From assembly GCA_045602645.1 (NCBI GenBank), contig JAZSBZ010000066.1, positions 1-37,561 on the forward strand: a stretch of 37,561 nucleotides of DNA, given 5' to 3'. Positions 1 to 37,561 of this stretch are shown here, one piece after another. How positions within the stretch are numbered: position 1 is the stretch's first letter; every line of letters starts with the position of its first letter. The notes below the pieces were generated by a model. The model was not told the DNA's origin. It saw nothing but the letters and a program-made list of their open reading frames with translations, and ran no database searches. A program made the position numbers and the translations under genes. This DNA is from Candidatus Scatovivens sp. Its GTDB lineage: Bacteria > Bacillota > Clostridia > TANB77 > CAG-508.

Positions 1-195
1 TTTGTAAAGAAAATTCAAGATGTTAATAAAAATTATCTATATTCAACTCAAGTAGAGTTATTAGAAGCAACAGAAATGTATCTTGAGAATAAAGATAGGA
101 TGCTATTTAGAAAGTATTATGATACATTAAGACTTGATATAGATGATATAAATATGTCTGAAAGATTAATGGAAATTTATGAGAAGCTTGTTTAA
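1..195 (+). CDS. 3' end of a CDS running in from the window edge (unknown product)
   Basis: Frame 1 is open from base 1 (FVKKIQDVNK...LMEIYEKLV) to TAA at 193-195 and is followed by a hairpin and T-tract. Confidence 0.7.
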   Translation, partial: FVKKIQDVNKNYLYSTQVELLEATEMYLENKDRMLFRKYYDTLRLDIDDINMSERLMEIYEKLV

Positions 196-329
196 TCAGG
201 CTTCTTTTTTTATACAAAAGATGTATAAAGATTTATAATAAGATGACCCACTTTACATAAAACTTGAAAAAAGCTTGAAAATGTGCTATAATAATAGATG
301 CAATAAAATTTTTAACAGGAGGACACGAT

Positions 330-1349
330 ATGAAAAAAGTCGTAAACTCAACCGGGTTAAACCGGTTAATAGGTTTTGCTGAAAAAAATGGAGTCACAAT
401 GACGGCTCTTTTGGGGATTCCCCCTATTTTTTCTAAAGGACCTACCATCAGAGCAACCGTTGATGAAAACGGTATTACCCACTGCGCAAAAGTCGAAACC
501 GAATACGAATATACTGAACTGGATGTTAAGCTTGATAAGATCAAGAAGAACACCATGGTTGGAGGTATAATTTGTGTAATCCTTGCTTTTATCAATACAT
601 TGGTTCTCACCATGTATGAAGGCTGGGCTTACCAGATTACACTCAATGTTGTGTATTTGGCACTGGCTGTTATGACTAATCCCCTTGCATTTGGAATTTT
701 CTTTTCCAGACTTTTAGGAGATAAGGAAATTGTCAGTTTCTGTAAGTACAATGCTGCAAAGAACGCTGCAATCAATGCTTACAATGACACTGATAAAGTC
801 CCTAATTCCGAAGAGATAAGAGAATATTCCTGGCATGAATGGGAAAGTCCGTTTGTCAGAGGTGGACAGTTCATTACCGTTTTATTAGGTTTCTCAATCT
901 TGAGATTTTTACCGATGGTGCTTTATATCATTTCCGCACTTGCACTGGTAATTATCGTCTTTATGTCCAACATGAAGCCGCTCTCGAGATTTTGGCAATT
1001 CTTGGTTGTGTCACAACCCGATGATGTACACTACAACGCAGCTATTCAAGCACTCCACGATGCCACAGAATTCTATGACAATCTTCACTTCTCTTTAGAT
1101 GATTTTATCCTTGTCGCTGGCGAGGGCTTCGTCGTGAAAGTGAAGTTTGCAGAAAGTGATGGATCTGAGGAAGAAGATTTAAGCAAGGAGAGAGAAGGCA
1201 GCGAAGAACCTGTAGAAGAAGCTATCGCAGAAAATAGCGAAGAAGTATCTGACGCAGATGAATCTGGTGCAGCCCCTGAAACGGAATCTGAAAAAGTAGC
1301 AGATGAAAAAACTGGCGAAACTTCGGAGGAAGAGGAAGGTACAAAGTGA
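330..1349 (+). CDS. Membrane protein, degenerate DUF1385/YqhQ-like, with a long acidic C-terminal tail
   Basis: AGGAGG RBS and upstream TTGAAA/TATAAT. About four hydrophobic helices. YNAAKNAAINAY and WQFLVVSQPDD resemble the DUF1385 motifs YHGAEHKxINxY and LQxLTTxEPDD. Confidence 0.55.
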   Translation: MKKVVNSTGLNRLIGFAEKNGVTMTALLGIPPIFSKGPTIRATVDENGITHCAKVETEYEYTELDVKLDKIKKNTMVGGIICVILAFINTLVLTMYEGWAYQITLNVVYLALAVMTNPLAFGIFFSRLLGDKEIVSFCKYNAAKNAAINAYNDTDKVPNSEEIREYSWHEWESPFVRGGQFITVLLGFSILRFLPMVLYIISALALVIIVFMSNMKPLSRFWQFLVVSQPDDVHYNAAIQALHDATEFYDNLHFSLDDFILVAGEGFVVKVKFAESDGSEEEDLSKEREGSEEPVEEAIAENSEEVSDADESGAAPETESEKVADEKTGETSEEEEGTK

Positions 1350-1407
1350 TTACACTCAGCTCCTGCAGTGTCAAAAAAGGCTTAATTCTAAACGAGCCTA
1401 AAGCTGA

Positions 1408-1430
1408 AACGCCACACAACGTGTGGCGTT
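1408..1430 (+). terminator. Hairpin AACGCCACAC-aac-GTGTGGCGTT, probable terminator
   Basis: Perfect 10-bp inverted repeat after 330..1349; the T-tract is displaced by a few bases. Confidence 0.55.
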
Positions 1431-1621
1431 AAGCATTTTATTTTAAAGTTCATATCTAGTTCATTATATTTTGATAAATCTATAATAGTTAAAAAAGGTA
1501 GAAAAACGCTTCAATTTAAGGTATAATAGTATCGAAATATGTGTTACTAATGAAAAGGCAGAAGAATTGAAGATGATTTTTCTTTTTTTGAACAAGAAAA
1601 TTAAATTTATCAGGAGGATAT

Positions 1622-2296
1622 ATGTTTAAGATTTTACTTGTTGAAGATAATAAGAATATAAGAAAATTAATGACAGCATATTTAAGAAAAAGTAGTTATG
1701 ATGTATATGAAGCTGAAAATGGGGAAGATGCATTAGATGTTTTAGATAGACAACATATAGATCTTATGATAAGCGATATAATGATGCCAAAAATGGATGG
1801 ATATGAGCTTACTAAAGAATTAAGAGATGCAGGATATACATTCCCAATACTTTTTGTTACTGCTAAAGATTCAATAGATGATAAAAGAGAAGGTTTCTTA
1901 TTAGGCGTTGATGACTATATGGTTAAACCAATAGATATGGATGAAATGATATTAAGGGTTGGTGTGCTTTTAAGAAGAGCTAATATAGTTAATCAGAGAA
2001 AATTGAAAATTAAAGATGTTGTTTTATCATATGATGAATATACTTTAGTAAAAGGTGATGAAGTTTATCAATTACCACAAAAAGAATTCCAACTTATATA
2101 TAAACTTTTAAGTTATCCAAATAAGATATTTACAAGACAAGAATTAATTGATGAAATTTGGGGATTAGAAAGTGATTCAGAGCAAAGAACTGTAGATGTA
2201 CATATAAAAAGATTAAGAGAAAAGTTTGAAAAATTTGAGGAATTTGAAATAGTTACAATTAGAGGAGTCGGCTATAAAGGAATAATTAAAAATTAG
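1622..2296 (+). CDS. OmpR-family response regulator (HssR-like)
   Basis: Receiver domain (LLVED, DIMMPKMDG, TAK, DDYMVKP) plus winged helix (RTVDVHIKRLREK, TIRGVGY); AGGAGG RBS. Confidence 0.95.
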   Translation: MFKILLVEDNKNIRKLMTAYLRKSSYDVYEAENGEDALDVLDRQHIDLMISDIMMPKMDGYELTKELRDAGYTFPILFVTAKDSIDDKREGFLLGVDDYMVKPIDMDEMILRVGVLLRRANIVNQRKLKIKDVVLSYDEYTLVKGDEVYQLPQKEFQLIYKLLSYPNKIFTRQELIDEIWGLESDSEQRTVDVHIKRLREKFEKFEEFEIVTIRGVGYKGIIKN

Positions 2297-2311
2297 ATTG
2301 GTAAGATAGTT

Positions 2312-3445
2312 ATGAGTAAAGAAAAAGAGAGAAAATTATCTGAAAAAGAAAATGAAAAAAATAGTAAAAAACCGAAAGTAAAATCACTATATAAATACAT
2401 GATTTTTGCACTTATAATTGTACTTATAATAATGTTTTTACTTACTAGCTTATATTTTAGATATGCAAGATATTATTTATTTGAAATGCTTCATGTACAA
2501 GGTATAGATTTTAGTTCTATAGATACTCAAAGAGTGGTTGGAGGTGTAATTGGAGCTGTTTTTGAAACAGTTATTCTAGCCGCTATTTTAGGTGTAGTTA
2601 TGATTCTTATTGTATTTAAGCATATTGTTGCACCAGTAAGGAAAATGACAGAAGCAACAAAGAAAGTTGCAAAAGGAGATTTTAAAGTTCAACTTGAAAA
2701 TGAAAATAGAAAAGATGAGTTTGGAGTTCTTACTAAAAATTTTAATAAAATGGTTAGAGAACTTGAAAGTAATGAGTATTTAAGTAAAGAATTTATGAGT
2801 AATGTATCTCATGAATTTAAAACTCCAATAGCATCAATCCAAGGATTTGCAAAATTATTAAAAGATAAACGTATAACAAATAAAGAAAAGGCAGAATATA
2901 TAGATATAATTATTGAAGAGTCAGAAAGACTAGCTAATTTATCTACTAGTATACAAAACTTAACAAAGATAGAAAACAAAAAAGAAATCTTTAAAAAAGA
3001 AAAAGTAGCGGTAGATGAACAAATAAGAAAATGTGTTGTTTTACTAAATTCTAAACTTGAAGAAAAGAATATTGAAATAGGTATGGATGAAGATAGAGAT
3101 GTTTTCGTTAATGCAAGTGAAGATATGTTACATCAAGTATGGATGAATTTGATAAATAATGCAATTAAATATACAGAAAAAGATGGAAGAATAGATTTAA
3201 TTATAGATGAATATGAGACTGAAGTTAGAGTAGAAGTTAAAGATAATGGAATTGGTATTAAAGAGGAAAACTTAAGTAAAATATTTGATAAATTCTATCA
3301 AGAAGATGAATCTCATTATTCAGAAGGAAGTGGACTTGGCCTTGCTATAGTAAAGAAAATAGTAGAGCTTCATAAAGGAAAGATTGAAGTAAAAAGTAAG
3401 CTAGGAGAAGGAACTTCGTTTATAGTTGTTATTCCAAAAGATTAA
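2312..3445 (+). CDS. Sensor histidine kinase (2 TM, HAMP, HisKA, HATPase)
   Basis: H box NVSHEFKTP, N box NLINNAIKY, G1 DNGIGI, G2 GSGLGLAIVK; adjacent to the response regulator. Confidence 0.95.
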   Translation: MSKEKERKLSEKENEKNSKKPKVKSLYKYMIFALIIVLIIMFLLTSLYFRYARYYLFEMLHVQGIDFSSIDTQRVVGGVIGAVFETVILAAILGVVMILIVFKHIVAPVRKMTEATKKVAKGDFKVQLENENRKDEFGVLTKNFNKMVRELESNEYLSKEFMSNVSHEFKTPIASIQGFAKLLKDKRITNKEKAEYIDIIIEESERLANLSTSIQNLTKIENKKEIFKKEKVAVDEQIRKCVVLLNSKLEEKNIEIGMDEDRDVFVNASEDMLHQVWMNLINNAIKYTEKDGRIDLIIDEYETEVRVEVKDNGIGIKEENLSKIFDKFYQEDESHYSEGSGLGLAIVKKIVELHKGKIEVKSKLGEGTSFIVVIPKD

Positions 3446-3448
3446 AAT

Positions 3449-3505
3449 AAAACTCATAGGAATCCACAAAACATTAATAAAATGTGGAAAAACCTATGAG
3501 TTTTT
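3449..3505. terminator. Bidirectional terminator between the kinase and the trxA operon
   Basis: AAAACTCATAGG...CCTATGAGTTTT with an inner TCCACA/TGTGGA stem, between convergent genes. Confidence 0.75.
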
Positions 3506-3547
3506 TATATTCTTGTTTATAATTTTGCTATTAATTTGTTAATAATA

Positions 3548-3727
3548 TTAGTCTTTTTTTACAAATAATTTACATCTACAAACTCCTGTATTAGTAAATT
3601 CATCACATGGGCAAAGAGTTGTCTCATCTTGAGTAACTCTACATGGACAGTGTCCGTCTTTTTTATAAATTCCATCAATAATTTTTTGAGCATATTCTTT
3701 GTCTGGATTAATAATATAACCTTTCAT
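3548..3727 (-). CDS. Ferredoxin-thioredoxin reductase catalytic-subunit-like protein, 59 aa (absent from the ORF track)
   Basis: Hand translation: MKGYIINPDKEYAQKIIDGIYKKDGHCPCRVTQDETTLCPCDEFTNTGVCRCKLFVKKD. It has the CPC...CPC...CxC signature and an AAGGAG RBS right after the trxA stop. Confidence 0.85.
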   Translation of the reverse strand: MKGYIINPDKEYAQKIIDGIYKKDGHCPCRVTQDETTLCPCDEFTNTGVCRCKLFVKKD

Positions 3728-3738
3728 ATAATTCTCCT

Positions 3739-4050
3739 TTATTTTAGTTTGTTTAATTCTTCAAGTAATTCTTTTTCTGATCGGAATCCTTCTAATGTTT
3801 TAACCATATTTCCGCCTTTAAATATAATTAAAGTTGGAACTACCTCAACGCTATATTTCATAGCTAATGCTACTGATTCATCTATATCTACTTTTACGAT
3901 TTTAAATTCATCATTTTCATTTGATATTTTTTCTAGTACTGGTGTAAGCATTTGGCAAGGTCCACACCATACAGCAAAAAAGTCTACTACTGTTAATTTT
4001 TCTTCATTTAATACTTCATTTTCGAAGTTTGTTTCGTTAATTACTTTCAT
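3739..4050 (-). CDS. trxA: Thioredoxin
   Basis: WCGPC active site, cis-Pro VPT motif, 103 aa, AGGAGG RBS. Confidence 0.95.
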   Translation of the reverse strand: MKVINETNFENEVLNEEKLTVVDFFAVWCGPCQMLTPVLEKISNENDEFKIVKVDIDESVALAMKYSVEVVPTLIIFKGGNMVKTLEGFRSEKELLEELNKLK

Positions 4051-4156
4051 AAAATTACCTCCTTTAAAAATTAATATAGTATTTCAAAAATATTTTACAA
4101 GAAGAAAAAGGCATTGTCAATAAAAATGAAAATGGCAAGATACAATTAAAAAAATA

Positions 4157-4186
4157 TTGACATACAGTAAAAAAGTAGCATATAAT
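4157..4186 (+). promoter_or_regulatory. Sigma-A promoter of the trpB leader
   Basis: Consensus TTGACA (4157-4162), 18 nt, TATAAT (4181-4186). Confidence 0.8.
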
Positions 4187-4217
4187 AATAGTATAATATT
4201 TTTCAGGAGACATAGCC

Positions 4218-4298
4218 ATGAAGTGTTTTAATGATGTAAAACAAAATAATTTATGGCAAGTATGGGTTAAAAATAGCTCATACTATATTGTCATGTAA
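4218..4298 (+). CDS. Trp leader peptide MKCFNDVKQNNLWQVWVKNSSYYIVM
   Basis: AGGAGA RBS, ATG at 4218, TGG codons at 4254 and 4263, TAA at 4296-4298; overlaps the attenuator hairpins. Confidence 0.7.
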   Translation: MKCFNDVKQNNLWQVWVKNSSYYIVM

Positions 4299-4372
4299 AA
4301 ATATTTAGTTAATCTATTTATTGTATACGAAGGCGTATGTATGAGTAATTGAGCTCGTATGTGCGCTTTTTT
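4259..4372 (+). promoter_or_regulatory. Transcription attenuator (1:2 protector, 2:3 antiterminator, 3:4 terminator)
   Basis: 1:2 is AGTATGGGTTA-aaaa-TAGCTCATACT (4259-4284). 2:3 is CTCATAC (4277-4283) with GTATGAG (4339-4345). 3:4 is GCGTATGTATGAG/CTCGTATGTGCGC followed by TTTTTT (4333-4372). Confidence 0.75.
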
Positions 4373-4395
4373 GTTGTATTAAGGAGGTGGGATAT

Positions 4396-4560
4396 ATGAA
4401 CAAAAATTGGCACTGGCCTATGGCCAGAGAAAGAAAATTAAATATTAAGTCAAAAACAAATTTAAAAAATAAAATTGAAAAGGAGATTTTTTATTATGGA
4501 AAATTATGGAGAATTTGGTGGTTTATATGTGCCACAAAACTTAAGAGAAAGATTAGATGA
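4396..4560 (+). CDS. Second Trp-containing uORF (MNKNWHWP..., 54 aa) overlapping the trpB start out of frame
   Basis: Strong AAGGAGGTG RBS (4381-4389), ATG at 4396, Trp codons 5 and 7; reads through the trpB RBS to TGA at 4558-4560. Confidence 0.5.
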
Positions 4561-5656
4561 AGTAAAGAAGGAATTTGAAAAACAAAAAGATAATGAGGAA
4601 TTTAATAAAGAATATATTTATTATTTAAAACAATATGTTGGAAGACCAACACCGGTATATTATGCAGAAAATTTAAGCAAAAGCTTAGGTGGAGCTAAAA
4701 TCTATTTAAAAAGGGAAGATTTAAATCATACAGGTGCTCACAAAATAAACAATGCTATTGGCCAAATACTTCTTGCTAAAAAGATGGGAAAAACACATGT
4801 AATTGCAGAGACTGGAGCTGGGCAACATGGTGTAGCAACAGCAACTGTATGTAGCTTATTTGATATAAAATGCACAATATTTATGGGGAAAGAAGATATA
4901 AGAAGACAAAGAGTTAATGTAGAGAAAATGAAACTTTTAGGTGCTACAGTAAGAGAAGTAACTAGAGGTGAAGGTGTATTAAAAGATGCTGTAGATGATG
5001 CGTTTGAATTTTTTGTAGAAAATGATGATGTGTTTTACTTAATTGGATCTGCAGTAGGTCCTGCACCATATCCAGAAATGGTTAAACACTTTCAAAAGAT
5101 TATCGGGGAAGAAGCTAAAAAACAAGTAAAAGAGTTAGAAGGAAAATTACCTAAAGCAGTAATTGCTTGTGTAGGTGGTGGAAGTAATGCAATAGGGATG
5201 TTTACTGATTTTGTTAAAGAAGAAAATGTTAAATTATATGGAATAGAAGGAGCAGGTCTTGGAATAGAAACAGGAAAACATGCGGCAAGTATGCAAAATA
5301 ATACGATTGGAATTATGCATGGAATGAAAACTTATATTATGCAAGATAAAGATGGAAATGTAAAAGATGCATATTCAATTTCAGCAGGACTTGATTATCC
5401 AGGTATTGGGCCAGAACATGCATATTTATCAAGTATAGGTAGAGTAAAATATGATTCAATTACTGATAAGGAAGCAGTAAATGCCTTTAAAGCATTAACA
5501 AGATATGAAGGAATTATTCCAGCATTAGAGTCTAGCCATGCGGTAGCATATAGTATGAAAATAGCAAAAGAATATGATAAAGATGATATTATTTTAGTTA
5601 ATTTATCTGGAAGAGGCGATAAAGATATTGAGCAAATTTTATCTTTAGAAGATTAA
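4496..5656 (+). CDS. trpB: Tryptophan synthase beta chain (stand-alone)
   Basis: PLP-lysine motif [51 protein letters not shown]. The probable start is ATG 4496 after AAGGAG. Confidence 0.97.
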
Positions 5657-6021
5657 TATAACTTTTGTAAATTAGAAATAAGGATAAGTAAATTTTTTGG
5701 AGTAATGTAGATATAATCAAAGTCTAGTTTAAACACGGCTGGAAAATTAGTTTTAAATTTATCGAGGTTTAATCTTGTAAAAAGATTTTCTATATTTTTG
5801 ATAATTTGTTTTTCAGGTTTATTAAAATTTTTACTAGTTAAAGAGCATAAATCTATTAGCTTAATTTCATCGAGATTAAATTCTGAAGAGTTTTTAATTA
5901 AATCTCTATAATAGATATACCCCTTAGAGCAAATATTAAATCCTAGTCGATTTAAAATAGAATCAATATTTAAAAAATTAAATAATTGTTTATCTTCAGT
6001 ACAACTATTAATTTTTTCCAT
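5653..6021 (-). CDS. Stand-alone Spo0A C-terminal (DNA-binding)-like domain protein
   Basis: [21 protein letters not shown] resembles Spo0A_C IIHEIGVPAHIKGYxYLREAI, followed by an HTH-like segment and PKNLLILIS. Start ATG 6021 after AGGAGGT. No receiver domain. Confidence 0.65.
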
Positions 6022-6081
6022 ATTGTAACCTCCTGATGAGTATAATTTACACGAAATAAAAGAAAACATCAAATTAAAAGT

Positions 6082-6223
6082 GTTGCGCATCGCGCGACAA
6101 AAATAGAGTATAAAAGTTGCATTGTATGCAACAAAAATGAAAGGAATCTTAAAAGTACAAATAAATTAAAAAAGAAAAAGAAGTAAAAATTAAAAAATCA
6201 GAAAAAGTTGATTTTTACGCAAC
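6082..6223. promoter_or_regulatory. Operator cluster A: three 17-bp GTTG-N9-CAAC-type sites
   Basis: GTTGCGCATCGCGCGAC (6082-6098), GTTGCATTGTATGCAAC (6116-6132), GTTGATTTTTACGCAAC (6207-6223). Confidence 0.75.
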
Positions 6224-6246
6224 AAAGCCGGCTATTAGCCGGCTTT
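6224..6246 (-). terminator. Terminator of 6258..6998
   Basis: AAAGCCGGCTA-t-TAGCCGGCTTT inverted repeat just past the stop codon. Confidence 0.75.
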
Positions 6247-6257
6247 AATGTTTTTAT

Positions 6258-6998
6258 TTATTTTTTTGATTCTTTATTATTAATTATTCTAAAAGATTTG
6301 TAATCTTCTTCAGAATATGTTTTCATATCTTCTTTTGAAAGACAGTCATATGTATAAGTTAATTTTTCTCTTGTTTTAAGTACTTCTACATCATCTCTTA
6401 CAGTATATTCTTCTCTACATACAATACATCCAGTTTCATGATCTACGTAGTAGTAATCAACTTCGTTATGATCTTCATAGTAAGAAGTAAATGAAATTAA
6501 GAAACATCTTGTTTCTTCATAAAATTCAATTCCATGATATTCATAGTTGTATAAATTTTCATTTGCAGCATGTTTTCTGATATATGTATCAAAGTATATT
6601 GAAAAGTTATCATAGCAATAATCAAAGAAAATATCATCAATAGAGACGGTATTATTATCAATGTTTACTGTAACTTGAGTATTGCTTGAAAAATCAGTAT
6701 ATGTTTTTTCTACTATATTTCCAATATCGTTATATCCGTCTACGTATAAGTTATCATCTAATCTGTATATTTCTGCAACAGTAAATGTTTCGTCAAGTTC
6801 AGAATCATACATTTCATATTTTGCTAAATAGTTATTAGAAATATGTTCTGGGTTTTGAATTTTTTCAAGAACAATTCCTAAAGTATTCCTTTGAATTGTA
6901 AAAAAATGAATAGCATTGTTAAACAGTATATATAAAATCCCTATACCAACAGCGGCTATTATTAGAAATGAAAGTATACTTGCTAATTTCTTTTTCAT
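6258..6998 (-). CDS. Membrane-anchored extracellular hypothetical protein (Tyr/acidic, beta-rich)
   Basis: MKKK plus an N-terminal hydrophobic helix; GGAGGT RBS before ATG 6998. Confidence 0.75.
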   Translation of the reverse strand: MKKKLASILSFLIIAAVGIGILYILFNNAIHFFTIQRNTLGIVLEKIQNPEHISNNYLAKYEMYDSELDETFTVAEIYRLDDNLYVDGYNDIGNIVEKTYTDFSSNTQVTVNIDNNTVSIDDIFFDYCYDNFSIYFDTYIRKHAANENLYNYEYHGIEFYEETRCFLISFTSYYEDHNEVDYYYVDHETGCIVCREEYTVRDDVEVLKTREKLTYTYDCLSKEDMKTYSEEDYKSFRIINNKESKK

Positions 6999-7109
6999 AA
7001 GTACCTCCATAAGAGTAAATCTATAATAATGGTATTAATAAATTAAGAAAAAGTCAATGTTATAAAGGATAAATAAAAGATGATTTATGAAATACTTTTT
7101 GATTATTAA

Positions 7110-7140
7110 AAAGAAAAAGCGCCGGTAACCCAGCGCCTTT
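7110..7140 (-). terminator. Terminator of the small-peptide transcript
   Basis: Minus strand GCGCTGG-gtta-CCGGCGC followed by TTTTTCTTTT. Confidence 0.75.
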
Positions 7141-7171
7141 GGAGTTTTTAGATAAAAAATAATTCAAACTT

Positions 7172-7240
7172 TTATGCGATATGTCCATCGATAGAATAAC
7201 ATGCAACAGATCCATCAATGCATGGAAAAATATTTTTCAT
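7172..7240 (-). CDS. 22-aa peptide MKNIFPCIDGSVACYSIDGHIA (absent from the ORF track)
   Basis: AAAGGAG RBS, ATG 7240, TAA 7172-7174, internal IDGxxA repeat, its own promoter and terminator. Confidence 0.6.
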   Translation of the reverse strand: MKNIFPCIDGSVACYSIDGHIA

Positions 7241-7266
7241 TTGTTCTTTTCTCCTTTCATTAGATT

Positions 7267-7444
7267 CATTAAAGTGCGATTACTTGTTTTTAGTTCAAAC
7301 GCATCTTTATGAATGCATAAGGAGATAAGAATCTCAAGTAATATAAAATCCAGGCACTCACGATTGCCTGGAAAATTGTTTTTCAAGGCTTCGCTAGCGC
7401 GTCTGGAGTATACTTGACTATAAACTCCATATATATCTTTAATG
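7267..7444 (-). ncRNA. Unassigned multi-branched structured RNA (5' leader of the 22-aa peptide)
   Basis: Closing stem CATTAAAG/CTTTAATG. Hairpins at 7404-7429 and 7349-7372 (TCCAGGCA/TGCCTGGA). ATTACTTG/CAAGTAAT stem at 7279-7342 encloses two small hairpins. A TTGATT-17-TAAACT promoter lies just upstream. Confidence 0.5.
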
Positions 7445-7491
7445 TGTAACAAGAGTTTATCAAAATAAAATTATAAAATCAAAATTAAAGC

Positions 7492-7634
7492 GTTGCGCAT
7501 TAGGAAACCAATAGTTGCTTAAAATGCAACAAAATAGAGGAAAAGACTTGAAAAATAAGGATAAAGGTGATAAAATGTTTATGTTAACTTTAATATAATT
7601 ACTTAATTCATATAAACGTTGATTTTTACGCAAC
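7492..7634. promoter_or_regulatory. Operator cluster B and divergent promoters of the XRE gene and the peptide transcript
   Basis: GTTGCGCATTAGGAAAC (7492-7508), GTTGCTTAAAATGCAAC (7514-7530), GTTGATTTTTACGCAAC (7618-7634). XRE promoter TTGAAA (7548), 17 nt, TAAAAT (7571). Confidence 0.75.
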
Positions 7635-7651
7635 GATTTTTGGAGGTGGCT

Positions 7652-8398
7652 ATGCCAGATAAAAAGACAAGTATTTATTATGATGTTGGCGAAAGAATAA
7701 GATTTTATAGAAAACTAAAGAATTTATCGTTAAGTAAATTTGGAAATATGATAGGAAAGACTAAATCTACAGTATGTAGATATGAGACTAATGAAATCTG
7801 TCCAGATGTTATAACACTTTGTGAGATATGTTCTGCACTAGAGATATCAGTTAGTGAATTTTTAGATGAAAATAAAAGTGCTGCAACAGAATATAGCATT
7901 AATCCATTTGGAGAAAATGAGCTTTATTTATACTATATTGGTTTTAGTAAAAAACTAGTTGTATCAAAATTAGAGATTACTTTAATAGATGGAGTTTATA
8001 AGGTTGTATTAAAAAATGCTATTAATAATTCTATTTCAGAAAGAGATTCATACCATTATGATGGTAAAATGGAATCAAACGGAATAGTAACATTCTTTAA
8101 TTTATCTAATTCATTTAATAATAAGAAATTTGAAAAGATACAAATAACAATAAATAACCAATTCGCTGAAAATGGATTCTATTATGGTTCAATAAGTGCG
8201 ACTGGTAATGATAACTTATCTACAAATAGAAAATGTATGATATGCTCTAAGAAAACAGAAGACTTATCAAAAGAGCAAAGAAAGCAAATATTTGAAAAGT
8301 TAAAAATATCTAAAAAAGAAATAGATCAAATAAAGAAAAATTACTACTGGGATCCAATTATAAGAAACGAAGAAGATTATTCGGTGGTAGTAGAATAA
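7652..8398 (+). CDS. XRE-family HTH regulator with an unknown ~170-aa C-terminal domain
   Basis: VGERIRFYRKLKNLSLSKFGNMIGKTKSTVCRYETNEICPD is a Cro/C1 HTH; GGAGGTGG RBS before ATG 7652. Confidence 0.9.
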   Translation: MPDKKTSIYYDVGERIRFYRKLKNLSLSKFGNMIGKTKSTVCRYETNEICPDVITLCEICSALEISVSEFLDENKSAATEYSINPFGENELYLYYIGFSKKLVVSKLEITLIDGVYKVVLKNAINNSISERDSYHYDGKMESNGIVTFFNLSNSFNNKKFEKIQITINNQFAENGFYYGSISATGNDNLSTNRKCMICSKKTEDLSKEQRKQIFEKLKISKKEIDQIKKNYYWDPIIRNEEDYSVVVE

Positions 8399-8620
8399 TA
8401 AAAGTAAATATGAAAATAATTAATTTTAAGAGGGAAGCTAGAAATAGCTTCTCTTTTTTAATTTTTAAAACAAATGTATGAGGGTTTTTAATGGTAAAAA
8501 AGTGATTTTATAGAGTTTTAAATGCTTTTAAGGGAATAATGAATTCTTTTTAAAATAGCGTGCTAGTATGTAGTCAGTTCGAACAAACAAACACTTTTCT
8601 AGAAAAGAAAAAGGAGGGTT

Positions 8621-8896
8621 ATGAATAATATAACAGGAGAAGAAGACATGATTGAGGTAGATGTTTCACCTTATACTCTTGAAAAAGCATTTACAGATTA
8701 TAAACATTACTTAGCAATGAAACCGCTTTCTAAAATAGAGAAGTTAGTCTTATATACACTAATAGTTGAGCTAACTCCACTTGGAGTAGCGTGTAAGAAA
8801 CTGAAGATGAGTAAATATGAAGTTATAAAGACAAAAGAAAAAGCATTAAGAAATTTTAAAGCTAATTTAAAGAGAATTATAAAGGAGAATAAGTAA
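8621..8896 (+). CDS. Small sigma-70 region-4-like HTH protein
   Basis: LSKIEKLVLY...ACKKLKMSKYEVIKTKEKALRNFK fits the sigma r4 pattern; stop/start overlap (TAATG) with the next gene. Confidence 0.6.
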   Translation: MNNITGEEDMIEVDVSPYTLEKAFTDYKHYLAMKPLSKIEKLVLYTLIVELTPLGVACKKLKMSKYEVIKTKEKALRNFKANLKRIIKENK

Positions 8897-10305
8897 TGGC
8901 TAATAAAAACGTAAAAGTAATATACAAGAAGATAGAACCAGAATTCTTAAACAAATATGGATATATAAACTTAAATCATAGAGAAGTAAATACAAAAAGC
9001 GATTTAGTTGAAATAGCGAGTATTTTTAGAAATCCAATGTATGAAACTTTTAGAATCATATATATGAAAAATAAAAGTATTGTTGGGTATGAATCAATAT
9101 CAAGCAGAGGTACACGAACTGTAGAGATATTTCCTAAATCAAAATCAGGAAGGAATACTAATGAAAAATGTTTTTATAAGATTTCTGACAGAATGAGAAG
9201 ATTAAATGCAAATGGATATTATATGGTTCACAATCATCCAAGTGGACATGCTAAAGCATCAAGAGATGACTTAAAAGTTACAGAAGCATTTGCTGAGAAT
9301 CTTGATGGATTTCTAGGGCATTTAATTGTTAATACAGAAAGTTATGCATGGATTGATGTAGATAAATATGGAATTGCAAAAGCAGACAATTTCCAAGAAG
9401 TAAAAAAATTAAAGAAGGATAGGTATTATAAGATGTTAAATAAGAAATCAATATATGATGTAAAAATAGAATCAAGAGAGGATTTGGTAGCATTAATGCA
9501 CCATATTAAAAATAGTAAGGATTATTCTAGTCTAATATTTTGTGATGCAAGAGGAAAGATAAGAATGATTCAAGATATGCCAAATAGATTCTTAAATATG
9601 AAAGATGAACAGTTAGAAGGATATCTTGCAAATCAAAAATTATTAAATGGAGCAACAAGGGTATTCTTTGCAACAACAGATAATGAGGTTTATAAAAAGG
9701 CTATTAAGTTCTGGCAGAAAGAAGTATTCTTAGATGCAATTTGTTATAAGGAAGAAGACAGTAGAATTTATACATATGAAAAAGTAAGGGTAGAGACAGT
9801 AGATAATATTGAGAACATTAATAGGATAAGACAATTCGAAGAAATGGAAGAAAAGATAGAAGAGCTTAGAGAGACTAATAAAGCATTAGCGGTTACTGAA
9901 GACAATGAAACCTATAAAAGACCGGATGTATTAAAAGTATTATTAAAAAGAGTAGGAAAAGAACCTGAAGTTGTAGAGATAAAAAATAATCTAGTAACAA
10001 AACAAGAATTAGTAGGAGGGTTAATAGAAGTAGTTCAATATGATGATGTGATTATTATTTGTAATGAAGAAGGTAAAGTTTTAGGATTACCACCAAATCT
10101 TATTTTTGAACTTGATTATATTGCAGGAGATTGCTTCATTGTAGGAGATGATTATGAACATGGAGATTTTAAAAGTTTAACTGACGATGAGATTAGAAGA
10201 TATAAAAAAGATTTAAGTGATAGAGGATTTAAATATAAAAGTGAAGATGATTTTATCCCCTCAAAAGAAAAAGAGCGCGGAGAGCGCATGCGAGGGAAAG
10301 CTTAG
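8896..10305 (+). CDS. RadC/JAB-like domain protein fused to a C-terminal DUF3846-like domain
   Basis: HNHPSG...SRDD JAB metal motif; C-terminal QELVGGLIEVV...IICNEEGKVLGLPPN...IAGDCFIVG. Confidence 0.7.
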   Translation: MANKNVKVIYKKIEPEFLNKYGYINLNHREVNTKSDLVEIASIFRNPMYETFRIIYMKNKSIVGYESISSRGTRTVEIFPKSKSGRNTNEKCFYKISDRMRRLNANGYYMVHNHPSGHAKASRDDLKVTEAFAENLDGFLGHLIVNTESYAWIDVDKYGIAKADNFQEVKKLKKDRYYKMLNKKSIYDVKIESREDLVALMHHIKNSKDYSSLIFCDARGKIRMIQDMPNRFLNMKDEQLEGYLANQKLLNGATRVFFATTDNEVYKKAIKFWQKEVFLDAICYKEEDSRIYTYEKVRVETVDNIENINRIRQFEEMEEKIEELRETNKALAVTEDNETYKRPDVLKVLLKRVGKEPEVVEIKNNLVTKQELVGGLIEVVQYDDVIIICNEEGKVLGLPPNLIFELDYIAGDCFIVGDDYEHGDFKSLTDDEIRRYKKDLSDRGFKYKSEDDFIPSKEKERGERMRGKA

Positions 10306-10355
10306 AAAATACAATTCTTTAAAGCTTGGAGATATAGTATAAATAGGAGGTTAGT

Positions 10356-11357
10356 ATGGGTATACCAATTATTAGAAATGTTAAGCATACACTAGGTAGA
10401 TTAACATGGGTATATAGACACAATGAAAGAAAAAACATCAATTATTCTAATAAAGAAATTGATGAGACTAAAACTAAAAATAATTATTGGTTAAAGAAAC
10501 CGGAAAATCCTTACGTAAAAGAATTCTTTCTAATTAGAGAAAAGAATAACTTATTCGGTAGTCTTAGAAAAAATTCTAAAGCGGTATGTGAATATGTTAT
10601 AGGATGTAGTGACAATTACTTTGAAGAGATTGGTGCAGAAGAAACTAAAAGATATTTTGAAGAGGCATATAAGTTTGTTCAAAATTATAAGGATTTAGGA
10701 GAGAAGTATATTATTTCTGCTGTTGTTCATATGGACGAGACTAATCCACACATGCATTTAACATACATTCCAGTAGTACATAAGGTTAATCCAATGACAG
10801 GAGGTAAGTTTGATAAGATAGCATGCTCAGAATTTTGGGGGCAAAGATTTAGTTATTCTAATTTACATGAAGCGTTTCATAATCATATGATAGATGCAGG
10901 TTTTGAACTTGAAAGAGGTGCGTTTACAAAAATTCAATTTATTCCAGTTAGTAAGTTAAAGGTACTTACTAATTATGAGGCACAGAAATTAGAACTTCAG
11001 ATGAATAAGCCTGAAGAGGAAATAGAGACAGATGATATAAATGTTTTAAGAGAGGAATACAAAAGAGTAGTTAAAAAGATAAATAATATTTCAAGGCAGT
11101 ATGCTAAAGTAAAAGCGATTATTGAAAATAATGTTAAAAAGATGGAATATTTATTCGAAGAAAACGAAAGATTATCAAGTAATTATAGAGCAGAAAAACA
11201 AAGAAATTCTTGGTATAAATTCTGCATTAATAAAGTATTTGAGTGTGTGAGTATATTATTTAATTTCCCAGAAAATAGACTAAAATCTATAGCTGGTAGA
11301 TTTATTGAAAGTACAAAAGAAGAAAATGTTGAAAAAGAAGTACAAACTACCAAATAA
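10356..11357 (+). CDS. MobV/Pre-family relaxase (plasmid recombination enzyme)
   Basis: N-terminal HNER motif, HUH motif VHMDETNPHMH, coiled-coil C-terminus. Confidence 0.88.
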   Translation: MGIPIIRNVKHTLGRLTWVYRHNERKNINYSNKEIDETKTKNNYWLKKPENPYVKEFFLIREKNNLFGSLRKNSKAVCEYVIGCSDNYFEEIGAEETKRYFEEAYKFVQNYKDLGEKYIISAVVHMDETNPHMHLTYIPVVHKVNPMTGGKFDKIACSEFWGQRFSYSNLHEAFHNHMIDAGFELERGAFTKIQFIPVSKLKVLTNYEAQKLELQMNKPEEEIETDDINVLREEYKRVVKKINNISRQYAKVKAIIENNVKKMEYLFEENERLSSNYRAEKQRNSWYKFCINKVFECVSILFNFPENRLKSIAGRFIESTKEENVEKEVQTTK

Positions 11358-11434
11358 TCATAAATAGAAAAGCCCTCTAATATTTTACAAAAGGCCTTGA
11401 ATGTGCTATAATTAAAGTGTTAGGGGGTGTTTTA

Positions 11435-12145
11435 TTGAATAGAGAAGATGTAAGAAAAATTTTATTCAAATTACGAACAACCGAAAACGAACAAATAGTT
11501 AATTATCTTGCTGGTCAAATAGATATGATGACTGATGATGCTGTAAAAGGAATACTTGATAAACTAGGTAATAACCCAGGAAAAGTAGAACAAGTTCTTT
11601 CGGAAAAAATTGGTCAAAGACAACAAAGATTATTAAGAGGTCATGAAGAACACAAACCAATTAATAAATTATATTCTTATGGTATTGCAACAAAGACTGC
11701 ACACCTTCACTTACCAGTGCAACTTCAAGATATTAAAGGCGCTGGAATAACAGGTAAAATAAATACTGCAAATCTTTATTTAATTGATGCAATTGAAAGA
11801 ATTGCAAAATTAAAAGATTCCGGAGATCCTAAATTTAAAGATGTTGAAAATATCTATATGATTTCACCAATACTTGTTAGTAGACAACTAAAGTTTTTAG
11901 AAGAATTAGGGTTTGAAACAGAGAGTTTTGATAGAAAAGAGTTAGCAAATCCTGAATTTGTAAAAACTCATCCAGAAGCTCAGTTTGGTTTAAAGATTTT
12001 CCCTGATGCTAAAAATATTGGTAGAGCACAAATTAGTTTAGATAAGGTTAAATCAAAAGAGTGGCAAGAATTAAAAGATAACGCTAAAAAAGTATTAGAA
12101 TCTAAAGGAGCAAGTTTAGAAGATTCTGATTCTGATGCAAGATAA
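11435..12145 (+). CDS. Hypothetical soluble protein ending ...LEDSDSDAR
   Basis: GGGGGTG RBS before TTG 11435, TATAAT upstream, terminator at about 12157-12181. Confidence 0.75.
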   Translation: MNREDVRKILFKLRTTENEQIVNYLAGQIDMMTDDAVKGILDKLGNNPGKVEQVLSEKIGQRQQRLLRGHEEHKPINKLYSYGIATKTAHLHLPVQLQDIKGAGITGKINTANLYLIDAIERIAKLKDSGDPKFKDVENIYMISPILVSRQLKFLEELGFETESFDRKELANPEFVKTHPEAQFGLKIFPDAKNIGRAQISLDKVKSKEWQELKDNAKKVLESKGASLEDSDSDAR

Positions 12146-12238
12146 ATTTATAAATTAAGGCAGGTTTATCCTGCCTTTTGTTGTTTTACCTATGAAAATA
12201 TGATATAAATAGGGTATTAAATAAAAAGGAGAATAAAA

Positions 12239-12619
12239 ATGATTAATGTTGTTGCTGGAATTATAAGAAATGAAGAAGAAAAAATCTTAATAACTCAAAG
12301 AAATTTGAAAAAAGCACAAGGTGGATTATGGGAGTTCCCTGGAGGTAAGATAGAAGCAGGAGAAACAAAAGAGGATGCGATAGTAAGAGAAATTAAAGAA
12401 GAATTAACAATAGACATTAGAGTTGATGAGTATCTTGATGAGAAATTATTCGAGTACCCAGAAAAAACAATAAACTTAATTGCAATAAAATGTACAAAAG
12501 TTGGGGGAGATCTTAACTTAAATGAACATGAAGATGCAAGATGGATATCAAAGGATGAACTTGATAATTTCGAATTTGCACCAGCAGATCATTTTATAGT
12601 TAATAAATTAAAGGTATAA
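12239..12619 (+). CDS. NUDIX hydrolase (MutT/NudG-like)
   Basis: WEFPGGKIEAGETKEDAIVREIKEEL Nudix box; FAPAD C-terminal motif. Confidence 0.92.
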   Translation: MINVVAGIIRNEEEKILITQRNLKKAQGGLWEFPGGKIEAGETKEDAIVREIKEELTIDIRVDEYLDEKLFEYPEKTINLIAIKCTKVGGDLNLNEHEDARWISKDELDNFEFAPADHFIVNKLKV

Positions 12620-12625
12620 ATAAAC

Positions 12626-12657
12626 AAAAAAACGCTACTTTTTAAGTAGCGTTTTTG
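12626..12657. terminator. Bidirectional terminator
   Basis: AAAAACGCTACTT...AAGTAGCGTTTTT between convergent genes. Confidence 0.8.
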
Positions 12658-12658
12658 T

Positions 12659-13288
12659 TTATTTATTTTCACTTTTTTCTTCTTCATCATCAAATACAAA
12701 TTTTACTTCTGAATCATAAAGTTGAAGTTTATAAATTCTTTCTGTTCTTTTTTCAACGTTGTTAAGCATTAAGTTTTCACACATTTCCCATAGAGCAACC
12801 CATCCAACAATGTTTAGAAATTCTACGATAAATGATGCAAAGTGTTGTTCTAAAGCAAATGATAATATTATGAACACAATTCCAAGCAAGAATAAAGATA
12901 AAGATTTTTTATTAGCGATATGAATGTCGTAATCTCTATCATCTATTTCCATACCGTAGTTATTTTTTATAACTTTTTTAATTCTAGATTGTTCTTCTTC
13001 AGATATTCTTGGACAGTGAATTTCAAGAATAATTTCATATTTTAGTGGTATGATGTAAGCAATTTCTTCAATGTAATCGCAGACATCATCAGATAAAGCA
13101 AGTTTTTTATAATCATGTTTCATGTATAAGTCATCTATTTTATTTAGTTTAATTGGAATAGTTGCTTTACCATATTTGATATAGTGTTTATCGATATAAT
13201 CAGCTTCTCTAAATTTAATCTTTCTGTTTTTTACTCTAAAATTATTTTTTTTCTTCTTTTTTTTCATATTAAAAAATTTAAATCCCAT
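12659..13288 (-). CDS. Conserved-looking hypothetical protein with two C-terminal TM helices
   Basis: Hydrophobic hairpin ending IVGWVALWE; GAGGT RBS; downstream of fic in the same orientation. Confidence 0.75.
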   Translation of the reverse strand: MGFKFFNMKKKKKKNNFRVKNRKIKFREADYIDKHYIKYGKATIPIKLNKIDDLYMKHDYKKLALSDDVCDYIEEIAYIIPLKYEIILEIHCPRISEEEQSRIKKVIKNNYGMEIDDRDYDIHIANKKSLSLFLLGIVFIILSFALEQHFASFIVEFLNIVGWVALWEMCENLMLNNVEKRTERIYKLQLYDSEVKFVFDDEEEKSENK

Positions 13289-13296
13289 AAGTACCT

Positions 13297-14013
13297 CTAT
13301 CTATCTTCGCGACCTGCAATATGTGAATCAAGTTGGCTTTGAAGTGTTTCAATATTCTTTGAAATACCTGCTATAATTGCTCTTTTTAATAATGCATTTA
13401 AATGTTCAGGTTCTGGAGAATATTCTTTTGGAATAGCAGCTAAAACAAATTTATCTCTAATACTATATTGAGTAATTCTTCCATTTTCGTCTTTTTTACG
13501 AGATAAATTATTAAGTAGTATTCCTAAGTCCATTGGGAAACCATGTTCTTTTGAAAATTGTCTTGCAAAAGTAATTGTTGTTCTTGTATTTCCATCTCTA
13601 AATGGATGTATTTTCCAAAGTTCTGTAAGATGATCTGTAAAAGTTGCAACTTTTTCATCAAAAGGAAGCGAGTCCCAATTTACCTCATTCATTTTTTTAA
13701 GACATGCATTCATTTCTTTACTAATATCTTTTGCTTGAGAATATTCTAAACTTAAACCTGGAAGAACAAGTTCTTCTTTAATGATAGGTACAGTTCTATA
13801 TTCACCAGCCCAATCAAAGATGTCTTCAAATATATGTTTATGTATTGATTTAAAATATTTTGCATCAAATTGTTGCTTGTAAGACATGTCTACGTCTAAG
13901 AATTTGGCGAAAGTAATGTCTCTTTCTGCTCTATTTAATTCATCATAAGAGGTGATACCTAATTTGTTTCTTAATACCGCATTTTCGTCATCATATACAT
14001 ATGGATCGTGCAT
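13297..14013 (-). CDS. Fic-domain protein (FicT-like toxin) with a non-canonical motif
   Basis: DPYVY...VLRNKLGI N-terminus, IHKHIFEDIFDWAGEYR, HPFRDGNTRTTI. Confidence 0.92.
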   Translation of the reverse strand: MHDPYVYDDENAVLRNKLGITSYDELNRAERDITFAKFLDVDMSYKQQFDAKYFKSIHKHIFEDIFDWAGEYRTVPIIKEELVLPGLSLEYSQAKDISKEMNACLKKMNEVNWDSLPFDEKVATFTDHLTELWKIHPFRDGNTRTTITFARQFSKEHGFPMDLGILLNNLSRKKDENGRITQYSIRDKFVLAAIPKEYSPEPEHLNALLKRAIIAGISKNIETLQSQLDSHIAGREDR

Positions 14014-14213
14014 TAGATGTCACCACCTTTTTTATACATATTAATTATTTTTGCTTGAACATCAGATATTTCTGTAATACCGTCTACATATTCTTTTGCT
14101 ATTTTAAGTACTTTTTCATCTGGAACGTCAGCTCCTGTGATAGATATAGCAAGTGCATTTTTAACGATATCTAATCTTTGTTCTCTAGTTGTATTTTTTA
14201 TAGATAAATCCAT
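14013..14213 (-). CDS. VbhA/FicA-like antitoxin
   Basis: 66 aa, translationally coupled upstream of fic; NALAISITGADVPDEKVLKIAKEYVDG resembles VbhA helices. Confidence 0.7.
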   Translation of the reverse strand: MDLSIKNTTREQRLDIVKNALAISITGADVPDEKVLKIAKEYVDGITEISDVQAKIINMYKKGGDI

Positions 14214-14392
14214 AAAATTCTCCTTTAATTTATTAAATGTTTAAAATTAACAGTAATATTATACCATTTTTTATGCTTAAAATCAAATACAACAAGCTTT
14301 CTATATAATGACATTTTTATTACAATTGTTTACAAATAAATAATTTAAAAGTATAATTAAATTGTATAAATTTGATAAAATAGGGAGTAATT

Positions 14393-15235
14393 ATGGAAAG
14401 AGCAGAAGTAAAAGAATATTTAAAAAAATTAGGTGTAAAACCAGAATTCGTTGAAATGCCTGCAATAGTTGAGCCAATATATAAAGATTTAATAGATAAA
14501 ACAGTATCTGAAATTGAAAGTAAAGTTAAAATTACAGTTACACCAGATGGAAATTTTACAATAGGAGATAGAAGTATTGTTGCTTCAGAAGATGGCGGAG
14601 CTAAAGTTTCATATTCTGATGTTACTATTGATGTTAATGAAGTGGGAATTGCTGTTGGATATTCAGATGGAAGTTGGATGGACTTTTTCTCAGATACACA
14701 TAGAAAAGACAATGGACTTGTAGAGCATTCAAGTGGAAATAATGGAAATGCAACAATGTCTACAACAGTTGGATTTGATAATGGATCTTGGTCAATATTA
14801 AATGCTATGGGTGCTAAATTTACTATTCAAAGTGCAATTTCAAGCAAAGAAGAAAAAGTTGAAGGAATTGATAAAGAAGCAGTTATTAAAGAGTTTGATG
14901 AAAATTCTCAAGCAGTAATGAGAAATTATCCTGGAACAATAGGATGGTATACTCAAAAAAGAGAAGCTTTAGTAGCAACATTAGATAGAGAATGTGATCC
15001 TAAAGTAGTAGAACAAAGAAGAATAGAATCATTAGAAAGTGAAGTAAAAAGATTAACAGAAGAAAATGGAAGATTAACACAAAGTAATAAGAGATTAACT
15101 GAAATGCTTGAAAAAGCTTTAGAGTTTATGTCATCTGTTAGAAATAGTCCAATAGGATCATTTTTCTTTGGTAAAAAAATAAAAAATTATGAAAATGGAC
15201 TTAATAAATTAGATTCAGGAAAACAAGAAAGATAA
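14393..15235 (+). CDS. Hypothetical protein with a coiled coil, ending ...LDSGKQER
   Basis: GGGAG RBS, heptad region IESLESEVKRLTEENGRL, terminator at about 15247-15272. Confidence 0.8.
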   Translation: MERAEVKEYLKKLGVKPEFVEMPAIVEPIYKDLIDKTVSEIESKVKITVTPDGNFTIGDRSIVASEDGGAKVSYSDVTIDVNEVGIAVGYSDGSWMDFFSDTHRKDNGLVEHSSGNNGNATMSTTVGFDNGSWSILNAMGAKFTIQSAISSKEEKVEGIDKEAVIKEFDENSQAVMRNYPGTIGWYTQKREALVATLDRECDPKVVEQRRIESLESEVKRLTEENGRLTQSNKRLTEMLEKALEFMSSVRNSPIGSFFFGKKIKNYENGLNKLDSGKQER

Positions 15236-15290
15236 TTTAAAAGTAGAGCGTGAAATTAATTCACGCTTTTTTATTTATACAATTTTGAGG

Positions 15291-15427
15291 AAAATGTGAT
15301 AAAAAACGACAAAACGATGTAAAAAATGTGATTTATAACGATAAAATAGCGCGAAAAATGTGATAAAATACACAAAAAAGTGTGAAAAATGTGATTTTAT
15401 CTCTCGAAATGATGTAAAAAATGTGAT
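15291..15427 (+). repeat. Five phased AAAATGTGAT direct repeats
   Basis: Copies start at 15291, 15323, 15355, 15386 and 15418 (spacing 32, 32, 31, 32). Confidence 0.9.
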
Positions 15428-15451
15428 AAAATCTTTGTAAGAGGTGATAAT

Positions 15452-16798
15452 ATGAGGCTAAAAAGAAAGATAGATGACTATCTATTAGAGTGGAAAGATA
15501 GTAAGAATAAAATGCCTTTAATAGTAAATGGTGCACGTCAAATTGGAAAAACTGATGCTATAACTAATTTTGGAAAAAATAATTATAAAAGTTTTATAGA
15601 AATTAATTTTGTTTTACAACCTGAATACAAAGATATCTTTGATAAGGGATTTGAAGTAGATAGAGTAATAAAAGATATTACATTAAGAAATGGAAATTTT
15701 GAATTTATTCCAGGAGATACATTAATATTTTTTGATGAGATTCAAAGTTATCCAAGCTGTGCTACATCATTAAAAGCTTTTAGAGAAGATGGTAGATTTG
15801 ACGTTATATGTTCTGGATCTCTTATGGGAATTAACTATGAGGAAATAGAATCCAATAGTGTTGGAAATAAGATTGATTATACAATGCGTTCTTTAGACTT
15901 TGAAGAGTTTTTGTGGGCTAAAGGAATAACTAAAGAGCAAATAGAAGATTTATATGAATGTATGAAAAATGTAGAACCTTTATCAAAAGTACAATACGAT
16001 GTTATTATGGAAGCATTTCAAGAATATATGATAGTTGGAGGTATGCCTTTAATTGTAAAAACATTTGTTGAAAATAATACATATAATGGCATATTAGAAT
16101 TGCAAAGACAAATTATACTAGACTATGAAGAAGATATTACTAAATATGCAGGAGGACTTGATAAAACAAAGATCTTAAATGCGTACAGAAAAATACCAGT
16201 GTTTTTGGGAAATGAAAACAAGAAATTTCAAATCACTAAATTATCACAAGGTGCAAGAAATAGAGAATATGTAGGTGTTATTGAATGGCTTAAAAATGCT
16301 GGAATTGTTAATGTATGTTATTGCTTAGATCAAGTTGCTCTTCCACTTAAAGGAAATTATAATCCGGATAATTACAGATTATATTTTGGAGATCCAGGAT
16401 TATTGATTGCATCATTAGATGAAGAGTCTCAATATGATCTTAGAAATAATAAAAATTTTAACACTTATAAAGGTGCTATATATGAAAATGTTATAGCAGA
16501 TATTTTGGTAAAAGAAGGATATGATTTGTATTTCTATAAAGATGAAGCAGGAAGATTAGAAATGAATTTTTTTGTAAGAGACATTGAAAGCTTAATACCT
16601 GTTGAAGTTAAGGCAAGTGATAATAGTACTGTTTCACTTAATAAGCTTATAGATAGTGTAAAATATAAAGACATCAAATATGGAATTAAATTATGTAATA
16701 AAAATATTGGTTTTAATAATAAATTTTATACATTCCCATATTGTTTAGCTTTTATGGTTAAGAGATTTTTAAAAGAGAAAAATGGAATAACAGATTAA
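15452..16798 (+). CDS. AAA_14 ATPase with DUF4143 / PD-(D/E)xK-like C-terminal domain
   Basis: Walker A GARQIGKT, Walker B FFDEIQ, CSGS, VGGMP, YFGDPGLL, GAIYEN, IPVEVK. Confidence 0.92.
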   Translation: MRLKRKIDDYLLEWKDSKNKMPLIVNGARQIGKTDAITNFGKNNYKSFIEINFVLQPEYKDIFDKGFEVDRVIKDITLRNGNFEFIPGDTLIFFDEIQSYPSCATSLKAFREDGRFDVICSGSLMGINYEEIESNSVGNKIDYTMRSLDFEEFLWAKGITKEQIEDLYECMKNVEPLSKVQYDVIMEAFQEYMIVGGMPLIVKTFVENNTYNGILELQRQIILDYEEDITKYAGGLDKTKILNAYRKIPVFLGNENKKFQITKLSQGARNREYVGVIEWLKNAGIVNVCYCLDQVALPLKGNYNPDNYRLYFGDPGLLIASLDEESQYDLRNNKNFNTYKGAIYENVIADILVKEGYDLYFYKDEAGRLEMNFFVRDIESLIPVEVKASDNSTVSLNKLIDSVKYKDIKYGIKLCNKNIGFNNKFYTFPYCLAFMVKRFLKEKNGITD

Positions 16799-16908
16799 TT
16801 GGTTGAAAGAGATATGCTTTAAAAGGTATATCTCTTTTTGTATCTTTAAACTTATTTTAATTTATGATATAATAACGCATGAATTTAAAAAAGTTAAAAA
16901 GGATGTTT

Positions 16909-17412
16909 ATGAAGAGTATAGAGGATTTAGCGGCAGATAAAATATATGAACTTGTAAATTATTTGCTTGCAAAAAAAATAAAACCAGATATTAGTTTAGA
17001 TTCAGTAAGAAACCTAACAGAAGAACAAATAGATTTATTAAAATCAAAACTTGGGATAGAGGCAGTTATATTAGACATAGATGAAACAGTAAGAAAAGAA
17101 ATGAAAGCTATTCCAAAGTGTAATGAAGAATGGCTTGATATGTTAAAGTCTAAACTTAAAGTAATAGTTGTTTCAAATGGAGTAGATAGAGGAGTAGAAG
17201 ATTTCTTAAAATTAAAAGGAATTGATTATATTGGATTTGCTCATAAACCACTTAAGAAAAACTTTATAAAAGCTTGTGAAAAATTGGATGTTAATCCAGA
17301 AAATGTTTTAGTAATTGGTGATAGCTTATGGAGTGACATTTATGGTGGTAAGAGAAACAAAATGAAAACTGCATTAGTAAAACGAGTTGAAGAAGATGAA
17401 GTAGAAAAATAA
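16909..17412 (+). CDS. YqeG-like HAD-IIIA phosphatase
   Basis: LDIDET, VVSN, AHKP, VIGDSLWSDIYGG motifs. The start could alternatively be 16879. Confidence 0.85.
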   Translation: MKSIEDLAADKIYELVNYLLAKKIKPDISLDSVRNLTEEQIDLLKSKLGIEAVILDIDETVRKEMKAIPKCNEEWLDMLKSKLKVIVVSNGVDRGVEDFLKLKGIDYIGFAHKPLKKNFIKACEKLDVNPENVLVIGDSLWSDIYGGKRNKMKTALVKRVEEDEVEK

Positions 17413-17431
17413 AAAGAAAGAAGAGATAGTT

Positions 17432-18007
17432 TTGAGAGAGAATAAAGTGTTATATGGACTATGCAAAATTATATATAGTTCACTTATAAAAATTTTATAT
17501 AATCCAAAAGTATATGGAAAAGAAAATATACCAAATGATGGTGCTTTAATTTTTGCAGGAAATCATAGACATGCATTTGATCCAGTTGTTGTAATGAGCC
17601 AAACTAAAAGAGTTGTTCATTATATGGCAAAAGAATCTCTTTTTAAAGGAATCCATGGATTAATATTTAAATCAATTGGACTTATAAAAGTATATAGGAC
17701 AAAGAATAATCCTGTGGCACTTGTTGAAGCAGAAAATGTTTTAAAACAAAATGGTACAATTGGAATTTTTCCAGAAGGAACAAGAAATAAAACAGAAGAA
17801 GATTTGCTAAGATTTAAACATGGTGCTGTTGTAATCGCTAAAAACACAAATAGTAAGATAGTACCTTTTTATATAAATGGAAAATATAAAGTATTTAGAA
17901 AAGGTTTAGAAATTCACTTTGGAAAGCCTATTGATGTTAGTAATATGACAGTTGATGAGGCAAATGACTACTTAAGAAATGAAGTTTTAAAATTAATCAG
18001 AAAGTAG
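17432..18007 (+). CDS. plsC: 1-acyl-sn-glycerol-3-phosphate acyltransferase family
   Basis: NHRHAFD (NHx4D), MAKESLF, FPEGTR. Confidence 0.88.
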   Translation: MRENKVLYGLCKIIYSSLIKILYNPKVYGKENIPNDGALIFAGNHRHAFDPVVVMSQTKRVVHYMAKESLFKGIHGLIFKSIGLIKVYRTKNNPVALVEAENVLKQNGTIGIFPEGTRNKTEEDLLRFKHGAVVIAKNTNSKIVPFYINGKYKVFRKGLEIHFGKPIDVSNMTVDEANDYLRNEVLKLIRK

Positions 18008-18015
18008 GAAAAAGT

Positions 18016-18882
18016 ATGAAATATATATTTATTGTAAATGAAGGTGCAGGAAAAGGTAAATCTAAAAAAATAGTTCCTAAGATTGAAGAAGTTTGTAAAT
18101 CAAGAAATTATGATTATGAAATTAGATTCATAACTAAAGAAATGTCAGGTGAAGCAATTGCTAGAGAATATAGAAATGAGTCAAATGTTATATATGTTGT
18201 AGGTGGAGATGGAACTTTAGCAAAAACTCTTCCAGGACTAGTTGGAACAAAAAACAAGCTTGGTATTATACCATCAGGTTCTGGAAACGATACATATAGA
18301 ACAATTCAAACAATGGAAGATGGAGAGCAATTAATAGATTTAGGTAAAATTAATGATACATATTTTATTAATGTTGCATGTACTGGAATTGATGCAGAAG
18401 TAGCTAATAACTTAGATTTATTTAGAAATACTATTGTGCCATCAAGCCAACTTTATACAGTAAGTATTTTTTATACATTTGCTAAATTTAAGTTTAAGAA
18501 AATTAGATTAGAAACAAAAATTAAAACTATAGATACAGATTATACAATATTAAGTATTTGTAATGGTTCTTATTATGGAGGAGGATATAAAATTGCTCCA
18601 AAATCAAGATTAACAGATGGACTATTAGATATTTATTATGCAGAGAAGATGTCTAAACTTAAAATAATTCCTTTAATACTTAAACTTAAAAAAGGAAAAC
18701 ATGAAGGAAAAAGACGTATTCATAAGTTTAGATGTGATAAAGCAAAAATTACATTTGAAGAAGAGATAGTATTTAATGTAGACGGAGAAAAACTTGCGGG
18801 GAAAGAATTTGATATACAAGTAATTAATAAAGCGATTACTTTATACAATGATAAAAAGTTTGTAGAAGAAATTTTAAGTTAA
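18016..18882 (+). CDS. Diacylglycerol kinase family lipid kinase (YegS/BmrU)
   Basis: VGGDGT, IPSGSGND, NGSYYGGG, VDGE. Confidence 0.92.
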   Translation: MKYIFIVNEGAGKGKSKKIVPKIEEVCKSRNYDYEIRFITKEMSGEAIAREYRNESNVIYVVGGDGTLAKTLPGLVGTKNKLGIIPSGSGNDTYRTIQTMEDGEQLIDLGKINDTYFINVACTGIDAEVANNLDLFRNTIVPSSQLYTVSIFYTFAKFKFKKIRLETKIKTIDTDYTILSICNGSYYGGGYKIAPKSRLTDGLLDIYYAEKMSKLKIIPLILKLKKGKHEGKRRIHKFRCDKAKITFEEEIVFNVDGEKLAGKEFDIQVINKAITLYNDKKFVEEILS

Positions 18883-18916
18883 GCTAAAAGCCAGTGATTT
18901 ATTCACTGGCTATTTT

Positions 18917-19381
18917 TTATATATTAATTTTCATTGGAGTAAATCTTATTCCATCTTTAATAGTTTCTTTAGCTGTATCAATAAAACCAAGTTTATGATA
19001 AAACGCTACTGCATAGCAAGATGAATTTACCGTTATTTCGCGTGAGAATGAATTTAAACAAGAAATTTTTATTATATTATATAACTTGCTTGCTAGACCT
19101 TTTTTGTGATGCATTTTATCGATAAAAAGCAAGCAAATATGATTTGGATTTCTTAAGCCGATTACTCCTATAATTTTACCATCTAAAAAGCATCCATAAA
19201 GAGTGATTTCATTATTTAATAATTTGTTTTTAATATTATCTTTATCAATAAATTTATAAAATGAATTTATTCCTTCTTCTGTATAAAAAGGGCTTTCAAA
19301 TTCATCAAAAACTTTCTTTACAAGATCCATTGCTTCAGAAATATGAGATTCGTTTAACTTATCAAAAATATAATTATCCAT
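18917..19381 (-). CDS. GNAT N-acetyltransferase
   Basis: LFIDKMHHKKGLASKL acetyl-CoA motif, TVNSSCYAVAFYHKLGF. Confidence 0.9.
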   Translation of the reverse strand: MDNYIFDKLNESHISEAMDLVKKVFDEFESPFYTEEGINSFYKFIDKDNIKNKLLNNEITLYGCFLDGKIIGVIGLRNPNHICLLFIDKMHHKKGLASKLYNIIKISCLNSFSREITVNSSCYAVAFYHKLGFIDTAKETIKDGIRFTPMKINI

Positions 19382-19517
19382 ACTAATTCTCGCTTTACTT
19401 TTTTATAAATTTAATTTACTACAATAAAGAACAATATTCAATATTAAGGTTTAATATTATTCAAAAATATGTTATAATAAAAGAGTATAATAAGAATAAA
19501 AAAATTATGGAGGCGCT

Positions 19518-20852
19518 ATGGACATTAAACCAATAGTTGATTCATATAGAAGAGAAGATACTAGAGACTTAATAGATAAAATAGGTAGAATATGTAAGGC
19601 ACAATGTGGTAAATGGGATATGGGTATTGATGATAGTACAAAAGAGCTAACACAAATGCTTATATACGAGTATTCAACATCACTTGAGAAAATTACAGGT
19701 GGAAAATTATCTGCTGAATTTGTTATAAAAAAATTAACTGAAAATATGGGTGTTTTAAGATATGGTGATTTCAAAAGAAAAGTTGATGATCACATTAAGT
19801 ATGATAATTTATCTGTAACATCTAAAGAATATAAATTAGCAACAAGAGTACATAGAAAATTTGGTGCTCATCAAGTTACATATAATGATGAAACAGGAAG
19901 ACCACAATTTAGTGTCGTATTATTTGATGATAAACAAACAATGAAAACAAGAGATGGAGTTTGTCATAATCTTCACGGAATAGATTTATCTGATTTAGAT
20001 GGTATTAGACATACAATGTTCCATGAATGGACTCATATTTTAGAGAAATCATTCGTAAAAGCAAGTAGTTTGAAAAAAGAAGATATCATTTATCAAGATG
20101 GAGATTCTACATACATTAATGCTTGTGTTAGTCCTGATTTGAGTATGGAAGAATATAAAGCATTTATAGGTAGTGTTGATGATATATTAGCTTCTCATCA
20201 AGAAGTATTATTTGGTGGTATTTCAACAATAGAGATAAATGAAAAGAAAAGTCCAACAAGAAGAATAATGCATAATCAAATTAGTGAAGGTGCAACAGAA
20301 TATATTGCTCTTTTAGTAATGGATACTCTAGGATTAGAAGTGAAAGATAAAGATAGATATTTAGAACAAAGAAAAATGGTGGAAAAAGTATTTACATCTA
20401 TAGGTAAAGAAAAAGCTATTACTGATTATTTAACTTCATCAAATAAACTCATAACTTTAATGCAATCTAAGAGATTTGATGGAAAAAACATGCTTCACGC
20501 AGCAGATTCGTTTGTAACTAGACTTGGAAAAACAGAATCATTTTTCCACAGTAGAAGCACAAAAAGTGGAAAACCCAAAGAAGAATTTGATGCTATTAAA
20601 GGCAAGATTATGGAATTTTGGAAACTTGGAAAAATTCCATCAGAAGAAGATGTTGATGAATTCTTTACAGATGTAAAAGAACATATTGTTTTTTCAAACG
20701 ATGTATCAGAACAGTTAGGTAGGGGATATATAAGAAGAGCTTTAAGATATCCAAGTGATATGCTTGAATTTAGAAAAGCTTTAGATAGAGAATTTCCAGG
20801 AATAGAACCGCTAAAAACAACGGATGATTCAGAAAGTGAATATGGTGATTAA
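19518..20852 (+). CDS. Putative zinc metallopeptidase (HExxH with a distal EGxxE)
   Basis: FHEWTH and ISEGATE; no signal peptide; acidic tail ...TDDSESEYGD. Confidence 0.6.
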   Translation: MDIKPIVDSYRREDTRDLIDKIGRICKAQCGKWDMGIDDSTKELTQMLIYEYSTSLEKITGGKLSAEFVIKKLTENMGVLRYGDFKRKVDDHIKYDNLSVTSKEYKLATRVHRKFGAHQVTYNDETGRPQFSVVLFDDKQTMKTRDGVCHNLHGIDLSDLDGIRHTMFHEWTHILEKSFVKASSLKKEDIIYQDGDSTYINACVSPDLSMEEYKAFIGSVDDILASHQEVLFGGISTIEINEKKSPTRRIMHNQISEGATEYIALLVMDTLGLEVKDKDRYLEQRKMVEKVFTSIGKEKAITDYLTSSNKLITLMQSKRFDGKNMLHAADSFVTRLGKTESFFHSRSTKSGKPKEEFDAIKGKIMEFWKLGKIPSEEDVDEFFTDVKEHIVFSNDVSEQLGRGYIRRALRYPSDMLEFRKALDREFPGIEPLKTTDDSESEYGD

Positions 20853-20863
20853 TAGTAAAATAT

Positions 20864-20899
20864 AAAAAAAGTAGGTCGCGTGATGCGACCTACTTTTTT
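20864..20899. terminator. Bidirectional terminator
   Basis: AAAAAAGTAGGTCGC...GCGACCTACTTTTTT between convergent genes. Confidence 0.85.
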
Positions 20900-20916
20900 G
20901 TGTGTTGCGCTTGAGT

Positions 20917-21228
20917 TTAAGAAATCTCTTTATACAGAAGCGAGTCAGTGCTGAAACGAACTGAACCTTCAGACCAGGAATCCCATGGTGCTTCACCATC
21001 GAGAGTTTTCAGCTGTTCTGAGAAGTACAGCGAGTTAGAGTCCGTGTAGCGAACAATAACAGTGTTGAAAGTCAAACGGGTGGTGTTGAAAAGCAACAAA
21101 ATGTCCCCGGTATGGAAATCTTCGGGATTGGCCTCGGTTAAAGGCTTAAAATTGATCTCCCGAAGGTAAGTCGGTAAGTAAGTGACAGCAGGCTGGAAAC
21201 CCATGAAAGGTACTGACGTTTTCGACAT
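20917..21228 (-). CDS. Hypothetical protein, 103 aa (GC-richer codon class)
   Basis: AAGGAGG RBS before ATG 21228; TTGACT/TATAAT promoter upstream. Confidence 0.7.
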   Translation of the reverse strand: MSKTSVPFMGFQPAVTYLPTYLREINFKPLTEANPEDFHTGDILLLFNTTRLTFNTVIVRYTDSNSLYFSEQLKTLDGEAPWDSWSEGSVRFSTDSLLYKEIS

Positions 21229-21407
21229 ATGGATGCCTCCTTTTTTAGTGCTAACTATTATTATATCAGAAAAAGGGGCAAAAGTCAAAAAATATGGAGT
21301 AAATGAGGCTTTTTAAAAGATATAGAATAAAAAAGAAAGATAGTACTAGGTCTATTTGCTCAGTAAAGACCAAAGTACTATCTTTTAGAAATATGAAGAA
21401 ATCTATA

Positions 21408-22061
21408 TTATTCGCCGAAAACAGCGATATAATCTTTTTTGAATTTTTCAATTCCAGCATCAGTTAAAGGATGTTTTAAACATTGTTCAATAACTTTAAA
21501 TGGAACTGTTGCGATATCTGCACCTGCTTTAGCACAATCAATTATATGAATTGGGTTTCTAACACTTGCACAGATGATTTCACAATCAATATTTTGCATT
21601 GCAAAGATTTCAGAAATTGTTCTTATTAAATCAATTCCTGGAGTTGCAATATCATCTAATCTTCCAAGGAATGGAGATACATAAGTTGCACCAGCTTTTG
21701 CAGCAAATAATGCTTGAGTAGCATTAAATATTAAAGTAACGTTTGTTTTAATTCCTTCAGCTGAAAGAACTTTTACAGCTTTTAATCCTTCCATTGTCAT
21801 AGGAATTTTAACTACCATGTTTTTATGAATTGCTGCGATTTCTCTTGCTTCTTTTATCATATCTTCAGCAGTTACTGTTGTTGCTTTAACTTCTCCACTA
21901 ATAGGTCCATCTACAATAGATGTAATTTCTTTAATTACTTTATTAAAGTCTCTTCCTTCTTTAGCAATTAATGATGGGTTTGTAGTTACACCACATATAA
22001 TTCCCATATCATTTGCTTTTCTAATTTCGTCTACGTTTGCTGTGTCTATAAAAAATTTCAT
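21408..22061 (-). CDS. tal: Transaldolase / fructose-6-phosphate aldolase family
   Basis: [20 protein letters not shown] Schiff-base lysine, [15 protein letters not shown]. Confidence 0.93.
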
Positions 22062-22293
22062 CTTAAAACCTCCTTAAATGATTTTGTATTTTTAATGTAG
22101 TTAGATAATATAATTAAATAAAAGAGAAATTATGAAAGAAATATAAATTTTGTGTGAATTATTTTTAAGACGTAAAAGCATGGATTTTAAAGGCGTTTAA
22201 AGAATTAGAAATTTTTAAATTGTTTTAAAATAAGTTTTTTGTGATAAAAATGAATGAAAGGCAGCGGAAGTCCGCTGCCTTTCTCGGCTTAGC

Positions 22294-22938
22294 TTAAGAA
22301 TACTTTTCCATTAGGATAGCGAAAGCTTCATCGATGTCAGGCTGAGTAGAGTCGAGAACACACACCTCAACACCTGCTTCTTCGAGAACCTCCAGCAGAG
22401 GATAGGTCTGTGTGTCGTAGACGTCGAGTCTCTTCAGGACTGTTTCATCTTCGTCGTCAGCTCTGCGGCTAACTTTGCCACCACACTTGTCACAGATACC
22501 GGGAACCTGAGTAGGCTTGTAGTCGTTCAGGGTATATGCTTCGTTGCACTTTTCACATACTACGCGATCACGTGCTCTCTGGAGAATTACTTCTCTAGGA
22601 GCGGTCAGTTCGATCACAACGGTAGGAACTAGATCTGCATCGATCATAGTCTTTGCCTGAGCAACAGTACGGGGATATCCGTTCATGATGAGGTTAACGT
22701 CAGCGTTCTTGATGCCGTTTATAACGACCTCGTTGATGATTTCGTCAGGAACGAGTCCGCCAGAAACCATGTAGGGTTCAGCTTTGAGTCCGAGCTCAGT
22801 GCCAGAAGCAACTTCTTTTCTCAGCAGATTGCCGATGGAGAAGAGTTCGTACTCACCATCCCGTTCCGCAAGGAACTTGCTTAGCCGGGTGTCTTTACCA
22901 ACACCGGGCATTCCAAAAATTACAAATGTGCTTTTCAT
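22294..22938 (-). CDS. adk: Adenylate-kinase-family protein with zinc LID and divergent motifs
   Basis: GMPGVGKDT, GGLVPDE, NGYPRT, CEKC...CDKC LID, RRADD; GGAGGG RBS before ATG 22938. Confidence 0.8.
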   Translation of the reverse strand: MKSTFVIFGMPGVGKDTRLSKFLAERDGEYELFSIGNLLRKEVASGTELGLKAEPYMVSGGLVPDEIINEVVINGIKNADVNLIMNGYPRTVAQAKTMIDADLVPTVVIELTAPREVILQRARDRVVCEKCNEAYTLNDYKPTQVPGICDKCGGKVSRRADDEDETVLKRLDVYDTQTYPLLEVLEEAGVEVCVLDSTQPDIDEAFAILMEKYS

Positions 22939-23083
22939 TTTGGGTAACCCTCCTTCAAATGTCAATTTCTTAAAAAGCTTTTCAATTATAACACAAAACA
23001 TAGCCATTTTCAAGCCATACAAGATTATATAAATCTTTCCTTGATTTTAATCAAATCTATGATAGAATTGAATTGGTGATATA

Positions 23084-23908
23084 ATGGATGATTTTAATAG
23101 AGATTTGGAAAGATTAAAGCTTAGTTATCAGACAGGTAAAATTGATGAAGAGACTTATAGAGCAGAACTTAGGAAATTTACTGATAATGATCTTTCTGAA
23201 GATGGAATAGAGCAAAAAAATACTAAAATTAAAAAAGAAAAAATGTTTAAAATTTTGGAATTCCTAAAAAGCTTTTGGTTACAGATTATCATAATACTTT
23301 TACTTATTATGATTGTTTGTAAGGTTACGGCATTTAAAGAATATGAACTTGTAGTAAGTTTCGATAGTCTTCCAGAACCAATACAATCAGACTTATTAGG
23401 TGGAAAGATAGAGACAAATTTTCTTACTAAAAAATTCGATATTATTTATGGGGCAGAATATACAATTTATGGTAGAGTTGTAGGAACTAGAACATTTATG
23501 CCGTTTAATGCAAGGGATTCAATATCTCCAATGGATATAGCATTATCATGGGGATTTGCAGCTCAAGATAGATATGACCAAAGAGTTACATACACATCGT
23601 TAATAAGTAGATTTTTAAAATATTGGGTTGAAGATGTATCTTATTTTAAAGATGTTGGAGGAATGAAGGGACTAGGAAATCATATATCTAATAATCACGT
23701 AATTCCTGCTGATAGTAAAGTAAGAACTTTATTTAAAAAAATAAAAGTAGATGACTTTATTAAACTGGAAGGTTTTTTAGTAACAGTACAAGATCCAACT
23801 ACAGGAGAGAAAATCTTAAATTCAAGTTCAGTAAGATACGATAGTGGTGGTGGAGCATGTGAAGTAATGTATGTTACAAACGTTAAATGGTTAAAAGAAG
23901 ATAGTTAA
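23084..23908 (+). CDS. Single-TM membrane-anchored hypothetical protein
   Basis: SHOCT-like N-terminus (YQTGKIDEETY), one TM helix, conserved-looking SNNHVIPA and GGGACE motifs. Confidence 0.75.
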   Translation: MDDFNRDLERLKLSYQTGKIDEETYRAELRKFTDNDLSEDGIEQKNTKIKKEKMFKILEFLKSFWLQIIIILLLIMIVCKVTAFKEYELVVSFDSLPEPIQSDLLGGKIETNFLTKKFDIIYGAEYTIYGRVVGTRTFMPFNARDSISPMDIALSWGFAAQDRYDQRVTYTSLISRFLKYWVEDVSYFKDVGGMKGLGNHISNNHVIPADSKVRTLFKKIKVDDFIKLEGFLVTVQDPTTGEKILNSSSVRYDSGGGACEVMYVTNVKWLKEDS

Positions 23909-23989
23909 GATCTAATTTTAAAAGTAAGGCTTAGATGAAATAATCTAGGCCTTTTTTGTATATAAATCAATGTTTTTATGCGTAAATTA

Positions 23990-24035
23990 TTGACATTATA
24001 AAGATATGATGGTAAAATGTTAACCGAAGTTAACA
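23990..24035 (+). promoter_or_regulatory. Promoter and palindromic operator of the regulator-sufC-sufBD operon
   Basis: TTGACA (23990), 17 nt, TAAAAT (24013); perfect palindrome TGTTAAC-CGAA-GTTAACA (24018-24035) over the start site. Confidence 0.75.
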
Positions 24036-24048
24036 AAAAGGAGAGAGT

Positions 24049-24507
24049 ATGATTTCTAAAGCATTAGAAGAATATATCAAAGCAATGTATGTTTTAAATA
24101 AACAAAAGGGTGAAATAAGAGTAACTGATATTGCTGAAAAAATGAAATGTTCTAAAGCAAGTGTTACAAAATCTTTGAATAGTTTAAAAGATAAAAATCT
24201 AGTAAACTATGAAGCTTATGGAAAAATTGAGCTTACTAAAGAGGGAACAGAGATAGCACAAAGAGCTTTGGAAGCATATGATATTGTTTATTTGTTTTTT
24301 AATAAACTTCTTGAACTTGATGAAGAAAAAGCTAAAAAAGAAGCAGAAAGTGTTAATAAGGTTTTAAGTGATGAATCATTAAACCTTATGGCAAGATATG
24401 TTCATAATGAGCTTGGACTTTCAAATTTAGATTGTAGATATGATTTAAATGATAAAAAGTGTAGAGATTGTGTAAAAAGAAATATAGATAAACTAGAGGT
24501 AAATTAA
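24049..24507 (+). CDS. DtxR/MntR-family regulator with a C-terminal Cys motif
   Basis: LEEYIKAMY, RVTDIAEKMKCSKASVT HTH, YGKIELTKEG; tail C-x8-C-x2-C. Confidence 0.85.
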   Translation: MISKALEEYIKAMYVLNKQKGEIRVTDIAEKMKCSKASVTKSLNSLKDKNLVNYEAYGKIELTKEGTEIAQRALEAYDIVYLFFNKLLELDEEKAKKEAESVNKVLSDESLNLMARYVHNELGLSNLDCRYDLNDKKCRDCVKRNIDKLEVN

Positions 24508-24519
24508 GGAGAAAACAAG

Positions 24520-25236
24520 ATGTTAGAATTAAAAGATATTTGTTTCGAAAGAGATGGAAAGAAAATACTTGATAATGTTAGTTTAACAATAGATGATAAA
24601 AAGTTTGTAGCTATTACTGGTCCAAATGGTGGAGGTAAATCTACTATTGCAAAAATTATAATGGGAATTGAAAAACCAGATTCAGGTAAAATTTTATTTA
24701 ATGGTGAAGATATTACAGATGCCTCAATCTCAGAAAGAGCAAATAAAGGAATTGGGTTTGCATTTCAACAACCAGTTAAATTTAAAGGAATAACAGTTGG
24801 AGACTTATTAGAATTATCTGTAGGTAGAAAAGTTAAACTTGCAGATTATTGCGATATTTTATCTTCAGTTGGATTATGTCCAAAGGACTATGTAAAAAGA
24901 GAAATAAATTCATCACTTTCTGGTGGAGAGTTAAAAAGAATAGAGATTGCAACAGTAGTTGCAAGAGGTACAAACTTATCTATTTTTGACGAACCAGAAG
25001 CTGGTATAGATTTATGGAGCTTTAATAACCTAATTGAAGTTTTTGAAAATATGTCAAAAGAAATTCAAGGTTCTATTGTTATAATTTCACATCAAGAAAG
25101 AATATTAAATATTGCTGACGAAGTTATATTAGTTGAAAAAGGTAAAGTTAAACAAGTTGGTAAAAAAGATGAAATTCTTCCAAGTTTACTTTCTTCAACA
25201 GCAAGAGCTTGTTCTAAAGTAAAGGAGGCAAACTAA
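24520..25236 (+). CDS. sufC: SufC-like Fe-S assembly ABC ATPase
   Basis: GPNGGGKST, AFQQP, LSGGELKRIEIA, FDEPEAGIDLWS; next to sufBD. Confidence 0.88.
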   Translation: MLELKDICFERDGKKILDNVSLTIDDKKFVAITGPNGGGKSTIAKIIMGIEKPDSGKILFNGEDITDASISERANKGIGFAFQQPVKFKGITVGDLLELSVGRKVKLADYCDILSSVGLCPKDYVKREINSSLSGGELKRIEIATVVARGTNLSIFDEPEAGIDLWSFNNLIEVFENMSKEIQGSIVIISHQERILNIADEVILVEKGKVKQVGKKDEILPSLLSSTARACSKVKEAN

Positions 25237-25237
25237 T

Positions 25238-26164
25238 ATGGCAGAATTAAATGAAACAGAGCAAAAATTATTAAATAAAATAATTGATAAGCATGAATTT
25301 AGTGATGGTGCATACAATATTAGAGAAAATGGTAAAGGCGTTTCAAGACAAACAACAAAAAACATTAATATTGTTAATAAAAAAGATAAACCAGGTATTG
25401 ATATTATTGTTAAAGAAGGTACTAAAAAAGAATTCGTACATATTCCTGTTATGATAACAAAATCAGGAGTAGAAGATTTAGTATACAATGATTTTTATAT
25501 TGGAAAAGATGCAGATATTACTATAATTGCAGGATGTGGTATTCATAACGATCATCATGCACTTTCAAGACACGATGGAATTCATTCGTTTTATTTAGAA
25601 GAAGGAGCTAAAGTAAAATATATTGAAAAACATTATGGAGAAGGTGAAGGAACTGGAGAAAAAATCTTAAATCCAGTAACTAATGTATATCTAAAAAAAG
25701 GAGCAACACTTGAAATGGATTCTGTTCAAATAGAAGGTGTTGATTCAACAGTTAGAGAAACATATGGAGAACTAGATGAAGATACAAACTTCACTGTTTC
25801 TGAAAAGATAATGACTCATGGGAAACAATATGCAAAGACAGTATTTAGTGTAAAATTAAATGGTAAAAATGCAAGTACTCATGTTATTTCAAGAAGTGTT
25901 GCAAAAGATGAATCATTCCAAGAATTTTATTCAAATGTAGAAGGTAATACAGATTGTTATGGTCATGTTGAATGTGATGCTATTATTATGGATAAAGGAA
26001 GAGTAAAAGCTGTTCCAGAAATTCAAGCAAATAGTATTGATGCTCGTTTAGTACACGAAGCTGCAATTGGAAAAATAGCAGGAGAACAATTAACAAAATT
26101 AATGACTCTTGGTCTTTCAGAAAAAGAAGCTGAAGCTAAGATTGTTAAAGGATTTTTAAAATAA
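25238..26164 (+). CDS. sufB: SufB/SufD-family Fe-S assembly scaffold
   Basis: IAGCGIH, GHVECDAII, HEAAIGKIAGEQLTKLMTLGLSE. Confidence 0.88.
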   Translation: MAELNETEQKLLNKIIDKHEFSDGAYNIRENGKGVSRQTTKNINIVNKKDKPGIDIIVKEGTKKEFVHIPVMITKSGVEDLVYNDFYIGKDADITIIAGCGIHNDHHALSRHDGIHSFYLEEGAKVKYIEKHYGEGEGTGEKILNPVTNVYLKKGATLEMDSVQIEGVDSTVRETYGELDEDTNFTVSEKIMTHGKQYAKTVFSVKLNGKNASTHVISRSVAKDESFQEFYSNVEGNTDCYGHVECDAIIMDKGRVKAVPEIQANSIDARLVHEAAIGKIAGEQLTKLMTLGLSEKEAEAKIVKGFLK

Positions 26165-26293
26165 AAGGTAGCTGGGAAAAATCCCAGCTATTTTTATGTA
26201 TAAAAAGGAAAAAGGCCTTAAGTGCAATTTATTGCAATCTTAAGGTCTTTAAAGTTGTTTGAGGTCGATTAGTAATGAGAGACATGTCTGGCA

Positions 26294-26995
26294 TTATCTG
26301 TTACAATAACAGCCAGGACATTGACAGTTACAATTGCATGCACTCGGGAGAATTACGTCTTCAACGTAACCATCATAGGCGACATAGTCGATAGAAACAT
26401 AACCGATGGTTCCATCAGAAATATCCTTGACACGGATGTAGCCATTTTTGACGGTAGGATCAACAATCTCTACGAGTTCGCCATTGTACAAGTACTTGAG
26501 TCGGTAACCTTTACGAGAGGGCTTCTTGCGAAGGTTGAGCTTCTTATCAGAAGTAACCACCAAGGTGGCGCCTTCATAGTAGAAAGTTTCTTCGCTGGAA
26601 GAAAAAATCTCATCGTAGGAAACTTCCTCGTCAGGCTCGTAAGTGAAGTTGGGGACCACGGGAGTGGTTTGATTCCCAAGAGATTCGAAAGCCAAGTACT
26701 CGCCGTAGACGTAGCATTCAAGTCCGGTTTCATCAACACGAACATGATAGTAACCGTTGCGGTCGATTTCACTGAGAATGGTGACGGTCTTTCCAGAAGC
26801 AAGCTTACCAATGATTTCACCCTGAGGCTCACGCCTGAGGTTGAGTTTGGAAGCATTGACGACGCGCGCAGTAGAATAAAGAGGCAAGCTCTCGTTTGCT
26901 GCTGCAACAGTGGTAGCCGTGATGGTGATGATCAAGATGATACAAATCACCAAAGTAAACATTCTGCCAAAAATCCGTTCCGCCTTCATATTCAT
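26294..26995 (-). CDS. Secreted protein with two SH3b domains and a Cys-rich tail
   Basis: Signal peptide; two LNLR...GY..V...GYV SH3b repeats; C-terminus ACNCNCQCPGCYCNR. Confidence 0.85.
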   Translation of the reverse strand: MNMKAERIFGRMFTLVICIILIITITATTVAAANESLPLYSTARVVNASKLNLRREPQGEIIGKLASGKTVTILSEIDRNGYYHVRVDETGLECYVYGEYLAFESLGNQTTPVVPNFTYEPDEEVSYDEIFSSSEETFYYEGATLVVTSDKKLNLRKKPSRKGYRLKYLYNGELVEIVDPTVKNGYIRVKDISDGTIGYVSIDYVAYDGYVEDVILPSACNCNCQCPGCYCNR

Positions 26996-27123
26996 ACCTC
27001 CTAAATATATAGTTGCGAGAACTACTTATATTTTACCATAAAAATGACAAAAAGTAAAGTTTTATGGTAACTTGAGGGCTTAAGCAGTTGACATAACTAT
27101 ATAAAATGTGGTATAATGATTTT

Positions 27124-27210
27124 GTAAGGGAGTAATTACCATTAAAAAATGGAACAGTATCAACAATGGCGGATACAAAACCTGGTACTGTTTTAAAATA
27201 TGAGACTTAC
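27124..27210 (+). ncRNA. yybP-ykoY (Mn2+) riboswitch, copy 1
   Basis: P1 GTAAG/CTTAC with GGAGTA and TGAGA L1 loop, P2 CCATT/AATGG, P3 AACAGTAT/GTACTGTT with TCAACA loop and CCTGG. Promoter TTGACA 27088, TATAAT 27112. Confidence 0.85.
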
Positions 27211-27262
27211 TAGCAGTTTTGCTAAATAAGTCTCACTTTGTTCATAAATATATTCTAAAGTT

Positions 27263-27297
27263 AGACATATTTGGCAAACGCTAAATATGTTTTTTTA
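27263..27297 (+). terminator. Riboswitch expression-platform terminator
   Basis: AGACATATTTGGC-aaac-GCTAAATATGTTTTTTT just upstream of the RBS. Confidence 0.8.
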
Positions 27298-27316
27298 ATA
27301 AAAGGAGGAATTTATT

Positions 27317-27796
27317 ATGAACAATGATCTAGATGAAACTACACAAAGAGCTGTATCAGATAACTCTTATATAGCTAGATTAAAAAGAACAAAGAAACAA
27401 GAGGTTTTAGACATAATTGATGCAATTCAATATGAAAACAGATATGGAACATCAGCAATGATGGGACCATATACAGCATCAGAAACAGAAAGAGAGTATA
27501 GAAAACTTTTAGATGCTCTTAGTAGTGTACCTGGATTAACAAATGATGAAATAATTGAACTTACAGAAATTATTAATAAAGCAATATCTGAAATACCGAA
27601 AACAGAAAAAGCTAAAGAAGATGATTACATTCAATATGAAGAAAGAAAAGAAGCTGCTTTTGAAAGAGCAAAAGCTAGATTTGGATCTTTAAGTAAAGCG
27701 AAACAATTAAAACTTCGTTTAGCTGGAAAAGCTCCAGAAAATATTGATAAAGATTGGACTAGTATTGAAAAACTTGAAGAGATGTATAGAGATTAA
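27317..27796 (+). CDS. Hypothetical helical protein under riboswitch copy 1
   Basis: AAAGGAGG RBS; no TM segment. Confidence 0.8.
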   Translation: MNNDLDETTQRAVSDNSYIARLKRTKKQEVLDIIDAIQYENRYGTSAMMGPYTASETEREYRKLLDALSSVPGLTNDEIIELTEIINKAISEIPKTEKAKEDDYIQYEERKEAAFERAKARFGSLSKAKQLKLRLAGKAPENIDKDWTSIEKLEEMYRD

Positions 27797-27831
27797 TAAA
27801 TAAAGATAAAATTTAAGGAAAGGTGATTAAG

Positions 27832-28098
27832 ATGGAAGTATATAGGAACTTGATTGATACTTTCTCTAAACTTGATAAAGATATCAAAAGAGAAGAAATC
27901 AAAAAAGAGTGCCAAGAGACTTTAATTGTTCTCGAGAAGTTATGTCGTGATAAAAAGATTAAGTCAGAAACACTTCTTCATGAACAAATGAATAACTTAG
28001 ATGTAATAAATAGTTCTGAAGAAGACTGTTTAAATGCCATCTATAGTTACATTATAGCAATTGAAGAAAAGCTAGGAAGTTATTTTGGAAATAATTAG
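27832..28098 (+). CDS. Small helical hypothetical protein
   Basis: AAGGTGA RBS before ATG 27832 (GTG 27823 is possible); same operon. Confidence 0.7.
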   Translation: MEVYRNLIDTFSKLDKDIKREEIKKECQETLIVLEKLCRDKKIKSETLLHEQMNNLDVINSSEEDCLNAIYSYIIAIEEKLGSYFGNN

Positions 28099-28128
28099 TT
28101 ACAAATGGATAAAGGGGGTTGTTATATT

Positions 28129-28884
28129 ATGGATAATATTAATGACTTAACAAATAATTTAAAAGATTCAGTTGATAGAGTTAAAAACGCATCTGAAGCT
28201 AGAAAAGAATATGCTAAGAAAATAATTGATGGTATTATGACTTCTCCAAAGGGAAGATTGTATATAAAAAATGTGCCAGAATATCAAGAATATTTAACAT
28301 TAAGAAAAGATCCTTCAAGAGAAGGTGCTAAGTATGAATTTTGCGTTGTTAGTGCTATGAAAAATCCTGATACAGGATTTACTGAAGGAAGAGAATATAA
28401 TTTTTTAGATCCGGCTTCTTTTATAGAAACTGTAGATGAAAATAGAGCTATTTTAGATAGTGAACTTGTTAATGCAGATAACTATCAAAGAGTAAAAGAA
28501 AGTGGTTTAAATACTGATGCTTCAAAAGAGACTGAAAGTGAATCACAAAAAGCTAAAAGAGAAATGAAAGAACGTATAGGTCAAATGAAGACTGTACCAG
28601 ATTATAAAAAGCAAAGGGTATATGATGTACTTGATGCTATTGAAAATCATGGTAAAGTTAAAGCTTCAGAACAAGGAGATGTCTATGAACATTTAGCTTT
28701 AAGAAAAATGGATGGTTTGTATAGATATTGTATATCTAAAAAAGTTGTTGATTCATATAGTGGTGCAACAATGGTTCGTGATTATATTCCATTAAATTCT
28801 AAAACTTTAGTTGCTTATGTTGAAGAAAATAGAAAAGTAATAGATAAAGAAGTAAAAAGATTACAAGCCTTAGATGCTAGATAA
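28129..28884 (+). CDS. Hypothetical protein with a duplicated domain
   Basis: AAGGGGG RBS before ATG 28129; two LxLRK...YxxC...RxYxxL...VxENR repeats; terminator at about 28911-28948. Confidence 0.8.
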   Translation: MDNINDLTNNLKDSVDRVKNASEARKEYAKKIIDGIMTSPKGRLYIKNVPEYQEYLTLRKDPSREGAKYEFCVVSAMKNPDTGFTEGREYNFLDPASFIETVDENRAILDSELVNADNYQRVKESGLNTDASKETESESQKAKREMKERIGQMKTVPDYKKQRVYDVLDAIENHGKVKASEQGDVYEHLALRKMDGLYRYCISKKVVDSYSGATMVRDYIPLNSKTLVAYVEENRKVIDKEVKRLQALDAR

Positions 28885-29159
28885 TAGCTAAAAAAAGTAA
28901 TATAAAAATGAAGACTGTAGAGTTTTTAAAACTTTGCAGTCTTTTTTTGACTAAAAGATAAAGTTGTCATTGCCTTTAAGAGTTTTCCATGTTATAATGC
29001 AGTCTGGAATAACATGGTTATTTCAGGTAACACTGCAAGTTTGCTGAAATTTTGGCATTCTTGTATATCCTTATGTCTCTCTAAAAAGGAGGTTATTTTT
29101 TGTTAAGAGAGATGATCGTAACTTTAGTAACTGTTGGACAATGAAAGGAGTGTTTTAGT

Positions 29160-31535
29160 ATGCCTTATACTATCAACCTGACGACACTCAAATCTCATTA
29201 TAGAGACGCTGCACGGACCCTTTACAACAAGGAATTGAGTCAGCTTTCTCCTCATGAGATTAACGGTGTCATCGCAAACGTGGTGAAGAACAAAGTAATT
29301 TGTAATAGCTGGGAATACTCTCAGAATCTGTATTCTCAGCAGAGAATTGCTATTTACTTCTCCATCGAATTCCTCATTGGTCGTGTTGTGCTCGATGCAC
29401 TGAATAACACTGGCCTTTTGGAGGAAACCAGAAAGATTTTTGAAGAAGAAGGAATCGATATCAACTGCCTGGAGGCTGTTGACGATCCTGCACTCGGCAA
29501 TGGTGGCCTCGGTCGTCTTGCTGCCTGCTTCATTGAATCTGCTGCTACTTTGGGAATCCCGCTTTACGGCGTTGGACTTTTCTACAAGTACGGTTTGTTC
29601 AAGCAGGCATTTGACGAAAACGGCTGGCAGATTGCCAAAAGTGATGACTGGACTGCTGGAGGAATTGATCCTTGGTTTGAAGGTCATGAAGACGAATACG
29701 AAATCGTAGAATTCCAGGATACCAGGGTTAAAGCTGTTCCTTACGTGATGCCGGTTGTTGGTTACAAGACTAACGCGTTCCCGCTCACTCTTTGGAAAGC
29801 TGAACCTATCGAAGGACAGACCAACGCATCTGCTGCAGCAATCTCTGACTGGCTGTATCCGAGCGATGGTGACGATGATGGTAAGATCCTCAGAATCCGT
29901 CAGGAATATTTCTTTGTTAGTGCAATGCTTCAGAGAATTTTCCGAATCCACAAAGAAAAGCATGGTACTCTTGATAACATCGGAGATTACTATTATTTCC
30001 AGATGAACGATACCCATCCGGTATTCGGTTGTTTGGAATTTATTAGACTCCTGAAACTTGAGGGTTATACGTTTGATCGTGCGTTTGAGATGGCAAGAGA
30101 TTGTTTTGCTTATACTAATCACACGATTATGCCGGAAGCCCTTGAGAAGTGGAATATTTTGCTTTTCAAGAACCTGCTGCCTAACGTCTTTAAGGTAGTT
30201 GAAGAAATTAATCAGAAGCTCATTGATGAACTCAAGAGAGAAGATTATTTCTGCAACACCCGAATGGAAAATGGGCGCTATGTTAAGGATCCCGCATGGG
30301 ACAGAATCAATCCGTATGAAATGTTCCAGGGGGGATACGTTCATATGAGCCGTATCGCATGCTATGTCGGTCGCAAGATCAATGGCGTTGCATCGGTTCA
30401 CACGGAAATTATCAAGAAGGATCTTTTGAGCATTTGGAATGCTCGCTATCCTTGGAAGTTCAATAACAAGACTAACGGCGTTACTCCTAGACGTTGGCTG
30501 AGACTGGCTAATCCGGATCTGGCTGCGTTCTTGGACAAGTATGTTGGTCCTGAATGGACTACCGACATGACTCTGCTCGAAGGACTTGAGCAGTACAAAA
30601 ACGACAGGGAAGTCCTTGCAGAATTCGCAGCTGCGAAGTTTGAAGCCAAGAAACGTTTGGCAGCCTACATCGAAGAGAAGGAAGGTATCTATGTAGATCC
30701 TACCAGTATTTTCGACTGTCAGGTTAAGAGAATCCATGAGTATAAGCGTCAGCTTATGAATGCTCTTAGAATTCTTTACATTTACGACCAGCTTAAGAAG
30801 GGTAAACTTCCGAATTTCTACAAGACAACCTTCATCATCGGCGGCAAGGCCGCGTCTTCCTACAAGAAGGCTATCCAGACTATTGCTCTTATTAAGGACA
30901 TTCAGCAGCTCGTTAATAACGACCCTGATGTTAATGATAAGATGCAGGTTGTGTTCCTTACGAACTTCAATGTTAGCTATGCTGAAAAGGTATATGCTGC
31001 TGCCAACTTCTCTGAACAGATTAGTACTGCAGGTACCGAAGCTTCTGGTACCGGTAATATGAAGTTCATGATGAACGGCGCACCTACCATTGGTACTCTT
31101 GATGGTGCCAACATTGAGATCGTTGAGGAAGCAAGTTCCAAGAACAACTATATTTTTGGTGCGACAGTTGAAGAACTTAAGCGTATTAAGTCTATCTACA
31201 ATCACCATACTATCCTCGAATCCAACAAGGAAATGGTAGATCTGCTCGCTTACCTTAAGGGTGAGAGAACGCTCAGAGCTACCTACTGGGATCTCGTGAA
31301 CACTTTGCTTTACGACGACAAGTATTATGTGATGTATGACCTTGAGTCTTATATCAAGATTTCCCTGAAGGCAATCGCGGACTATGGTTTTGAACAGCAG
31401 ACTGGAGACCTGACTCATCATACGAGAAAGGCCTTCAAGAACACCGCCCATAGTGGCAAGTTCTCTTCTGACCGTACGATCCTTGAGTATGCCAACGACA
31501 TTTGGTATATCAAGCCTGTAGAAGTTAACAACTAA
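29160..31535 (+). CDS. glgP: Glycogen/maltodextrin phosphorylase
   Basis: GNGGLGRLAACF, QMNDTHP, TNGVTPRRW, KRIHEYKRQ, EASGTGNMK (PLP lysine). Confidence 0.96.
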   Translation: MPYTINLTTLKSHYRDAARTLYNKELSQLSPHEINGVIANVVKNKVICNSWEYSQNLYSQQRIAIYFSIEFLIGRVVLDALNNTGLLEETRKIFEEEGIDINCLEAVDDPALGNGGLGRLAACFIESAATLGIPLYGVGLFYKYGLFKQAFDENGWQIAKSDDWTAGGIDPWFEGHEDEYEIVEFQDTRVKAVPYVMPVVGYKTNAFPLTLWKAEPIEGQTNASAAAISDWLYPSDGDDDGKILRIRQEYFFVSAMLQRIFRIHKEKHGTLDNIGDYYYFQMNDTHPVFGCLEFIRLLKLEGYTFDRAFEMARDCFAYTNHTIMPEALEKWNILLFKNLLPNVFKVVEEINQKLIDELKREDYFCNTRMENGRYVKDPAWDRINPYEMFQGGYVHMSRIACYVGRKINGVASVHTEIIKKDLLSIWNARYPWKFNNKTNGVTPRRWLRLANPDLAAFLDKYVGPEWTTDMTLLEGLEQYKNDREVLAEFAAAKFEAKKRLAAYIEEKEGIYVDPTSIFDCQVKRIHEYKRQLMNALRILYIYDQLKKGKLPNFYKTTFIIGGKAASSYKKAIQTIALIKDIQQLVNNDPDVNDKMQVVFLTNFNVSYAEKVYAAANFSEQISTAGTEASGTGNMKFMMNGAPTIGTLDGANIEIVEEASSKNNYIFGATVEELKRIKSIYNHHTILESNKEMVDLLAYLKGERTLRATYWDLVNTLLYDDKYYVMYDLESYIKISLKAIADYGFEQQTGDLTHHTRKAFKNTAHSGKFSSDRTILEYANDIWYIKPVEVNN

Positions 31536-31657
31536 ATAAGACATAGGAAATCCCGGGGACATTTAGTCCCCGGGATAACTCATTTATAGGGTAAAAACAG
31601 GTGATTGAAATATTGATATTAGTTGACATAACATCAAAAATATGATATACTAAACTT

Positions 31658-31743
31658 GTAAGGGAGTAATAACCATTAAATATGGAATAGCATCAACAAA
31701 GGCGGAAACAAAACCTGGTGCTATTTTAAAATATGAGACTTAC
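31658..31743 (+). ncRNA. yybP-ykoY (Mn2+) riboswitch, copy 2
   Basis: Same architecture as copy 1 with compensatory P3 changes (AATAGCAT/GTGCTATT). Promoter TTGACA 31623, TATACT 31646. Confidence 0.85.
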
Positions 31744-31801
31744 TAGCAGGTTTGCTAAATAGGTCTCAATTTTTGTATCTAAAATAAATAACCCCAAAAG
31801 A

Positions 31802-31835
31802 AGACGTATTTAGCAGGATGCTAAATATGTTTTTT
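31802..31835 (+). terminator. Riboswitch expression-platform terminator, copy 2
   Basis: AGACGTATTTAGCA-gga-TGCTAAATATGTTTTTT. Confidence 0.8.
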
Positions 31836-31857
31836 GTATTTAAAGGAGGAATTTATT

Positions 31858-32631
31858 ATGGATGCAAAAAAAGAATATAAGCCGAATATTTTACAAAGAT
31901 TATTACTTAGAAAAGAGAATGTTTCAACAGATAGATTAAGAGCGTTTTATAATAAAATGCTTGAATCTGGAAATGTACCTTCAAAACTTAAAGCAAAAGG
32001 TGTTATTCCTGAAAGAGCTGCAAGTGATTTTTTACATGCAATTACTTATGCTACAGACTTTGATAACAAAAAAGGTCAATATGTTATTGACCATAGATTT
32101 AAAGAAAATGGTAAAGATTGTAGACTTGTTTTAGAACAAGGGTATTTATCTGATTGGGAGATTGCGTATCCTGCTACTAAATTTACAATTGAAAAAGATG
32201 GAGAGGTAACTCATCAATCTACAATTGGTGCAAATTTATTTAGAGGTACAGAGCTTGTGCCTGTTATGGAATATGCAAGAATAATGTATGGGGAAGAGAC
32301 ATATGGATATTTAATGGAACTAGCTTGTAGAAAGCTTGAAGTATTACCATATATCCCATGTGATCCATCTTACGATATGCCTCATGAAAGCAGTAAAAGA
32401 CAATTAATGAGATTTTTAAAGCTTGATAAGACAGCTAGAAAAATTATTAGAGAATATAAAGCTTTAGGAAAAGAAAAAGATAAATATGATAGAAAGAAAA
32501 AAGATACTGACATCATTAATGAAGTTAGAATGAATAAATTCGATAAAGAATATAAGGTAAAACCTGAAGCTACAAATGTAATTAATATGCCTGTAAGAAA
32601 ACCAGTAGATAGAGAAAGAGTTGATGACTAA
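31858..32631 (+). CDS. Hypothetical soluble protein under riboswitch copy 2
   Basis: AAAGGAGG RBS before ATG 31858; ends ...VDRERVDD; terminator GGCCACGC/GCGTGGTC follows. Confidence 0.8.
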   Translation: MDAKKEYKPNILQRLLLRKENVSTDRLRAFYNKMLESGNVPSKLKAKGVIPERAASDFLHAITYATDFDNKKGQYVIDHRFKENGKDCRLVLEQGYLSDWEIAYPATKFTIEKDGEVTHQSTIGANLFRGTELVPVMEYARIMYGEETYGYLMELACRKLEVLPYIPCDPSYDMPHESSKRQLMRFLKLDKTARKIIREYKALGKEKDKYDRKKKDTDIINEVRMNKFDKEYKVKPEATNVINMPVRKPVDRERVDD

Positions 32632-32768
32632 TAATAAACAACTTTGATTTTAGGCCACGCTTAAAGCGTGGTCTTTATTTTGTAAAAAGATTAATTTTAA
32701 ATATTGAATAAAAAATTTAGTATAGATATAATATTATTAGAAAATTATAAACGAAAGAGGAAAAGGAT

Positions 32769-34091
32769 ATGAAAGAAAGAGGAATATTGCTTCCAATTTT
32801 CTCTCTTCCAGCAAAATATGGAATTGGTGACTTTGGACATGAAGCTTATGAATTTGTTGATATTCTTAGTGAAAACGGTATTAAATATTGGAACTTGCTT
32901 CCAATAAATGCTAATAATAATTTACCATATTCACCAACAAGTTATTATGCTTTGGAAGAAGATTATATATCGCTTGATTTATTAAAAGAAGAAGGATTAA
33001 TAGAAAATCCAGAGCCAAGAGAAAATAAAGATAGAGCAATTTATGATGATTATAAAGAAAAATATTATAAAGAGGCTTTTTCAAATTTTGAGAAAACAGA
33101 TGAGTATTATAAATTTATACAAACACCTGAGATTATAGAATATGCTGAATTTATTAAACAAACAAAAGGTGACGAAATAGATTATACTTTGTTTTTACAA
33201 TATATCCTTTATACTCAATGGATGAAATTAAAAGAGTATGCTAATTCAAAAGGTGTAGAATTTATTGGTGATATGCCGGTATATCCAGTATTTGATTCAG
33301 CTGAAACAATGTTCCATCCAGAATGTTTTGAAATGGAAAATGGAGAATTTACTTTTGAGTCAGGAACGCCACCAGATTATTTCAACGAAGATGGACAAAA
33401 ATGGGGAAATCCAGTATATTCTATTGAACATATGAGAGATGATAATTATAAATATTTAATAAGAAGATTTAAATACTTATTAAAAATGTTTGATAAAATT
33501 AGAGTAGATTACTTTAGAGGATATGATTCATTTTTTAGAATTCCAATTGGAAAATCAGGAAAAGAAGGATACTATTATCCAGGTTTAAGTTATCCATTCT
33601 TTGATGAATTATTTAAAGATGGAGAAGTTAAAAAAGAAGATTTAATAATTGAAGACTTAGGTGATATTAGAGAAGAAACAATAGCACTGAGAAAACATTA
33701 TGGATTTACAAGACAAAAAATTCTTCAATTTGCTATTGATTTATCTATTCATTATGATAAAGATAATGTATCTGAAAATGTAGTAATATTTCCAGGAAAT
33801 CATGACTGCCAAACAATACATGGATGGTATAAAACACTAAGTGATGAAAAAAAAGAAAACTTAAAAGAGTTTTTAAGAAGAAACGAGTGTTATGATATAA
33901 ATGTTAATATTGGAATAATGCAATATTGTATGAAATGTAAAGCAAAAATTGCAATAATAACAGCTCAAGATATTATTGGTTTAGATGATTCTGCAAGAAC
34001 AAATATGCCAGGTACAGAATCGGAACTTAATTGGTCATGGAAATTAATAGACTTTAATGATTTTAAAGAAAGAGTAAAAGATTTTAGATAA
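32769..34091 (+). CDS. malQ: 4-alpha-glucanotransferase (amylomaltase, GH77)
   Basis: GILLPIFSLP..YGIGDFG, IGDMPVY, GTPPDYF..GQKWGNPVY, RVDYFRG, EDLG, NHD, RTNMPG. Confidence 0.95.
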   Translation: MKERGILLPIFSLPAKYGIGDFGHEAYEFVDILSENGIKYWNLLPINANNNLPYSPTSYYALEEDYISLDLLKEEGLIENPEPRENKDRAIYDDYKEKYYKEAFSNFEKTDEYYKFIQTPEIIEYAEFIKQTKGDEIDYTLFLQYILYTQWMKLKEYANSKGVEFIGDMPVYPVFDSAETMFHPECFEMENGEFTFESGTPPDYFNEDGQKWGNPVYSIEHMRDDNYKYLIRRFKYLLKMFDKIRVDYFRGYDSFFRIPIGKSGKEGYYYPGLSYPFFDELFKDGEVKKEDLIIEDLGDIREETIALRKHYGFTRQKILQFAIDLSIHYDKDNVSENVVIFPGNHDCQTIHGWYKTLSDEKKENLKEFLRRNECYDINVNIGIMQYCMKCKAKIAIITAQDIIGLDDSARTNMPGTESELNWSWKLIDFNDFKERVKDFR

Positions 34092-34270
34092 AAAATATAA
34101 AAAGAAAATAATTTAAAGGAGATTTAAAATTAATTTTTAAGTCTCTTTTTTATGCTAAAATAGGCTGTTTAAAAGCTTTAAATTTGAATTAAAGTCTTAA
34201 ATGTGGTATAATATAATTGGATAGCTTTATGCTAAATTTTTATTTGCCGAAAAAGGCAGGAGGTACATTT

Positions 34271-35308
34271 ATGTGGCGTAAACGGACTTTAAGAGGTATG
34301 ATTTTCATTGCAACTTTGTTTGCAATTATAGCATCAACATCAGTCCTCGCGTACGCAGCAAACGGATGCAGTTATGATAGCATGAAAGATAATATTACAA
34401 AGCATATAAACGAACTGGTAAGCCTTATTGAGGAAAATGATGAATTCGTTGAAGAAGCAACTCAGCCTGTGACAGAAACTGTTATTGAAACTGTTCCTGA
34501 AACTACTGAAGCTCTTGAGATTGTATTTACTCCCCTCGTTTATAGACAGACCAGTGAAAACCCACCTGAGCCGGAATTTTTGAGTAACTTTACTTCTGAA
34601 GTTCCCGTCTTAGTACAAACCGTCCCTGAGGACGATGACATGGCAATCAATATTAAGGAAATCTTGATTGATGGTACGCAGGTTTATGAGTTCAAAGGTA
34701 TGGACTTTACAATCCCTTATAATCCCATCGAAAGAGAACCTATGGTCAGTGAATCTGGTTATGTTGAGCAGTATACTGAAGTTCCCCTTTATATTCAGCA
34801 ATCTTACCCTTACACTAAGTATGGCGGACATGGTACAGTATCCAGTCATGGTTGTGGAATTACAAGTTGTGCTATGGTATATACATATCTTTTAGATAAG
34901 CCTATCATGCCTGATGAGCTTGCTGAAGTATATGGTAAGTATAACACTTCTTGCGGTTCTTCCTACACACTTTTTAGCCAGTCTGCTGAAGACCTTGGTT
35001 TAGAAGTTGAAATGGTATATAATTGGCAAGACGTAGAAGAAGCCTTAAAGAATGGATGTGTTGTTATTGCGAATGTTCGCTCTGATTCTATCTTTACTAC
35101 TGGCGGACACTATATTGTATACCGCGGAATCACTGATGATGGTAAAATCCTTGTAAACGACCCCAACATTTACAATTATGGTAAGTGGTCTAGCAATGCA
35201 CTTAAGGAAGGATTTAAAAATGGATTCGATCCAAAATACTGTAAGTACAGTTTTCCTTGTTGGATTTATTCTCCCAAGGATATTGAAAACGTATCTGAAG
35301 CCCAGTAA
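34271..35308 (+). CDS. Secreted peptidase C39-like protein
   Basis: Signal peptide (LAYA); LYIQ...GCGITSCAMV...GHYIV...NDP Cys-His-Asp triad; AGGAGGT RBS before ATG 34271. Confidence 0.85.
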   Translation: MWRKRTLRGMIFIATLFAIIASTSVLAYAANGCSYDSMKDNITKHINELVSLIEENDEFVEEATQPVTETVIETVPETTEALEIVFTPLVYRQTSENPPEPEFLSNFTSEVPVLVQTVPEDDDMAINIKEILIDGTQVYEFKGMDFTIPYNPIEREPMVSESGYVEQYTEVPLYIQQSYPYTKYGGHGTVSSHGCGITSCAMVYTYLLDKPIMPDELAEVYGKYNTSCGSSYTLFSQSAEDLGLEVEMVYNWQDVEEALKNGCVVIANVRSDSIFTTGGHYIVYRGITDDGKILVNDPNIYNYGKWSSNALKEGFKNGFDPKYCKYSFPCWIYSPKDIENVSEAQ

Positions 35309-35389
35309 ATTACAAAACGTAAAAACCAAAAAGAAACACCGAAGTTTACTTCGGTGTCTTTTATTTGTATATTTAAATTTTATAATTTT

Positions 35390-36397
35390 TTATTCTTTAT
35401 AATGAGTTTCCATTTTATCTAGATAATCTCTGATATTTACTGAAGCTCTATCTATGATTTTATAGTTTGTATATTTTCCATCTTTGTTTTTAAATAATTC
35501 TATATATATTTCAAGCTCTTTTAGTTTTAAAGCGTTTGTTGCTTTATAGATAGGATAGATATACTCTTCGTCACTTTCGTCGTAAATTGACTCATTAGGA
35601 TCGAATACAAAGATATTTCCTTTTATGTCTGCATCATAATTTACTTTTACAACTAAACTTTCTGCTTCTTCTAAATCGAATATTATTTCACATGCATTTA
35701 AGTAAGCTTTTTCTACATGGATATTTATAGTATCATTAATATTTGCACTTTCAAATTCAATTAAGTTTTTATTATTTAAAATATGGTTATCTCTAATATA
35801 ATCTTCAACTACTTTATATTCGTATGTGCTAAAGTCGAAGAATTCTCTTAATATTGTTTCTAATTTATTTATAATGATGCAATCTACTTTTGGTTTGATT
35901 GAATCTATAAAACCTTTATCTTCGGATACTATGTAGGCATTTGTATAATCACTTTGTTTTAGGAAATTTACTATGGCAGATATTATCATTGCATCTGGAA
36001 ATTCTTTTGGTTTTGATGTTTCAAATGGTTTTTCTTTATTGAAGTACCATTTATTTACATCAGCTATATCTAAATATTTTTCACATTCAAGAACCATAAT
36101 GTTATTTCTTTCGATAAATTCATCAAGCTTTTTTAAGTTTTCTTTTAGTATGCTATCATAAAATTCTTGGTTTAATTTGTTTCTAACGTAGATAGATTTA
36201 ATATTGTTTTGATCATTATCAATTGATTCTTTAATGTGTTTTTTTAGTTCTTCAATTACTATATTTGGAAGACATACTTCAATGTTAGTATACCTTTTAA
36301 GTACTGCTAAAATGTTGTTGCGGTATGTATGTTCAAAGTCGTATTTTTCTTTTCTACCAAATACATTTGTATCTAAGAAAATAATATCTTTTTCCAT
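35390..36397 (-). CDS. PIN-domain protein (DUF4935-like)
   Basis: FLDTNVF, IVIEELKKH, KPF...KEFPDAMII, VSEDKGF acidic PIN residues. Confidence 0.85.
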   Translation of the reverse strand: MEKDIIFLDTNVFGRKEKYDFEHTYRNNILAVLKRYTNIEVCLPNIVIEELKKHIKESIDNDQNNIKSIYVRNKLNQEFYDSILKENLKKLDEFIERNNIMVLECEKYLDIADVNKWYFNKEKPFETSKPKEFPDAMIISAIVNFLKQSDYTNAYIVSEDKGFIDSIKPKVDCIIINKLETILREFFDFSTYEYKVVEDYIRDNHILNNKNLIEFESANINDTINIHVEKAYLNACEIIFDLEEAESLVVKVNYDADIKGNIFVFDPNESIYDESDEEYIYPIYKATNALKLKELEIYIELFKNKDGKYTNYKIIDRASVNIRDYLDKMETHYKE

Positions 36398-36659
36398 GCA
36401 ATCACCTACTTTCCTAAAAAAGTAATTATGAAAAAATAACCATAATATCCTACTTTAATTATACCATTTTTTTGAGTAAAAATCAAAAATTAGAGGATTA
36501 AAAAAGAAGAAAAAACATAGAAAATAGATAGGTTTTAATGCTAGTGCTTGAAAAAACGAAGTTTTTGTGATAAAATACACTAACGCTTTTTATTTTAAAA
36601 AACAATTTTACACATAATACTTGTGAATATATGTAGACAAATAGAATGGAGTGATGAAT

Positions 36660-37184
36660 ATGTGTAGGACATTAGAGAAAGACATCATGAGGAAAAACAT
36701 TTTCTCACCAGAGGGAAAGTATGGAAATGATTCAAATGAATGGGTGTGTTATGACATCGTTAATTGCTATTCATATGCAATTGGACTATTGTATGACATA
36801 GAACATTTGAATCCGGGTGAAATTTCTGGAAAAAGACGTAGAAGGCAATACACCGATGAAGAATTACTTGAAAATGTAAAAAGCGACATGCAAGTCTTAG
36901 GAATTACTATGAGAGAATCTACACTTGAAGAAGTTGTTGATGAAAGAAACGCATGGAAGATAGCAGTTATGAATACAGGAGTAATGAATGATGTCACAAG
37001 ATATGACTATCATTTTTTGAAACAATGTTCTAACGGTAGATGGTATCAAAAAATTCCTTACGACCAATTCCCAACTGAATACGATTCACGAAGTAGGATA
37101 ATAACAAATCCTGAGGATGCAAAATATCCGTATAACTACCATTTAGTTGGATACTTCGTCATCTGTAAAGTTGAACAAATTTGA
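36660..37184 (+). CDS. Putative papain-like (Cys-His) enzyme
   Basis: NCYSYA, PG, DYHF...NGRWYQK motifs; GGAGTG RBS before ATG 36660 (36651 or 36654 are alternatives). Confidence 0.55.
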   Translation: MCRTLEKDIMRKNIFSPEGKYGNDSNEWVCYDIVNCYSYAIGLLYDIEHLNPGEISGKRRRRQYTDEELLENVKSDMQVLGITMRESTLEEVVDERNAWKIAVMNTGVMNDVTRYDYHFLKQCSNGRWYQKIPYDQFPTEYDSRSRIITNPEDAKYPYNYHLVGYFVICKVEQI

Positions 37185-37233
37185 GCCGGTTGGCTCTTTT
37201 TTGTTGTCTAAAAATATCTATGTGTAAAGCAAA

Positions 37234-37354
37234 AGAAATATCACCTCTGCTTGTTAGTAGCTAACAAGCAGAGGGTGACATTTCTATAAATTAATTTCAT
37301 ATCCTAGGGGTGACATTTCTATAAAAAAATTTTATCACTTTATGGGGTGACATT
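37234..37354. repeat. Inverted repeat plus three GGGTGACATT direct repeats
   Basis: Direct copies at 37273, 37308 and 37345. An inverted copy AGAAATATCACC at 37234 forms a long hairpin with the first. Confidence 0.8.
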
Positions 37355-37470
37355 ATCACAAGTTAATAACAGTTTTCTACCCTTAAAAGTTGACATAAGA
37401 CGAAAAAGCGTGTATAATAACACTTGTGCATTTTTTAAAATGCAAATAATTTAATAAGGAGATTTACTAC

Positions 37471-37561
37471 ATGAAAGAAAAAGACATCACTCGGAATGAA
37501 GAGGTAGAAGTAGACGTTAACGTTGATGACTATCTCGCAGCAAAGGGAATCCTGGAAACTA
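37471..37561 (+). CDS. 5' part of a CDS truncated by the window end
   Basis: TTGACA/TATAAT promoter, AAGGAG RBS, MKEKDITRNEEVEVDVNVDDYLAAKGILET open to the edge. Confidence 0.65.
   Translation, partial: MKEKDITRNEEVEVDVNVDDYLAAKGILET

Follow-up and report, generated by a model that had tools for sequence, protein, structure and literature searches.

A conserved Trp-codon leader upstream of an orphan trpB in a gut Firmicute is most likely a ribosome-mediated transcription attenuator

The trp genes of Firmicutes are usually controlled by T-boxes or by TRAP. In 2004, Chen and Yanofsky reportedly described the leader of B. subtilis rtpA (anti-TRAP) as a T-box followed by a Trp-codon leader peptide, rtpLP. 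The classical example of ribosome-mediated attenuation is E. coli trpL (mechanism in PMC8632103). More recently, His leader-peptide attenuators were predicted in the B. cereus group, Peptostreptococcaceae and Erysipelotrichales (Ashniev et al. 2022, PMC9413887), an amino-acid-responsive leader-peptide attenuator was reported for B. subtilis yfmH-yfmG (PMC7491331), and BCAA leader-peptide attenuators for Listeria ilv-leu and S. aureus ilv (PMC5864092, PMC5794164). Leader-peptide attenuation, which a preliminary description of the locus studied here called typical of Proteobacteria and Actinobacteria, is thus not confined to these phyla. A survey of full-text literature, with subscription papers outside its scope, did not turn up any Firmicute attenuator that works through a Trp leader peptide.

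By computational means alone, we analysed a 37,561-nt stretch of DNA from Candidatus Scatovivens sp. (contig JAZSBZ010000066.1), hereafter the window, in which all features described below lie on the forward (+) strand. The regulated gene is trpB (4496-5656), encoding a 386-aa tryptophan synthase beta subunit (605 bits with TIGR00263, for which the cut-off is 392) and preceded by an SD that was identified by sequence inspection (AAGGAG, 4480-4485). In this 87%-complete genome, trpA and IGPS were not found and no trpD scored above the cut-off. A comparison of its glycogen phosphorylase yielded distant relatives only (at most 48% identity); the five T-boxes of the genome support its placement in Firmicutes. 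The encoded TrpB contains no Trp residue, and the same is true of 18 out of 18 TrpB proteins checked. Metatranscriptome contigs from two runs of one study mapped only at trpB (4574-4762, 4892-5151 and 5335-5870), leaving the leader uncovered, and contigs cannot show RNA ends.

Upstream of trpB, a sigma-70-type promoter (TTGACA-18-TATAAT, 4157-4186) matches the consensus at 12 of 12 positions, in agreement with the consensus promoter mentioned in the preliminary description; it is the sole 12/12 match among 16 promoter-like sites between 3500 and 6500. The promoter lies just beyond 4205..4372, the interval which that description covered. Transcription would start ~7-10 nt past the -10 box (4181-4186). 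A strict version of the promoter (TTGACN-16..18-TANANT) is present in 22 of 25 loci, where it ends 17-31 nt 5' of the leader ATG.

The leader ORF consists of 26 codons plus TAA (4218-4298, peptide MKCFNDVKQNNLWQVWVKNSSYYIVM) and follows an SD found by sequence inspection (AGGAG, 4205-4209), the GGAG type of which is kept in alignment A1. A 26-codon leader with W-Q-V-W had been noted before, and we recovered it with ATG at 4218, TAA at 4296-4298 and the core L-W-Q-V-W, in which Trp occupies codons 13 (4254-4256, the sensor position) and 16 (4263-4265, inside segment 1 of the structure described below). Against a background of 0.65% Trp codons in long ORFs of the same genome, at least two Trp in 26 codons would be expected by chance with P ~0.012. 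The leader of the window has a single Trp codon ahead of segment 1, which could mean a lower sensitivity; 17 of 25 relatives have W-W-x-V-W. Val is encoded by GTA and Tyr by TAC in 23 out of 23 leaders, while TAC accounts for 14% of Tyr codons genome-wide. Judged from the sequences, this fixed choice of Val and Tyr codons is a constraint at the RNA level.

Three mutually exclusive helices, as previously proposed, could all be located in the leader RNA. Hairpin 1:2 (4259-4284; -12.0 kcal/mol, z -8.3), a putative anti-antiterminator and possible pause hairpin, has segment 1 (GUAUGGGUUA, 4260-4269) as its 5' arm. Segment 2 (AAUAGCUCAUAC, 4272-4283) is the alternative partner of segment 1 and of segment 3 (GUAUGAGUAAUU, 4339-4350). 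Pairing of 4272-4283 with 4339-4350 forms the antiterminator 2:3 (4272-4350), which has a further, inner stem close to where the leader ORF stops and folds with -19.1 kcal/mol (z -2.8) when segments 1 and 4 are omitted. The intrinsic terminator 3:4 (4329-4372; -22.5 kcal/mol, z -7.3) comprises an 18-bp stem (4329-4346 with 4353-4370), a 6-nt loop and T6 (4367-4372); across the region, 5 terminator-like sites were observed compared to 0.6 expected. Segment 2 is common to 1:2 and 2:3, and segment 3 to 2:3 and 3:4, so that the helices exclude each other. The pairing of CTCATAC in segment 2 with the 5' arm of the terminator, also part of the initial account, is exact: CTCATAC (4277-4283) is the complement of GTATGAG (4339-4345).

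Related trpB loci, 47 in total, were then compared, with the 30 closest examined. The leader ORF with at least two Trp codons, the promoter and the three helices occurred together in 23 of these best 30, and across the 23 loci the leader SD, ATG and stop stand at conserved places. Aligning the relatives' trpB upstream regions, a check suggested in the preliminary description, revealed that the Trp codons are kept and that terminator and antiterminator covary. In alignment A1, the terminator was 97.6% paired, with both-sided changes in 5 of 15 pairs; in A4, a wider alignment that was fitted to the structure of the covariance model, such changes affected 11 of 15 pairs. For the antiterminator, 92.6% of 407 cells were paired and both-sided changes appeared in 6 of 18 pairs (16 cells), a cell count reached by none of 500 shuffles; on A4, the both-sided pair count of the antiterminator was not above shuffles (133/500). 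Slid controls dropped to 19-49% paired. The core of helix 1:2, GUAUGG/CNCAUAC, is invariant in Trp-type loci, and the support for this helix there consists of conservation and codon choice; when the His-type members described below were added (A4), 2 of 7 pairs had both-sided changes. The leader stop codon of most members, that of the window among them, lies 3' of segment 2 at the inner antiterminator stem, and an A/U-rich spacer of 30-75 nt separates segments 2 and 3. Covariance-model matches at L064, L015:84-192, L054, L071 and on the minus strand of L011 were discarded as gene-end terminators only.

Together, the leader conserved in 23 of 30 loci, the compensatory changes in 3:4 and 2:3, and the His-swapped paralogs described below support the earlier reading of the locus as a Trp attenuator. 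We propose, with a probability of roughly 0.8, that transcription of this orphan trpB, a gene of indole-to-Trp salvage, is governed by a ribosome-mediated leader-peptide attenuator through which charged tRNA-Trp is sensed. Most likely, this is a conserved switch by which indole-to-tryptophan salvage is turned on only when charged tRNA-Trp is low. From the arrangement of codons and segments we infer the ribosome positions and the response to Trp, as well as the workings of ORF2 and of the pairings 4:5 and 5:6 considered further below. A ribosome would translate the 26-codon leader. When Trp-tRNA is scarce, it would come to a halt as Trp codon 13 (4254) or 16 (4263) enters the A site, and would cover segment 1, whereupon segment 2 (4272-4283) would pair with segment 3 (4339-4350), no terminator would form and transcription would read through into trpB. 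When Trp-tRNA is plentiful, the ribosome would reach the stop at 4296 and cover segment 2 together with the inner antiterminator strand, leaving segment 3 to pair with segment 4 and transcription to end at T6 (4367-4372). In an untranslated leader, 1:2 and 3:4 would form and lead to termination.

Equilibrium folding with segment 1 masked, as if by a stalled ribosome, still favoured the terminator over the antiterminator in most of 19 loci folded. The proposed switch must therefore be kinetic, with the ribosome keeping pace with the polymerase. Johnson et al. are said to have found in 2020 that transcription-translation coupling is weak in B. subtilis. Since an equilibrium MFE cannot model a kinetic switch, we used an antiterminator-locked fold instead, which mis-located the terminator arms in 3 of 24 loci (L010, L011 and L025).

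A covariance model built from the Trp leaders and run on samples of 150 genomes recovered further leaders in which C-H-H, R-H-H, R-R-H-E or K-K-S-H replaces W-W-N on the same scaffold. Such His-type leaders, which carry 1-2 His codons, stand 5' of genes for M20 ArgE/DapE-family deacylases, one of which is fused to a histidine-racemase-like domain, and one genome (G155) has both a Trp-type and a His-type copy. The block that differs between the paralogs is solely the codons ahead of segment 1, with Trp before trpB and His before His-linked genes. Given that V-W (GUAUGG) is also found in His-type leaders, Val-Trp appears to be a structural element that opens segment 1, and the actual amino-acid sensor to be the preceding two or three codons. 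The second Trp codon of the window therefore does lie within segment 1, as first described, but its role there would be structural. His codons at matching positions before His-linked genes are hard to explain unless ribosomes read the ORF. This suggests a modular scaffold in which the two or three codons before GUAUGG would set the specificity, Trp here and His in the paralogs.

The first report of the locus saw neither a T-box core nor a (G/U)AG array, and both observations held. The T-box covariance model (RF00230), a comparison it had recommended, has no match in the window, the T-box core string is absent, and the longest chain of (G/U)AG repeats is 2 (a TRAP array would need 9-11); a search of the genome, 87% complete, for a TRAP gene (mtrB, PF02081) found none. 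Rfam searches of the whole window gave no match at the gathering score, and at E<=10 between 3500 and 5500 gave two chance-level matches only and no leader family such as Trp_leader (RF00513). These results argue against a first alternative, in which the attenuator binds a ligand, a protein or a tRNA (riboswitch-like, TRAP-like or a degenerate T-box) and the ORF is incidental and unread by ribosomes. Such an element would conform to the T-box or TRAP control usual for Firmicute trp genes, and T-boxes are close at hand: the T-box model has 5 matches elsewhere in the same genome, 4 of them above the cut-off, and related trpB genes (68-77% identity) have a T-box instead of the leader (86-89 bits, E ~1e-18), with UGG at the specifier position according to our reading of the alignment. 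The T-boxes of L018, L023 and L028 fall below the Rfam gathering score and were found via an E-value threshold. Furthermore, nucleotide conservation extends over helix 1:2 and much of the leader, and what is seen as conservation of the ORF could in part be conservation of RNA. However, the conserved places of SD, ATG and stop, and paralogs that differ only in a codon block matching the gene downstream, are not expected of an unread ORF, and we consider a binding attenuator improbable.

Past the terminator there is a second Trp-codon ORF, ORF2, which is absent from the preliminary description. It is preceded by a strong SD with a perfect 9-nt match (AAGGAGGUG, 4381-4389; GGAGGTGG is nearly invariant in 25 loci) and spans 54 codons (MNKNWHW..., 4396-4560), with Trp at codons 5 and 7 (4408-4410 and 4414-4416). 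Read in the +1 frame relative to trpB, ORF2 runs over the SD and ATG of that gene to end 62 nt inside it. Two Trp within ORF2 codons 5-7 (W-x-W) were seen in 24 of 25 loci. In 22 of 24 tabulated loci, the ORF2 ATG stands 55, 58, 61, 64, 73, 82 or 100 nt before the trpB ATG, each value being 1 mod 3, which means that the frame relation is retained through at least six length classes; in the exceptions, L002 and L005, the ATGs are 60 nt apart and ORF2 is in frame with trpB. The SD and the retained frame favour translation of ORF2 only indirectly. As in the rtpLP-type layout, a Trp-codon ORF is thus placed between terminator and structural gene and reaches the downstream ribosome-binding site. 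ORF2 is probably a second, translational Trp sensor, an assignment which we make with less confidence than that of the leader. With plentiful Trp-tRNA, ribosomes on ORF2 would occlude trpB initiation; with scarce Trp-tRNA, stalling would hold them close to the start of ORF2, and the trpB site would stay free.

The translation-initiation region of ORF2 (segment 5, 4386-4397) is complementary both to segment 4, the 3' arm of the terminator, and to segment 6 (AUAUGUGCCACA, 4525-4536), which corresponds to trpB codons ~10-13 and forms 10 of 11 pairs with segment 5 in the window. Pairing 4:5 was 96.9% paired, with both-sided changes in 3 of 7 pairs, but the helix is a short one rich in G-U pairs, and sliding by -2 still left 87.6% paired. 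Pairing 5:6 was 98.1% paired, and 17 of 24 loci have it in the MFE structure of their complete leader-trpB RNA; its covariation was not significant (216/500 shuffles), and we rejected it for now as a proven helix. Either pairing at the ORF2 start could pass on the decision taken at transcription and couple initiation on ORF2 to the translation of trpB. In such a five-helix relay (1:2, 2:3, 3:4, 4:5 and 5:6), antitermination would free the 3' arm of the terminator, which would then mask the ORF2 start; in the mature mRNA, the ORF2 start would be closed by trpB codons ~10-13 and opened by translation of trpB. Ribosomes on ORF2 would brake trpB initiation only under plentiful Trp-tRNA, and transcription and translation would both sense one tRNA via two uORFs. 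That both extensions hold jointly, i.e., a codon-swappable Trp/His scaffold family in small-genome gut Firmicutes and a trpB five-helix relay with an ORF2 brake, is a tentative proposal that we regard as rather doubtful.

T-box-type relatives, L018 and L027 for example, likewise have the ORF2 module with their trpB (5:6 of L018 was paired by hand), which ties the module to trpB rather than to the leader. One could imagine that the terminator is constitutive and leaky, or an mRNA-stabilising structure, and that trpB is controlled mainly at translation via ORF2 and 5:6, the latter being frequent among the MFE structures. Terminators of the same sequence type also end ordinary genes (L015:145-190 and L064). 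Nevertheless, a leaky terminator would account neither for the compensatory changes in the antiterminator, nor for the at least two leader Trp codons kept in 25 of 25 Trp-type loci, nor for a geometry that puts a stalled ribosome over segment 1 and a terminating ribosome over segment 2, and we judge this explanation more improbable still. The weakest candidate, a TnaC-like nascent arrest peptide that senses free tryptophan such that Trp would induce readthrough, could draw on leader residues conserved beyond the Trp codons (K-L-N-N ... V-W ... P-Y-x-F-V-V-L), but it is the least credible of all because these residues overlie segments 1 and 2 and the inner antiterminator stem and are common to His-type leaders, so that RNA-level conservation explains them, because the regulated enzyme makes Trp and contains none, and because the terminator here is intrinsic while TnaC works on Rho-dependent termination.

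If the Trp attenuator operates as proposed, a Trp-specific leader-peptide attenuator would be added to those of Firmicutes. It suggests that gut auxotrophs with genomes of ~1.6 Mb regulate indole salvage through the charging of tRNA-Trp. Closely related trpB genes have swapped T-box for leader-peptide control or vice versa. How attenuation that depends on ribosomes can work where the polymerase outruns the ribosome may become apparent from two features, the long spacer that separates segment 2 from segment 3 and the second checkpoint at translation. For the unannotated M20 deacylase, the sensor codons hint at a function in histidine supply. As the His-codon paralogs indicate, a leader-peptide attenuator can be re-targeted like the specifier of a T-box, which could also provide a natural template for synthetic amino-acid sensors.

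Like the rtpA leader, the trpB locus would sense the charging of tRNA-Trp twice in tandem, initially at transcription and then through a short Trp-codon ORF between terminator and gene. Like rtpLP, ORF2 is predicted to interfere by its translation with the downstream ribosome-binding site. The first sensor, unlike in rtpA, is a leader peptide here; it is the T-box-type trpB relatives L018, L027 and L028 that copy the rtpA layout. Moreover, ORF2 continues in the +1 frame through the entire start region of trpB, whereas rtpLP stops beside the SD, and the gene controlled is trpB.

With yfmH-yfmG, ilv-leu and ilv, the leader would have in common a ribosome-mediated transcription attenuation in Firmicutes that responds to amino-acid supply. 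These systems concern other amino acids and genes; reports on them mention neither a codon-swappable family nor a second downstream sensor ORF. The predicted His attenuators of PMC9413887 similarly combine a leader ORF containing regulatory codons with a terminator and an antiterminator in low-GC Gram-positives, and are patchily distributed, alternating with T-boxes. They precede his biosynthesis operons and contain 3-5 consecutive His codons, whereas the His-type leaders found here have one or two and stand before M20 deacylase genes.

A close parallel in logic is E. coli trpL. Both systems have a short Trp-codon leader ORF, the 1:2, 2:3 and 3:4 alternatives and an intrinsic terminator that ends in a U run; as proposed here, they also share the freeing of segment 2 by a stalled ribosome and superattenuation without translation. 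There is no sequence relationship between the two, as the Rfam families remained unmatched. In our loci, the Trp codons are located directly before and inside segment 1, the stop codon lies past segment 2 in most members, and an A/U-rich spacer of the length given above separates segments 2 and 3. A lone trpB is controlled instead of a trp operon, and a second Trp-codon ORF follows downstream. The leader is thus a new sequence family and a variant of a known mechanism, leader-peptide attenuators being already known in Firmicutes.

In the window, trpB (4496-5656, + strand; TIGR00263, 605 bits, cut-off 392) is preceded on the same strand by the consensus promoter that a preliminary description had pointed out, TTGACA-18-TATAAT at 4157-4186, which matches at 12 of 12 positions and outranks the 15 other promoter-like sites in 3500-6500. 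A thioredoxin gene (3739-4050) lies divergently upstream of the leader. Sequence reading placed a Shine-Dalgarno motif, AGGAG, at 4205-4209, followed by a 26-codon leader ORF (MKCFNDVKQNNLWQVWVKNSSYYIVM; ATG 4218 to TAA 4296-4298), whose translation contains the W-Q-V-W reported earlier. Folding places segments 1 (4260-4269) and 2 (4272-4283) in an anti-antiterminator hairpin at 4259-4284 (-12.0 kcal/mol, z -8.3), segments 2 and 3 (4339-4350) with an inner stem in an antiterminator (-19.1 kcal/mol, z -2.8, segments 1 and 4 omitted), and segments 3 and 4 in an 18-bp intrinsic terminator at 4329-4370 (-22.5 kcal/mol, z -7.3), whose stem base merges into T6 at 4367-4372. The three helices share strands and are mutually exclusive, as had been proposed: segment 2 alternates between 1:2 and 2:3, and segment 3, which doubles as the 5' arm of the terminator, between 2:3 and 3:4. 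The features listed in the preliminary description were all confirmed.

Ribosome positions and their outcome were inferred from this geometry and by analogy with the textbook trpL attenuator, whose mechanism is described in PMC8632103. With the Trp codon at 4254 in the A site, a ribosome would cover the RNA to about 4266-4269, that is, all of segment 1; with the Trp codon at 4263, it would reach about 4275-4278, and the core of segment 2, CUCAUAC, would remain accessible. This core would pair with segment 3 and allow readthrough. A ribosome that has reached the stop, with 4296 in the A site, would cover the RNA from about 4279-4282 on and mask the inner stem together with the 3' portion of segment 2; 3:4 would then form and transcription would stop. 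The gap between segments 2 and 3 is 55 nt in the window and roughly 30-75 nt in relatives; therefore, a ribosome several tens of nucleotides behind the polymerase could still determine whether transcription terminates. This tolerance is noteworthy because transcription and translation in B. subtilis were reportedly found to be functionally uncoupled by Johnson et al. in 2020. With segment 1 masked, equilibrium folding still favours the terminator, and hence the proposed switch would have to be kinetic.

A search for related loci yielded 47 that encode TrpB relatives, and for the 30 closest of these (L001-L030, 60-81% identity; L031-L047 lay outside this comparison) the upstream sequence was read. 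Of the 30, 23 have a homologous leader ORF together with the 1:2 hairpin and the terminator, four (L018, L023, L027 and L028) have a T-box in place of the leader, and one (L029) has another ORF directly 5'; the contigs of L003 and L024 were too short to judge. Together with the window and L056, a locus from a scan of the order, the 23 loci form a set of 25 Trp-type leaders. Conservation of the Trp codons, a check suggested in the preliminary description, was borne out, as all 25 leaders carry them: 17 as W-W-x-V-W, seven, including the window, as x-W-Q-V-W, and one (L001) as R-W-W-R-M. A strict promoter lies upstream in 22 of the 25, and TrpB itself contains no Trp residue at any of the 18 loci checked.

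Covariation, the second check suggested, supported two of the three helices. In alignment A1 (the window and 22 loci; L001 was omitted as too divergent), the terminator is 97.6% paired, with both-sided changes at 5/15 pairs. The 18 pairs of the antiterminator are formed in 92.6% of 407 cells (slid controls, 19-49%), and both-sided changes occur at 6 pairs, a value reached by 24/500 shuffles, and in 16 cells (0/500). Helix 1:2, however, has no both-sided changes, and five of its seven pairs are invariant. Within A1, the predicted helix 1:2 rests on this invariance and on codon choice: every leader uses GTA for Val and TAC for the Tyr in segment 2, although TAC makes up only 14% of the Tyr codons in the genome. 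A second alignment, A4 (23 rows, including five His-type leaders, L058 and L001), was fitted to a covariance model and is thus biased towards the structure of that model; here, both-sided changes were observed at two pairs of helix 1:2 and 11/15 pairs of the terminator. The antiterminator, which is absent from the model, is paired in 85.6% of A4 cells, with 20 both-sided cells (0/500 shuffles) and 7 both-sided pairs, the latter not above shuffles (133/500). Just 5' of the sensor codons, A4 columns 1-12 hold a K-L-N-N stretch (AAAUUAAAUAAY) that is nearly invariant in nucleotides among Trp- and His-type leaders and uses preferred A/U-rich codons; neither a pairing partner nor a role could be assigned to these columns.

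R1, a covariance model of the Trp leaders, had the window's copy as its sole true match in the window's own genome, a second match (E 0.9) being a gene-end terminator. In a sample of 151 genomes of the same order, 11 were matched, and 10 matches were real on reading; the match at L064 was a terminator only. Hairpins of the same sequence type as the attenuator terminator (GCACAU...AUGUGC plus U run) also close ordinary genes (L015:145-190, L064, L054, L071), which explains the false matches. Three real matches are Trp leaders before trpB (genomes G000, G017 and G073). Another, L058 (G061:C4:1484-1604), is a Trp leader, N-R-W-W-S-V-W-E-stop, before a 220-aa ORF other than trpB, a putative Trp-regulated gene for which NAD_binding_8 matched only weakly and NCBIfam not at all. 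The remaining six have the same RNA scaffold with His codons at the Trp-codon positions: C-H-H-V-W (L057, G030), R-H-H-V-W (L059, G071), R-H-H-A-W (L061, G020), R-R-H-E-A-W (L060, G024) and K-K-S-H-V-W (L062, G097; L063, G103). Genome G155, reached via L004, has two copies, one of the Trp type at trpB and one of the His type, L-C-H-V-W (L070), at an M20 gene with an interrupted reading frame.

Five of the six His-type leaders precede a gene for an M20 ArgE/DapE-family deacylase (acetylornithine-deacetylase models 200-221 bits, below cut-offs), and in the ORF at L057 the same M20 domain is fused to an N-terminal part that resembles histidine racemases (HisR/CntK models ~80 bits, far below cut-off). 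As His sensor codons stand upstream, this suggests that the deacylase serves histidine supply. At L057, 3' of the first terminator, we saw by eye a second mini-ORF, MKNIITILLWHYHCRRT, with H-x-H, and then another hairpin that looks like a terminator and has a U run; this arrangement may represent a tandem His attenuator. L062 and L063 have, 3' of the terminator and before the M20 gene, a 30-codon Arg/Lys-rich ORF (MNYMMRKRWRKCH...), the terminal TGA of which overlaps the M20 ATG (ATGA), a coupling layout that is avoided at trpB loci.

Because the scaffold recurs with Trp codons swapped for His, the leader ORF is evidently read codon by codon, and no other finding argues as strongly against a mechanism involving RNA only; for the same reason, GUAUGG (Val-Trp) appears to be a structural part of segment 1, with the two to three preceding codons setting specificity. 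Together, conservation, covariation and the His-codon copies of the scaffold support the earlier reading of the leader as a ribosome-mediated attenuator responding to Trp-tRNA, a prediction to which we assign a probability of about 0.8. Known RNA classes account poorly for the leader, as Rfam gave no match at gathering score in the whole window, T-boxes included, and just two chance-level matches at E<=10 around the leader, there is, as previously stated, no T-box core string or (G/U)AG array (longest chain 2), and no TRAP gene was found in the 87%-complete genome.

T-boxes do occur elsewhere in this genome (five matches, four above cut-off) and before related trpB genes (68-77% identity), at L018:1094-1316, L023:1118-1340 and L028:1149-1372 (85.9-88.8 bits, E about 1e-18), where default annotation misses them because they score just under the Rfam gathering score of 93. 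By our reading, the specifier-position triplet is UGG in both alignments inspected. These T-boxes indicate that orthologous trpB genes have switched, in one direction or the other, between a sensor that binds tRNA and one based on the ribosome. L018 also has an apparent second T-box-like terminator module in tandem.

Between terminator and trpB, a second Trp-codon mini-ORF, ORF2 (54 codons, MNKNWHW..., 4396-4560, + strand), follows a strong, perfect 9-nt Shine-Dalgarno sequence (AAGGAGGUG, 4381-4389). Two Trp occur within codons 5-7 at 24 of the 25 loci (L020 has one), and ORF2 spans the Shine-Dalgarno sequence and ATG of trpB. The two ATGs are 55, 58, 61, 64, 73, 82 or 100 nt apart, all 1 mod 3, and L001 is likewise +1 by translation. 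The exceptions are L002 and L005, where ORF2 lies 60 nt upstream in frame with trpB, as a 20-residue N-terminal extension; both genomes also carry a second trpB in the +1 form (L007, L013). An ATGA overlap is the usual arrangement for translational coupling. ORF2 would end at such an overlap in the avoided frame, whereas in the kept frame it ends ~60 nt inside trpB. Our preferred, though tentative, reading, with chances slightly short of even, is that ORF2 is a translational brake on trpB. When Trp-tRNA is plentiful, ORF2 ribosomes would block trpB initiation; when it is scarce, stalling at codons 5 and 7 would hold them over the ORF2 start region, and the trpB site would stay accessible. In the window, a perfect 6-bp G+C-rich hairpin, CUGGCC-UAU-GGCCAG (4413-4427), covers the second ORF2 Trp codon, within the stretch that gives a 100-nt ORF2-trpB spacer versus 55-82 nt in relatives.

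Two candidate pairings of the ORF2 start region are offered as leads. One, 5:6 (4386-4397 with 4525-4536, at about codons 10-13 of trpB), forms 10/11 pairs in the window and is 98.1% paired over 264 cells; its covariation among 24 distinct sequences is not above shuffles (216/500), since a Q-Y-V-P motif fixes the trpB side. It is part of the full-RNA MFE at 17/24 loci. The other, 4:5, with the 3' arm of the terminator, has 7 pairs, 96.9% paired (a -2 slide still gives 87.6%), and both-sided changes at 3 pairs (17/500 shuffles) and in 5 cells (0/500). With the antiterminator locked, in folds that mis-located the terminator arms at 3/24 loci, 4:5 is in the MFE at 11/24 loci when the RNA ends at the trpB AUG, and for the full RNA at 3/24 versus 16 for 5:6. 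The spacer GGUGCAUAU is confined to trpB loci, and His-type loci have other spacers.

The genome (1.62 Mb, 117 contigs, 87% complete, 28.7% G+C) yielded no trpA or IGPS and no trpD above cut-off; trpB therefore looks like an orphan indole-salvage gene, judged on an assembly 13% incomplete. Only 4 of the 151 sampled order genomes have trpB above cut-off, so the leader-trpB cassette may have been acquired horizontally. Three of the four carry the leader; in the fourth, G083, the trpB match is in two pieces, without a model match. R2, a model including His types, matched 6/33 in family f5, all at loci already found, and its sole other match in a 151-genome class sample was false. Ten genomes reached via trpB loci each carry a trpB leader copy, and G302 has two, one per trpB gene. 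These counts, from genome samples rather than exhaustive scans, point to a patchy leader family that has at most two copies per genome searched and is linked to salvage genes of an accessory kind. The region 2-8 kb 3' of trpB (7619-14013) contains mobile-element-like genes, for an HTH protein, RadC-like/DUF3846 (8896-10305), a Mob_Pre relaxase (10356-11357) and a Fic/DOC protein (13297-14013). Further on, at 29124-31562 (-) and 29160-31535 (+), a glycogen/carbohydrate phosphorylase gene (PF00343, 753 bits) faces an uninterrupted 812-codon open frame without Pfam match, which is unusual at 28.7% G+C.

Leader-peptide attenuation in general is an established mechanism. Among Firmicutes, predictions of His attenuators cover the B. 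cereus group, Peptostreptococcaceae and Erysipelotrichales (PMC9413887), Listeria and S. aureus are reported to have branched-chain amino acid (BCAA) attenuators (PMC5864092, PMC5794164), the B. subtilis yfmH-yfmG attenuator has been demonstrated (PMC7491331), and Firmicute aminoacyl-tRNA synthetase genes are described as using T-boxes and none classical attenuation (Seliverstov et al. 2005, PMC1262725). In full-text literature that included few subscription journals, we found no description of a Trp leader-peptide attenuator in a Firmicute, of a codon-swapped attenuator family or of a tandem two-uORF arrangement. Judged by sequence, the leader appears to be a new sequence family and a variant of a known mechanism; what a specialist would find new is that the scaffold is modular (Trp/His) and that a second ORF carries Trp codons. 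ORFs resembling ORF2 and containing a Trp codon also lie 3' of the T-box in L018, L027 and L028, a layout that resembles the rtpA leader of B. subtilis with its T-box plus rtpLP.

Follow-up and report, generated by a model that had tools for sequence, protein, structure and literature searches.

The region between positions 5653 and 8398 of the window (the whole stretch of 37,561 nucleotides that was analyzed) combines an XRE-family regulator, two sets of inverted repeats, a small structured transcript, and a Spo0A-type effector domain, and raises the question of what these parts control and how they act together. We find that the region is the decision (regulatory) module of a mobilizable element with a MobV relaxase; this element circulates in an order of small-genome uncultured gut Firmicutes. 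The combination of a barrel-sensor XRE protein, six sites, a leader RNA that carries a tiny gene, and a Spo0A-type regulator standing on its own has not been studied before. The best explanation, which we hold with somewhat better than even confidence, is that the XRE protein is the master regulator of the sites and that an attenuating leader RNA gates the Spo0A-like output. The element genes downstream of the module together span 8621–11357 on the plus strand:

8621–8896, plus strand: gene for a 91-amino acid sigma-region-4-like protein.
8896–10305, plus strand: gene for a RadC/DUF3846 protein (Pfam DUF3846, 3.4e-27; RadC, 3.7e-8).
10356–11357, plus strand: MobV relaxase gene (Pfam Mob_Pre, 3.6e-36).

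The relaxase matches the MobV equivalog of NCBIfam with 105.3 bits (cutoff 100), and the homologue of the 91-residue protein in locus L060 matches Sigma70_r4 at E 7.3e-4, below the Pfam cutoff. The same gene order is found in locus L058, the XRE protein of which is 78% identical to that of the window. Related loci were fetched from 39 places in a set of 301 genomes belonging to this order, with flanks of only ±4 kb; 25 of the 39 contain the RadC/DUF3846 gene, 13 the gene for the 91-residue protein, and seven the MobV gene. The earlier note on this DNA had grouped the XRE (HTH_3) regulator, the six operator-like sites, the structured RNA with its small ORF, and the stand-alone Spo0A_C gene, and these do form one conserved module; that the region controls a MobV mobilizable element was not recognized there. 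Neither a peptidase nor a module for ImmA-type inactivation was seen.

The regulator gene and its terminator are organized as follows:

7652–8398, plus strand: XRE-family regulator of 248 amino acids, with HTH_3 (about residues 12–71), an eight-stranded β-barrel (about 82–201), and two C-terminal helices.
8428–8457, plus strand: terminator behind the XRE gene (terminator scan).

The HTH_3 domain scores 37.5 bits in Pfam (cutoff 23) and structurally matches P22 c2 (Z 11.7), DdrO, ImmR, and SinR at Z 11–12. In the AF2 model (pLDDT 82), the C-terminal domain is an eight-stranded up-and-down β-barrel. VIA-align superposes residues 82–202 of the model with de novo β-barrels (Z 10.0), shwanavidin (Z 8.9), and streptavidin (Z 8.8), and model and structure matches agree with the earlier suspicion that this domain is not TPR-like. 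A profile of the domain retrieved only 295 representative clusters among 1.84 billion proteins; among the 150 matches listed, most proteins have 230–250 amino acids with the domain at about 80–240. Fusion of an XRE HTH to a β-rich sensor domain is also described in passages on the XRE-cupin factors (PMC7901475), whereas the domain modeled here is an up-and-down meander of eight strands and not a cupin jelly roll. Full-length alignment to HTH-cupin entries (HppE, 1y9q) gave TM scores of 0.24–0.35 with an rmsd of about 14.

At the other end of the module lies the putative output gene:

5653–6021, minus strand: stand-alone Spo0A_C-like gene, 122 amino acids (ORF with RBS).

The 122-residue protein matches Spo0A_C of Pfam only below the cutoff (E 0.093), whereas a 10-sequence profile retrieves the PDB Spo0A C-domains 1lq1 (E 6.7e-5) and 1fc3 (E 2.2e-4). 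The top seven PDB matches of its AF2 model (pLDDT 84) in Foldseek are all Spo0A C-domain chains (TM 0.52–0.69), followed by a match with E 1.6. Profile and fold thus both identify a true stand-alone Spo0A effector domain with six helices, as had been proposed. In contrast to Spo0A, the protein lacks a receiver domain and therefore a phosphorelay input, and its gene resides on a mobile element; it may serve as a positive output factor that does not need phosphorylation. Of 42 loci, 27 carry the gene and 15 lack it. PF08769 is reported to be enriched in mobile elements of gut Firmicutes, with no function given in the passages on this enrichment (bioRxiv 10.1101/214213).

Two sets of sites lie between these two genes:

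6082–6098, 6116–6132, and 6207–6223, unstranded: set 1, 17-bp inverted repeats with start-to-start distances of 34 and 91.
7492–7508, 7514–7530, and 7618–7634, unstranded: set 2, 17-bp inverted repeats with spacings of 22 and 104.

All six sites were confirmed on the sequence at the positions given previously, and the sites at 6207 and 7618 carry the same letters throughout. With at most one mismatch, the earlier note's motif yields 22 strand-matches in the window (12 of them the six sites counted on both strands) compared with 3.55 ± 2.24 in shuffles, none of which reached 22 in 100 trials. The intergenic regions of the two sets align with a mean column identity of 74%, and both the sites and the −35 box of the minus strand stay in register; the two sets are paralogous and non-random. 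The close pair of set 2 is flanked by the two divergent −35 boxes, and the third site of this set falls inside the XRE 5′ UTR, between promoter and RBS as previously described. The positions of set 1 are kept in L058 and those of set 2 in L058 and L060, while the flanks diverge in both loci. Among 24 relatives scanned, 18 possess a close pair and a distal site 81–102 bp off upstream of the Spo0A_C-like gene, with spacings of 21 and 91–102 in 13 loci, 32–34 and 81–102 in three, and 60–61 and 83 in two; the half-site sequences vary between lineages in the scanned loci. Most relatives have no such sites in the interval between XRE and the leader RNA, so that XRE would control this RNA only in the window, L058, and L060. 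In two runs, the DNA contigs show variants at 23 positions, of which only 7499 and 7500 are within a site. These two positions form the center of one site of set 2.

The sites are arranged around three promoters:

6044–6072, minus strand: weak sigma-A promoter predicted for the Spo0A_C-like gene (−35, 6072–6067; −10, 6049–6044; 17-nt spacer).
7454–7482, minus strand: predicted leader RNA promoter (−35, 7482–7477; −10, 7459–7454; 17-nt spacer).
7548–7576, plus strand: TG-extended XRE promoter that matches 10 of 12 consensus positions in the promoter scan.

In each set, a gap of 9 nt separates the first site from the minus-strand −35 box, and the geometry of gap and spacer proposed earlier was recovered in both. 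The two minus-strand promoters match only eight of 12 consensus positions and are missing from the promoter scan because its threshold is 9. The XRE promoter is kept in L058 and L060, and by eye L060 has a much better promoter at the position of the leader promoter. The promoter-proximal site extends from about −61 to −45 with its center near −53, and not at the λ PRM-like position (−42) from which activation had been postulated. The relatives do not support this activation either, as their promoters, read as near-consensus, should not need an activator. None of the sites overlaps the minus-strand −35 and −10 boxes, a layout that is unusual for a simple repressor and suits activation equally well.

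The divergent transcript comprises the following features:

7241–7447, minus strand: structured leader RNA (fold z-score −5.0).
7349–7372, minus strand: hairpin H2 in the leader RNA, rated terminator-like in the terminator scan.
7172–7240, minus strand: micro-ORF of 22 codons with a strong RBS and a conserved core around Ile-Asp-Gly.
7115–7140, minus strand: T1, the intrinsic terminator for the leader/micro-ORF transcript, with an 11-pair stem and a T-run behind it.

None of 200 shuffles folded as well as the leader, which has no match to an Rfam family. Across 15 loci, six of the eight pairs of H2 show compensatory changes and 87.5% of the cells are paired; none of 500 shuffles reached the covariation score. 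A metatranscriptome contig of 242 nt from an RNA library matches 7183–7424 with no differences and is the sole good match of that run within 3.1 kb. Contigs from RNA libraries are, in general, no proof of transcription. Because the contig runs through H2, this hairpin is at most a partial terminator.

The micro-ORF occurs in 31 of 42 loci, and its RBS and core motif are conserved; eight of the 42 have a barrel-bearing XRE and lack the micro-ORF. From reading the sequences, most of the 31 loci retain both RBS and start codon, with a weak-looking RBS in L045. The L058 homologue has 21 codons and three codon differences in the first 11, two of them synonymous; the L060 ORF has 11 codons and ends in the same tripeptide, Ile-Asp-Gly. 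Differences at codon positions 1/2/3 amount to 1, 1, and 3 for window/L058, 3, 1, and 4 for L039/L040, and 4, 1, and 2 for L019/L022, the last pair with zero synonymous codon changes, so codon positions lend the micro-ORF thin support. Across loci, the small ORFs range from 11 to 59 codons, and several run through the terminator. A simple model in which the ribosome masks the terminator fails for some loci because the distance from micro-ORF to T1 varies (by reading). No export-type hydrophobic segment is visible by eye in the small-ORF products.

These features suggest a regulatory cascade. Dimeric Cro/C1-type HTH proteins typically recognize palindromic 5+7+5 sites, and XRE dimers would bind the 17-bp inverted repeats, with a close pair and a distal site about 90–104 bp off favoring cooperative binding and a DNA loop. 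The XRE protein is thus probably the operator-binding master regulator and a looping repressor. We consider repression the likelier sign of its control, give activation clearly less weight, and leave the small remainder to dual control. Set 2, placed between the XRE and leader promoters, would mediate autoregulation of XRE and regulation of the leader RNA; set 1 is located just upstream of the Spo0A_C-like promoter. The divergent RNA of about 330 nt, with its conserved hairpins, micro-ORF with strong RBS, and T1, may act as a leader/attenuator in the manner of the pCF10 Qs RNA or the Tn916 orf12 leader. Micro-ORF translation and alternative RNA folds would set read-through toward the Spo0A_C-like gene and, in relatives, further into same-strand genes for the sigma-region-4-like protein, RadC/DUF3846, and the relaxase. 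The XRE barrel may serve as a sensor, with a small molecule or the peptide from the micro-ORF as its ligand.

Could the XRE protein instead be a peptide-responsive activator of the Rgg/ComR/PrgX type, along the lines of the earlier note? The product of the micro-ORF, whole or processed, would then bind the C-terminal domain, and the complex would activate the leader and Spo0A_C-like promoters and repress the XRE promoter. An HTH_3 regulator beside a divergent small ORF is the classic layout of RRNPP systems (Rgg/SHP, ComR/ComS, PlcR/PapR), and the window has such an N-terminal HTH_3 and divergent small ORF. Likewise, the micro-ORF core is kept at the peptide level within lineages through synonymous changes, up-and-down barrels often bind ligands, the nearest natural folds of the barrel are avidins, including a streptavidin-peptide entry, and both weak window promoters lie 9 nt downstream of a site. 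However, the XRE protein lacks a TPR-like domain, the defining feature of RRNPP receptors; it has 248 residues compared with about 285–320 and structurally matches ComR, PrgX, Rgg2, and Rgg144 at residues 9–76 only. The products appear by eye to be of a non-exported, non-hydrophobic type, many of them rich in Arg and Trp, and their conserved N-terminal/central part and variable C terminus reverse the order of RRNPP pro-peptides. A site centered near −53 does not hold a position for sigma-region-4 contact, and the Spo0A_C-like promoters of relatives read as near-consensus. With a non-TPR domain, no visible export segment, and barrel loci that do without the micro-ORF, peptide sensing of this kind gained no positive evidence, and we regard it as unlikely.

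Somewhat less probable still is that the transcript acts only as a regulatory RNA with an incidental or ribosome-loading micro-ORF, its hairpin loop being targeted, as in relatives, by a trans-acting small RNA or the transcript acting on XRE mRNA. H2 covaries, and in 10 of the 15 matrix loci 7–10 nt of its loop are complementary to the loop of another small transcript, encoded downstream of T1, with loop changes that match in L048/L050 versus L052/L053; the peptide sequences also differ strongly between lineages. Yet no loop partner was found in the window, L058, or L060, and the RBS and start codons that most loci retain by reading, along with core residues kept via synonymous changes, speak against this reading. 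Least probable, in our view, is a different binder of the repeats, namely the Spo0A_C-like protein in autoregulation or the sigma-region-4-like 91-residue protein. Nearly all relatives have set 1 immediately upstream of their Spo0A_C-like gene, most relatives have no sites beside the XRE gene, and in L060 a set is located upstream of the homologue of the 91-residue protein. The Spo0A box, however, is a non-palindromic 7-bp sequence, and neither it nor sigma-region-4 recognition suits a 17-bp dyad. L060 keeps both sets with no Spo0A_C-like gene within the 3.4 kb examined, and the third site of set 2 in the XRE 5′ UTR of the window lineage is typical of autoregulation. In loci with assignable sites, the presence of Lys or Arg in the recognition helix goes along with two classes of half-site; this trend, weak since these loci are related, also favors XRE as the binder.

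The preferred reading, XRE control with an attenuating leader, resembles several known systems. Phage-type immunity regions (λ CI/Cro OR; P22 c2) have three dyad-symmetric operators at divergent promoters, with operator-specificity variants between relatives, and looping repressors such as pLS20 Rco use a close pair and a distant site for cooperative looping. The three dyad operators, lineage-specific half-sites, and pair plus distant site of the module follow both patterns, whereas the window operators lie off the core promoter hexamers and a Cro-like second repressor is lacking. The HTH of PrgX belongs to the XRE/Cro-C1 type, and PrgX forms a DNA loop from one operator to a second. According to passages on the PrgX/prgQ control region of Enterococcus faecalis, the Qs RNA of pCF10 is leader, mRNA, and regulator at once (PMC3181467). 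The same passages support the likeness to our locus: an HTH regulator gene adjoins an attenuating leader with a terminator that is also peptide mRNA and regulatory RNA, the peptide has about 22 residues, a small RNA promotes termination, and conjugation genes lie downstream (PMC3181467). In contrast to pCF10, the receptor domain is a β-barrel instead of a helical-repeat domain, the peptide has by eye no hydrophobic pro-peptide character, and the genes are divergent rather than convergent/overlapping, which leaves no antisense counter-transcript; relatives encode the partner small RNA in trans, from the same strand, and the window lacks it. For Tn916, a preprint describes small-ORF attenuation, orf9, and Sig7-8 (orf7/orf8), with a small ORF and terminators gating read-through into positive mobile-element regulators, a proposed XRE-type repressor, and a small sigma-region-4-like protein (bioRxiv 10.64898/2026.10.01.756105), all of which have likenesses here, within the limit that our sigma-region-4 call is below the Pfam cutoff. 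Unlike Tn916, the window element has neither tet(M) nor a recognized orf8 counterpart, bears a barrel on its XRE protein, has a Spo0A effector domain as the putative positive factor by the operators, and is mobilizable (MobV) instead of conjugative.

One further gene separates the transcript from set 1:

6258–6998, minus strand: gene for a 246-amino acid protein with its own promoter-like site and, by eye, an N-terminal hydrophobic stretch.
6224–6246, unstranded: terminator-like hairpin ending this gene, abutting the distal site of set 1.

The protein has no match in Pfam, NCBIfam, or PHROG. Its gene is missing from the otherwise collinear L058 and is by this comparison a lineage-specific insert between T1 and set 1, which the earlier note had not recognized. 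One of the DNA contigs from run X2 also carries the gene. In L056, L018, and L058, too, the distal site comes immediately after a terminator.

Downstream of the XRE regulator gene (7652–8398, plus strand; 248 amino acids) lie the genes for a 91-aa protein, a RadC/DUF3846 protein, and a MobV relaxase, and we therefore read the operator/XRE region as the control region of a mobilizable element. The relaxase scores 105.3 bits against the NCBIfam equivalog NF041497 (cutoff 100) and matches Pfam Mob_Pre with an E-value of 3.6e-36. None of the 32 further ORFs of the window matched a recombinase, integrase, Rep, or transposase family at E ≤ 1e-5. The 91-aa protein itself has no Pfam match, and its homologue in L060, a same-genus locus, matches Sigma70_r4 below the cutoff (E-value 7.3e-4; 19.4 bits versus 24.1).

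Of the 19 relatives of the XRE protein in the protein database, the nearest is 81% identical and the most distant 34%, in each case across most of the protein. Among 301 genomes of the same order, 97 contain an XRE match at E ≤ 1e-5, mostly to the helix-turn-helix (HTH) only, and 39 loci were fetched from the 301 at places where most of XRE matched. To these were added L060 and L058, a metagenome contig whose gene order from trpB to MobV is collinear with that of the window (identities: Spo0A_C-like protein 64%, XRE 78%, 91-aa protein 64%, RadC/DUF3846 60%, MobV 72%). Of the 39 loci, which were taken with ±4-kb flanks and many of whose contigs end early, 25 have RadC/DUF3846, 13 have the 91-aa protein, and 7 have MobV by tblastn at E ≤ 1e-3. 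A single-protein pattern scan of reference genomes returned one distant HTH match and no close relative. When 401 family genomes were searched at the DNA level with the leader region, most matches were AT-rich noise, and L060 was the one real relative. Public sequencing runs also hold the region: at least half of the sampled words from 5600–8700 were found in 18 runs, and the 20 runs in which the region was detected belong to 12 studies. Those that are labelled are gut, feces, or sheep metagenomes, the gut and feces runs being from animals.

The trpB-like gene (4475–5656) and the Spo0A_C-like gene (5653–6021, minus strand; 122 amino acids) are convergent and overlap by 4 nt at their ends, and L058 has the same junction. 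We rejected trpB as a component of the system, as it was not found beside XRE in a search of 39 other loci, a set that did not include L060; its junction either marks a shared insertion site or reflects that trpB travels with this element lineage. The window also has a 246-aa gene (6258–6998, minus strand) inserted between terminator T1 and operator set 1, at the place taken by a second small RNA in relatives. The gene is absent from L058, so that T1 and the distal site of set 1 are immediate neighbors there. Its product shows a hydrophobic N-terminal stretch by eye and no match in Pfam, NCBIfam, or PHROGs; the gene was also found in a DNA contig of run X2.

The operators consist of six 17-bp inverted repeats, arranged as two triplets that each comprise a proximal close pair and a distal third site. 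Set 1 lies at 6082–6098, 6116–6132, and 6207–6223, and set 2 at 7492–7508, 7514–7530, and 7618–7634, and a reading of the sequence bears out that the two third sites are identical, as the earlier note had claimed. At no more than one mismatch, the site motif gives 22 strand-matches in the window versus 3.55 ± 2.24 in shuffles, of which none in 100 reaches 22; the six sites, each counted on both strands, account for 12 of them. When the two intergenic regions are aligned, the mean column identity is 74%, and the sites and the minus-strand −35 box fall in register. The described promoter geometry is likewise correct in both sets, with the −35 box 9 nt past the first site, a 17-nt spacer, and a −10 box (6072–6044 and 7482–7454). 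Both minus-strand promoters match 8 of 12 consensus positions and for that reason went unlisted by the promoter scan; the XRE promoter (7548–7576), TG-extended and with 10 of 12 positions, was listed. What does not hold is the proposed lambda PRM-like position (−42) of the proximal site, the actual center of which is near −53. In the 1.62-Mb assembly the exact motif occurs at 21 places; four belong to the two sets, and the other 17 are scattered singles that do not outline a wider regulon. One palindrome, on contig C85 of the assembly, has no element genes beside it and lies by eye near tRNA- and rRNA-like sequence. DNA contigs from two other samples show 23 variable positions over 3.1 kb, just two of them within the sites, both in the center of one site.

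For the relatives, 24 loci were each scanned in full from one seed site chosen by eye, with at most two mismatches in the ten arm positions; the seed is circular evidence for its locus, the remaining sites are not. Upstream of the Spo0A_C-like gene, the relatives show a terminator, the distal site directly after it, and then the close pair just before the promoter. The expectation that homologous loci carry the operators is correct for this set 1 layout, with at least three sites within a 460-nt zone in 18 of the 24 loci (two in 4, one in 2), but fails for set 2, which is confined to the window, L058, and L060 and has conserved site positions among these three. L021 has one site adjoining the XRE gene; in the other relatives examined, the XRE and leader promoters stand back to back with no sites between them. 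Spacings within the zone are 21 and 91–102 in 13 loci, 32–34 and 81–102 in three (the window, L058, and L021), and 60–61 and 83 in two. Matches outside the zone are few in most loci (none in 8,188 nt of L050, two in 7,598 nt of L046), and AT-rich seeds give more of them, for example 30 in L039. The half-sites come in eight variants that differ by lineage, in the manner of immunity specificities. In the recognition helix, the residue preceding a conserved Tyr/Phe-Glu is Arg in one half-site class and Lys in another, a suggestive trend with two confounders, the relatedness of the loci and the presence of hybrid sites.

The divergent transcript begins with a leader (7241–7447, minus strand) that continues into a micro-ORF of 22 codons. 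The hairpin scan found seven terminator-like hairpins in the window versus 0.6 expected, among them the following features.

7372–7349, minus strand: hairpin H2 within the leader, terminator-like
7140–7115, minus strand: terminator T1
6224–6246: terminator-like hairpin

The succession of leader, small ORF (7172–7240), and intrinsic terminator T1 is that of an attenuator and is kept in 31 of 42 loci. The leader alone folds with z = −5.0, a value matched by none of 200 shuffles, and the leader together with the micro-ORF and T1 with z = −5.2. Rfam 15 had no match in the window (best sub-threshold E-value 0.67) and found just tRNAs in 17 related loci. In an alignment of 15 loci, H2 has 8 pairs, 6 of which show compensatory changes, and 87.5% of the cells are paired versus 16–52% in slid controls; its covariation score was reached by none of 500 shuffles. 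Because a U-run follows H2 in most loci, H2 itself looks like an attenuator. A metatranscriptome run yielded a 242-nt contig equal to 7183–7424 without any difference, the sole good match of that run in 3.1 kb, and a second run yielded a 238-nt contig over 5633–5870. As these contigs come from RNA libraries, they attest to presence and to continuity through H2, and not to strand, ends, or level.

In 11 relatives (L021, L034, L035, L041, L043, L045, L047, L048, L050, L052, and L053) the interval between T1 and the operators encodes a second small transcript that has a promoter and a terminator of its own. Over 7–10 nt, the loop of its hairpin is complementary to the H2 loop of the same locus (L034 by eye), compared with 4–6 nt in unrelated pairings, and L048/L050 differ from L052/L053 by a matched change. 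The second transcript has the appearance of a trans-encoded kissing-loop regulator acting on the attenuator. No such partner for the H2 loop was found in the window, L058, L060, L046, or L049, and a search of the window genome for the loop complement gave 17 + 17 near-matches versus 30 + 29 in the reversed control and no partner. A triple near-match on contig C25 (11566–11638; L071) was discarded as a coincidence, since it belongs to a long ORF in which it encodes an acidic repeat. In seven loci of a second sub-lineage (L018, L019, L020, L022, L025, L055, and L056), reading by eye suggests complementarity between the 5′ end of the second small RNA and the leader segment that precedes T1, with apparently matched changes between loci.

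The XRE protein contains an HTH_3 domain (PF01381, 37.5 bits versus a cutoff of 23) and no second Pfam family. Its profile matches solved structures through the HTH alone (C.BclI, PezA, SinR, and P22 c2 at E-values of 5e-11 to 4e-8). The AlphaFold2 model (pLDDT 82) comprises a five-helix HTH (residues 12–71), eight strands (90–198), and two helices (207–230). We compared the model with 48,161 chains using VIA-align. Whereas the HTH aligned with those of DdrO, P22 c2, ImmR, and SinR (Z 11–12), residues 82–202 aligned with de novo eight-stranded barrels (Z 10.0), shwanavidin (Z 8.9), and a streptavidin-peptide entry (Z 8.8), and together with the strand layout these matches identify the modelled C-terminal domain as an up-and-down barrel. 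A cupin fold was rejected, as HTH-cupin entries align at TM scores of 0.24–0.35. A profile of the C-terminal domain, run against 1.84 billion proteins, retrieved 295 representative clusters at E ≤ 1e-3, 85 at ≤ 1e-10, and 29 at ≤ 1e-30; among the best 150 of the 295, most members have 230–250 residues with the domain at about 80–240. Judged by this profile, the XRE-barrel family is small, and a single architecture predominates. Plasmid and phage collections gave no tblastn match to it at 1e-8, and the ESM Atlas, queried with the C-terminal domain, gave a best score of 0.87, all clusters being unnamed and none a lead. Some XRE homologues are interrupted: the one in L060 (1939–2664) has a frame shift near residue 72 at a G-run, those in L055 and L056 are split in two, and an in-frame stop interrupts that in L019. 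Either such elements are decaying or the assemblies contain errors.

The barrel bears directly on the idea of the earlier note that XRE is a receptor for the micro-ORF product. A barrel is a ligand-type fold and as such suits a receptor, but the TPR-like domain that defines the RRNPP regulators is missing. Indeed, the note had remarked that the C-terminal domain does not look TPR-like, and the model agrees, with eight strands followed by just two helices; ComR, PrgX, and Rgg chains match XRE over residues 9–77 only. The micro-ORF, too, argues both ways. It has a conserved core that appears to be under peptide-level constraint, consisting of an aromatic or aliphatic residue, often Cys, an aliphatic residue, then Asp or Gly, and then Gly, followed in many relatives by Arg, a variable residue, Pro or Ser, and Trp or Arg. 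In the window lineage the core reads Ile-Asp-Gly; in a second lineage it is basic and Trp-rich, with Cys after it. Comparison of the window with L058 shows 3 changed codons among the first 11, two of them changed synonymously, and the differences at codon positions 1, 2, and 3 number 1, 1, and 3. The corresponding counts are 3, 1, and 4 for L039/L040 and 4, 1, and 2, with no synonymous change, for L019/L022. However, the conserved part is not C-terminal, and inspection of the small-ORF products by eye revealed no hydrophobic, signal-like segment of the export type. The micro-ORF varies from 11 to 59 codons and crosses T1 in several loci, so its C-terminal part is unlikely to matter. The expected association of XRE homologues with a small ORF is present in the majority of loci, a micro-ORF with a strong conserved RBS occurring in 31 of 42, but is broken in 8 loci that have a barrel-bearing XRE and no micro-ORF; of the rest, one is uncertain and two are at contig ends. 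On balance, we regard a receptor role of XRE for the micro-ORF product as improbable, though worth keeping in mind.

For the stand-alone Spo0A-like factor of the earlier model, sequence profile and fold both match. Alone, the protein encoded at 5653–6021 scores below the cutoff for PF08769 (13.2 versus 25 bits). A profile of ten such sequences matches the Spo0A structures 1lq1 (E-value 6.7e-5) and 1fc3 (2.2e-4) over profile positions 12–103. The structural model (pLDDT 84) has the six helices of the Spo0A effector domain, which fills residues 16–121 of 122, and the first seven Foldseek ranks are all chains of 1fc3 or 1lq1 (TM 0.52–0.69, probability 1.00), with rank 8 at an E-value of 1.6. A receiver domain with a phospho-acceptor Asp is absent: the protein has 122 residues and no Response_reg match in Pfam. 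The gene product is thus a Spo0A effector domain that lacks a receiver. By an HMM of ten of the proteins, 27 of 42 sources, counting the window as one, carry the gene.

In nine sources (the window at 8577–8605, L037, L039, L040, L041, L046, L047, L049, and L060), a conserved pair of short palindromes 8–10 nt apart stands 20–35 nt before the RBS of the sigma-region-4-like gene. The first palindrome upstream of the 91-aa gene partly resembles a Spo0A box, and the pair is a candidate target of the Spo0A_C-like or the sigma-like protein.

How might these parts act together? We infer that XRE dimers bind the inverted repeats, from the dyad symmetry of the sites, the HTH class of the protein, the conservation and specificity variants of the sites, and the site in the 5′ UTR of the XRE gene itself. 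The arrangement of a close pair with a further site 8–10 helical turns away suggests cooperative looping. As to the sign of control, we lean slightly toward repression; activation is possible and clearly less probable, and dual control would take the small remainder. Looped repression is favored by the distal site, usually the strongest and most symmetric, and by the third site of set 2, which lies downstream of the XRE start. Activation is favored by the position of the sites clear of the core promoter hexamers and by the weak promoters of the window. The promoters of the relatives, which by eye are near consensus and about 10 nt downstream of the proximal site, should not need an activator and count on the side of repression. 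The divergent transcript would serve as a leader and attenuator that also encodes the micro-ORF. Indirect indications of termination that would respond to translation or to a counter-RNA are the loop–loop complementarity in relatives and the contig that extends past H2. In many relatives, T1, the second small RNA, the operators, and the Spo0A_C-like, sigma-region-4-like, and RadC/DUF3846 genes are all on the same strand, so that read-through would reach the activation genes, with the Spo0A effector domain as the likely positive output.

A more far-reaching scheme, a mobile-element switch of a kind not yet described, is speculative, and we give it a low probability as a whole. XRE would be a repressor with an avidin-like barrel as sensor, and the barrel would bind the micro-peptide core intracellularly, without export, the peptide being encoded in the divergent attenuator RNA of the regulator itself. 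This pair would set the level of a phosphorylation-independent Spo0A factor and thereby mobilization. In sister elements, a kissing-loop small RNA would address the same leader hairpin, so that one scaffold would be swapped between RNA-based and operator-based control.

Several of the components are already known kinds: repressor–operator immunity regions, attenuation by leader ORFs, and control of transfer genes by small RNAs. The window leader transcript has counterparts in the Qs RNA of pCF10, which is leader, mRNA, and regulator (PMC3181467), and in the small-ORF attenuator of Tn916 that feeds Sig7-8 (bioRxiv 10.64898/2026.10.01.756105). The literature reached by our searches gave no description of the combination of barrel XRE, variant operators, micro-ORF leader, and receiver-less Spo0A and, among the papers listed, none of DUF3846 together with "relaxase" or "mobilizable"; for an XRE-barrel it gave XRE-cupin work only.

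Integrative and mobilizable elements carry genes through gut communities. To our knowledge, their control circuits are almost unstudied beyond a few model ICEs and plasmids. The present module was fetched from 39 places in the 301 genomes of a single order and also occurs in animal-gut metagenomes of 12 studies. It provides a natural series in which RNA–RNA control and protein–operator control may substitute for each other at the same leader. It also offers a testable role for Spo0A_C genes (PF08769), which are reported, with no function attached, as enriched on mobile elements of gut Firmicutes (bioRxiv 10.1101/214213).

Elsewhere in the window, at 29124–31562, an ORF of 812 aa on the minus strand, with no Pfam match at E ≤ 1e-5, overlaps almost fully with an opposite-strand ORF of 791 aa (29160–31535, plus strand). 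Past the relaxase region, the window encodes a NUDIX protein (12239–12619) and a Fic/DOC protein (13297–14013, minus strand).

Follow-up and report, generated by a model that had tools for sequence, protein, structure and literature searches.

The window, as we call the whole 37,561-nt stretch analysed here, carries on its minus strand a short ORF that is divergent from an XRE-family regulator gene, with 412 nt between the ORF and the XRE start. The features of the region, excluding the RNA elements described further below, are as follows.

5653..6021, minus strand: gene for a Spo0A_C-like small DNA-binding protein, usually found downstream of the RNA module
6258..7010, minus strand: gene for a 250-aa protein with an N-terminal membrane anchor and without a known family, located 3′ of T2 and 5′ of the Spo0A_C-like gene
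7105..7140, minus strand: terminator T2 (hairpin 7140..7115), with an 11-bp stem containing 6 G-C pairs, a 4-nt loop and a U-run
7172..7240, minus strand: short ORF of 22 codons plus stop, product MKNIFPCIDGSVACYSIDGHIA, with IDG at codons 8–10 and 17–19
7251..7257, minus strand: Shine-Dalgarno (SD) sequence AAAGGAG (core GGAG at 7251..7254), 10 nt 5′ of the ATG
7514..7530: palindrome GTTGCA-N5-GCAAC, a putative operator-like site between both promoters, with a similar one 5′ of the Spo0A_C-like gene
7617..7635: inverted repeat CGTTG-N9-CAACG, adjoining the XRE ribosome-binding site
7652..8398, plus strand: XRE-family gene, 248 aa, with HTH_3 at approximately residues 10–78, an 8-strand up-and-down β-barrel at approximately 83–201 and two C-terminal helices

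The short ORF, the XRE gene and their neighbours

The ORF and its translation, the good ribosome-binding site, the dedicated terminator and the divergence from the XRE gene had been described in an earlier note made from the sequence alone, and were all recovered here, with 31 nt separating the end of the ORF from the T2 stem. The bare ORF is of a kind that is common in this DNA, with 55 ORFs of ≥20 aa within 5 kb, and ORFs of 11–22 codons match the chance expectation in AT-rich DNA. The internal repeat had been taken as a sign of selection, which did not hold up, since a repeated tripeptide is found in 136/1559 stop-free 22-mers and 13/121 ATG-initiated ORFs of 18–30 aa in this window, hence in 9–11% of comparable random ORFs. 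Neither the ORF alone nor the internal repeat alone is above chance, and it is because of its conservation among relatives that the ORF rises above it. The 22-aa peptide had no match in NCBIfam, and DNA contigs of three runs showed zero variants within the ORF, which precluded a population dN/dS. The GRAVY of the window peptide is 0.57, that of its homologues ranges from −0.06 to −1.9, and the smallest homologous peptides consist of 11 hydrophilic residues (GRAVY −1.9). A TM-like or hydrophobic stretch is absent, in line with the earlier statements that the peptide lacks a signal peptide and is too little hydrophobic for a typical type I toxin.

In the XRE protein, Pfam identified HTH_3, and both Pfam and NCBIfam matched the HTH only and not the barrel. 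The AlphaFold model (pLDDT 83) gave fold matches of the barrel to de novo ligand-binding barrels (Z 10.2–10.3), to shwanavidin (3szh, Z 9.0) and to streptavidin with the Strep-tag peptide (6qsy, Z 8.9), while PrgX (2aw6) and ComR (5jub) matched the HTH alone (residues 9–76). Polar and aromatic residues of the barrel are nearly invariant among 37 homologues, and the ESM Atlas returned only unnamed clusters for the barrel part (score ≤0.87). When the 22-aa peptide was modelled in complex with XRE residues 80–248 (alignment of 37 rows), the score was 0.01 against a mark of 0.32, in a case outside the calibration of the method because one chain has <30 residues; the score carries no weight on either side of the question of binding. 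Scanning genome contigs with the single XRE protein gave zero matches, and a profile scan of these contigs recovered only XRE relatives at ≤37% identity. A metagenome scan found three loci, the only close one being L089, and matches in viral contigs and plasmids were confined to the HTH. XRE proteins of 53–81% identity (P0002–P0014) are also on record. A second copy of the CGTTG-N9-CAACG repeat is located at approximately 6209..6224 in the window, and 3′ of T2 in L089 and in a further relative, L002.

The Spo0A_C-like gene is the sole recurrent gene of 100–160 aa on the ORF strand in the paralog loci examined, and is located downstream in most loci, with its own conserved promoter. Of the nine Spo0A_C-like copies scanned, five matched PF08769 above the cut-off, with the window copy reaching E = 0.09 only. 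The gene for the 250-aa protein is absent from that position in the paralog loci examined. Pfam identified no peptide-modifying enzyme among the 15 neighbouring products of the window locus, consistent with the earlier remark that no maturase is adjacent, and no peptide transporter or processing gene among the same 15. No antibiotic-resistance or biosynthetic gene is located downstream of the RNA.

A predicted structured RNA around the ORF

The ORF forms the 3′ part of a predicted RNA of approximately 330 nt with a leader of approximately 207 nt, a structured RNA that the earlier note had missed. Its elements upstream of the SD sequence are listed below.

7454..7482, minus strand: predicted RNA promoter, with −35 TTGATT (7482..7477), a 17-nt spacer and a TG-extended −10 TAAACT (7459..7454)
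7437..7444, minus strand: 5′ strand of a predicted long-range helix, CAUUAAAG
7349..7372, minus strand: hairpin T1, CCAGGCA / loop AUCGUGAG / UGCCUGG, in the leader between promoter and ORF
7319..7335, minus strand: hairpin GAGAU-UCUU-AUCUC, overlapping the anti-SD UCUCCUU (7325..7319), a possible alternative partner of the SD
7267..7274, minus strand: 3′ strand of the predicted long-range helix, CUUUAAUG, directly 5′ of the SD

The promoter was read from alignments, and its position predicts an RNA start near 7447. The hexamers are identical in L089, the corresponding sequence in L002 is TTGAAA-17-TGGTAAAAT, and a homologous promoter (TTGATT-17-TGnTATAAT) is present in 22 D-class loci. A consensus promoter scan, in which the promoter at 7482..7454 scored below threshold, found none directly 5′ of the ORF; in place of the dedicated promoter described in the earlier note, the one conserved in relatives is located approximately 207 nt upstream.

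The RNA is predicted to fold with an MFE of −95.6 kcal/mol (z = −6.1), and 0/100 shuffles folded as well. T1 contains a compensatory G:C to A:U change in L089 and many compensatory variants in paralogs, and is followed by a U-run in the window which is absent in L089. Terminators equivalent to T2 are present in both L089 and L002. The long-range helix comprises 8 pairs (RNAalifold on A3) which are invariant in 3/3 sequences and hence show zero covariation, and long-range helices are predicted in both class A, to which the window belongs, and class D. In the MFE fold the anti-SD is predicted to pair with the SD region, whereas RNAalifold favours the local hairpin at 7319..7335 instead, with one compensatory pair among the three sequences. 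A competitor pairing for the T2 stem is absent from the MFE fold and the alifold consensus of the window's class. At gathering score, Rfam matched neither the window nor any of 17 related loci, the best sub-threshold match being at 24.9 bits (cut-off 49.9). Three further candidates were dropped for want of a consistent pattern across classes, namely CsrA-type GGA sites, Dcm-like CCWGG repeats and an internal promoter candidate at the ACTTnAnnGAAT block, which is conserved and located 5′ of the SD.

A single contig from a gut metatranscriptome (run X20, record 22) covers part of this region, at 7183..7424 (242 nt, 0 differences, depth 2.2), and includes leader and ORF and not the XRE gene; it was the sole contig of that run on 7000..8400, is strandless and may reflect DNA carry-over. 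The RNA of the window, L089 and L002 has the appearance of a discrete transcript, and a distinct promoter region comes after it.

Class C and D loci have a hairpin 5′ of the Spo0A_C-like gene with a loop complementary to that of T1, and both loops co-vary. The longest T1-loop complement in these two classes averaged 7.0 nt at the own locus versus 4.1 nt at mismatched loci, and complements of at least 8 nt were present in 23/58 own versus 7/540 mismatched combinations. The window, L089 and L093 yielded no T1-loop partner, and searches for a T1-loop target in the window gave 15 matches (14.6 expected) and 20 matches (30.7 expected).

Conservation of the ORF among XRE paralog loci

A small-ORF search near XRE homologues identified a short ORF with SD and ATG in the equivalent position at 58/64 assessable XRE paralog loci of the same genus. 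The encoded peptides belong to the classes IDG, IDE, xPG, GGR and FPRW, which track the XRE clades. The core idea of the earlier note, a real small gene under selection and linked to the XRE gene, holds up, given this recurrence beside paralogs and the synonymous-only change in some class cores. The module is missing next to six XRE-barrel copies (L101, L103, L104, L119, L139 and L140). A crude hairpin-plus-ORF rule applied to 54 distant full-length XRE loci of other genera scored 12 as positive, a count obtained without control regions, and only L009, L018 and L031 are related-looking.

The window's own peptide class (A, IDG) consists of three sequences, namely the window, L089 and L002, which contain no rare codons and have little power for separating amino-acid from nucleotide constraint. 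The closest relative L089, with an 81% identical XRE protein, encodes MRNIFPQIDGSIVKNIDGNLIK, which retains the two IDG motifs but has Q and K/N in place of the two Cys. The L002 peptide (MSKIYEKRIDG) has its stop directly after the sole IDG, before the second Cys position. In these sequences, the conserved part of the repeat is IDG only; of the IDGxxA repeat with two Cys to which the earlier note drew attention, the Cys and the 'xxA' are variable.

Initiation signals and reading frame are conserved far more widely, as an SD-like 4-mer is located 7–13 nt 5′ of the ATG in 59/59 family ORFs, across classes which otherwise share little sequence. The distance from ATG to CGG in the 39 GGR/FPRW loci is 21, 24, 27, 33, 36 or 39 nt, all multiples of three. 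The second IDG is in frame in both the window and L089 despite a 3-nt indel, the window (class A) and L108 (class D) have the same N-terminus, MKNIF, followed by a frame-preserving 6-nt indel ahead of DG, and the frame of L121, once shifted, is restored within 12 nt. The reading frame of the same nucleotide motif does differ between L121 and L116/L117. Changes in FPGFPGFPG are 4 synonymous and 1 non-synonymous in frame 0, with ratios of 0:5 and 1:4 in the other frames, and ISLGIPGGYPIY has 3 synonymous changes in its conserved part, with all 4 non-synonymous changes within the first 6 codons; synonymous-only change in these two cores is thus found in frame 0 and not in frames 1 and 2.

The GGR and FPRW classes show no such synonymous excess (e.g. 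0 synonymous to 8 non-synonymous changes, and 0:17). In GGR-class ORFs conservation peaks at third codon positions (entropy 0.43, versus 0.95 at first positions), nucleotide-level conservation extends beyond some stop codons, and Arg is always encoded by CGG. This codon represents 70 of the 11,230 Arg codons in the window's genome, where no tRNA-Arg(CCG) was among the 30 tRNAs detected; the GGR/FPRW loci themselves are located in other genomes of the genus. The stop position ranges from 11 to approximately 59 codons, and while the ORFs of classes A–C end well short of T2, some others pass through it, with the hydrophobic tails of some FPRW-class ORFs being variable and located beyond T2. Entropy at codons 15–20 (1.55–1.59) is similar to that of the non-coding flank (1.54), and on these alignments the constraint is limited to the start-to-motif part of the ORF. 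In one xPG class, twelve C-terminal residues are conserved. Paralogs of one genome have a common peptide core and differing RNA loops, and specificity therefore seems not to be in the peptide.

Possible functions of the ORF and its RNA

We tentatively favour a leader-type regulatory ORF, in which ribosome transit or pausing sets the state of the RNA, because initiation signals, frame and the start-to-motif part are conserved and the RNA is strongly structured, and because the metatranscriptome contig covers leader and ORF and not the XRE gene. The RNA would run from the promoter (7482..7454) through the leader with T1, the SD and the 22 codons to T2, transcribed divergently from the XRE repressor gene and usually with a Spo0A_C-type regulator encoded downstream. 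The upstream anti-SD could mask the ribosome-binding site of the ORF, and once the SD is open ribosomes would meet a short, hard-to-translate motif 7–14 codons in. This slow motif would be D-G in the window's class, P-G or G-G in others and, in the largest classes, a cluster of rare codons ending in G or C, among them CGG, and its slowness may be the selected trait because the type of constraint differs between classes. The position of the ribosome could then decide between alternative RNA folds and hence the activity or stability of the RNA, with the peptide largely a by-product. Sequence comparison shows the ORF itself and the conservation of both its frame and the RNA elements, whereas we infer translation, pausing at the motif and an effect of pausing on the RNA. 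Together, ORF and RNA look like part of the on/off switch of a mobile element, and not like the precursor of a modified natural product.

Several points stand against a leader ORF. T2 is strong and no antiterminator overlapping the ORF was found, and the target of regulation by the ribosome is undefined in the window's class. This class is limited to three sequences without rare codons, the T1-loop target is absent in the window, and to our knowledge D-G is no established arrest motif. A functional peptide would explain the twelve conserved C-terminal residues of one xPG class just as well. In Tn916, the long-assumed leader ORF orf12 gave no toeprint, removal of its start codon had no effect and it is reported as probably untranslated, according to a preprint (10.1101/2021.03.24.436905); such ORFs can therefore be untranslated.

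Leader-peptide attenuators (erm, cat, amino-acid operons and the proposed orf12 leader of Tn916 tet(M)) likewise have an SD-led ORF in a structured leader before a terminator, with constraint on only the first 10–14 codons or so, tandem regulatory codons (here IDG twice, IDE three times, FPG three times and CGG twice) and rare codons, which are present here in the largest classes; a rare aminoacyl-tRNA idea features for Tn916 in 10.1101/2021.03.24.436905. The present locus differs from these in that no antiterminator overlapping the ORF was found for T2 in the window's class, no resistance or biosynthetic gene is located downstream, and the RNA looks discrete, with a distinct promoter region after it. 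Dual-function sRNAs such as RNAIII/hld, SR1/SR1P and SgrS/SgrT combine a base-pairing domain and a short ORF in one RNA. The RNA described here similarly has a potential pairing domain apart from the ORF, in the T1 loop with its covarying partner in classes C and D, but shows no sequence or Rfam relationship to them, and no pairing target was found in the window's class.

The main rival reading, which we consider possible though unlikely, makes the peptide itself the functional product, as a ligand of the avidin-like XRE barrel, acting either as a tiny intracellular anti- or co-repressor that locks the switch, or as a released, leaderless pheromone. P-G, D-G and G-G are classical β-turn pairs, and repeated turns (IDG twice, IDE three times, FPG three times) would let one peptide bind at least two barrels within an oligomer of the repressor. 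Fold matches (Z 8.9–10.3) suggest that the modelled barrel is of the ligand-binding type, its polar and aromatic residues are nearly invariant, and ORF and XRE gene are inherited together (58/64 loci), with peptide classes matching XRE clades. The xPG classes are under amino-acid-level selection, one of them with a variable N-terminal and a conserved C-terminal part as in a pro-peptide, and the ORFs of classes A–C stop well ahead of T2. Against a ligand, the peptides have no signal or hydrophobic export segment, some being only 11 hydrophilic residues long, and a transporter or processing gene is absent nearby. The lack of synonymous excess in the GGR and FPRW classes and their conserved third codon positions also argue against it, several of their ORFs would be non-stop if T2 terminates, the common peptide core of same-genome paralogs would lead to cross-talk, and some XRE-barrel copies lack the module altogether. 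Of the signalling peptide proposed in the earlier note, the adjacency to an XRE gene thus stands, whereas export features are missing, the receptor would be an HTH with a β-barrel and not of the RRNPP/TPR type, and the largest classes are constrained at the codon or nucleotide rather than the amino-acid level. RRNPP/Rgg pairs (Rgg/SHP, ComR/ComS, RopB/SIP and AimR/AimP) also combine a small ORF with an adjoining XRE-type HTH regulator with a C-terminal sensor, and their peptide classes also diversify alongside the regulator, but their sensor is a TPR domain, their peptides have export features, and most peptides here are conserved N-proximally and not C-terminally. The arrangement resembles prgX/prgQ (Enterococcus faecalis pCF10) and traA/iad (pAD1), where an HTH repressor is likewise divergent from an RNA of a few hundred nt, with an ORF of approximately 22 codons, an RNA terminator, downstream regulator or transfer genes and an RNA-RNA layer, on a mobile element. 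The peptides of pCF10 and pAD1 are hydrophobic, resemble signal peptides and are exported, and PrgX has an all-helical peptide-binding domain. In contrast, the peptides here are not hydrophobic, the XRE protein has an 8-strand β-barrel, the promoters are back-to-back, sequence similarity is absent and, unlike in prgX/prgQ, no countertranscript overlapping the leader was identified. According to the review PMC7117660, PrgX is an RRNPP protein, the prgQ Qs RNA is 380 nt long and ends at the IRS1 terminator, a layout akin to the present one that counts towards a ligand, Anti-Q is also described, and the reference list cites prgQ as the gene for the inhibitor peptide iCF10. That the peptides are cognate barrel ligands, forming a non-RRNPP class of peptide-sensing mobile-element repressors with leaderless ligands of 11–22 residues and one to three β-turn motifs, is in our view rather doubtful; if true, they would be the smallest known anti-repressors, or pheromones, in several classes within one genus, with RNA kissing loops as a second, orthogonal layer beside peptide sensing.

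It is improbable that the RNA is a purely non-coding riboregulator, in which the SD-like tract is a helix strand and the ATG frame incidental. The strong structure with covarying helices, the covariation of the T1 loop with the hairpin loop before the Spo0A_C-like gene, the nucleotide-level GGR conservation past some stops with a frame that differs between L121 and L116/L117, the chance expectation for ORFs of this size in AT-rich DNA and the apparently untranslated Tn916 leader ORF (10.1101/2021.03.24.436905) would all fit such an RNA. It is disfavoured by ATG and SD spacing kept in 59/59 ORFs across dissimilar classes, by ATG-to-motif indels which are all multiples of three, by the rapidly restored frame of L121, by synonymous-only change limited to frame 0 in the FPG and ISLGIPGGYPIY cores, and by the MKNIF shared with L108 ahead of an in-frame indel. 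A type I toxin mRNA, in which a partner RNA and the fold of the 5′ leader tightly control translation of a toxic peptide, is very unlikely, as TM-like stretches are absent, some homologues have only 11 hydrophilic residues, the hydrophobic tails seen in some FPRW-class ORFs are variable and located beyond T2, and neither an antisense promoter nor an overlapping partner RNA was detected at the locus. The predicted SD sequestration and long-range 5′–3′ pairing do resemble those of hok- and fst-type toxin mRNAs, and the locus is on a mobile element. The RiPP-like precursor suggested in the earlier note, with modified or cyclised Cys, has least in its favour and is scarcely credible: although the product is short, with two Cys and an internal repeat, L089 has other residues in place of the two Cys and L002 has neither of them, the 15 neighbouring products contain no Pfam peptide-modifying enzyme, the peptide has no NCBIfam match, and the recurrent same-strand neighbour of 100–160 aa in paralogs is the Spo0A_C-like regulator only.

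The module is best read as one component of the switch that regulates a mobilizable island (RadC-DUF3846, Mob_Pre relaxase). Detailed knowledge of the activation switches of mobile elements is confined to a handful of Gram-positive plasmids, ICEs and phages. A full-text literature search outside subscription journals found no such module described, and the sources searched contain no description of a barrel-sensor XRE repressor, an ORF-bearing structured RNA and a Spo0A_C-type regulator in combination. The paralogs represent a natural series of orthogonal variants, with which it can be tested whether the peptide or the act of translation matters for very short ORFs of regulatory RNAs, and how cross-talk is avoided between paralogous switches in one cell. 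The module is present in 35/75 species genomes of this uncultured gut genus, with up to 6 copies each, and the element was found in animal-gut metagenomes from at least 14 studies.

The short ORF and its counterparts beside XRE genes

The earlier note had described a 22-codon ORF with a good ribosome binding site, a terminator and a divergent XRE gene, all of which are present, the last coding for a 248-aa HTH_3 protein:

7172..7240, minus strand: short ORF, translating to MKNIFPCIDGSVACYSIDGHIA
10 nt before the ATG of this ORF, minus strand: GGAG, Shine-Dalgarno sequence (SD)
7140..7115, minus strand: terminator-like hairpin T2, 11-bp stem followed by a T-run
7652..8398, plus strand: XRE gene

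A dedicated promoter, also claimed, is predicted from alignments as a conserved element, but far upstream (7482..7454). ORFs of 20 aa or more number 55 within 5 kb, so that a length of 22 codons is unremarkable here. The internal repeat is equally unremarkable, as 136 of 1559 stop-free 22-mers and 13/121 ATG ORFs of 18–30 aa have a repeated tripeptide; the case for the ORF therefore rests on comparison. Three metagenome contigs (run X18) matched only positions 7225..7261, comprising the ORF start and SD, with 3–5 differences before unrelated sequence, and this block is apparently common to other elements in that community.

Relatives of the XRE protein are few (19 matches among 5.8 billion proteins), and two loci with close XRE genes were readable, L089 from a metagenome and L002 from the genus genome G014. 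L089, with an XRE 81% identical to that of the window, has an SD, the likewise 22-codon MRNIFPQIDGSIVKNIDGNLIK and a terminator at equal distance and on the same strand. Both IDG motifs are retained there, separated by a stretch with an in-frame 3-nt indel, so that this part of the proposed tandem IDGxxA repeat with two Cys survives, but the Cys residues and the 'xxA' are lost. The intergenic region of L002 has 67% DNA identity, its XRE matches the window protein with 45–47% identity over the aligned parts (tblastn), and its short ORF reads MSKIYEKRIDG, followed by a stop and then a terminator. The L002 XRE homologue (1933..2665, plus strand) is split into two overlapping frames of 82 and 215 aa, which reflects a frameshift in the gene or else an error in the assembly; RNA, short ORF and terminator are intact.

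A profile of the XRE protein found 69 places in the genus, spread over 35 of 75 species genomes, with as many as 6 in a single one. All were fetched, and 5 had <300 nt upstream, leaving 64. The suggested small-ORF search near XRE homologs found the ORF conserved, as an SD-led ATG ORF of 11 to ~59 codons was present at 58 of these 64 loci on the opposite strand, 270–440 nt from the XRE start, and was missing at six (L101, L103, L104, L119, L139 and L140). Locus L094 has a distance of 632 nt, its excess over the usual range being due to an inserted ORF of 37 codons. This very hydrophobic ORF (MIESILLETICLLSFGLIAVTFVAIALIITLVIFLSK), shared with locus L009, separates the RNA module from the XRE gene, lies on the opposite strand at 166–280 nt from the XRE start, and looks like a type I toxin; the first 30 XRE residues of L009 are identical to those of L094. 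The XRE-barrel copies L101 and L103, where the RNA/ORF module is absent, adjoin tRNA-like sequences (by eye) ~170–420 nt upstream of the XRE start, which may represent an element end or integration site.

Peptide classes of the short ORFs
Class A, motif IDG: window, L089, L002
Class B, motif IDE: MDILRIDEVIDEKIDE
Class C, motif xPG: MTLSVKNFPGFPGFPGSPVKA; M..ISLGIPGGYPIY; MKPQxEKGFPD; others
Class D, motif GGR: MKFSIYYGGRMSW, ~20 loci
Class E, motif FPRW: MKxSKxxVxAFPRWRWRLL...

The window's MKNIF...DG aligns with the class D peptide MKNIFLDGRLSRW (L108) across an in-frame 6-nt difference, which makes the peptide classes homologous.

Constraint on the reading frame

Two spacings count for translation: that from SD to ATG is 7–13 nt in 59/59 ORFs, and that from ATG to CGG takes six values in 39 class D/E loci, every one a multiple of 3. 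Counts of synonymous and non-synonymous changes gave a split outcome, with a synonymous excess, in frame 0 only, in class C ortholog pairs but none in classes D/E. For L096/L098 the ratio of synonymous to non-synonymous changes was 4:1 in frame 0, versus 0:5 and 1:4 in the two alternative frames; for L099/L100 it was 3:4 versus 0:7 and 0:6, with the non-synonymous changes of the latter pair all in the first 6 codons. In classes D/E the ratios were 0:8 (L134/L136) and 0:17 (L120/L149), which speaks against a peptide product, as do a core entropy with its minimum at third codon positions (0.43 versus 0.95 at first positions), an entropy of 1.55–1.59 in codons 15–20, close to the non-coding flank (1.54), scattered stops with some ORFs extending through T2, and an identical nucleotide motif read in another frame across four codons in L121.

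All 39 class D/E loci (for example L111 and L148) use CGG for the core Arg, at one or two places in the ORF, and further codons ending in G or C come after it. In the long ORFs of the window's own genome, CGG makes up 70 of 11,230 Arg codons (0.6%), and the 30 tRNAs detected in this 87%-complete assembly include no tRNA-Arg(CCG); the class D/E loci belong to different genomes of the genus. A conserved frame, combined with conserved rare codons that end in G or C, agrees with what selection for slow decoding would produce.

The RNA, its partners and the surrounding island

The inferred transcript (~7447 to ~7105) has an MFE of -95.6 kcal/mol (z = -6.1), and the elements predicted from alignments and folding are as follows:

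Promoter, class D: TTGATT-17-TGnTATAAT
Promoter, window (7482..7454) and L089: TTGATT-17-TG-A-TAAACT
Promoter, L002: TTGAAA-17-TGGTAAAAT
7372..7349: leader hairpin T1; in L089 a G:C pair has become A:U, a compensatory change, and paralogs show many more compensatory variants
Long-range helix, class A: CAUUAAAG:CUUUAAUG, invariant in the three class A sequences
Long-range helix, class D: GAAUGG:CCAUUC, a helix other than that of class A, with covariation
Small hairpin: 3′ strand UCUCCUU, with a predicted possible alternative pairing to the SD

Neither the window nor any of 17 related loci had an Rfam match. A gut metatranscriptome run gave one contig on 7000..8400, spanning 7183..7424 with 0 differences at a depth of 2.2, unstranded and with DNA carry-over possible; the XRE gene was uncovered.

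The XRE model (pLDDT 83) comprises an HTH, an 8-strand up-and-down barrel and two helices. The predicted barrel (residues ~83–201), covered by no Pfam or NCBIfam family, resembles avidins and de novo ligand-binding barrels, with Z scores only moderately above background for a fold search (de novo barrels 10.2–10.3, shwanavidin 9.0, streptavidin with Strep-tag peptide 8.9). Most loci encode a ~120-aa protein downstream of the RNA, in which Spo0A_C (PF08769) scored above cut-off in 5/9 copies scanned, the window copy being weak (E = 0.09).

The T1 loop of classes C and D has its complement in the loop of a second hairpin, located after a second promoter and before the Spo0A_C-like gene. Covariation links the two loops (UUGCGAG/CUCGCAA, UUGAGAG/CUCUCAA, UUACGAC/GUCGUAA) and is seen, by eye, in the stems of the second hairpin as well. 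Such loops occur in L099, L100, L122, L106-L109, L108-L118, L121, L129-L144 and L154-L159; between L100 and L122, which are close paralogs, two positions are changed on each side, and L118 has the T1 loop UUGAGAG with CUCUCAA ~160 nt after the ORF start. Loop pairs differ between paralogs of one genome, and they are candidates for a family of orthogonal kissing-loop riboregulators. T1 has no loop partner of this kind in classes A, B and E.

The window region before the Spo0A_C-like gene has further copies of operator-like motifs, palindromes among them, that stand between the XRE gene and the RNA (TTGCGTAAAAATCAAC, GTTGCA-N5-TGCAAC and ATGCGCAAC), and has a similar promoter, for which reason we suspect that the RNA and this gene may be co-regulated:

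~6209..6224, ~6111..6127 and ~6080..6100, minus strand: repeated operator-like motifs
7617..7635, 7514..7530 and ~7491..7500: their counterparts

The surroundings form a small mobilizable island in a host genome assembly of 1.62 Mb, 28.7% G+C and 87% completeness, and a search out to 24.5 kb turned up no integrase. The island includes RadC-DUF3846, Mob_Pre relaxase, NUDIX and Fic genes, with the Spo0A_C-like gene on the other side, and a 91-aa ORF with a sigma-70 region 4 look (by eye), without Pfam or NCBIfam match. Between T2 and the Spo0A_C-like gene lies one further gene, which looks like an insertion, since it is absent at the corresponding place in the paralog loci examined:

6258..7010, minus strand: gene of a 250-aa protein, membrane-anchored at its N terminus and without known family
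7057..7029: its promoter-like site

Possible roles and known systems

It is quite probable that the ORF is a real, translated and conserved element of this switch. For its role we tentatively favour, at somewhat less than even probability, a cis-acting one, in which a ribosome would enter the ORF and pause at the motif, and entry and pausing would remodel the RNA. This is the sole reading that covers both the amino-acid-level constraint of class C and the codon-level constraint of classes D/E, and it accounts as well for the unconstrained tails, for the tandem motifs and for paralogs of one genome having common peptide cores but differing RNA loops. A peptide acting as ligand of the XRE barrel is a somewhat less probable rival, and for the window's own class it fits at least as well as the cis-acting role, as the class A RNA resembles a discrete transcript, its terminator is strong, an antiterminator was not found there, and both IDG motifs are retained; the class D/E findings speak against a peptide product. 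These same findings would suit a module acting as RNA only, which is unlikely given the spacings that count for translation. The type I toxin and RiPP precursor readings of the short ORF both fail their own defining features, the former being highly improbable and the latter, with Cys residues not kept in L089, slightly more so.

The nearest working likeness in layout and logic is prgX/prgQ of pCF10, where the Qs RNA (380 nt) terminates at IRS1 (PMC7117660), and where prgQ encodes iCF10 according to the reference list of that paper. A further likeness of the locus is to leader-ORF attenuators, among them that proposed for Tn916 tet(M), whose leader ORF is probably untranslated according to preprint 10.1101/2021.03.24.436905. 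The locus is a member of neither; sensor domain, peptide chemistry and RNA differ and there is no sequence relationship. No description of a module of XRE-barrel, short-ORF RNA and Spo0A_C was found in the searched literature outside subscription journals. In other genera (L041, L060, L066, L069, L071-L073, L079 and L080), an overlapping pair of short ORFs, with peptides of the MGGGYGICNPGCGY and MQIWNLQLRTL types, recurs ~430–460 nt upstream of XRE-type genes, whose match is confined to the HTH except in L041, L069 and L079, and may represent a different conserved RNA or short-ORF module.

Follow-up and report, generated by a model that had tools for sequence, protein, structure and literature searches.

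Canonical members of the Rfam Manganese family (RF00080) include the riboswitches of L. lactis yoaB, E. coli mntP, and B. subtilis yybP and ykoY. The canonical yybP-ykoY aptamer is described as a four-way junction that includes a P4 helix, with the L3 consensus ACAUACU (PMC12153347), and the literature presents Mn2+ riboswitches as a fail-safe for turning on exporters (PMC11672702; PMC3766115). Published members depart from the four-way plan. The mgtA riboswitch of S. pneumoniae is a yybP-ykoY member with a three-way junction (Martin et al., 2019; PMC6649816); it lacks P4, carries UNAAA instead, and has an invariant AGA in L1 3'. As reported there, the GG of L1 is required for metal-dependent compaction (with a G16A/G17A phenotype), the C-G pair ending P3.1 above L3 serves as acceptor of a cross-helix A-minor contact, and the RNA binds Ca2+ too (PMC6649816). 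SSRC10 (Rfam RF02617), which in S. pyogenes precedes a putative calcium transporter (PMC3675131), is, judging from that position, probably the same RNA as the mgtA riboswitch. The E. coli alx riboswitch is another natural three-way-junction form, with a divergent L3 and no P2 (PMC12153347).

We analyzed a window of 37,561 nt from Candidatus Scatovivens sp. (contig JAZSBZ010000066.1), for which the original prediction was a duplicated cassette of promoter, yybP-ykoY riboswitch and RBS. The duplication proved real, with cassette A at 27086-27319 and cassette B at 31621-31860 (Table 1). MAFFT alignment of 27040-27330 with 31575-31870 gave a mean column identity of 86%, the similarity beginning at AGTTGACATAAC (the -35 box) and stopping at AAAGGAGGAATTTATTATG, and BLAST within the bacterium's own genome matched A to B over 234 nt (82% identity, E 1.1e-58). 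The promoter boxes and terminator were also located; a promoter/terminator scan placed the terminator of cassette A at 27263-27292. The two copies first noticed are part of a larger set, as BLAST and a covariance model built from the genomic copies themselves (R1) agreed on six in the 1.62-Mb genome, none of them before an Mn/Ca export gene. The -35 and -10 boxes are conserved in all six.

Table 1. Positions of the cassette elements and downstream genes within the window.
Feature	Position	Strand	Description
Cassette A promoter	27088..27117	+	-35 TTGACA 27088-27093, 18-nt spacer, TG-extended -10 TATAAT 27112-27117; 12/12 matches
Cassette A aptamer	27121..27213	+	Predicted three-way-junction yybP-ykoY type; R2 96.6 bits, E 3.6e-20
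Cassette A P1.1 5' strand	27121-27128	+	L1 GGGAGUA starts at 27128
Cassette A aptamer, order after L1			P2 hairpin, P3.1/L3 (UCAACA)/short P3.2, J UUAAA
Cassette A L1 3'	27202-27205	+	GAGA
Cassette A P1.1 3' strand	27206-27213	+	
Cassette A hairpin H1	27202..27234	+	GAGACUUA...UAAGUCUC; -15.2 kcal/mol; followed by a poor U tract
Cassette A hairpin H2	27263..27296	+	Intrinsic terminator, 13-pair stem, U7 run; -13.9 kcal/mol
Cassette A RBS	27304-27308	+	GGAGG
Gene A1	27317-27796	+	159 aa, acidic soluble orphan; 7 homologues in 5.8 billion proteins
Gene A2	27832..28098	+	88 aa, start MEVYRNL, orphan; Pfam sub-threshold row only
Gene A3	28129..28884	+	251 aa, small-family orphan; 27 representative clusters in 1.84 billion
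A operon closing terminator	28910..28950	+	16-pair stem and T run
Cassette B promoter	31623..31651	+	-35 TTGACA, 17-nt spacer, TG-extended -10 TATACT; 11/12 matches
Cassette B aptamer	31655..31746	+	Architecture as in A; R2 96.2 bits, E 4.6e-20
Cassette B hairpin H1	31735..31767	+	-14.9 kcal/mol
Cassette B hairpin H2	31802..31835	+	Terminator, U6 run; -16.1 kcal/mol
Cassette B RBS	31845-31849	+	GGAGG
Gene B1	31858-32631	+	257 aa, basic soluble orphan; 11 homologues in 5.8 billion

The cassettes might be a dispersed repeat or the remnant of a mobile element that came to lie upstream of genes by chance, as six copies in 1.6 Mb and the breaking of metagenome assemblies at copies (contig ends at 31737/31746) could suggest. 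However, every copy precedes an ORF and reads in the same direction as it, likeness runs exactly from the -35 box to the start codon, and the cassettes have neither terminal inverted repeats nor a transposase. Moreover, their base pairs covary, and throughout the class Clostridia single copies are found before Mn exporters. Covariation and exporter-linked relatives in the order and class contradict the remnant reading, which we consider scarcely credible. The description of a portable regulatory cassette suits these exact bounds and the finding that no paralogy could be detected among the downstream proteins. Among the relatives examined, multi-copy spread to non-transporter genes was confined to six species of this genus.

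Folding of the two leaders was markedly more stable than that of shuffled sequences (z of -5.2 for A and -4.6 for B; none of 200 shuffles equaled them). Within the aptamer, 18 of 26 pairs had changed on both sides, a covariation count reached by 0 of 500 shuffles, and 91.6% of cells were paired, vs. 79.8% after shuffling and 27-44% in slid alignments. P1.1 contributes 8 pairs, of which 5 have changes on both sides, with 85% of cells paired. In the long stem, the two compensatory differences that distinguish A from B, noted from the outset, are genuine (U-A/C-G and C-G/U-A). Since orphan-linked aptamer cores are conserved and covary like transporter-linked ones, the fold appears to be under continued selection.

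To compare signature nucleotides, we used an alignment of R2 matches from the genus and order comprising 79 rows, including two probable duplicates (L074 equals L045, and L096 is identical to L056 in leader score and first ORF). Thirty-six rows are transporter-linked (17 confirmed by Pfam, the others read from N-terminal sequence) and 43 are not. L1 5' GGGAGUA, present in both window cassettes, occurs in 77 of 79 rows (34/36 transporter-linked, 43/43 other) and L1 3' GAGAC in 74 (33/36 and 41/43, respectively). L3 contains UCAACA in both window cassettes, and (T/C)CAACA in 75/79 rows, with AACA in 31/31 sequences; the terminal C-G pair of P3.1 above L3 (columns 50-86) is invariant in 30/30 distinct sequences. 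P4 is absent, and hence the window aptamers do not form the four-way junction of P1, P2, P3, and P4: between P3.1 and L1 3' lie only 5 nt (UUAAA) and 3-4 P1.2 pairs. In place of P4, TTAAA occurs in 66/79 rows and TGAAA, which also fits UNAAA, in 3 more. The three-way-junction subtype has UNAAA for P4 and then a terminator hairpin; both are found here, H1 beginning at GAGAC. The 3' strand of P1.1 doubles as the 5' arm of H1, as in a switch helix.

The window cassettes thus share with the mgtA riboswitch the lack of P4, UNAAA, L1 5' GGGAGUA, L1 3' (G)AGA, the invariant C-A of L3, the C-G pair closing P3.1 above L3, and a terminator hairpin that begins within the L1-3'/P1.1-3' strand. With the canonical yybP-ykoY RNAs they share the L1-L3 docking signature, a P1.1 switch helix common to aptamer and expression platform, and related copies associated with MntP and P-type ATPases (PMC12153347); they differ in the three-way junction, in L3 (ACAAUGG/ACAAAGG, with A as the fourth base), and in an RF00080 score far under the cut-off. 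The alx RNA drops P2, whereas the window copies drop P4 and keep P2; moreover, alx is translational, pH-coupled and limited to Enterobacterales, while control by termination is predicted for the window cassettes.

Rfam 15 gave no match in the window at gathering score. RF00080 scored 9.5 bits on cassette A and 13.2 bits on another copy (C86a) against a cut-off of 45, and SSRC10 scored 20.5 and 20.6 bits, respectively, short of its gathering score of 56. The lack of a covariance-model hit had been named in advance as grounds for abandoning the yybP-ykoY identity, and at the Rfam cut-off there is indeed none. However, none of 20 related Clostridia loci reached the RF00080 cut-off either, though most precede MntP or P-type ATPase genes; therefore, this criterion is too strict. 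An MntP-linked relative (L049) scored 31.6 bits with SSRC10 and 26.4 bits (E 8.7e-6) with RF00080, aligning at GGGAGUAG and UCAACAUA, and its L1 GGGAGUA falls at model GGGAGUAG. In addition, first genes downstream of R1 matches in relatives include MntP, Na_Ca_ex and P-type ATPases, and our own models link the window copies unbroken to the relatives' MntP, P-type ATPase and Na/Ca-exchanger leaders. The identification of the cassette aptamer as a P4-less three-way-junction form of the yybP-ykoY riboswitch is thus supported in substance, judging from sequence, by signature, switch helix and the neighborhood of relatives, though not by the Rfam score. The subtype was found in 34 of 150 other Clostridia genomes sampled; since RF00080 misses it (0/20 loci), riboswitch censuses under-count it.

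Across a class-wide sample, the first ORF encoded MntP, a P-type ATPase or Na_Ca_ex in 24 of 30 cases. In the present genome, no window copy precedes a transporter and its own mntP has no such leader, so Mn sensing here is predicted from homology. The same fold and switch could answer another divalent cation (Ca2+, or mixed Mn/Ca) or have a shifted set-point in orphan-linked copies, in which case the regulon would report something besides Mn2+ excess. Indeed, the S. pneumoniae relative is reported to have a higher in vitro affinity for Ca2+ than for Mn2+ (PMC6649816), Na_Ca_ex is a frequent target in this order (9/79 rows), and orphan-linked copies share, unlike transporter-linked ones, a distal P3.2 of ~2 pairs whose A-rich loop, beside L3, is conserved. 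Such shortening of P3.2 could change affinity or selectivity. On the other hand, Mn2+ is reported as the stronger inducer in S. pneumoniae (PMC6649816), the two groups do not differ in their L1 and L3 signature nucleotides, and the fourth L3 position varies (ACAA, ACAU, ACAG) among transporter-linked copies too. Considering these points together, we judge a different cation or set-point to be unlikely.

The expression platform consists of two hairpins in series. H1 takes the L1-3'/P1.1-3' strand of the aptamer as its 5' arm; its 3' arm is complementary to the H2 5' arm, with a cross duplex of -11.7 kcal/mol in A and -16.8 kcal/mol in B. This complementarity is cassette-specific: H1 3' arms paired with their own H2 5' arms at a mean of -12.1 kcal/mol, vs. 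-9.8 kcal/mol with those of other cassettes, and none of 5000 permutations was as low, although kin are not independent. Since H2 resembles a duplicate of H1, such complementarity would arise by itself. From the repeat and its promoters, the covarying three-way fold and signature nucleotides, the exporter-linked relatives, and the cassette-specific H1/H2 complementarity, we infer an Mn2+-type riboswitch ON cassette with a two-hairpin platform that spread to six places and drives orphan genes (probability roughly 0.68); ligand, ON direction and relay are the inferred elements. Each cassette would be a self-contained unit comprising a strong sigma-70-type promoter, a metal aptamer, the platform and a consensus RBS. 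Upon Mn2+ binding, L1 and L3 would dock and P1.1 (GUAAG with CUUAC) would sequester the strand GAGACUUAC. With GAGACUUAC held, H1 would be blocked and its free 3' arm would pair with the H2 5' arm as an antiterminator, permitting read-through (ON); without Mn2+, H1 and then H2 would form and transcription would stop at the U run (OFF). High Mn2+ is predicted to mean ON because the freed H1 3' arm can open the second terminator. The mgtA riboswitch is likewise an ON switch for transcription read-through, the same direction as proposed here. Compared with mgtA/SSRC10, the window copies add a second, stronger terminator predicted to be openable by the H1 3' arm, and they occur six per genome before soluble orphans instead of a P-type ATPase.

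Of the 26 leaders folded, 8, among them both window cassettes, switched their minimum free energy structure to the antiterminator once the first 12 nt (the aptamer strand) were constrained; 6 of 26 formed the antiterminator without constraint, and 12 of 26 retained the terminator despite the constraint. This retention, together with a strong second terminator between aptamer and gene in 26/26 core leaders, would suit leaders that are blind to ligand, i.e., strong promoter-attenuator modules or sources of a stable terminated small RNA, in which a protein, transcription speed or nothing at all would govern read-through. SSRC10 itself was first described as such an RNA, and Northern blots reportedly showed it as a distinct small species (PMC3675131). 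Similarly, in non-transporter leaders beyond the core group (e.g., L088, L089, L110, and L131) the second terminator is unrelated in sequence to H1, so the relay cannot explain these. However, the conservation and covariation of the orphan-linked aptamer core across species, as in transporter-linked copies, and the specificity of H1-H2 pairing speak against ligand blindness, which we find improbable. An RNA-library contig (27238-27405) also bridges the H2 terminator into A1, a weak observation given that DNA carry-over is possible. The relay, if true, would be a compact tightening of the OFF state of an ON switch and of interest for synthetic gene control.

The four downstream proteins, as originally described, have neither a TM helix nor a recognizable domain: the maximum 19-residue Kyte-Doolittle mean was 0.64, and searches of Pfam, PHROG, NCBIfam, and PADLOC yielded nothing but one sub-threshold Pfam row. 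The suggestion that they are effector-like was not borne out, with no signal peptide, TM helix, or defense or phage family detected. The structure model of B1 (pLDDT 79.7) gave no clear match in fold comparison, and A3 gave no usable match in the Atlas search. By sequence criteria, A1, A2, A3, and B1 are soluble, lineage-restricted and outside known families. Other targets in this genus are a PfkB sugar kinase and a 283-aa protein whose fold resembles phospholipase C/P1 nuclease, and the cassette would now control these together with the lineage-restricted soluble proteins. We read the cassettes' genes as a putative Mn2+-excess stimulon of cytoplasmic proteins. The broader proposal, that a portable promoter-to-RBS ON cassette copied before unrelated genes created a sizeable non-transport regulon with a new one-aptamer, two-terminator hairpin-relay platform and Mn2+ (or Ca2+) as signal, is tentative, and we would sooner doubt than assume it. 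If true, Mn2+ (or Ca2+) would signal a cytoplasmic program, beyond being a toxin for export, the orphans would be new metal-responsive proteins, and the hairpin-relay platform would be one not described before. The multiplication of the element in one gut genus, wired to soluble proteins without a family, offers a testable handle on them through Mn2+ induction. The gene order A1-A2-A3 is shared with two relatives (L060 and L061).

Cassettes A and B, each made up of a promoter, a yybP-ykoY-type aptamer, a platform of two hairpins (H1 and H2) and an RBS, aligned with 86% mean column identity over their whole length. A search of their own genome (G000, assembly GCA_045602645.1; 1.62 Mb in 117 contigs, 87% complete) matched them at 82% identity over 234 nt (E 1.1e-58). 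The likeness starts at AGTTGACATAAC and ends at AAAGGAGGAATTTATTATG; beyond these bounds, the flanks and the coding sequences past the ATG are unrelated. When the leaders were folded against dinucleotide shuffles, z was -5.2 for A and -4.6 for B, and 0 of 200 shuffles were as good. The duplication claimed in the original prediction is therefore real, and it extends to six genomic copies instead of two: two in the window, two on contig C86 and one each on C7 and C30, all six with the -35 and -10 boxes kept. A seventh, weak match (C31:23526-23670, E 0.16) lies inside a coding region and was dropped. What is new here is a promoter-to-RBS cassette that has been multiplied and recruited to soluble, lineage-specific proteins and enzymes; its ligand, its switch direction and the functions of the proteins are inferred. 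In our partial coverage of the literature, no title or abstract opening mentioned a multi-copy or soluble-orphan yybP-ykoY regulon. Within the cassette B aptamer, metagenome DNA contigs stop or fork, and one loose contig end runs on into the sequence of a C86 copy (C86a); the repeat thus interrupts short-read assembly, and MAGs may understate its copy number.

Features of the window and of related loci, with the genes behind the six G000 cassettes
Feature	Location	Strand	Detail
Cassette A	27086-27319
Cassette A promoter	27088-27117		TTGACA-18-TATAAT, TG-extended; 12/12 in consensus scan
Cassette A terminator	27263-27292		13-pair stem; consensus scan
RNA-library contig	27238-27405		168 nt
Cassette B	31621-31860
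Cassette B promoter	31623-31651		TTGACA-17-TATACT; 11/12 in consensus scan
DNA contig ends or forks	31717-31746
DtxR/MntR-family metal-dependent repressor	24049-24507	+	Fe_dep_repress N and C domains
Promoter-like site of phosphorylase gene	28970-28998
Glycogen/starch phosphorylase gene	29160-31535	+	44% G+C
Peptidase_C39-like protein	34217-35308	+	secreted or membrane-anchored
PIN_12-domain protein	35390-36397	-
G000 target: A1-A2-A3	window		159, 88 and 251 aa
G000 target: B1	window		257 aa
G000 target: short ORF and protein			29-aa ORF; 411 aa
G000 target: PfkB-family kinase			Pfam E 2.6e-51; best NCBIfam ribokinase, below its cut-off
G000 target: short ORF and proteins			31-aa ORF; 163 aa and >252 aa
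G000 target: 283-aa protein	L006:1759-2607 (contig C30)
Short conserved ORF	L004:1756-1845
Short conserved ORF	L005:1747-1842
Tandem aptamers	L140:1501-1595 and 1645-1735

The assignment of the leaders to the yybP-ykoY riboswitch proved right in kind, as a three-way junction, and fell short of the threshold of the Rfam Manganese model (RF00080), whose cut-off is 45 bits: on short stretches, cassette A scored 9.5 bits and the C86a copy 13.2 bits. At gathering scores, Rfam 15 matched nothing in the window; over 26950-32000 at permissive E (<= 10), there was no Manganese row, and the rows that did appear (mir-651, bglG and the like) were at chance level. The genome-wide covariance search envisaged with the original prediction succeeded with a model (R1) built from the six G000 copies, which recovers all six, and not with the Rfam model, which found none in the window at gathering score. 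Run on relatives, R1 matched in 18 of 61 genomes, some of them from other families of the order, and its more distant matches immediately precede genes for MntP, Na/Ca-exchanger-family proteins and P-type ATPases. One MntP-linked relative (L049) scored 26.4 bits (E 8.7e-6) against RF00080, in an alignment that places GGGAGUAG and UCAACAUA on the docking loops L1 and L3 of the model, and 31.6 bits against SSRC10 (RF02617), a Streptococcus pyogenes small RNA that maps immediately ahead of a putative calcium transporter (PMC3675131). In the S. pneumoniae mgtA form, an invariant UNAAA followed by a terminator takes the place of helix P4, the 3' side of L1 carries an invariant AGA, a C and an A are invariant in L3, and a C-G pair of helix P3.1 is the acceptor of an A-minor contact (PMC6649816). 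The window copies likewise carry UUAAA, GAGA, UCAACA and the P3.1 C-G pair. In type, the cassettes are three-way-junction yybP-ykoY leaders whose nearest counterpart is S. pneumoniae mgtA, and their ligand would be Mn2+.

To examine the aptamer fold, 31 aptamers were aligned, 18 from the non-transporter group of the genus and 13 more distant; two weak A4 rows, L054 and L041:1631-1696, were left out before alignment A5, the second being an H2 hairpin matched by the H1 part of R1. Over the pairs counted for the three-way junction (P1.1, 8; P1.2, 4; P2, 5; P3.1, 9), standard pairs filled 91.6% of cells; column shuffling gave 79.8% and sliding of the 3' partners 27-44%, the latter being the fairer control given the kinship of the 31 sequences. 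Both sides had changed in 18 of the 26 pairs, and none of 500 shuffles reached any of five measures, a count that is not a probability since the sequences are related. One position of P1.1 covaries as U-A, C-G and U-G, and P1.2 shows U-A, A-U and C-G; the two compensatory stem changes previously noticed between A and B are present and located in P3.1. A second covariance model (R2) returned 79 matches, 36 transporter-linked and 43 others, with two probable duplicates (L074 = L045, and L096, which has the same leader score and first ORF as L056). The signature words were equally retained in both groups: GGGAGTA in 34/36 transporter-linked and 43/43 other rows, GAGAC in 33/36 and 41/43, and TGG after P3.2 in 35/36 and 41/43.

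Within the genus, 31 of 75 species genomes had a match, and multiple copies occurred only in G000 (6), G031 (6), G029 (5), G063 (4), G035 (4) and G005 (3). An even sample of the order gave matches in 18 of 151 genomes, a single copy in each except G000, and a class sample in 34 of 150 other genomes, with 1-3 copies each. At none of 20 class-level Clostridia loci with this aptamer (L135-L154), which mostly stand in front of MntP or P-type ATPase genes, was the RF00080 gathering score reached. Among 30 class-level first ORFs submitted to Pfam (31 matches, 29 loci returned), there were 13 MntP, 10 P-type ATPases, 1 Na_Ca_ex, 2 ABC ATPases, 2 OAD_beta, 1 TetR and 1 without a family. Since most first ORFs in the class are exporters and none of the 20 loci reached the RF00080 cut-off, the three-way-junction form is widespread, under-detected and normally in its textbook role. 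The Rfam 15 Manganese model seems to miss it systematically: like the window cassettes, the whole Clostridia subtype falls below threshold. In a Clostridia genome of another family, tandem three-way-junction aptamers stand ahead of one P-type ATPase gene (L140), and in two others (L156, L159) the aptamer precedes the gene for the beta subunit of Na+-transporting oxaloacetate decarboxylase, an unusual target.

The 43 non-transporter rows comprise 6 PfkB kinases, 7 members of the 283-aa family, 6 B1-like proteins, 3 A1-type operons, 7 cases of a short ORF with a large orphan and 9 other orphans, together with 3 DHDPS genes, 230-320 nt away and past another terminator, and 2 UMPH-1 nucleotidases, at which the RNA matches are weak (32-35 bits). 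G000's own mntP (C85), which follows other genes, has no such leader. BLASTP revealed no paralogy among the G000 riboswitch-linked proteins (best A1-A3, E 0.11). The 163-aa protein on C7 resembles riboswitch-linked proteins at L089 (E 7e-14) and L110 (E 9e-5), and the 411-aa protein is similar in its N-terminal part to one at L106 (E 1.4e-16). Some orphan families are thus riboswitch-linked in other families of the order as well, so that the association predates the genus-level expansion. In six or seven leaders (L004, L005, L039, L040, L067, L071), the second terminator is followed by a conserved ORF of 26-31 aa, ending in ...(I/V)I(K/E/Q)(G/C)LK(I/T)IFE, with large orphan genes next; the ORF may encode a small protein or be a translated leader.

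As had been predicted, the proteins downstream of the window cassettes lack a TM-like segment and a recognisable domain: A1-A3 and B1 matched no Pfam, PHROG, NCBIfam or PADLOC family, the sole exception being one sub-threshold Pfam row for A2, and all are hydrophilic (GRAVY -0.5 to -0.9). Homologues among 5.8 billion clustered proteins numbered 11 for B1 and 7 for A1, and A3 had 27 representative clusters among 1.84 billion. Since they are conserved as proteins (B1 at 54-74% identity), these are real genes. The ESM Atlas yielded no usable match for B1 or A3. An AlphaFold model of B1 from a 13-sequence alignment (mean pLDDT 79.7, pTM 0.73) has a four-stranded sheet with flanking helices, for which VIA-align gave Z 4.1-4.7 to Pur-alpha/PC4-type beta-sheet-plus-helix domains, below the tool's meaningful level; the possible likeness is a lead only. 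The model of the 283-aa protein (pLDDT 78.6), whose family has invariant His and Asp residues, aligned over its full length with the zinc phospholipase C/S1-P1 nuclease fold in all of the top six rows (Z 3.9-5.1; next unrelated row 3.3). Foldseek against the PDB gave nothing at E <= 0.001 for either model, and searching PDB sequences with a profile of the 283-aa family brought up nothing relevant. The modest but consistent scores suggest that the 283-aa protein may be a cytoplasmic metal-dependent phosphoesterase. It has six orthologues and no signal peptide, and the gene always adjoining its own is, from the N-terminal sequence, presumably the release-factor methyltransferase prmC.

In the ordinary design of this riboswitch, formation of P1.1 prevents the terminator. 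Transporter-linked copies have GAGACUUAY opening a single hairpin with a U run directly after it. In 26 core non-transporter leaders, the U tract after H1 is displaced or weak, and a stronger second terminator, H2, with arms resembling those of H1, lies 30-45 nt past it. The 3' arm of H1 is complementary to the 5' arm of H2, and the inner sequence shifts in step in each cassette (GCA, GUAC and AAC types). Duplexes of these two arms averaged -12.1 kcal/mol within a cassette vs -9.8 kcal/mol between mismatched cassettes, and 0 of 5000 permutations were as low, although the leaders are kin and not independent; L124 and L128, in which a long A-rich insert splits the first hairpin, were excluded from the energy tests. 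For H1, H2 and the cross duplex, respectively, the energies were -15.2, -13.9 and -11.7 kcal/mol in cassette A and -14.9, -16.1 and -16.8 kcal/mol in cassette B. The docked aptamer would withhold the 5' strand of H1, whose 3' arm could then pair with the 5' arm of H2 as an antiterminator. When the first 12 nt were held unpaired, mimicking the state of that strand in the docked aptamer, the minimum free energy structure switched to this antiterminator in 8 of 26 leaders, both window cassettes among them; the pairing formed even unconstrained in 6 of 26, and H2 was kept in 12 of 26. Folding at equilibrium poorly represents the choice made during transcription, so we regard the two-terminator relay, in which H1 would open H2, as a reasoned proposal with roughly even odds; such a platform design would be new. 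At other non-transporter leaders (such as L088, L089, L110 and L131), the second terminator is unrelated to H1 and the relay offers no explanation. Metatranscriptomic contigs, assembled from two libraries of a single study, partly cover the A operon and B1, with gaps to which no meaning is attached, and carry no information on transcript ends or levels; one crosses H2 into A1, a weak hint of read-through at most, as such libraries may contain DNA.

The glycogen/starch phosphorylase gene between the cassettes, which has a promoter-like site of its own, stands out in G+C against the window (30%) and its neighbours (27-29%), a contrast that suggests recent horizontal acquisition. Downstream lie the genes for the Peptidase_C39-like and PIN_12-domain proteins, both unrelated to the cassettes. 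About 2.6 kb upstream of cassette A is the DtxR/MntR-family repressor gene, directly followed by two genes that we take from their sequence to encode an ABC-type ATPase and a SufB/D-like protein; with this repressor, G000 has a protein-based Mn/Fe sensor alongside the riboswitch regulon.
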